This document shows positions 1-27,584 of a stretch of 27,584 bases of DNA, piece after piece. Source of the stretch: Promethearchaeota archaeon (GTDB lineage: Archaea > Asgardarchaeota > Lokiarchaeia > Sigyniarchaeales > SOKP01); contig JAFGGO010000145.1 in NCBI GenBank assembly GCA_016930515.1, positions 1-27,584 on the forward strand, in the 5' to 3' direction. The translations under genes were made by a program, and so were the position numbers. The notes beneath the pieces were generated by a model, which was not told the origin of the DNA, ran no database searches, and saw only the letters and a list, made by a program, of their open reading frames with translations. How positions within the stretch are numbered: position 1 is the stretch's first letter; each line of letters starts with the position of its first letter.

Positions 1-256
1 TTCTTTTTTCAAAGGCTTTAAAGAATTAATAATGATCTCATAAGAATTAAATGGATTATTTTAATCTATTTTTATAACATTCTACGCGTTAATTTTTGAA
101 GTTCTTAAAATTAAGTCGTTTAATTTTTATTTTAGAGAAATGAACAGTAATGTTTAAATACTACTTCAATATAAATATATATCATTAGGAGATTATCATG
201 GTTTTGAACCATTTATCCTAATATCACAAAATTTACAACAACAACATTTGATTAAA

Positions 257-958
257 ATGAACAAAAAACAGAGAATTTTAATTTTTGCGTCTTTTACCCT
301 CTTGATGTTTGCAATGGCAACTGCTCCAGCAATGGCCGTGGTAGGTGTTGATTCAAGCGATGTAAAGACCGCAGAAACAAGAAATCCCATCATATTCGTT
401 CATGGATTAATGGGATCTGCTTCAAACTGGAACACCATGATGAGCTGGTTCAGGTCTGCAGGGTATCCAAGCAATTACCTTTACGCTTTCACTTATTCCC
501 TCCCAAGTTCTCAATCTAGCGGAATAAACGCTCGAAACGCCCAGCAACTCAGTGGTTGGGTAAATTATGTTCTTTCGGTAACTGGTGCGAGCGAAGTCGA
601 CATCATCGGCCATAGCATGGGTGGCTTGAGCAGTCGATATTACATCAAGTTCTTGGGTGGAGCATCAAAAGTTGACGATTACGTCTCCCTTGGTACGCCA
701 CAACACGGAACTATACTTACTTGGTATGGCGACATGCGAATTGGAAGTTACTTCTTGTTAACTTTAAATTCGGGCGATGAAACGCCTTCTGGTGTCGATT
801 GGACGACCGTCAGAACAGCTAACGACGAGCTTGTACAGCCTGTTAGCACGGCAACCCTCACTGGAGCTGACAATCACCTGATCGCTGGCGTTGGTCACAT
901 TGGATTGCTTACTAGCACGCAGGCATATAGTATCGCTTATGCTGCAGTAAATAACTAA
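257..958 (+). CDS. Secreted alpha/beta-hydrolase, lipase/esterase (Lipase_2 / Bacillus LipA-Streptomyces type)
   Basis: PIIFVHG oxyanion motif, GHSMGG nucleophile elbow, SLGTPQHG, candidate Asp (NDELV) and His (GVGHIGLL). The N-terminus has a basic then hydrophobic signal peptide ending near AMA. ATG at 257 is preferred over TTG at 248. Confidence 0.9.
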   Translation: MNKKQRILIFASFTLLMFAMATAPAMAVVGVDSSDVKTAETRNPIIFVHGLMGSASNWNTMMSWFRSAGYPSNYLYAFTYSLPSSQSSGINARNAQQLSGWVNYVLSVTGASEVDIIGHSMGGLSSRYYIKFLGGASKVDDYVSLGTPQHGTILTWYGDMRIGSYFLLTLNSGDETPSGVDWTTVRTANDELVQPVSTATLTGADNHLIAGVGHIGLLTSTQAYSIAYAAVNN

Positions 959-986
959 AAATATAGTTCAAAAATATGATTTTAAT

Positions 987-1025
987 TGCAATCTTGTAGA
1001 TTGCATTCTTTTTTTTCTTTTTTTT
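987..1025 (+). terminator. Hairpin plus T-tract terminator after the lipase gene
   Basis: TGCAATCT-tgt-AGATTGCA (987-1005) is immediately followed by a long T-rich run. Confidence 0.65.
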
Positions 1026-1437
1026 CATTTCATTTCATAATTAACAAACCTTACTTGTTCGACAAAATTGGAGTCAAACTTTTTAATGTCTATTTTCGTC
1101 TTTATTACATATTCGTGAAAAAATTTCAGCTTTTTTATTGTCGGAATTTAGGGCGAAATCATATGGAAAAATCCCAAAATTTATCTAAAACTTGCTTGAT
1201 TAATTTGATTTAATGACTTGATGTGTCTAATCATTTTTGTCGGGTGATTGTTGCTTGTCGATTATGGTTTTCTTTAACAAAAGAGTCGATAAAGTTATTA
1301 AAATAACGGTTAAAATATTTCTTGACTTTTCTTCAATCAACCATTTTATTCTCAATTTTCATTATTGTGAATATTTATATTGAAAACATAAAAATCGAAG
1401 ATATGCCGTTTAAGAGCTTATCTAATAATATTTACAT

Positions 1438-2370
1438 TCAATCCTCAAATAAGTCAGTTGATAAATATCGTTCTCCCGTGTCGGGTAATAATATGACCAA
1501 GTTCTCGTCTTTACTGAGATCCTTCGAAGCAACATTCAAGCCCGCCCACGTTGCAGCACCCGAGGATATTCCTACGAAAATCCCTTCCATTCGCGCCAAG
1601 TTGCGAGAAGTAGCGACTGCGTCTTCGTATTTCACAGGAATGATTTTTTCGTATATTTCGGTATTAAGTACATCAGGAACGAACCCTGCTCCAATTCCTT
1701 GTATCTTATGAGGCCCCGGAGAGCCACCCGATAGGACTGGAGAATCCTTTGGTTCAACTCCATAAATCTTTACCCTTTCTCCAACGTTTTTTTTAAGAAT
1801 TTCGCCAATACCCGTTATGGTTCCACCCGTGCCGATACCTGCAACAAATCCGTCAATTCTTCCTGCTAAATCGTTGAAGATTTCTTTTGCCGTGGTTTTC
1901 CTGTGAATCTCGGGATTAGCAAGGTTTTTAAATTGTTGGGGAATAAATATCGAACCATTTTTCGCGGCTAAATCTTGCGCTTTTTGTATTGCTCCCTTCA
2001 TGCCTTCTTGAGCGGGCGTTAAAACTAGTTCCGCACCATATGCTTTTAAGATTTTGCGTCTCTCCATCGACATGCTTTCAGGCATTGTTAAGATCAGCCT
2101 GTAGCCCTTTGCGGCGCATACGAGCGCAAGTCCAATTCCCGTATTTCCAGATGTGGGTTCCACGATCGTGGTTCCGGGGGAAATAAGACCGTCATCTTCG
2201 GCTTTTTCGATCATCGCCAAGGCGATCCTATCTTTTACGCTAGAACCTGGATTGAACGCCTCGATCTTTGCGAACACATTTGGCTCGATATCACGGGCAA
2301 TTTTATTTAATTTTACTAAGGGAGTCCTCCCAATCGTTTCTAAAATGTTATCGAAATAGTATTTTACCAA
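1438..2370 (-). CDS. cysK: Cysteine synthase A (O-acetylserine sulfhydrylase)
   Basis: [16 protein letters not shown] (PLP Lys), [33 protein letters not shown] start with GGTGA upstream. Confidence 0.96.
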
Positions 2371-2418
2371 TTTTATTCACCTTTTAAGTTGCATTAAATA
2401 ATTATTAATTATAGGAAG

Positions 2419-3267
2419 TTAAATGCCTCCTCCATATTCTCCGTAATAAATATCGTATTTTTTCTTTTTTTGAGCAAGTTGTTCCTTTTTGTCGAGAATC
2501 TTGTTCTCTAAATGTTCAATTCTTGCATCTAAGGTTGAAAGGGCAATTGCTAATGGATCGGGCAAATCTCCGTGAGAAAGATCAATCTTTTTACGTTTTT
2601 TACCCTCCGTCGAAATTATTCTTCCAGGAACGCCTACAACCACCGAGTTAGGGGGGACATCGTTCACAACAACGGAATTTGCGCCAATTTTCACATTTTC
2701 TCCAATCACTATTGGCCCCAAGAGTTTTGCTCCGGAACCTATGACTATATTGTCGCCAAGCGTTGGATGCCGCTTGACGCGCTCGGTCGTCGTTCCACCT
2801 AAAACGACACCTTGATATATAGTGACATTGTTACCAATTTCTGCCGTCTCGCCAATGACAACGCCCCCTCCGTGATCAATAAAAAAGTCCTTTCCGATTT
2901 TCGCACCAGGATGAATCTCAACGCCTGTTAAGTTTCGCGCTATTTCGGAGAGATATCTCGGTACAAAAGGCATTCCAATCATCCAAAAAAAGTGAGCAAT
3001 GCGATGAAATAGTATTGCCTTGACTCCTGGGTAGCTTGTTAACACTTCGACGAGGGAATTAGCAGCCGGATCCTTGTTGAAAGCTGCGCTCACATCTGAA
3101 ACGAAAAAATTCAAGATCTCTTGAAGGTTGTTATTGATGGTATCTTGTTTTAATTCTTCCGTCTCGAATTTTAAATCTAAAATACACTCTGCGCAATAAT
3201 TGTGCTGACCTTTTTCTTTTGAGCCCAAACCTTTACCACAATTCAGGCATCGAATGAATTCTTCCAT
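2419..3267 (-). CDS. cysE: Serine O-acetyltransferase with an N-terminal CxxC..CxxC extension
   Basis: DPAA..EVL.SYPG, EIHPGAKIG, FIDHG, KRHPTLG, hexapeptide repeats, VVGVPGR and a C-terminal Ile. Co-oriented directly upstream of cysK. Confidence 0.94.
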   Translation of the reverse strand: MEEFIRCLNCGKGLGSKEKGQHNYCAECILDLKFETEELKQDTINNNLQEILNFFVSDVSAAFNKDPAANSLVEVLTSYPGVKAILFHRIAHFFWMIGMPFVPRYLSEIARNLTGVEIHPGAKIGKDFFIDHGGGVVIGETAEIGNNVTIYQGVVLGGTTTERVKRHPTLGDNIVIGSGAKLLGPIVIGENVKIGANSVVVNDVPPNSVVVGVPGRIISTEGKKRKKIDLSHGDLPDPLAIALSTLDARIEHLENKILDKKEQLAQKKKKYDIYYGEYGGGI

Positions 3268-3478
3268 GATATGTTGAGATTATTTTTTATTTGTTTTTGT
3301 TTAAAATCGAAGTCATAATCATGAGTAAAACTTTAAGGGATCATCTTAAAAAATCATTACTCCGTTTTTATTTTGACGCTTCAAAATTATAAGAGATAAA
3401 ATGAATTGTATCTATAATTGATAACTTAAGGAAATGACAACAAAAAGACAAGTGAAAATAACACTTAGGTAAAAAAGA

Positions 3479-3916
3479 TCATTTAAAATCAACATTTACC
3501 GTGATACCAGCTCTTACGGATTCTGTTATCGTGCAATATTGCTCAAAAAATTTTTTGCATTGCTCGATTCTTTTGAGCACTTCTGGATCGGAACTGGTTG
3601 GTGTTAAATGGACATTTAATTCCTTAACCCTTAATAGATTTTTTTCATTTTTCCCGACTATTATTTCAGCTTCTCCCTTGAAATCGTCAAGCGTTAAATT
3701 CCTTTTTTTAAGGCAGAAAACAAAACTTGCGCTCAGGCAACCCAAAATCGCCGAAGCAAGCAGTTTTGAAGCGCTGGGCCCTAACATTTCTTCGTTTTTA
3801 CTGTGAAGTTCGTCAATAAAAAGAGTTTTTTCCATGAGTATCCCCAAGTCCCACTTGAAGATCATATTGGACTCTAATTCAATGTTTACTTTAGATTTAT
3901 ATTCGTTTTCTGACAT
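3479..3916 (-). CDS. OsmC/Ohr-like family protein
   Basis: GPS..LLASAILGC and ..QYCTIT.SV give the two-Cys pattern typical of the OsmC family. 145 aa. Confidence 0.82.
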   Translation of the reverse strand: MSENEYKSKVNIELESNMIFKWDLGILMEKTLFIDELHSKNEEMLGPSASKLLASAILGCLSASFVFCLKKRNLTLDDFKGEAEIIVGKNEKNLLRVKELNVHLTPTSSDPEVLKRIEQCKKFFEQYCTITESVRAGITVNVDFK

Positions 3917-4051
3917 TTTACATCTTGGTTTTATATTAGTATTATATAAGCTATAGCTTTATATGAAATTTATATTCACCCAGATTATATTATTAATGCT
4001 TATTTATTAAACAAAGACAGTGTAAAAGGTTCGACTTAAGGCGTTCTAATA

Positions 4052-4633
4052 TTAGCCAGTAAAAAAAGAGAATTCGATGTTCTTAATCAAGCGTGATATC
4101 TTCTTGGACTCGATTTTAGAGAAGTTTTTCGAATATTTATTATCGATTGACGATCCATAATACGAATTTCCATAGAATGTAGTTGATTTTTTGATTATTT
4201 TCAAAATAAACTTAAGGGAACCTTTTTGGAGGTAAATTGAAATGTCGTTGATCAATAAAATAGTGGTGGGATTTTCACAGTATTTTTTTAAGGCTTTTTC
4301 AGTTAACTTACAATTTTGAAGAGCGTATTTCCTAATCTCTTTTTTATTTCTTGCTGTTAAACGTGGGGGTATGATTTTCACATCAATAAAAAGCCCTAAA
4401 GTTTCAGAAATATCATAATAATCCAAAATCTTCCCGCCAATCTTTCTTCTTTCGTAAACTCGAGACTCGGGTGCGAAGTCTAATACGCTGATGGTTTTCG
4501 GATCCATTTTCGAATCGATAAGATATTGTAGGAACATTGCCGTGCGTTTTGTTTTTCCTGTATTAGATTCTCCGTATAAAATCGTATGATGATCAATATA
4601 TTTCTGAAGAACTTCAGGCTCGTCTTGTTGCAT
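4052..4633 (-). CDS. P-loop NTPase of unknown function
   Basis: Walker A-like YGESNTGKT near the N-terminus and Walker B-like ILLIND. Lies 18 bp downstream of thiW. Confidence 0.6.
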   Translation of the reverse strand: MQQDEPEVLQKYIDHHTILYGESNTGKTKRTAMFLQYLIDSKMDPKTISVLDFAPESRVYERRKIGGKILDYYDISETLGLFIDVKIIPPRLTARNKKEIRKYALQNCKLTEKALKKYCENPTTILLINDISIYLQKGSLKFILKIIKKSTTFYGNSYYGSSIDNKYSKNFSKIESKKISRLIKNIEFSFFTG

Positions 4634-4651
4634 AAAATTTCAAACCATACC

Positions 4652-5203
4652 TCATTTCATTGCAAAATCTTCGTAACTGATACCTGATCTTTTTAAAAGA
4701 TTCAGAATCAAAAATCCAGCGATGCTTCCAGGCACGCTCGATAACGCGAATAATCCCCAATTAATCATAAGACCGCTCAATAAAGAACCCATTGGAGAAA
4801 CGAAGTATGCTATTGTTCCCCCAATAAAAACGGTCCCTAAGGGCTCTAATAACGCCGAATATAGCACGAGTTTTGGAGCTCTTTTTTTAAATAATAGCGC
4901 AAACAAGCTAACGACTAACGCACCTGAAATTCCCCCATGAAAAGCGTGTATCGTGCCTATCGAAAACGAAAAACGCAAGATCGCAATACTTGTGGCAATG
5001 AAGATGGAATAAATGGGCCCAAGCAACACGCCCGCCATCGAGTTGATCAGGTGGACATATGGATTAATTTTAAACCCGAATATCGTGAAATATGCAAATA
5101 TATTTATAAAACTTAAAACAAGCCCTAATGCAATGAATATCGAAGAAAGAGCTACTTTTTTTGATTGAATGGGGGACTTTTTTATGTTTTCAAGTTCGTT
5201 CAT
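4652..5203 (-). CDS. thiW: ECF transporter S component, ThiW family (thiazole/thiamine precursor)
   Basis: 183-aa hydrophobic protein with P.vH.IN..AGVLLGP and ILR....GT..AF.G...GA motifs resembling ThiW. Confidence 0.78.
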   Translation of the reverse strand: MNELENIKKSPIQSKKVALSSIFIALGLVLSFINIFAYFTIFGFKINPYVHLINSMAGVLLGPIYSIFIATSIAILRFSFSIGTIHAFHGGISGALVVSLFALLFKKRAPKLVLYSALLEPLGTVFIGGTIAYFVSPMGSLLSGLMINWGLFALSSVPGSIAGFLILNLLKRSGISYEDFAMK

Positions 5204-5360
5204 ATCAAAATAATTTTTTCAGTTCTTTAGTCAAAAAAAGGTGTATCTCTTAAAAATAAGAGGTTTTTTAGCAATATTATGTTTTATAGAATAAACATTT
5301 TTAAATTGTATTCGCAATAAAAGACATAATAAGACAATTTTAGATTTAATTTGTTAAAAA

Positions 5361-7022
5361 ATGACCGATAACGATACTTTTACGATAATAATTGGTGGAA
5401 AAGCAGGAGAAGGTGTGAAAAAAGCTGGCGCCGTAGCCTGCAAAATCTTTTCCAAGATGGGTAGGTTCGCTTTTCAGTTGGACGATTACATGAGCTTAAT
5501 AAGGGGAGGCCATAATTTCTCGATTGTAAGTTCTTCTATAACACCTATTACGAGCCATTACGAAAAAGCGAATTTGATCGTGTGTTTTGACAAGAGAAGC
5601 TACGATAAGCATAACGAAAACCTCTTAGAGGGCGGATTATTGTTCTACAATTCTGACGAAAAGGATTCAATGGAAGGCATTGGGATTCCCTTAGGTTCTT
5701 TAGCCAAGCAATATCCATTAAAAAATCTCATGTTTGGTGTGGGAGCAATTGCCATCTTGATGGCCGTTCTTGGATACAACGAGGAAGCATTGAAGAAAAT
5801 AATTACTACGGAATACCCAAAAAACGATGATAACATTACTTTTTCAAGTAAGATATACAATTTAACGAAGGAACAGGTTAGTAAGGAAATAAATTTAACC
5901 CAAGGAAAACAAATTCTCCCAATCATTTTTGGAAATCAAGCAATAGCTCTTGGATCATTAATGGCAGGCTTGAACCTTTATTACGCCTATCCTATGACGC
6001 CTTCCTCCTCGATATTGCATTATTTAGCTTCTCAAACCGAGAAGTTTGGTGTATGCGTGGTTCACCCAGAAAGCGAAATTGCCGTGATGAACCTTGCGAT
6101 AGGATCGACTTTCACGGGAGCAAGAACTATGGTTGGTACCAGCGGAGGAGGTTTTGCCTTGATGGTAGAGGGATTTTCTCTCGCAGGCATGACTGAAGCA
6201 CCCGTATTGACCGTTTTATCAATGAGACCAGGCCCCGCAACTGGAGTTCCAACTTACACTGAACAATGTGACCTTAATTTCGCCCTCAGTGCTGGTCATG
6301 GGGAGTTCCTTAGGATCGTTTCTTCTCCTGGAACAATAGAGGAGGCGTTCTATTTGACTGCTGAGATGATGGATCTTGTGTGGAGATTCCAAACACCAGG
6401 GATACTTTTAACTGAGAAGCATTTATCCGAAAGCAGCATGACTGTTGATCTGAATCCAAATGCTTGTAAATGGCCCGAGGTAAAGCTATACGATGCGGAA
6501 GCCTATAAGCGTTATGCAAGTTCTGAAGATGGTGTCTCTCCTCTACTATTTCCTCCCACGACCGAAACAATCAAGTGGAATAGTTACGAACACGACGAGG
6601 CAGGCATAACAACTGAAGAACCCTCTTGGATATCGAAAATGCATGATAAAAGACTCAAAAAAGTTGCTGCAGTCGAAAATTACATGAAAACGATGAAGAC
6701 CGTTAATGTTATAAAAGGTAGTGATCCTTTTAACATATTTACATACGGATCTACCACTATGAGTGTCTTAGAAGCTTTTAAACACGAAAAAATTAAACCC
6801 ACGATAATTCAACCAATTTACTTAAACCCTCTTCCCGTTTGGGAATTAGAAAAATACAAGGAACAGAAAGCTTTAGTCGTTGAATTAAGTTCCTTTGGTC
6901 AATTTACGGCGTTACTTAAAGAAAAAACTGGTCTTAGGGTAGAAAAAACGATAAAAAAATACGATGGTAGACCGTTTGATCCCGTGGATTTACGAGATAG
7001 GATAAAAGAGGAGGTGCTCTAA
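5361..7022 (+). CDS. korA: 2-oxoacid:ferredoxin oxidoreductase subunit alpha (fused gamma-alpha)
   Basis: GGKAGEG, SLIRGGHN, YPMTPSS, ESEIA, TSGGGF, RPGPATGVPT, EHDEAG, KYDGRPF. Substrate specificity cannot be determined from sequence. Confidence 0.9.
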   Translation: MTDNDTFTIIIGGKAGEGVKKAGAVACKIFSKMGRFAFQLDDYMSLIRGGHNFSIVSSSITPITSHYEKANLIVCFDKRSYDKHNENLLEGGLLFYNSDEKDSMEGIGIPLGSLAKQYPLKNLMFGVGAIAILMAVLGYNEEALKKIITTEYPKNDDNITFSSKIYNLTKEQVSKEINLTQGKQILPIIFGNQAIALGSLMAGLNLYYAYPMTPSSSILHYLASQTEKFGVCVVHPESEIAVMNLAIGSTFTGARTMVGTSGGGFALMVEGFSLAGMTEAPVLTVLSMRPGPATGVPTYTEQCDLNFALSAGHGEFLRIVSSPGTIEEAFYLTAEMMDLVWRFQTPGILLTEKHLSESSMTVDLNPNACKWPEVKLYDAEAYKRYASSEDGVSPLLFPPTTETIKWNSYEHDEAGITTEEPSWISKMHDKRLKKVAAVENYMKTMKTVNVIKGSDPFNIFTYGSTTMSVLEAFKHEKIKPTIIQPIYLNPLPVWELEKYKEQKALVVELSSFGQFTALLKEKTGLRVEKTIKKYDGRPFDPVDLRDRIKEEVL

Positions 7023-7865
7023 ATGGAGGGATTGGGAACTGATGCGGAAAATACATGGTGCCCCGGTTGTGGAAATTTTGGTATTCTCGCTGCTACTAAA
7101 AGAGCAATATTACAACTAGAGGAAAAGGGGATCTCAAAAAAAAACTTGATAATGACGGCGGGGATAGGTTGTTCAGCCAAGATTTTCGATTACCTCAACT
7201 TGAGCGGCGTGTATTCCCTTCACGGGAGGGATATGGCCACGGTACAAGGAATAAAGCTTGCAAATCCCGACCTCAAGGTAATTACATTTTCAGGAGATGG
7301 AAACGCAATGGGAGAAGGTTTAGCACATGTCTTATTTGCCGCCAAGAGAAATGCAGATATCACCATAGTTATGCACCACAACGATGTTTACGCCTTAACC
7401 ACCGGACAATTTACCCCTTTAACCAAGAAAGGGTGGAAGGGTCCATCGACACCTAAAGGTAGCGTGGAGACCCCTTTTAACGCCTTATCTTTATTATTAG
7501 AAGTTGGGGCAACATTTCTTGCCCGATCATATTCTGGAAATATAAAACAACTTGCTGAAACCATCGTACAAGCTATCGAACACGAGGGATTCTCATTCGT
7601 AGAAGTTATGCAACCTTGCGTGAGTTGGAATAATACTTGGGACCTCTACAACGAAATCGTTAAAGAACTCGAGGAAGAACCGAACACTCTTGAAGACGCA
7701 TTTAAAGCGATTAGGAGCGCGGATCCCCTCAATATCGGTGTTTTTTGGAGGAAAAAAAAGCCAATCTTTCACGATCAAATTTATGGAGATCTTAATCCCG
7801 TTAGAGATAGCCTTTCAAGACAAAAGCGTATTGATTTAATTAAAGAAATTCTAAAAATAGATTAG
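7023..7865 (+). CDS. korB: 2-oxoacid:ferredoxin oxidoreductase subunit beta (TPP-binding)
   Basis: WCPGCGNF, GIGCS, LHGR, GDG..N TPP motif, QPCVSWN. GAGGAGGTG RBS, and the gene abuts the alpha gene. Confidence 0.92.
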   Translation: MEGLGTDAENTWCPGCGNFGILAATKRAILQLEEKGISKKNLIMTAGIGCSAKIFDYLNLSGVYSLHGRDMATVQGIKLANPDLKVITFSGDGNAMGEGLAHVLFAAKRNADITIVMHHNDVYALTTGQFTPLTKKGWKGPSTPKGSVETPFNALSLLLEVGATFLARSYSGNIKQLAETIVQAIEHEGFSFVEVMQPCVSWNNTWDLYNEIVKELEEEPNTLEDAFKAIRSADPLNIGVFWRKKKPIFHDQIYGDLNPVRDSLSRQKRIDLIKEILKID

Positions 7866-7986
7866 TAAAAGCGCGTGAACGATAATTTAACGAAAGAAGA
7901 GATATAAAAACAATAACTTTCATGTTATACTTGAATATATTATTCTTATTAATAAACAACCAAATTAGTTTTAAGGGGAGAGAAAA

Positions 7987-9132
7987 ACGGATATAAAACC
8001 TCAGCCAACAAAATATGCTCCCGCTGAACGAGCTTCGAAAAAGGAATTAAAGGCACAAATCAATATTTTCAAAAACAACAATGTTCTCAATAATTTTCTT
8101 GGAAAAATTCCAGCAATTTTTATTGTTGTTAATGAGTATAGACAAATAATATACTTGAATAAGGGTGCCCTGGATTTTACTGGTCTGAACGATTTAGCGT
8201 CCATATTAGGAAAAAGACCAGGTGAGATGCTTGGTTGCATTCATCAAGCAGAGGAAAGTGGAGGTTGTGGAACTTCAGAGTCTTGTACATATTGTGGTGC
8301 CGTCAATGTAGTACTTAAAAGCAAGAAGGTCGGACCGTCAGTCACAGATTGTCGATTAACCTGTGGACCAGAACATAAATCATTTGATCTCCGTATATGG
8401 GCTTCTCCGCTCGAGTTTGAAGGTTTAAAATTCACGGCTATTACCATCCAGGATATTAAAGACGAAAAAAGGCGAGAAGTTTACGAACGATTGTTTTTTC
8501 ATGACATTTTAAATACTTTGAACGGTTTAACAGCATCACTTCAACTTCTTAAAGATTTTCCCGATGAAATCGATATGCAACAATATCTAGAAAAAATAGA
8601 TTATTTTGCAAATAATATCTTTGATGAGGTCGAATTCCATAGGATGCTAACTGCTGCTGAAGAAAAAACTCTAAACTTAAACATTAAAGAATATAATTCG
8701 GAGCAATTTCTAAAAGAAATGGTTAATGGTTATGTGAATCAACCTATTGCATCTTCAAAAACAATTTTAATTGATAATAAGAGTGATATCGTGTGCTTTA
8801 GAACCGATAAAACCGTATTAAGAAGGATTTTTAGAAATATGATTAATAACGCCCTCGAAGCAACGAAAGAGCGAGGAAAGGTATTTATTGGGTGTAAAAA
8901 AATTGGAGAAACAAAGATCACATTTTGGGTTAGAAACGAAGGAGAAATGCCTCTGGAAACCCAGCTTCAGATTTTTCAAAGATCTTTTTCTACAAAAGGG
9001 AAAAATCGAGGATTAGGAACATATAGTATGAAACTATTAAGTTCTTTCTTGGATGGAGATATCGAGTTCAATACTTCGCAAGAAAAGGGAACTGAATTCT
9101 TTGCTATCTTTCCTATAAATCCTCTGAAATAA
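7987..9132 (+). CDS. Sensor histidine kinase with a Cys-rich PAS-like input domain (start uncertain; ORF track gives TTG 8155)
   Basis: H-box FFHDILN, N-box NMINNALEA, IFQRSFSTKG..GLG. The frame is open from 7975. The upstream part TKYAPAER..KEL...FL.KIP....VVNEYRQII looks like the start of a PAS domain. A candidate ACG start follows GGGGAG. Confidence 0.88.
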   Translation, partial: TDIKPQPTKYAPAERASKKELKAQINIFKNNNVLNNFLGKIPAIFIVVNEYRQIIYLNKGALDFTGLNDLASILGKRPGEMLGCIHQAEESGGCGTSESCTYCGAVNVVLKSKKVGPSVTDCRLTCGPEHKSFDLRIWASPLEFEGLKFTAITIQDIKDEKRREVYERLFFHDILNTLNGLTASLQLLKDFPDEIDMQQYLEKIDYFANNIFDEVEFHRMLTAAEEKTLNLNIKEYNSEQFLKEMVNGYVNQPIASSKTILIDNKSDIVCFRTDKTVLRRIFRNMINNALEATKERGKVFIGCKKIGETKITFWVRNEGEMPLETQLQIFQRSFSTKGKNRGLGTYSMKLLSSFLDGDIEFNTSQEKGTEFFAIFPINPLK

Positions 9133-9232
9133 TTCTAGTTTATTAAGTACAACTACTAACTTACAACAAGATTTATATACGGTTACTTCTATATTTGATA
9201 ACATTAATAAGAACGAGAAAATAAAACTGAAC

Positions 9233-10486
9233 ATGACCTATATTAATCCTTTTGAAGTTGCTTTAAAACAATTAGAAATTGTAGCAAAAGAAATCGATTT
9301 AAACGAAGATTTTCACGAACGATTGAAACACATGGAAAGAATAATGATCGTATCCATACCGATACGAATGGATACCGGAAAATTAAAAATTTTTCAAGGA
9401 TATCGCGTTCAACACTCAACCATAAGAGGTCCAGCAAAAGGAGGAATCAGGTATGATTTGGGCGTTAATCTCGACGAAGTGAAAGCCCTTTCGATGTGGA
9501 TGACTTGGAAAACGAGTTTATTAAAATTGCCCCTTGGAGGCGCTAAAGGGGGCGTTCAAGTTAATCCCAACGAGTTATCCCATGGCGAACTGGAACGTCT
9601 TTCAAGACGGTATGCTGTAGAAATTCTTAATATCATCGGACCCACGAAAGACATCCCCGCTCCAGACATGAATACGGACGCCCAGACTATGGCGTGGATA
9701 ATGGATACATATTCAATGTTTAAAGGAGAAACCACGCCTGGCGTTGTAACGGGTAAGCCTGTTGAGATTGGGGGGTCCTTAGGAAGAACGAGAGCAACGG
9801 GAATGGGTCTTTTTTTCATCGCCAAAAGCATCACAAAAAAGCTAGGATTGAACTTGTCCGAAATGAAGGTGGTCGTTCAAGGATTTGGAAAAGTTGGAAA
9901 GGTAATCGCCGAAGAACTATACAATTTTGGGTGTAAGATAATCTGTGTATGCGATATAACTGCTGGTGTGTATTCCGAGAGCGGATTGAACATTCATGAA
10001 TTAGCAGAGTGGGTGTCAATGGGAAATAATTTAAAAGATTACGAGGGAACAACGGGAGAACTCATTCCAAGCATAGATGTATTAACCCTCGATTGCGATA
10101 TATTAGTTCCTGCGGCAACAGAAAATCAAATCACTAAAAAAAACGCCGATAAGATAAAGACTAAAATCGTTCTAGAAGGAGCAAATGGCCCAACTACTCC
10201 CGAAGCGGATGAAATTCTAAACAGCAAGGGAATCGTGGTCGTACCCGATATTCTTGCGAATAGCGGGGGCGTTTTAGTTTCTTATTTTGAATACATCCAA
10301 GATATTAACGCTTACTTTTGGGATATCGATCGAATAAATCAAGAGTTGGGAAAGGTGCTTCAAAGAACTTTTGAAGAAGTGTATAAAATATCTCAAGAAA
10401 GAAAGATATCATTAAGAACTGCAGCATATATTATTGCTGTTTCTGGAGTAGCAAAAGCGCTTGAATTGAGAGGATTATACCCTTAA
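9233..10486 (+). CDS. gdhA: Glutamate dehydrogenase (Glu/Leu/Phe/Val family)
   Basis: GPAKGGIRY, MTWK, GGAKGG, DIPAPD, VVTGKP, QGFGKVG, EGANGPTT, PDILANSGGV. Confidence 0.95.
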   Translation: MTYINPFEVALKQLEIVAKEIDLNEDFHERLKHMERIMIVSIPIRMDTGKLKIFQGYRVQHSTIRGPAKGGIRYDLGVNLDEVKALSMWMTWKTSLLKLPLGGAKGGVQVNPNELSHGELERLSRRYAVEILNIIGPTKDIPAPDMNTDAQTMAWIMDTYSMFKGETTPGVVTGKPVEIGGSLGRTRATGMGLFFIAKSITKKLGLNLSEMKVVVQGFGKVGKVIAEELYNFGCKIICVCDITAGVYSESGLNIHELAEWVSMGNNLKDYEGTTGELIPSIDVLTLDCDILVPAATENQITKKNADKIKTKIVLEGANGPTTPEADEILNSKGIVVVPDILANSGGVLVSYFEYIQDINAYFWDIDRINQELGKVLQRTFEEVYKISQERKISLRTAAYIIAVSGVAKALELRGLYP

Positions 10487-10515
10487 AGTGCTTTTTCCAA
10501 TTTGAATATATTTTT

Positions 10516-11820
10516 TTAACCATAAAAAAGGATCAATATAGGAAGCCACAAAATAGACAAAAGAATATGTAGAATTGCAAAAGAAGCTCCCGTTTTCAAT
10601 AATCTCTTGAAATCCAGGTTTTCAACGCCATTATTCTGTGCAATTTTAAGAGTCATGACGTCACAGGCAGCTCCTTGCGGAATCAAGTTGCCTCCAAGAT
10701 TAATTCCAATGAGGAAGGCAAACATCAAAGGAATGGGCGCAAAACCGTAGTCTTGTATGAGTAGGTTAATGATCGGAATGAAGATTAATGCAGTGGGTGT
10801 GTTTGCCACAAAACCAGAGATGAGGCTTATTGCGATGAGCATGATGATGGATAAGACGAGAGGATCTAGATCTTGGAACGGGATACCCTTGAATAAGTCT
10901 TGAAAACCTGCGATTAACATGCACCCTATAACGATGTAAAGTGAGATGAAGAAGAATATGATTTCCCATTCCACATCCTTCAGAAGTTCGCTCATTGACT
11001 TTTTCGTGTAACTCTTATTGACCATCACCATAATAAGAGAGGAAAACGCCGCAGTCAAATAAAGCCACGGAATGATGGCGAAGGAGGCGATGGTTAATAT
11101 AATTGCTATGCTATTAAAATAAAACATCTTTTTATTTTTTATCATGACGCTGGCGTCGATGAGTTCTAACACGTATTTCTTCTGCTTTTCCTCGATCTTG
11201 GGCTCTTTACTTAGAAGTAACTTATCGATAAGAAATATAGTAATGAACAAAAGCAGAAAAGAGAAAATCCAGTAATATTGAATGAAATAGAGCGTATCGA
11301 GTCCGAAAAATGTAGCAATAATGATATTTTCACCACTTGAAAAAGGGGTTATGATTGAACCAATGTTAATACAAATGGTCATTCCTAAAAGATAAGTTCC
11401 AGCTCGAATTTTAAGAAAGCGGCATATTCGAATTACCACGGGAGCAAGGATGAGCACCACGACTACATCGCTTATGATTGCTGCAAGTAAGGTGGTGATG
11501 GTGCAAATGAGGTAGAAAAACGCCCTAGGATTTCCCTTAGAGATTTTGAACAATTTTACGGCTAAATATTCCAAGATGTTAGATTCTTGGGCGACCTTTG
11601 TGATAATGCTCATGCATAAAATGACTACGATGGCTTCGAATTCTATGGTAGCTACGAATTCTGGGAATGTGGTTCCTGAAAAGAAAGCAGTTATTGTTGC
11701 CGTTAAAAAACAGCAAAACAAGGATATTGCGACAAAATCTGCGCCTTTCTTTGCGTAGCTGATTAAAATAATGACAAATATTGCGAAAATGCAAACGAGA
11801 AGGGGGAGGTTTAACGCCAT
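10516..11820 (-). CDS. ArsB/NhaD/SLC13-type ion transporter (IT superfamily)
   Basis: About 12 hydrophobic segments, NIGSIITPFSSGEN, ISGFVANTP, NLGGNLIPQGA. Confidence 0.85.
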   Translation of the reverse strand: MALNLPLLVCIFAIFVIILISYAKKGADFVAISLFCCFLTATITAFFSGTTFPEFVATIEFEAIVVILCMSIITKVAQESNILEYLAVKLFKISKGNPRAFFYLICTITTLLAAIISDVVVVLILAPVVIRICRFLKIRAGTYLLGMTICINIGSIITPFSSGENIIIATFFGLDTLYFIQYYWIFSFLLLFITIFLIDKLLLSKEPKIEEKQKKYVLELIDASVMIKNKKMFYFNSIAIILTIASFAIIPWLYLTAAFSSLIMVMVNKSYTKKSMSELLKDVEWEIIFFFISLYIVIGCMLIAGFQDLFKGIPFQDLDPLVLSIIMLIAISLISGFVANTPTALIFIPIINLLIQDYGFAPIPLMFAFLIGINLGGNLIPQGAACDVMTLKIAQNNGVENLDFKRLLKTGASFAILHILLSILWLPILILFYG

Positions 11821-11832
11821 AATTTTTCAAAT

Positions 11833-12513
11833 TTATTGAGTTTGAAATAGTTTTATTACTTTATAAATATCGATAGGGCCGTTTATATTTATTAGAGAGA
11901 CTAAATTTGGATCTAAAGGTTTAATGAATTTTTCTACTGAAACATAATTGATATTCCAAGATTTATCTACAAAATTAACTAACCCATAATTTTTTGTTTT
12001 AAGAATCAATTCTGCTTTTTTAAATCCTTGTTGAACTGGATAAATCGCAAAGAAATACTCTAAAAACCCCGTATCCCATCTTGGAATGACGCAGTCATAT
12101 TTTCCTAATTTTTCGATCATTAATTCAACGACTTCAGGTTTAATGAGCGGCATATCGCACGATAGTATAAACGCGTGCTTAAATCCTAAGGAATCCAATT
12201 CTTTTAAACCAGAATATATTCCCAACATTGGTTTGTAGAGGTTTTGGAAAGCAAAAATTTCACGGTCGTCTATAACAAAATTGATAGTTTTAGGAAACGA
12301 GATAGCCTTTTTATATTGGTAGATCTGTTCTTCAGAATGGGCAATAAGAAATATATCGTTGTCGAATTTCTGAAATGTTTCGATTTGGTGAAGGATCAAG
12401 GGCTTCCCCATGAGCTCCATTATGCCTTTTTCCGTTCCTAATCGATTACTTTTCCCCCCAATTAATATAACAATAGCCAAGTCCTTTTCTTCTCGTACCA
12501 TAAGGTATTTCAT
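11833..12513 (-). CDS. mobA: Molybdenum cofactor guanylyltransferase
   Basis: ILIGGKSNRLGTEK, PMLGIYSGL, LSCDMPLI, NIN.P.D. Confidence 0.88.
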   Translation of the reverse strand: MKYLMVREEKDLAIVILIGGKSNRLGTEKGIMELMGKPLILHQIETFQKFDNDIFLIAHSEEQIYQYKKAISFPKTINFVIDDREIFAFQNLYKPMLGIYSGLKELDSLGFKHAFILSCDMPLIKPEVVELMIEKLGKYDCVIPRWDTGFLEYFFAIYPVQQGFKKAELILKTKNYGLVNFVDKSWNINYVSVEKFIKPLDPNLVSLININGPIDIYKVIKLFQTQ

Positions 12514-12779
12514 TTATCACTCTTTTTAAACCTTTTTTTATGCTTTTACTTAAATGAGGAGGTGTCATTAAGTAATGATTTTCAATAACTTTGGGTAAAA
12601 TTACATTAGACTTTTAACGATATATTTATCAGACAGTAAATAATTTAACGAAGTTGCAAAAATAGCCTTTAAGTTTAAAATAGTCCTTTCAAGCTTGCTT
12701 GAACTATTAAATGGGACACAATCTTTAAAAAGCAATAAATCATAATTCAACATAACTCATCAAAAACAGATGAATTATT

Positions 12780-13247
12780 TTGGAAAAAAATTCAAGAGTT
12801 CAAGATTGTTTTTACGGTAAATGCTTAGTAGTTAAAAATTCGTGTAAAAAAGGAACTTTGGTTGAAAAATACGAAGGTCTCGTGGTACCTTGGGAACAAG
12901 TATGCGTTGAAGAAATTTGTCACGCAATTTGGATCAAAGAAGAACATTGGATGATAATTGATACTAATGCGCGTTATATTAATCACTCTTGCAATCCGAA
13001 TTGTATTATTGACGACGATCTAAATGTCGTGACAATTCGACCTGTAACTGCAGGGGAAGAATTAACCATCAGTTATGATATAGTTAAAAAGGGAGAGAAT
13101 CCTGGGAATTGGGATCCGAGATGGAATTTTAAGTGCGAATGTGGTTCTAAAAATTGTCGTGGTCGAATAGACAAGTATGTAAACGAGGATGGAACTCCAT
13201 GGTCGCCTCAACCAACAATTTATCCCAAGATCCCTTTGATACATTAA
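12780..13247 (+). CDS. SET-domain protein-lysine methyltransferase with post-SET motif
   Basis: ARYINHSCNPN, GEELTISY, post-SET CECGSKNCRG. TTG start, with an in-frame TGA at 12771. Confidence 0.9.
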   Translation: MEKNSRVQDCFYGKCLVVKNSCKKGTLVEKYEGLVVPWEQVCVEEICHAIWIKEEHWMIIDTNARYINHSCNPNCIIDDDLNVVTIRPVTAGEELTISYDIVKKGENPGNWDPRWNFKCECGSKNCRGRIDKYVNEDGTPWSPQPTIYPKIPLIH

Positions 13248-13292
13248 AATTGCTTTAATCTCAAGTGAAATTTTTATTATGGTTTTTTTAAT

Positions 13293-14237
13293 TTAATATT
13301 TTATTCTCTTTTCTTTTATATAATCAAACACGGAATACGCAGCAACGACGCCTTCAGCAACACCTGTAATGGCTTGTTTGAAGGGAGCGTCGGCAACATC
13401 TCCAGCGGCATATATTCCAGGTATATTGGTCTCTGATCTCCTGTTTATATTTATTTCGTTTTTCTGGTTTAGCTTGACACCTAATTGTTCTACCACTTTG
13501 GATTTAGGCACGGAACCAATCTCAATAAAAACACCATCTACCTTGAATTCCTTACCGTTTTCAAAAATAATCGCATTAACAGAGAAATCTCCCTTTATTT
13601 CAGTAATTTGAGTTTCAGTAATGATTTCAATCTTTTTATTCCCTTCCAATCTTTTCTTATTAATGGGTTCTGCTCTTATCTCTTCACCACGATAAATAAT
13701 ATACACTTTTGTAGCGTGTTGAGAGAGAAATAATGCTTCTTTTACAGCAGAATCGCTTCCACCTATAACGGCCAGCGTTTTATCCTTAAAAAACATACCA
13801 TCACATGTTGCACAATACGACACTCCCTTTCCAGTAAATTCTTCTTCTCCAGGAATATTTAATTTTTTTCTCTCAGAACCCGTGGCGACGATTATTGTTT
13901 TTGTTTTAAACGACATGAAAAATGATTTCAATAAGAAATGATCTCCTTCTTTCTCGATATTTGTTATCTCATCTGTAATATAAGGTATATTTAATGAATT
14001 CATGTGCTCTCGAAACATCTCCATTAACCCAGTGCCACTAGTTGATGTAATGCCGGGATAATTCTCAACTAAATGAGTCGAAGCAATGAGGCCTCCAAAG
14101 GTTTTACCAATTACAAGTAAATCTAATGCAAAGCGTGCGGCATAAATTGCTGCACCTATAGCTGAAGGGCCTCCTCCTAAGATTATGACATCGTATATCT
14201 TGTTTGGATCTGGCATTCCAGAACTAATATTGAACAT
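13293..14237 (-). CDS. trxB: Thioredoxin reductase (NADPH/FAD)
   Basis: GGGPSA FAD motif, VENYPG, GVSYCATCDG, IGGSDSA, YRG, AAGDV. Overlaps the upstream PDO by 14 bp. Confidence 0.92.
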   Translation of the reverse strand: MFNISSGMPDPNKIYDVIILGGGPSAIGAAIYAARFALDLLVIGKTFGGLIASTHLVENYPGITSTSGTGLMEMFREHMNSLNIPYITDEITNIEKEGDHFLLKSFFMSFKTKTIIVATGSERKKLNIPGEEEFTGKGVSYCATCDGMFFKDKTLAVIGGSDSAVKEALFLSQHATKVYIIYRGEEIRAEPINKKRLEGNKKIEIITETQITEIKGDFSVNAIIFENGKEFKVDGVFIEIGSVPKSKVVEQLGVKLNQKNEININRRSETNIPGIYAAGDVADAPFKQAITGVAEGVVAAYSVFDYIKEKRIKY

Positions 14238-14907
14238 GTATGTTTCCTCCTATTAGCGATCTCAGGACCACATCAGCCCCAACTAAACCCGATATGGCTT
14301 TTTGGTCGTTAACGATAGTATATGGAACTCCCGCAGCGTCATAATATTGTCCAATATCCATATTAGCGGTTATATCTACAACTACAGATCTTATCTTTCC
14401 TTTTGATGCAATTGCAAACAAATTTGCTATTGTAGCCATTTGGGGGCAATAAGGACAGGAATTAGTAATCATGACCTTGATTGTTGACGGTTCAATGCGA
14501 TCTAAATTTTGAAGGATAGTCGCCTCATAATAATTTGGTGCTCCAGCAAAGGCGAAAAGAGCCTGAACAAACGGTTGTATCTCTGGACCTTGGGGCGTGG
14601 CTAAATAGCGAATGATTTCTCTTCCATCTTCGTTTAAGAAAAGTATCGTTGGAACTCTCTGGATGTCGTAATCTCGAGCAAATTGTGGATTATTGTCAAT
14701 AGAAAGTTCCTCTATCGTAAGCATTCCGTTGGAGTTTGCTTCGTATATGCGCAATAGCGACATGAATTGTCCACAATCCATACAAGCTTGAATCGTTCTT
14801 CCGTCAGGTTCCACGCGCTTTGAAGTAAATACCTTTATTTTCACGGGTTTTTTGAGTTTAGCCATTTCTTGTTTTATTATGTCTTTGTATTTTTGATCTG
14901 AAGACAT
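14224..14907 (-). CDS. Protein disulfide oxidoreductase (PDO; AhpF N-terminal-like, two thioredoxin folds)
   Basis: CMDC and CPYC active-site motifs, RVPT and GVP cis-Pro motifs, P.G.E..PF. GGTGA RBS. Confidence 0.88.
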   Translation of the reverse strand: MSSDQKYKDIIKQEMAKLKKPVKIKVFTSKRVEPDGRTIQACMDCGQFMSLLRIYEANSNGMLTIEELSIDNNPQFARDYDIQRVPTILFLNEDGREIIRYLATPQGPEIQPFVQALFAFAGAPNYYEATILQNLDRIEPSTIKVMITNSCPYCPQMATIANLFAIASKGKIRSVVVDITANMDIGQYYDAAGVPYTIVNDQKAISGLVGADVVLRSLIGGNIHVQY

Positions 14908-15065
14908 TCTAAATCACCTTTAATGATATGATTTATAGTAATGATTACAATAATTATTGAGAAATTGAATTTAAAATATCTTATGATATTAATTTAAAAA
15001 CTTAATTCAGTTCTTTTTTGTTAGTGATGAATAGGAAATTGTTATTGCTAATAATTTATAAATAA

Positions 15066-15755
15066 TTACGAATACATTCCATCGTAATCCCTTTTCCCTT
15101 TCGTGAGTTTTTCTAACAAATCCTGGGGTGTAAAGGCACCAATTAATTGATCTTTTTCGTTAATTACGGTGTGAGGAACACCCTGCACATTATATTTTAT
15201 CGCTAAGTCTGGATTCATATTAGTATCTATAATCTCGACTTTAATTTTCCCCTTCGATAAAATCGCTATTAAATTCAATATGGGAATAACAGCAGGACAG
15301 TAAGGGCAAGTTAATGTCATAAAAAGTTTAATTGTTGATTTTTGCACATTTTTCAGACTAGAAAGAATTGCGTCCTTGTAAAAAGAAGATACTCCTGAGT
15401 AATATCGTAAGGTTTCAATAAATGGTGCTAACTCTGAACCCATGGGATTAGCCATGTATCTTATGAGTTCTTTCCCATCTTCATCCAAAAACAGTATTGT
15501 GGGTATTTTTGTAATATTAAATTTTTGAGCTTCTTCAGGTTGCTCTTCGGTTGAATACTCTTTTATTTCTAACTTGCCACCTGAATTCTTTGCTAATAAA
15601 TCTAATAGATTAAGCGTTCCATCGCACATCATACATCTTCTTGTTTTAGAACCATCCTCGCTTGTCTTGAAATCTGTAAAGAACATCAAGGAAATATTCT
15701 CTTTAAGGGGTTCCAAGCCTTTTTGAATGTTTTTTAATTCGTTTTCATTAAACAT
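15066..15755 (-). CDS. Protein disulfide oxidoreductase (PDO), second paralog
   Basis: CMMC and CPYC motifs, KIPT, GVPHT. ATG at 15755 (MFNENEL) matches the length of the paralog better than the ORF-track start at 15836. Confidence 0.88.
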   Translation of the reverse strand: MFNENELKNIQKGLEPLKENISLMFFTDFKTSEDGSKTRRCMMCDGTLNLLDLLAKNSGGKLEIKEYSTEEQPEEAQKFNITKIPTILFLDEDGKELIRYMANPMGSELAPFIETLRYYSGVSSFYKDAILSSLKNVQKSTIKLFMTLTCPYCPAVIPILNLIAILSKGKIKVEIIDTNMNPDLAIKYNVQGVPHTVINEKDQLIGAFTPQDLLEKLTKGKRDYDGMYS

Positions 15756-15912
15756 AGAGAAAATATTATTAATCGTTTTTGATACTAAATAAATTGAAAA
15801 AATTCTAATAAAAATTTCTAAACCAAATCCTAACACAATAGTCTCATTTATAAGGAATAATGATGTAATGTTAAATAAGGAACTATAAAAATGAAAAGGT
15901 TTTTAACTTATC

Positions 15913-16038
15913 ATGAACGAAACGATCGAAGAATTGGGAAATTGCCAAGAGTGTAACAAAGAAATAAACCTTGGAAACGCTTGGAGAGTAGATGAAAAAT
16001 ATTATTGCCAAGAATGCTTTGAAAAATTAAGCATATAA
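15913..16038 (+). CDS. Small zinc-finger protein, 41 aa (not in ORF track)
   Basis: Manual translation MNETIEELGNCQECNKEINLGNAWRVDEKYYCQECFEKLSI gives CxxC-x17-CxxC. It sits in an otherwise empty intergenic region and is followed by T-rich tracts. Confidence 0.75.
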   Translation: MNETIEELGNCQECNKEINLGNAWRVDEKYYCQECFEKLSI

Positions 16039-16242
16039 TTATTTTTCACTTTCTATTTTTCTTTATCGAGTTTATAGACGCCTCATTTATTCATATTAAA
16101 TTTTGATCATTCAAATAATACTTGCCTAATCATAGGTTTCAGCTAATTTTAACTAATATTTAATTAAATAAGTGTATTTCATTATATGGAGGATTGATTC
16201 CGTTAATATTGAATTATTAACAATAAAATGAAAATTTTAAGA

Positions 16243-17253
16243 TTATTCCAACAATAAATCGCACATATCACGAAGTTGAAAGGGAATTTTCGCCTTTTTG
16301 CCATAAACTTTGAGGATCCAAAAGGCATCGGGACAATAAGCGGTTATAAAATTAAGTTTATTCGTTATTGAGCCATTTTGTTCACAAATTTTTTTTATTT
16401 CTTCCATTCTAGCTGTTGCGATAGCATCGATGACATCCGTGCGTAATTGATGACCAATGCCTCCACCACAACACGAATACGGGACTTCTTTAAGAATTTT
16501 AAATCCCGTTTTTTCGTATAAATCCTCTAATTCATCAACAATCCCAGGAATTTTACCATTTCGTAGTGGACAGGCGTGTTGGATGAGCAAATTACCTTCT
16601 TTTTTTACTTTTAAAGGCGTGAGAAACTCGGTAAAATATTTGACCTCAAGATTCAGATCAGAATACTCTTTCTTGAAAACCATGTAGCAGCTTGGACAGG
16701 CAGTAATAATTTTTTTAAATCCTCTCTTTTCAAATAAATTTCGATTTCTTTGTACTAATTCCCGGTATTCCTCAACAGCTCCATTACATAAAATGGGATA
16801 TCCGCAACAAATTTCTTCTTCTAGGATTGTAAATTCAATTTTCTTTTTAAGTAAATATTTAATTATATTTTTAGCATATTTTGGGGTTTTTACCGTTGTA
16901 AAACACCCCAAATAAAGAAGTGTTTCGCTCGATGGATTTACTCCGTTAATTTGTTTCACCCGGCTTTTATTCATCGAAAATGGCGTTCCGTATTCCAATA
17001 TATCGTGTAGAGTTTTGGCCAATCCATCAATGGTGTTTCCATCTTCTAAAAACTTGCGTTTTAATTCAAATCTTTCTTCTGACATACCACAATCGTTACA
17101 ATGAATGCAGTTGTACACAGACAAATAATCTTCTTGGGAAAAAAAAAAATCCTCTTTTGACGCTAGTAATTTCGTTACTTGTTCGTTGGTGAGAAAGTGG
17201 TCAGGATCGGCCTTTTTACATGGACAATCGCACGTCTCTTTTTCTATATTCAT
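16243..17253 (-). CDS. CCG-domain (Fe-S)-binding protein (HdrD/GlpC-like)
   Basis: CIHCNDC, YLGC, EICCG, TACPSC, QHAC, CCGGG, TAYCPD. Confidence 0.85.
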   Translation of the reverse strand: MNIEKETCDCPCKKADPDHFLTNEQVTKLLASKEDFFFSQEDYLSVYNCIHCNDCGMSEERFELKRKFLEDGNTIDGLAKTLHDILEYGTPFSMNKSRVKQINGVNPSSETLLYLGCFTTVKTPKYAKNIIKYLLKKKIEFTILEEEICCGYPILCNGAVEEYRELVQRNRNLFEKRGFKKIITACPSCYMVFKKEYSDLNLEVKYFTEFLTPLKVKKEGNLLIQHACPLRNGKIPGIVDELEDLYEKTGFKILKEVPYSCCGGGIGHQLRTDVIDAIATARMEEIKKICEQNGSITNKLNFITAYCPDAFWILKVYGKKAKIPFQLRDMCDLLLE

Positions 17254-17291
17254 TTTAACACGGTTTCAAATGTTAATTAAATATATAACTC

Positions 17292-18284
17292 TCACATCAA
17301 GAGTTCAAAAATATCCATCGCTTTTGGATGGATCTTGCATTGCTTGCTAAACCTCCTTAGTATCCACCAACAACTCACGCAATAAGTAGTAGCGTAATTT
17401 ACATCTTGTCTATCAAAATCCCTCATGCGTTTTTTTGCTACCCCGTCAATAACATCCGTTCTATGCATATATCCCAAACCACCACCGCAACACCAATGGG
17501 GAACGTTTTCCACTTCGTACCCGCTTTTTTTTAAAACCTCATCTACACTTTCAGAAACATCCTCACGACCTCGATTAATTAATTGACACAAATGCTGGAC
17601 TTCAACCTTTCCAGATTTTAATTCGCTTGATGGTTTCAAGTAATCAGCAACAAACATAAATTCGGTATCAGAACTCATTTCGGGCTCATAATAATTATTG
17701 AACAAAAAATAACAGGCGGGACAAAGGCAGATGATCTTTTTGTATTTACTAAAAATTTCAATATTTTCTTTCTTACAAGTCTCAAATTCTTCCATCGACC
17801 CCGAGGCAAACCAAGGCCATCCACAACAAATCTCCTTGTCCAAGATGGTGAATTCAATTCCTTGCTTGAGTAAATATTTTAAAGAGTGTTCGGTATATTT
17901 AGGAATTCTAATGGTAGATAAGCACCCCATGAAATATAGCGTTTCGGATTCTTTAGGAATTCCAGGAGGTCTTTTAATTCGCATTTGATTGGTGGGATAC
18001 GGAGTGCGAAAATCATGGAAACATCGACGCATTTCCTCAAGACCTTGAATGGTAAAACCTTGCTTTAAGAACTCCTGCTTGAGTTTAATGCGCTCCATTT
18101 CTGTTTCACACAGCCCACAATGGACACAATTATATAATTTCTTAAAATCCTCTTGGGAGAAACGAAGTAAATCCAAATCCCTTACCATTTCCTTTACCTC
18201 ATCATCTGGGTAGAAATTATTAGGGTCTATTTCTTCGGTAGGATATTTTTTTCGATCTGTTGGATATTTTAAGTAATCTCTCAA
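17292..18284 (-). CDS. CCG-domain (Fe-S)-binding protein (HdrD/GlpC-like), tandem paralog
   Basis: CVHCGLC, FMGC, EICCG, CPAC, QHLC, CCGGG, YCVSC. TTG start with GGTG upstream. Confidence 0.85.
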   Translation of the reverse strand: MRDYLKYPTDRKKYPTEEIDPNNFYPDDEVKEMVRDLDLLRFSQEDFKKLYNCVHCGLCETEMERIKLKQEFLKQGFTIQGLEEMRRCFHDFRTPYPTNQMRIKRPPGIPKESETLYFMGCLSTIRIPKYTEHSLKYLLKQGIEFTILDKEICCGWPWFASGSMEEFETCKKENIEIFSKYKKIICLCPACYFLFNNYYEPEMSSDTEFMFVADYLKPSSELKSGKVEVQHLCQLINRGREDVSESVDEVLKKSGYEVENVPHWCCGGGLGYMHRTDVIDGVAKKRMRDFDRQDVNYATTYCVSCWWILRRFSKQCKIHPKAMDIFELLM

Positions 18285-18494
18285 TTATTACACCAAGTTT
18301 GTAAAAATCGGTTAATTTTTAAAGATTTTCCTTTTACTATAGAATGCCCGCGATTAAGCAGATAATAGTCCTAAAATTTTGAAGAGGAAAAATATTTTTG
18401 AACTGAAGTATATAAATGATTTTTAATAAATTTCTTTAAATACCATATTTTCTTGTAAAATCATAACTCATGTTAAAGAATGGGTGTAATTTAT

Positions 18495-19148
18495 ATGGAA
18501 AACACGAACAGTAAAAAATTTGAAAGCGTAATCTTGCGTAATTACCCTAAGGTTGTATTTTTTTATCCTTTATTTGTTCTTTCAGTTGTACTTTGGATTT
18601 TAGAATTAAATACACCAGAGGAAATACCATGGATAGGTTTCGTTTGGATGACCGTATTCTTCATAAATCTCTTTACAATAGCCTTCGATATATCTTCTAC
18701 AAAATTTTTCATCTTTTTATTAATCGTATTAGTGCTTGTATTGATCTTGATCTTTGCGATTTTACCTTATATTGTTCTTCCGGACTTTTCCACGATTGAA
18801 CTACATATCAGGATGACAGCGGAGTTTTATTTAGCAATCGTTATAATTCTAATTATTGTATTTATCACCGCTCTAATAAGCGCGAGATTCGATTATTGGA
18901 AAATAGAAAGAAACGAAGCATATCATAAAAGAGGGATATTCGCTACCGCTGAGAGATATCCCTCCAAGGGATTGAGAATCTTAAAAAAATTACCGGATAT
19001 CTTTGAATTGGCGCTCTTAGGGGCGGGAAGCATTACATTAAATTTTGGAGATAACCAAATATTTCATCTCGATACCATATTAATGGTAAACAAGAAATCG
19101 CGCAGGTTAGATAACCTCTTGAGCGAGTTAGAGATTGATATCACATGA
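18495..19148 (+). CDS. Hypothetical membrane protein (about 4 TM plus a soluble C-terminal domain)
   Basis: Four hydrophobic segments followed by a soluble tail. The second ATG (18495) follows a GGTG motif; the alternative start is 18480. Confidence 0.7.
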   Translation: MENTNSKKFESVILRNYPKVVFFYPLFVLSVVLWILELNTPEEIPWIGFVWMTVFFINLFTIAFDISSTKFFIFLLIVLVLVLILIFAILPYIVLPDFSTIELHIRMTAEFYLAIVIILIIVFITALISARFDYWKIERNEAYHKRGIFATAERYPSKGLRILKKLPDIFELALLGAGSITLNFGDNQIFHLDTILMVNKKSRRLDNLLSELEIDIT

Positions 19149-19403
19149 GATAGCCGTCAAAATAATTCTTAATTTCTAAATTTATTTTACCTTTTATTTA
19201 TTACAATTCCAAATAATTGAACTTAAAATTAATTAGATATGACAAAAATCACGCAATATAAATGATAAATCTATAATGGATTCTTTTCAAACCAAGATTT
19301 TATAATTTTGATTCTTAATTTTTATATACTTTTACGACTTAATGATATTAATTATTACTTGATCTATTAAGTTTAAATAACATGCTTTAGTAAAAAACGA
19401 GAT

Positions 19404-20525
19404 TTGGTTATAATGGAAGATCTTTTCATCATAAACGAGGGGGGACAACTTATCTTTAGTTGGCATCCAAAAGATAAAATTAACAATTTACAGAACAACG
19501 ACGATTTAATTAGCGGTTTTCTTTCTGCACTTAACAGTTTCGCAACGCTAGAAAGAGGAGAGGATATAAAATCCTTAAAATTAAAAGAAACATCAATCAT
19601 ATTTGAAAAGAATGAAAACCATTTTCAAAAATTAACTTTTGTTATTACCACAAAGGATGAATCTTTAATTGAAATATGCCATTCAATCATACACGATCTC
19701 ATGGATCAGTTCACTCAAATCCATAAAGAACGACTTAGCAAGAAGTTTGATGGTCAGATCGATGCATATTTTCCATTCTTAAAACAAGTAGAAAAAACGA
19801 TCTATGATCACGGATTAGATGCCCTAAAGAAGTCAAACGATGAAATCAAAAAAGATGGAATTCTAAAATCTTTTATCTTATTAGAACCAAAAAGTGGTCA
19901 AGTTTTTTATTTAAACGCAAAGCAATTTGTGAGCAAGGAAAAATTAAGTTTTTTAGCACCACTCATCACCAATTCAGCCCGCTTGCTCTATAAAAATAAT
20001 CTAGAGGAAAATATCCATTGGATATTACTTACCACAGCAAGGAACGAAATCTTACTCATAGAAACTAGACAAAAACTGCTTATCCTCAAGCAATATCAAT
20101 TAATTGAATCAATCGAAGAAGACCTTCTTTCTCTTGAATTTTTCAATACGAAAGATATTTATGTGAAAAAACCGAAAAAGATTGTTAAAATCTTTGAGGA
20201 TCTGATATGGGATCCCAAGATTAAACAAATTTATTTAGTAGATTTAGTAGGAAAAGTACTTTATTCTAAAATTATTGACAATACTTATGATTGTAAGGAT
20301 TATATTCCCGAAACGATTAGCTTTCTAACTGCTTCCAAGAAGACAAGTGAGCAAATCTATAGTAGACCCCTTTTTAATTCAAGTATTGGGGGTGAAAAGC
20401 ACCTCACGACTATATGCGTAAATTTTAACAATATTGCACTTATTTTAATTGGAAAAGTTCTGGAATTAAGCGATTTTAACGCAATTCAAAAGATTTGCAA
20501 AGAAATTGTAATCCAACTAAAGTGA
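19404..20525 (+). CDS. Longin-like domain protein with additional roadblock/longin-like C-terminal domains
   Basis: DLFIINEGGQLIF...LISGFLSALNSFA....DIKSL..IIF..FVITT matches the Asgard longin pattern. The C-terminal part has similar beta-beta-alpha patterns (SFILLEPKSG, QIYLVDLVG). Confidence 0.7.
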   Translation: MVIMEDLFIINEGGQLIFSWHPKDKINNLQNNDDLISGFLSALNSFATLERGEDIKSLKLKETSIIFEKNENHFQKLTFVITTKDESLIEICHSIIHDLMDQFTQIHKERLSKKFDGQIDAYFPFLKQVEKTIYDHGLDALKKSNDEIKKDGILKSFILLEPKSGQVFYLNAKQFVSKEKLSFLAPLITNSARLLYKNNLEENIHWILLTTARNEILLIETRQKLLILKQYQLIESIEEDLLSLEFFNTKDIYVKKPKKIVKIFEDLIWDPKIKQIYLVDLVGKVLYSKIIDNTYDCKDYIPETISFLTASKKTSEQIYSRPLFNSSIGGEKHLTTICVNFNNIALILIGKVLELSDFNAIQKICKEIVIQLK

Positions 20526-20713
20526 ATTTCGCTGGCTCTTCAGAAATTCTGAAAGACACGATATTATGCTCTTTCAATTACTGGAGAAATTCATATAAAC
20601 CAATGAGATAAAAGAACCAATATCGTTTCTATTAACTATAATTATTAAATTTATATAGTATAAACGAATATTGGCATTAATTAAAATAAATATAAAAAAG
20701 AGGTAATTTAATC

Positions 20714-21778
20714 GTGCTTTTTCAGCAAATACCCTTCGAAATGTTATTTTTGACTCATTTAATGATTTACTTGTCTACATTTGGTTTTGGTTTTGCGATT
20801 GCCAACGATTTAATTGGTATTTCTTATATTAAGAATTTGAACGAAATGACGCTCGTTGAAGTCAAAGCGCACAAAATAAATGGTAGAACTGCCGGTTTGA
20901 TTTTTTACTTTTTATCCGCACTATGTATAATAACCGCAGTGATTCCTCGATTTCTTGACAATAAAGTTGATGAATTTTTTATTACAACAATCTTCTGGCA
21001 CACGGGATTTGGTGGTTTTATAGCATTTGTGTTATTTTCAATAAAAATATATATAGCGGTATTCAAGAAAGACCTGATATATGCCAAGGGAAAGATAATT
21101 GGACCAATTGGATTTATCGCATGGGCAATAGCTTATTTTACTTCTAATATCGATTTCTATTTCTATGTAGCGCCCACATTTTCAATGCCGGTACCCTTTT
21201 TAATTCCAAATTACTTGATATCATTAATTATTTCAGTATGTCTAGGAGGGATGTTGTTTGCTTCCATTAAAGCCACCAAGTTTAAGAAATATGGAACAGC
21301 TGACGCAAAATCTAGCCTGCATGGTGTTGCAATGATCCTCCATGGAATCACTTTTGGATACGAGGGAAGCGCCAAGGAACTCGTGGGTACGCCCGTTTTA
21401 TACAAATATGTTTTTCCAAAAACATACCAGTTTTTAGAGCGATACGCAGAAAAAATAGGCCTCAATTTGGAACAGTTAAAAAAACTCAATCTCAATGAAG
21501 CAATGGATAAAGCAATGGAAAAATTCGTAGAAATCGGAATGGCAGAAAAAATCAAGATAGAATGGCTATCAGATCGCGAATTTACGGTGGAATCAATTAA
21601 CTGCTCGACTGCGGTCGTTCGATCTTACATGGACAGGAACGAGCTTACAAATTCTATTTGTCCTTGGGCCATTTTAGCGGCAACTATTGTTAATTCATTA
21701 ACCGGTAAGGACTTAGAAATAAATCCGAGCGAATTTAACACGATTGGTGCAAAGAGCCAATTAAGATTGATGGACTAG
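20714..21778 (+). CDS. Membrane protein (about 5 TM, His-containing) fused to a V4R/MetOD1-like C-terminal domain
   Basis: N-terminal TM segments carry His (AHKING, FWHTG). The soluble C-terminus has a C..(NCST)..ICPWA pattern. GTG start after GAGGT. Confidence 0.55.
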   Translation: MLFQQIPFEMLFLTHLMIYLSTFGFGFAIANDLIGISYIKNLNEMTLVEVKAHKINGRTAGLIFYFLSALCIITAVIPRFLDNKVDEFFITTIFWHTGFGGFIAFVLFSIKIYIAVFKKDLIYAKGKIIGPIGFIAWAIAYFTSNIDFYFYVAPTFSMPVPFLIPNYLISLIISVCLGGMLFASIKATKFKKYGTADAKSSLHGVAMILHGITFGYEGSAKELVGTPVLYKYVFPKTYQFLERYAEKIGLNLEQLKKLNLNEAMDKAMEKFVEIGMAEKIKIEWLSDREFTVESINCSTAVVRSYMDRNELTNSICPWAILAATIVNSLTGKDLEINPSEFNTIGAKSQLRLMD

Positions 21779-21940
21779 TATTGTCAGAAATGTCTAAAAA
21801 GATCATCATACTTTCTTTTAAATCCTTCATATTCTTATTTTTTTAAAGTATTCGTCCCGTTTTTCATATTGGATTCTGTATTTTTCATATTATATATGAT
21901 AATCAACGGATTTAAATACGAATGATGCGATACTTAATTT

Positions 21941-21956
21941 AATAACTTAAGTTATT
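21941..21956. promoter_or_regulatory. Perfect 16-bp palindrome (candidate operator) upstream of the Cys-rich peptide
   Basis: AATAACTTAAGTTATT is its own reverse complement. It overlaps a TATA-like TTTAATAA (21938-21945) and ends 28 bp before ATG 21985. Confidence 0.5.
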
Positions 21957-21984
21957 TTCAAGTCAAATTTAAAGGTAATCGAAA

Positions 21985-22113
21985 ATGAAAGTCGTAAAGA
22001 AAGAAAAAATGACCGCCTCCGCATGCAAGTGCGGAAGCACCTGCCTAACCGCAACTTGTAAGTGTGGAAGCGGTTGCGTTTCCAATGCCTGCAAGTGTGG
22101 AAGCAGTTGCTAA
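21985..22113 (+). CDS. Cys-rich repeat peptide, putative radical SAM/SPASM RiPP precursor (42 aa; not in ORF track)
   Basis: Translation MKVVKKEKMTASACKCGSTCLTATCKCGSGCVSNACKCGSSC has 9 Cys in three 11-aa repeats. Synonymous TGC/TGT variation between repeats indicates coding constraint. AAGGT lies upstream and the RRE-rSAM-SPASM gene starts 86 bp downstream. Confidence 0.88.
   Translation: MKVVKKEKMTASACKCGSTCLTATCKCGSGCVSNACKCGSSC
22024..22110 (+). repeat. Three in-frame 33-bp-period repeats encoding CKCGSxC
   Basis: TGYAAGTGYGGAAGC at 22024, 22057 and 22090. Confidence 0.9.
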
Positions 22114-22199
22114 GCCTTAAAATATAATCTATTTTTTTTATAATCCTTTTTTATTCTAAAACCTCAAAATTTTTATTAAGGACCGTTTTACATTAAGTC

Positions 22200-23462
22200 A
22201 TGTATATTGATTGCCATCCGTATTTATCAAACCATATTTGCTTCCGAAAATACGACGAGATCAACATTTACGACCTTAAAAGCGACGAGTCTTTTATAAT
22301 AGATAACGAGGCCTTCGAGTTACTCAAGCTTGCAAACGGTAAAAATACAAAAACTTATATAATTAACCAATATGTAAAACCAAAACAAGCCGATGTTATT
22401 GAAACTCTAGATTTTTTTATCGAATCAAATATTATTAGATGCGATCATGCACAGATTGAGCCCCAAAGTCCCAATAAAAGTCTCAACGATGATTTGTATA
22501 AGGAAAATCCAACGGTATTCCCATACCTGAAAAACCTCATGTTAAACATTACCGAAAAATGTAATCTTTCTTGCAAGCACTGTTATATTACTAGCAAGAA
22601 TCCCATAGATTTTAAGCTTGACAAGCTCAAGGACATCATTTCAGTGTTTTTCGATTTACAAGGAATAAAGCTCGTCCTTACAGGTGGTGAACCTTTCTTA
22701 TATTCGCAATTAGAAGAGCTACTCGAATTTCTATTGGATTATCCACTCCAAAAGGAAATGCTTTCGAATGGAATGTTGATATCGAAAAATCCTAAAATTG
22801 TCGACTTGTTAAAAAAAAATCATTTTAATGTTTATGTTAGCGTTGATGGTCTTGAAAGAACTCACGACGATTTCAGGGACGCTAACTGCTTTCAATCAAC
22901 CTTAGAAGGTATTAAATATTTGTTAAAGAACGAAATCAATACATCCATAAACACCATGGTTCACAAGCAAAACTTAAACGAATTTCCAGAATTGTTCAAG
23001 CTCGTCAAATCTCTGGGAACTATTAAAAATTGGTCAGTGGATGTTCCAACTTTTGACAAAAACACGCCTAGCGATATAGTTGAAAAATATCAAATCTCTC
23101 CAGAAGAGGGGGGAAAAATCTTAAATGAATACGGTTGGGGAGTTATATACGAGTCAGAAAGCAATAACTATTGTTGCGGTCCGAATCTCATGGCGATTGA
23201 TGTGTCTGGCGTGATTACGAAATGTGGCTTTTTTTACGAGCAAAATGTTGGAAATATTCACGATTTGGGTCTTAAAAAAGGTTGGGAGTTAATTCAGAAA
23301 AAACTTAACTGGCCTTTTACCTCCTTAAAATGTCAAGAAATAAATTGTGAATTCTTAGAAGAATGCAGGGGGGGATGTCGGTATCGAGCGTTTCGAAACA
23401 CGGGTGATGTATTAGGAGTTGATGCTTTTAAATGCGAACAGTTTGGAAAAAGCGTGAAATAA
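22200..23462 (+). CDS. Radical SAM/SPASM-domain peptide maturase with an N-terminal PqqD/RRE-like domain
   Basis: CNLSCKHC (CX3CX2C), TGGEP, SVDG...HD.FR. SPASM cysteines YCC..Gx4C..Cx4Cx5Cx3Cx18C. The first ~80 aa show the strands-then-helices pattern (IYDL..F.I...AFELLKLANG.....II....V.ETL..F....II) typical of PqqD/RRE. Confidence 0.9.
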   Translation: MYIDCHPYLSNHICFRKYDEINIYDLKSDESFIIDNEAFELLKLANGKNTKTYIINQYVKPKQADVIETLDFFIESNIIRCDHAQIEPQSPNKSLNDDLYKENPTVFPYLKNLMLNITEKCNLSCKHCYITSKNPIDFKLDKLKDIISVFFDLQGIKLVLTGGEPFLYSQLEELLEFLLDYPLQKEMLSNGMLISKNPKIVDLLKKNHFNVYVSVDGLERTHDDFRDANCFQSTLEGIKYLLKNEINTSINTMVHKQNLNEFPELFKLVKSLGTIKNWSVDVPTFDKNTPSDIVEKYQISPEEGGKILNEYGWGVIYESESNNYCCGPNLMAIDVSGVITKCGFFYEQNVGNIHDLGLKKGWELIQKKLNWPFTSLKCQEINCEFLEECRGGCRYRAFRNTGDVLGVDAFKCEQFGKSVK

Positions 23463-23639
23463 ACTTAAATGAGTAATTCATAATCCCTATTTTATCATCA
23501 TTCTTCCTAGATCATTTTGGATTTAACTTTAAAATTAATATTTTGAATAATTTTGTAGCTTTTAAATTATAATCCATAATTTTTTTGAGCTTGTAGGTAA
23601 AATTATTCCACAAATAATATATCATAAACATATTTTATA

Positions 23640-24098
23640 ATGTCAATTATATACACATTCGAAGAATTCCTCCTGATAAATGAATTATGGATAATCGATA
23701 CTAATGGAATGTGTTTCTTTCATAAATCGACAAGTGAAGCGAAATCTTTAAAAGGAGAATCGGTCCTTCTTGGTGGCTTCTTTTCCGCAATTATAACATT
23801 TTCTCACGAGCTCTCTGGCAGAGATATAAAGCGATTAGAAACACAGAAAGCTAAAATACTGTTTTTCAAGGAAGGAAACCTCATTTTCATAGTTGGTGCC
23901 GATGTTCATCATTCAGAAAAGAAGATAAGGCAAAGAATAAAAATTATCAAAAATCTTTTTATAAATAAATATCGCGACGAATTAATTTCGTTTGATGGCG
24001 ATATCTCAAAATTTAAAAAATTCGAAGACGATCTAGAAAATGTTTTTACAAAAATATCGAAAATTGATAAATGGGGTAAAGCAATATTAGATTTATAA
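23640..24098 (+). CDS. Longin-like domain protein
   Basis: INELWIIDTNGMCFFH...LLGGFFSAI.TFS.EL....IK.L...ILF.....IFIV, then F..KY....FDGD...F..F. Confidence 0.7.
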   Translation: MSIIYTFEEFLLINELWIIDTNGMCFFHKSTSEAKSLKGESVLLGGFFSAIITFSHELSGRDIKRLETQKAKILFFKEGNLIFIVGADVHHSEKKIRQRIKIIKNLFINKYRDELISFDGDISKFKKFEDDLENVFTKISKIDKWGKAILDL

Positions 24099-24136
24099 AA
24101 ATTATCTCTATATTAAAAATAAGGAATTGAGAGAAA

Positions 24137-24382
24137 ATGTCAAAAAAACACGAAATCATAAGAACTGAAGAAGATATAAGCCCTTTAAACAGGCAAATCA
24201 TAAATAGTGTCTGCCACAAATGTAATTTTTATGCTGAGAATCAGGAATATTGGGAAAAGGAATACGAATGTGGCGCTTATAAGCTCATTCGTCAATTAAT
24301 ATTAGAAAAGAAACTAAGCATTGACGATATCGAAGATACCTTTAAGAAAATCGATTTAAATCGCTCAAGAGACCTAAAATAA
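24137..24382 (+). CDS. Small hypothetical protein with CxxC..ECGA motif
   Basis: 81 aa, CHKCNFY and YECGAY. Co-oriented with its neighbours, with short spacers. Confidence 0.65.
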   Translation: MSKKHEIIRTEEDISPLNRQIINSVCHKCNFYAENQEYWEKEYECGAYKLIRQLILEKKLSIDDIEDTFKKIDLNRSRDLK

Positions 24383-24413
24383 GATTTAAGCAATAAATTC
24401 TAAAGGGGATTCT

Positions 24414-25925
24414 TTGTACGATTGCATAGTTATTGGAGCGGGCGTTGGTGGTCTTTCCTGTGCGGCTAAATTAGCTAGTAAAGGAAAGAAAATTATTGTG
24501 ATTGAGAAAATTAATCACATTGGTGGTACCAGTCACGTGTTTAATAGAGGAGGGTATGTCTTTCCCATAGGACCACTTTCGTTTAGCTTTCCTAAACTCG
24601 TGCAAACAATTTTAAAAGACATAGGCATAACAGAAGACATTACTTTTCAGAGAAATCACTTTCACTTGCTATCACCACAGATTGACATCACCTATTCTCA
24701 GGATTGGAACAATTTTAAAGCAACATTAATAGATTTTTTTGAGAGCGATGCTAACGGAATAAATAGTTTTTTTAAGGAATTTAATAAAGTCCTAGGCGCA
24801 ATTCAAGGAATTTATGAATGGAATCCAGACTTTAATGTAGGGAGAAAGCGTAATAAAGCCCTAAAAGAATTATTTTTGCACGCAGAAGAGTCTCGGATCA
24901 TTTCCGAAAGTAACTCAACTTCTTCTAGGGTTATTCTTCAAGGTTTATTAAAAAACGATGGTTTAATTAGGCTCTTAGGTTCTCAAGGAAGCTATGAACC
25001 CGTCATGACAATGCTCCACCTGGCATTCATGTGGAATGTGATGTCCTTGGAAGGCATTTGGTTTCCTTCTTGTGGAATTCACGGCATCAATCAATTACTT
25101 GCTGATTTGATAAAATGCTCTGGTGGGGAAATAATGTTAAACTCCCCAGTTAGCAAAATTTTAATCAGAAACGGAAAGGCGTTTGGTGTTCTATTGGCAA
25201 ACGGTAAAGAATATCTGGCAGAATGGATCGTTGCTAATGCGGATTATAAGAAAGTCTTTCTTGAATTAATAGATCCTTCTCATTTAACCCATGATCACTT
25301 AGATTCGGTTCAAAACACGGATTATACAGGTTCGGAACTCTGCGTTTATCTAGGAATAGCCCCAAATAAGGTAGATCTAAGCAAGTTAACAACAAATCAT
25401 TTCTTTTATCGAAGTAAAATCACTCAGGATACCGATCCAGAGGATTTCGAAAACAAGGAAATCGAAATCTGCCTGTGGTCAAACAAATCAAAAGATTTTG
25501 CACCCGAGGGTAAAAAAAGCATTATTTTACGAGTAAACATGGCATATTCTCATTTTAAGGATTGGAGAACTGGTGAGAAAAAAAGAAAAATGGGATACAA
25601 GGAATTTAAATACCATTTAGCAAAAAGACTTATCAATGTGGTGGAGAAAATCTTACCTGGACTTGCTTCGGCAATTGAAGTCATGGAAGTGGCCACGCCC
25701 TTAACTTATCAGGATTGGGGGCAACGTTATCTTGGCTCAATCGCAGGATGGACGAGAGATTTGAGAAGAATAAGGTTCAAAACGAAATCGTTATTTGAGA
25801 CACCTATCGATCATTTATTATTAGTGGGAATATATTCGTTTTTAGAACCCTTTTTAGGAGGCTATCCCGTGTCGATTTACTCCGGAAATATGGGAGCAGA
25901 TAAGATTTTGGAAGATTTAAAATAA
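24414..25925 (+). CDS. FAD-dependent oxidoreductase, phytoene desaturase (CrtI)-like family
   Basis: YDCIVIGAGVGGL, IEK...GG, GGEIMLNSPV..I, VANAD, ATPLT....GSI.G. Confidence 0.85.
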   Translation: MYDCIVIGAGVGGLSCAAKLASKGKKIIVIEKINHIGGTSHVFNRGGYVFPIGPLSFSFPKLVQTILKDIGITEDITFQRNHFHLLSPQIDITYSQDWNNFKATLIDFFESDANGINSFFKEFNKVLGAIQGIYEWNPDFNVGRKRNKALKELFLHAEESRIISESNSTSSRVILQGLLKNDGLIRLLGSQGSYEPVMTMLHLAFMWNVMSLEGIWFPSCGIHGINQLLADLIKCSGGEIMLNSPVSKILIRNGKAFGVLLANGKEYLAEWIVANADYKKVFLELIDPSHLTHDHLDSVQNTDYTGSELCVYLGIAPNKVDLSKLTTNHFFYRSKITQDTDPEDFENKEIEICLWSNKSKDFAPEGKKSIILRVNMAYSHFKDWRTGEKKRKMGYKEFKYHLAKRLINVVEKILPGLASAIEVMEVATPLTYQDWGQRYLGSIAGWTRDLRRIRFKTKSLFETPIDHLLLVGIYSFLEPFLGGYPVSIYSGNMGADKILEDLK

Positions 25926-26035
25926 TTCCGTTCCTTAAATGATTTAAAAAAGGATTTAAACAAAATAAAAAAAATTATTCTTAAAAAATTATGCGTTGAG
26001 ATTTAGAATTAAAGCAACGATTCAATTAGTTTAAT

Positions 26036-26194
26036 TTATTTCTTTTTCATTTTCACATTTGTTCGCTGCACTCCTACTTCCTTATTGCTTGGAATGGCGG
26101 TCCCACAGTGGTCTCTTTTTGCCTCGTTTTCCTTGAAAGCCTTGTCTAATTCTGCTTCTAATTCCTCGTCAGTTATTTCCTTCTTTTTAGTCAT
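26036..26194 (-). CDS. Small hypothetical protein, 52 aa (not in ORF track)
   Basis: MTKKKEITDEELEAELDKAFKENEAKRDHCGTAIPSNKEVGVQRTNVKMKKK. Charged, helical-looking composition typical of this genome, and co-oriented downstream of FTR. Confidence 0.6.
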   Translation of the reverse strand: MTKKKEITDEELEAELDKAFKENEAKRDHCGTAIPSNKEVGVQRTNVKMKKK

Positions 26195-26303
26195 AGATAA
26201 AAAACAGGATCTTGAATATTTAAAGATTTTTTTTATAATTTATGAAGAACATAAAAATATTGAATTTAAGTAAGAAAAAGAGAAAATAAAATGAGACTTG
26301 TAT

Positions 26304-26687
26304 TTATTTATGTAAATTTTTAAGGTATTCAAAGACAGCTTTATCTTTTTCGGCAGGTCTTCTTTCGGGCACTGCAATATAATCCGTTTTGAAAGTCTCG
26401 TAAAAGTCCGTTCTCATAAACAAGTTGCAATAGCACGCACCATGCTCTTTCACATCTAAAGGTGCATAATCGCATGGACACATTAAATCCCGATCTAGCT
26501 TTTTATTCCCAGAAGCTAGCCGGCAAGGACAGGATTGATACCCATTCTTTTTTTTATTGGATACTAATCCTTCAACCAAGTCGTTTAATGTTTGTTCGTT
26601 CTTAACCAAGATGTAATTGTTTCTTTCGCATATTTTTTTTAAATATTCCATCATTCCTTCCTTTGTTTCCATGTTCATTTCATTCAC
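26304..26687 (-). CDS. Ferredoxin:thioredoxin reductase catalytic-subunit-like protein
   Basis: CPCR, CPC, CYC.LF motifs and VPERRP. GGAGGTGA RBS, and it overlaps the glutaredoxin stop. Confidence 0.92.
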   Translation of the reverse strand: MNEMNMETKEGMMEYLKKICERNNYILVKNEQTLNDLVEGLVSNKKKNGYQSCPCRLASGNKKLDRDLMCPCDYAPLDVKEHGACYCNLFMRTDFYETFKTDYIAVPERRPAEKDKAVFEYLKNLHK

Positions 26688-27000
26688 CTCCTTCTTTTAA
26701 TAGATCTTCGTATTTATTCGGGTCGTATCCCACCACGTGACCTTTTGAGCAGGTTAGGAACGGATAAGAAATCCTTTCTTGGTAATTTGTTCGTAGATAT
26801 TCTAAAATCCTTGCCTTATCATTTGGATCTATTGTATCAACATCGATATAACTATATTTGATGTTATTTTCGTCCAAATACCGCTTGCATTTTTTACACC
26901 ACATGCATGTCGATAATGTGTATATAAAAATATCCTCGTTAACGCCGTTTTCTCCTTCTACATTCTGGGCGTATTGTTCTTTTAAATCTTCTATTGACAT
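26680..27000 (-). CDS. Glutaredoxin (NrdH-like)
   Basis: YTLSTCMWC.K.K.YL, YIDVD, SYP, VVGY. Confidence 0.88.
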   Translation of the reverse strand: MSIEDLKEQYAQNVEGENGVNEDIFIYTLSTCMWCKKCKRYLDENNIKYSYIDVDTIDPNDKARILEYLRTNYQERISYPFLTCSKGHVVGYDPNKYEDLLKEGGE

Positions 27001-27106
27001 TTTTATTCTCTTTGTTATGATTGTTCTTATTATTCAATCGCGTTTTAAAAAAGTTTTTGTTTATATTCTGAAACAGGAAGGGAATTTTAAGAATTGATTT
27101 ACTAAA

Positions 27107-27538
27107 TCACGCCTCTTTCAAATGCGTTTTCCACTGAGGATCGATGCATTGAAGGGCTTCTTCAGTCAAGGCTTTAATATCTGCTTCACAGGAATCGTAA
27201 AGTAGACCTAATTGCGAAAGTGCTCTTTTATCGCCTATTTTCATCAAGCTTTCCACGATAATGAACAATCGCGTGTTGTCTGGGATTGGTTTATCTAACT
27301 CTTTCTTCAGAAAGTCTATTATAGGCATCGTAGCTTTAGCGTTTCTTATACGACCAAGTGCTTCGATAATCCTATTTAACACGGAAGGATCCTCCTCTTT
27401 ATTCAAGGCCCTCACGAGCAAGTTAGTTGCCCGCCCTTCCCCTAAGGAACCTATCTTTCTCGCAGCTTCGGCTCGTTTTTCCCATTCCTCGGATTGAAAC
27501 AATTGATTTACCAGCTTGTTATACTCTTCTTCTGACAT
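27107..27538 (-). CDS. HEAT/PBS-lyase repeat protein
   Basis: Repeated R..AA..IG.LG..RA...L..AL / IIEALG.I....A / ESL.KIGD.RA units. Confidence 0.85.
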   Translation of the reverse strand: MSEEEYNKLVNQLFQSEEWEKRAEAARKIGSLGEGRATNLLVRALNKEEDPSVLNRIIEALGRIRNAKATMPIIDFLKKELDKPIPDNTRLFIIVESLMKIGDKRALSQLGLLYDSCEADIKALTEEALQCIDPQWKTHLKEA

Positions 27539-27584
27539 TTAAAAACCTTCTTTAAAAGTTAATAAAGAATTAGTTAATTAACAA

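Follow-up and report, generated by a model that had tools for sequence, protein, structure and literature searches.

The window, as the whole stretch of 27,584 nucleotides analysed here is called, is contig C14 of a Promethearchaeota genome assembly that is 94% complete. It encodes a short cysteine-rich peptide, a radical SAM enzyme and a small three-cysteine protein, with the following features.

21806..21832, + strand: distal operator of the NikR type, with a pair of TCATAY half-sites at a distance of 21 bp; it ranks second among the sites of the 4-Mb genome.
21864..21890, + strand: proximal operator in an activator-type position, with 20 bp between its end and the TATA box; best site genome-wide.
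21911..21917, + strand: putative TATA box of the peptide gene, conserved in aligned promoters.
21985..22113, + strand: precursor peptide gene, 42 aa by ORF translation.
21985..22023, + strand: basic leader of 13 residues, the likely ligand of the RRE; M1, an aliphatic residue at 3 and K5 are nearly invariant.
22024..22110, + strand: three CKCxxxC cores (22024-22044, 22057-22077 and 22090-22110); 115 of the 116 cores in the family have the Lys.
22132..22139, + strand: run of eight Ts 3′ of the peptide stop codon, a possible archaeal terminator.
22170..22176, + strand: TATA-like box 29-30 bp before the enzyme start, found in 11 of 11 related loci; a separate promoter, with no operator pair seen.
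22200..23462, + strand: putative RRE-radical SAM-SPASM maturase, 420 aa; RRE at about aa 1-85, SPASM Cys 326, 342, 378, 383, 389, 393 and 412.
24137..24382, + strand: 81-aa three-cysteine accessory protein (C26, C29 and C45 invariant), found at 98 of the 143 loci of the family but missing from all of 40 other loci.

The 42-codon ORF is as originally described, with nine Cys, three CKCGSxC units and a terminal Cys, and the 86-bp gap between the peptide gene and the radical SAM start at 22200 is present in the window. The 4-Mb genome contains just one triple CxCxxxC ORF, and a shuffled copy contains none. Compared with the L186 orthologue, 16 codons differ synonymously and six non-synonymously, and 20 of 26 base changes fall at third positions. 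The single occurrence, the lack of any in the shuffle and the synonymous excess argue that the ORF is real and not due to chance; judged by its substitutions, it is a genuine gene under purifying selection.

The family comprises 96 distinct peptides, of which 86 contain one core and ten contain three. The usual precursor has 20 residues (19-21), with a basic leader, a single CKCxxxC core and a strong ribosome site. The leader runs for 13 residues to the first Cys in 90 of the 96 peptides, rather than the 12 proposed at first; 90 end in Cys, and six run one residue beyond the last Cys. Core positions 4-6 are variable and can all be Gly, and some cores consist only of Cys, Lys and Gly. Selenocysteine was looked for in the cores of family peptides, and none was seen. 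Triple cores are confined to the clade containing the window (support 99), in which a single-core form is sister to the triple one; the enzyme tree is a quick version, from which no direction of transfer is drawn. On this tree, the triple repeat is a local expansion within one Asgard family. The system had been presented as archaeal and Asgard-like, but anaerobic bacteria, with one core in a peptide of 20 residues, proved to make up most of its members.

At just 20 codons, the usual precursor is so short that annotation misses the family. Bacterial precursors, which are missed by a Cys-rich ORF filter (at least 20 aa and four Cys), were located with a motif scan. At E up to 10, neither the window peptide nor any of ten relatives matched an NCBIfam precursor model, 20-residue queries being near the filter limit, and no Pfam model, including the metallothioneins, matched the window peptide at E up to 1. 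The best match in an Atlas search with the peptide scored 0.79 and is unnamed. Upstream of 16 of 92 bacterial peptide genes, compared with 0.6 in shuffles, the 5′ leader contains a stem-loop 16-54 bp ahead of the peptide start, in which the loop is (A/G)UGAA and the stem varies (e.g. L010, L028, L035, L057, L062 and L064). This hairpin is a possible protein-binding or stabilizing element.

The enzyme has the radical SAM motif and full SPASM Cys set that had been claimed for it. The CxxxCxxC motif is C121/125/128, PF04055 scores above cut-off and the seven SPASM Cys are invariant in 51 sequences. An RRE-like N-terminal domain was also borne out: the model has strands followed by three helices (pLDDT 91), and a profile search of aa 1-90 gave PqqD (5sxy) as the best PDB match (E 0.0067). 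On its own, the N-terminal domain of the window enzyme is missed by the Pfam PqqD model, which matches two of 50 family members. The enzyme model aligns from its N-terminus to SkfB (Z 25.3) and SuiB (Z 24.4), and its structure matches are SkfB, anSME, SuiB and CteB at Z 24-25. By alignment, three of the seven SPASM Cys probably serve a first auxiliary cluster and four a second, which would leave an open iron site; an open auxiliary iron site has been proposed for the thioether-forming CrpC (PMC13692751). The SPASM domain also contains two invariant Arg.

The enzyme falls in no named NCBIfam family, with a best score of 112 bits here and 128 among six relatives (cut-offs 180-850). Models far below cut-off include ACGX, GeoRSP, SynChlorMet, mycofactocin, AlbA, PapB, StsB, SbtM and AhbD/NirJ; identity with GeoRSP, SynChlorMet or SbtM is ruled out by the scores. 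Homologues comprise about 90 Asgard proteins at 47-71% identity, followed by others at 26-38% from Nitrospirota, Desulfobacterota, Actinomycetota, Chloroflexota, Archaeoglobi, Methanoperedens and Hydrothermarchaeota. The close homologues named by taxon are nearly all from Promethearchaeota/Lokiarchaeota, with one labelled Hodarchaeota, and the enzyme tree follows taxonomy. These homologues and the longin-domain genes of the window identify its host as an Asgard archaeon of the Loki type.

The original prediction was of a two-gene system, and had missed the gene for the 81-aa three-Cys protein. This gene lies directly behind the enzyme gene in most Asgard loci, including L186-L189; in the window, unlike the related loci examined, a longin-domain gene separates the two. 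Nine bacterial loci, mostly of Desulfobacterota, encode the protein as a fusion with the enzyme, and in Nitrospirota it is doubled. Two tandem copies of its gene stand behind the enzyme in Asgard family f19 (L183-L185). Pfam, NCBIfam, PDB sequences, Foldseek and VIA-align gave no clear match (best Z 3.8), and an Atlas search returned only unnamed clusters of the protein's own family; this lack of matches is no proof of a new fold. Since the protein stays with the enzyme and not with the copper islands described below, it is probably a maturation helper that binds a metal or a cluster.

A Cys-rich ORF near homologous radical SAM genes had been expected, and was found. Kin are not independent in the genome and locus counts, according to which the peptide accompanies the enzyme at 101 of 143 loci and is missing from all of 40 other SPASM loci; among 101 Nitrospirota genomes, 47 have the enzyme, and the peptide is found in 41 of these (37 at E 0.001, and four more that are weaker or of 19 residues) and in none of the 54 without it; and among 201 Asgard genomes, 14 have both, four the enzyme only (two at contig ends) and two the peptide only. 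The roughly 100 enzyme-family loci with the peptide belong to Nitrospirota, Desulfobacterota, Actinomycetota, Archaeoglobi, Methanoperedens and Asgard archaea. The co-oriented 86-bp layout is not kept across the family, in which the peptide and enzyme genes can be side by side, divergent, several kb apart or separated by 96-675 kb. Within the window's family, each has its own TATA-like box.

The reported lack of a dedicated protease or exporter extends to the family, as no exporter, peptidase or immunity gene recurs among the neighbours of 115 loci. The neighbours of the bacterial enzymes are mostly redox genes, of which those for ferredoxin, rubrerythrin, 2-oxoacid oxidoreductase and NifS/NifU-like proteins recur; no dedicated oxidoreductase family common to all lineages was found near the system. 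A 121-aa cupin-looking protein, with no Pfam match at 1e-5, is encoded at L050:6053-6418 and at nine other bacterial loci, close to the system.

Neither the motif nor the system was found described in the literature searched, which included few subscription journals. An earlier bioinformatic mention is possible; six further predicted sactipeptide groups appear in the supplement of PMC10288494. The literature search found no characterized Asgard RiPP, in agreement with the earlier statement. The system is real, and works like RRE-radical SAM-SPASM RiPP systems while lying outside every named one testable here. It is apparently an undescribed three-gene system common to many anaerobic bacteria and Asgard archaea.

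The operator matrix was built from other genomes, leaving out the host genome, in which it ranks the two window sites first and second and the site of the cbiM/nikM importer gene eighth. All 12 related peptide promoters contain TCATAY pairs with a 21-bp period, and eight carry them twice; the gap between the proximal operator and the TATA box is 20 bp in ten and 24 bp in two. In two other Asgard families the paired spacing is equal and the half-site is a variant. TCATAY is the half-site of E. coli NikR (PMC7055735). The window operators are direct repeats rather than the E. coli palindrome; the orientation of NikR half-sites is known to vary (PMC545781). The host genome contains one NikR gene; NikR is present in 169 of 201 Asgard genomes and so has no discriminating value among them.

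The 21-bp-period motif, at 12 bits or more, precedes cbiM/nikM at 16 of 28 related loci, a set in which L235 is mis-cut at a contig edge, compared with 0.33% of other gene starts; other periods are found at 1-5 of the 28. Many of the cbiM sites, by eye, cover or follow the likely promoter. Importers of the CbiM type can carry cobalt. In archaea, activators typically bind upstream of the BRE/TATA and repressors over or behind the promoter (PMC5512572). From the peptide operator lying upstream of the TATA box and many cbiM sites lying over or behind the likely promoter, we infer that metal excess would switch the importer off and the peptide on, with NikR as the probable regulator at the peptide operator. 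Among bacterial peptide genes, neither a NikR-type nor any other shared operator was found; a sigma-70-like promoter is present at 42 of 86 enzyme-linked copies, which look constitutive. The third-best operator of the host genome belongs to a TrmO/TsaA-like gene (C45:20757-21328; L239:1365-1829), which may therefore share the metal regulon. Two more intergenic operator-like sites are situated at contig ends (C93:12957 and C142:24993), with their target genes beyond the assembly.

Several Nitrospirota carry extra peptide genes far from the enzyme. Copies with a CKCHxSC core, in which the fourth residue is His, adjoin genes for copper-type P1B ATPases, a MerR regulator and YHS-domain thioredoxin reductases. 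The neighbouring ATPases score above the copper-type cut-off; one is truncated at a contig end, and one exceeds the cadmium-type cut-off as well. A P1B ATPase gene lies within 3.7 kb of 14 of 21 CKCHxSC copies (seven of the first nine, and seven of 12 held out) and of none of 45 enzyme-adjacent control loci; the copper-island copies are interrelated, with about three gene arrangements, and these counts therefore overstate independence. Most of the remaining copies have genes of the same island type nearby. Twenty of the 21 lack a promoter-like site of their own and are therefore probably read with the island; no CsoR-like palindrome was found near the copper-island copies. The enzyme is present in every genome holding a CKCHxSC copy, which argues that the copies still need maturation. 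In Methanoperedens-type archaea (L012, L013 and L113), a His core lies beside the enzyme, with no ATPase in the fetched flanks. One extra peptide copy (L276) adjoins acetyl-CoA synthase genes. Duplicate peptide genes are also found within single genomes (L027:1758 and 3201; G019 C124 and C275; L321:3351 and 5035), and both L321 copies are inside the same copper island.

StsA/StsB (PMC10288494; NCBIfam NF045574) and SkfB (PDB 6efn) resemble the present system in having an RRE-dependent radical SAM-SPASM enzyme and alternating Cys (CxC) in a small-residue core, and SkfB is the top sequence and structure match of the enzyme. Six catalytic-proximity positions were taken from PMC10288494. Placed by motif landmarks, these residues are Y-T-L-S-G-F here, compared with F-F-T-S-H-Q in CteB; StsB and SkfB have Y-T-I-S and Y-T-F-S at the first four, and differ at positions 5-6. 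The BLOSUM sum is 16 against StsB, 14 against SkfB and -1 against CteB. However, the enzyme scores 70 bits with the StsB model (cut-off 625), the core ends at the third Cys and so lacks a C-terminal acceptor arm for a hairpin, and the three-Cys gene is additional. SCIFF/CteB, PapB, QhpD and CrpA/CrpC are also RRE-radical SAM-SPASM systems with seven SPASM Cys, but the Asp/Glu acceptor motif of SCIFF/CteB, PapB, QhpD and CrpC is missing here. The analogy originally drawn with SCIFF and the ranthipeptides fails because the core contains no Asp/Glu acceptor and the proximity residues resemble those of StsB, SkfB and SbtM, not CteB. To judge from its residues, the core excludes an Asp/Glu-linked ranthipeptide; Lys2, the sole invariant non-Cys candidate acceptor, may form a Cys-Lys ranthionine. 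The archaeal CrpA (PMC13692751) likewise contains repeats of a Cys motif and is suspected of a role with metals, but its mass is 29 kDa, and CrpC is a member of TIGR04463, which is not among the 25 best matches here; CrpA/CrpC was rejected as a different system.

A radical SAM-SPASM enzyme, SbtM (TIGR04082), can make a thiooxazole ring (PMC11002830). SbtM shares the first four proximity residues with the present enzyme, and these residues therefore cannot separate a sactionine from a thiooxazole; it has eight SPASM Cys compared with seven here, and the similarity is generic only (56-80 bits). Captophorins (fontiphorin, oxazolin and bufferins; PMC13097082) also combine repeated Lys-Cys motifs with a link to copper stress, and their thiooxazoles bind copper with the thiol retained (PMC13097082). 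Signal peptides are present in bufferins (PMC12538549). A maturase of the captophorin type, MNIO (PF05114), was not found in the 94%-complete host genome. Captophorins are marked by a 5-thiooxazole, with loss of four H per motif and an absorbance at about 305 nm. The present peptides, in their Lys-Cys motif and copper-island setting, are suggestive of this group. Metallothioneins, too, are tiny, Cys-rich and intracellular; the present peptides differ in their leader, their near-obligate co-occurrence with a maturase and the lack of a Pfam match. The nickel storage proteins Hpn and Hpn-like of H. pylori are NikR-controlled (PMC7055735), which may be compared with the nickel-regulator-type sites here.

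We consider it somewhat better than an even prospect that these genes form a three-gene RiPP system of anaerobes making an intracellular, metal-buffering, enzyme-modified peptide. Redox, metal handling or a cofactor, all intracellular, had been suggested as roles; metal handling, probably inside the cell, is favoured, and a redox cofactor less so. The RRE would bind the basic leader of the precursor, and the enzyme, with SAM, would oxidize each CKCxxxC core once or more, a core Cys occupying the open site on the first auxiliary cluster. The product would be a rigid frame that retains sulfur donors, either free thiols or those of a thiooxazole, and could so bind excess soft metals, Ni or Co in Asgard archaea and Cu in the case of the CKCH copies; tripling of the core would give more capacity per leader. 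The Asgard NikR-type sites common to the peptide and the cbiM/nikM importer, together with the Nitrospirota copper islands, point to this link with metals. The redox genes neighbouring the bacterial enzymes also fit a redox role.

With the gene pair unchanged, the product might instead be made when nickel or cobalt is short, to scavenge or chaperone the metal within the cell and deliver it to hydrogenase or CO dehydrogenase, NikR repressing both importer and peptide. This would suit the operator common to the two, the usual action of NikR as a repressor (PMC545781), the proximity of cbiM to the enzyme (6.5-8 kb) in several Asgard loci and the L276 copy beside acetyl-CoA synthase genes. It is rather unlikely, however, given that the peptide sites stop 20-24 bp short of the TATA box on its upstream side rather than covering it, that the extra bacterial copies are in efflux islands, which act at metal excess, and that no exporter or receptor for scavenging recurs. 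A redox cofactor, which seems to us unlikely, is where the redox-gene neighbours (ferredoxin, rubrerythrin, 2-oxoacid oxidoreductase and NifS/NifU-like) would lead, along with the terminal Cys in 90 of 96 peptides, the two invariant SPASM Arg, the strong promoters and ribosome sites and the best NCBIfam scores, which are with decarboxylating AhbD/NirJ-type enzymes. Those scores are nevertheless far below cut-off, six peptides run past the last Cys by one residue and ten have internal repeats, no dedicated oxidoreductase family is common to all lineages, and the copper islands would be left unexplained.

The peptide could also be an unmodified mini-metallothionein, its composition and nine Cys being like those of metallothioneins, with the enzyme acting elsewhere, for example on the three-Cys protein. 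Peptide and enzyme are transcribed separately and can be 96-675 kb apart, and the metal links involve the peptide gene only. Against this, the leader is conserved and Cys-free, the enzyme has an RRE, no Pfam metallothionein matches, and the peptide is found in none of the 54 Nitrospirota genomes without the enzyme, the copper-island copies occurring only alongside it; we regard this explanation as improbable. An exported antimicrobial or signalling sactipeptide is very improbable: the peptide is cationic, and the enzyme fold and proximity residues are like those of SkfB and StsB, but the neighbours of the 115 loci include no recurring exporter, peptidase or immunity gene, and the near-invariant core and taxonomy-following enzyme tree look like housekeeping.

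If the metal-buffering explanation is accepted, a thioether ring, most likely from sulfur to alpha-carbon, would have about an even chance of being the modification; a thiooxazole or other thiol-keeping oxidation appears less likely, and some other chemistry less likely again. The seven-Cys SPASM favours the thioether, which had been proposed originally and is one of two serious candidates. Use of all three Cys in thioethers would make for weak metal binding. With a substrate of just 20 residues, the chemistry should be easy to determine. We suggest, tentatively and as the less likely outcome, a captophorin counterpart that works without oxygen, or else a new chemistry, in which the radical SAM enzyme and the three-Cys helper make each core a thiol-keeping metal ligand; the product would be an enzyme-matured metallothionein of strict anaerobes, from Nitrospirota to Asgard archaea, switched on at nickel or copper excess. 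The RiPP family is widespread, occurring in about half of the sampled Nitrospirota genomes and in several archaeal groups including Asgard. Its proposed function is metal buffering in anaerobes dependent on nickel and iron-sulfur enzymes, possibly with NikR acting as an activator in an archaeon.

Other genes of the window may be mentioned briefly. A phytoene-desaturase-like FAD oxidoreductase (24414-25925) has relatives in 14 family loci, archaeal and bacterial, and is possibly a loosely linked fourth gene. Longin-domain proteins, of a eukaryotic signature type, flank the system (19404-20525 and 23640-24098). The 354-aa protein encoded at 20714-21778, with several membrane segments and a soluble C-terminal part, has no match in Pfam; it precedes the peptide in L186 too. 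By inspection, thiol-redox genes are located at 13293-18284 and 26304-27000, and encode a thioredoxin reductase, two thioredoxin-fold proteins, two CCG-domain proteins, a ferredoxin-thioredoxin reductase and a glutaredoxin. Genes for a cysteine synthase and a serine acetyltransferase are present at 1438-3267.
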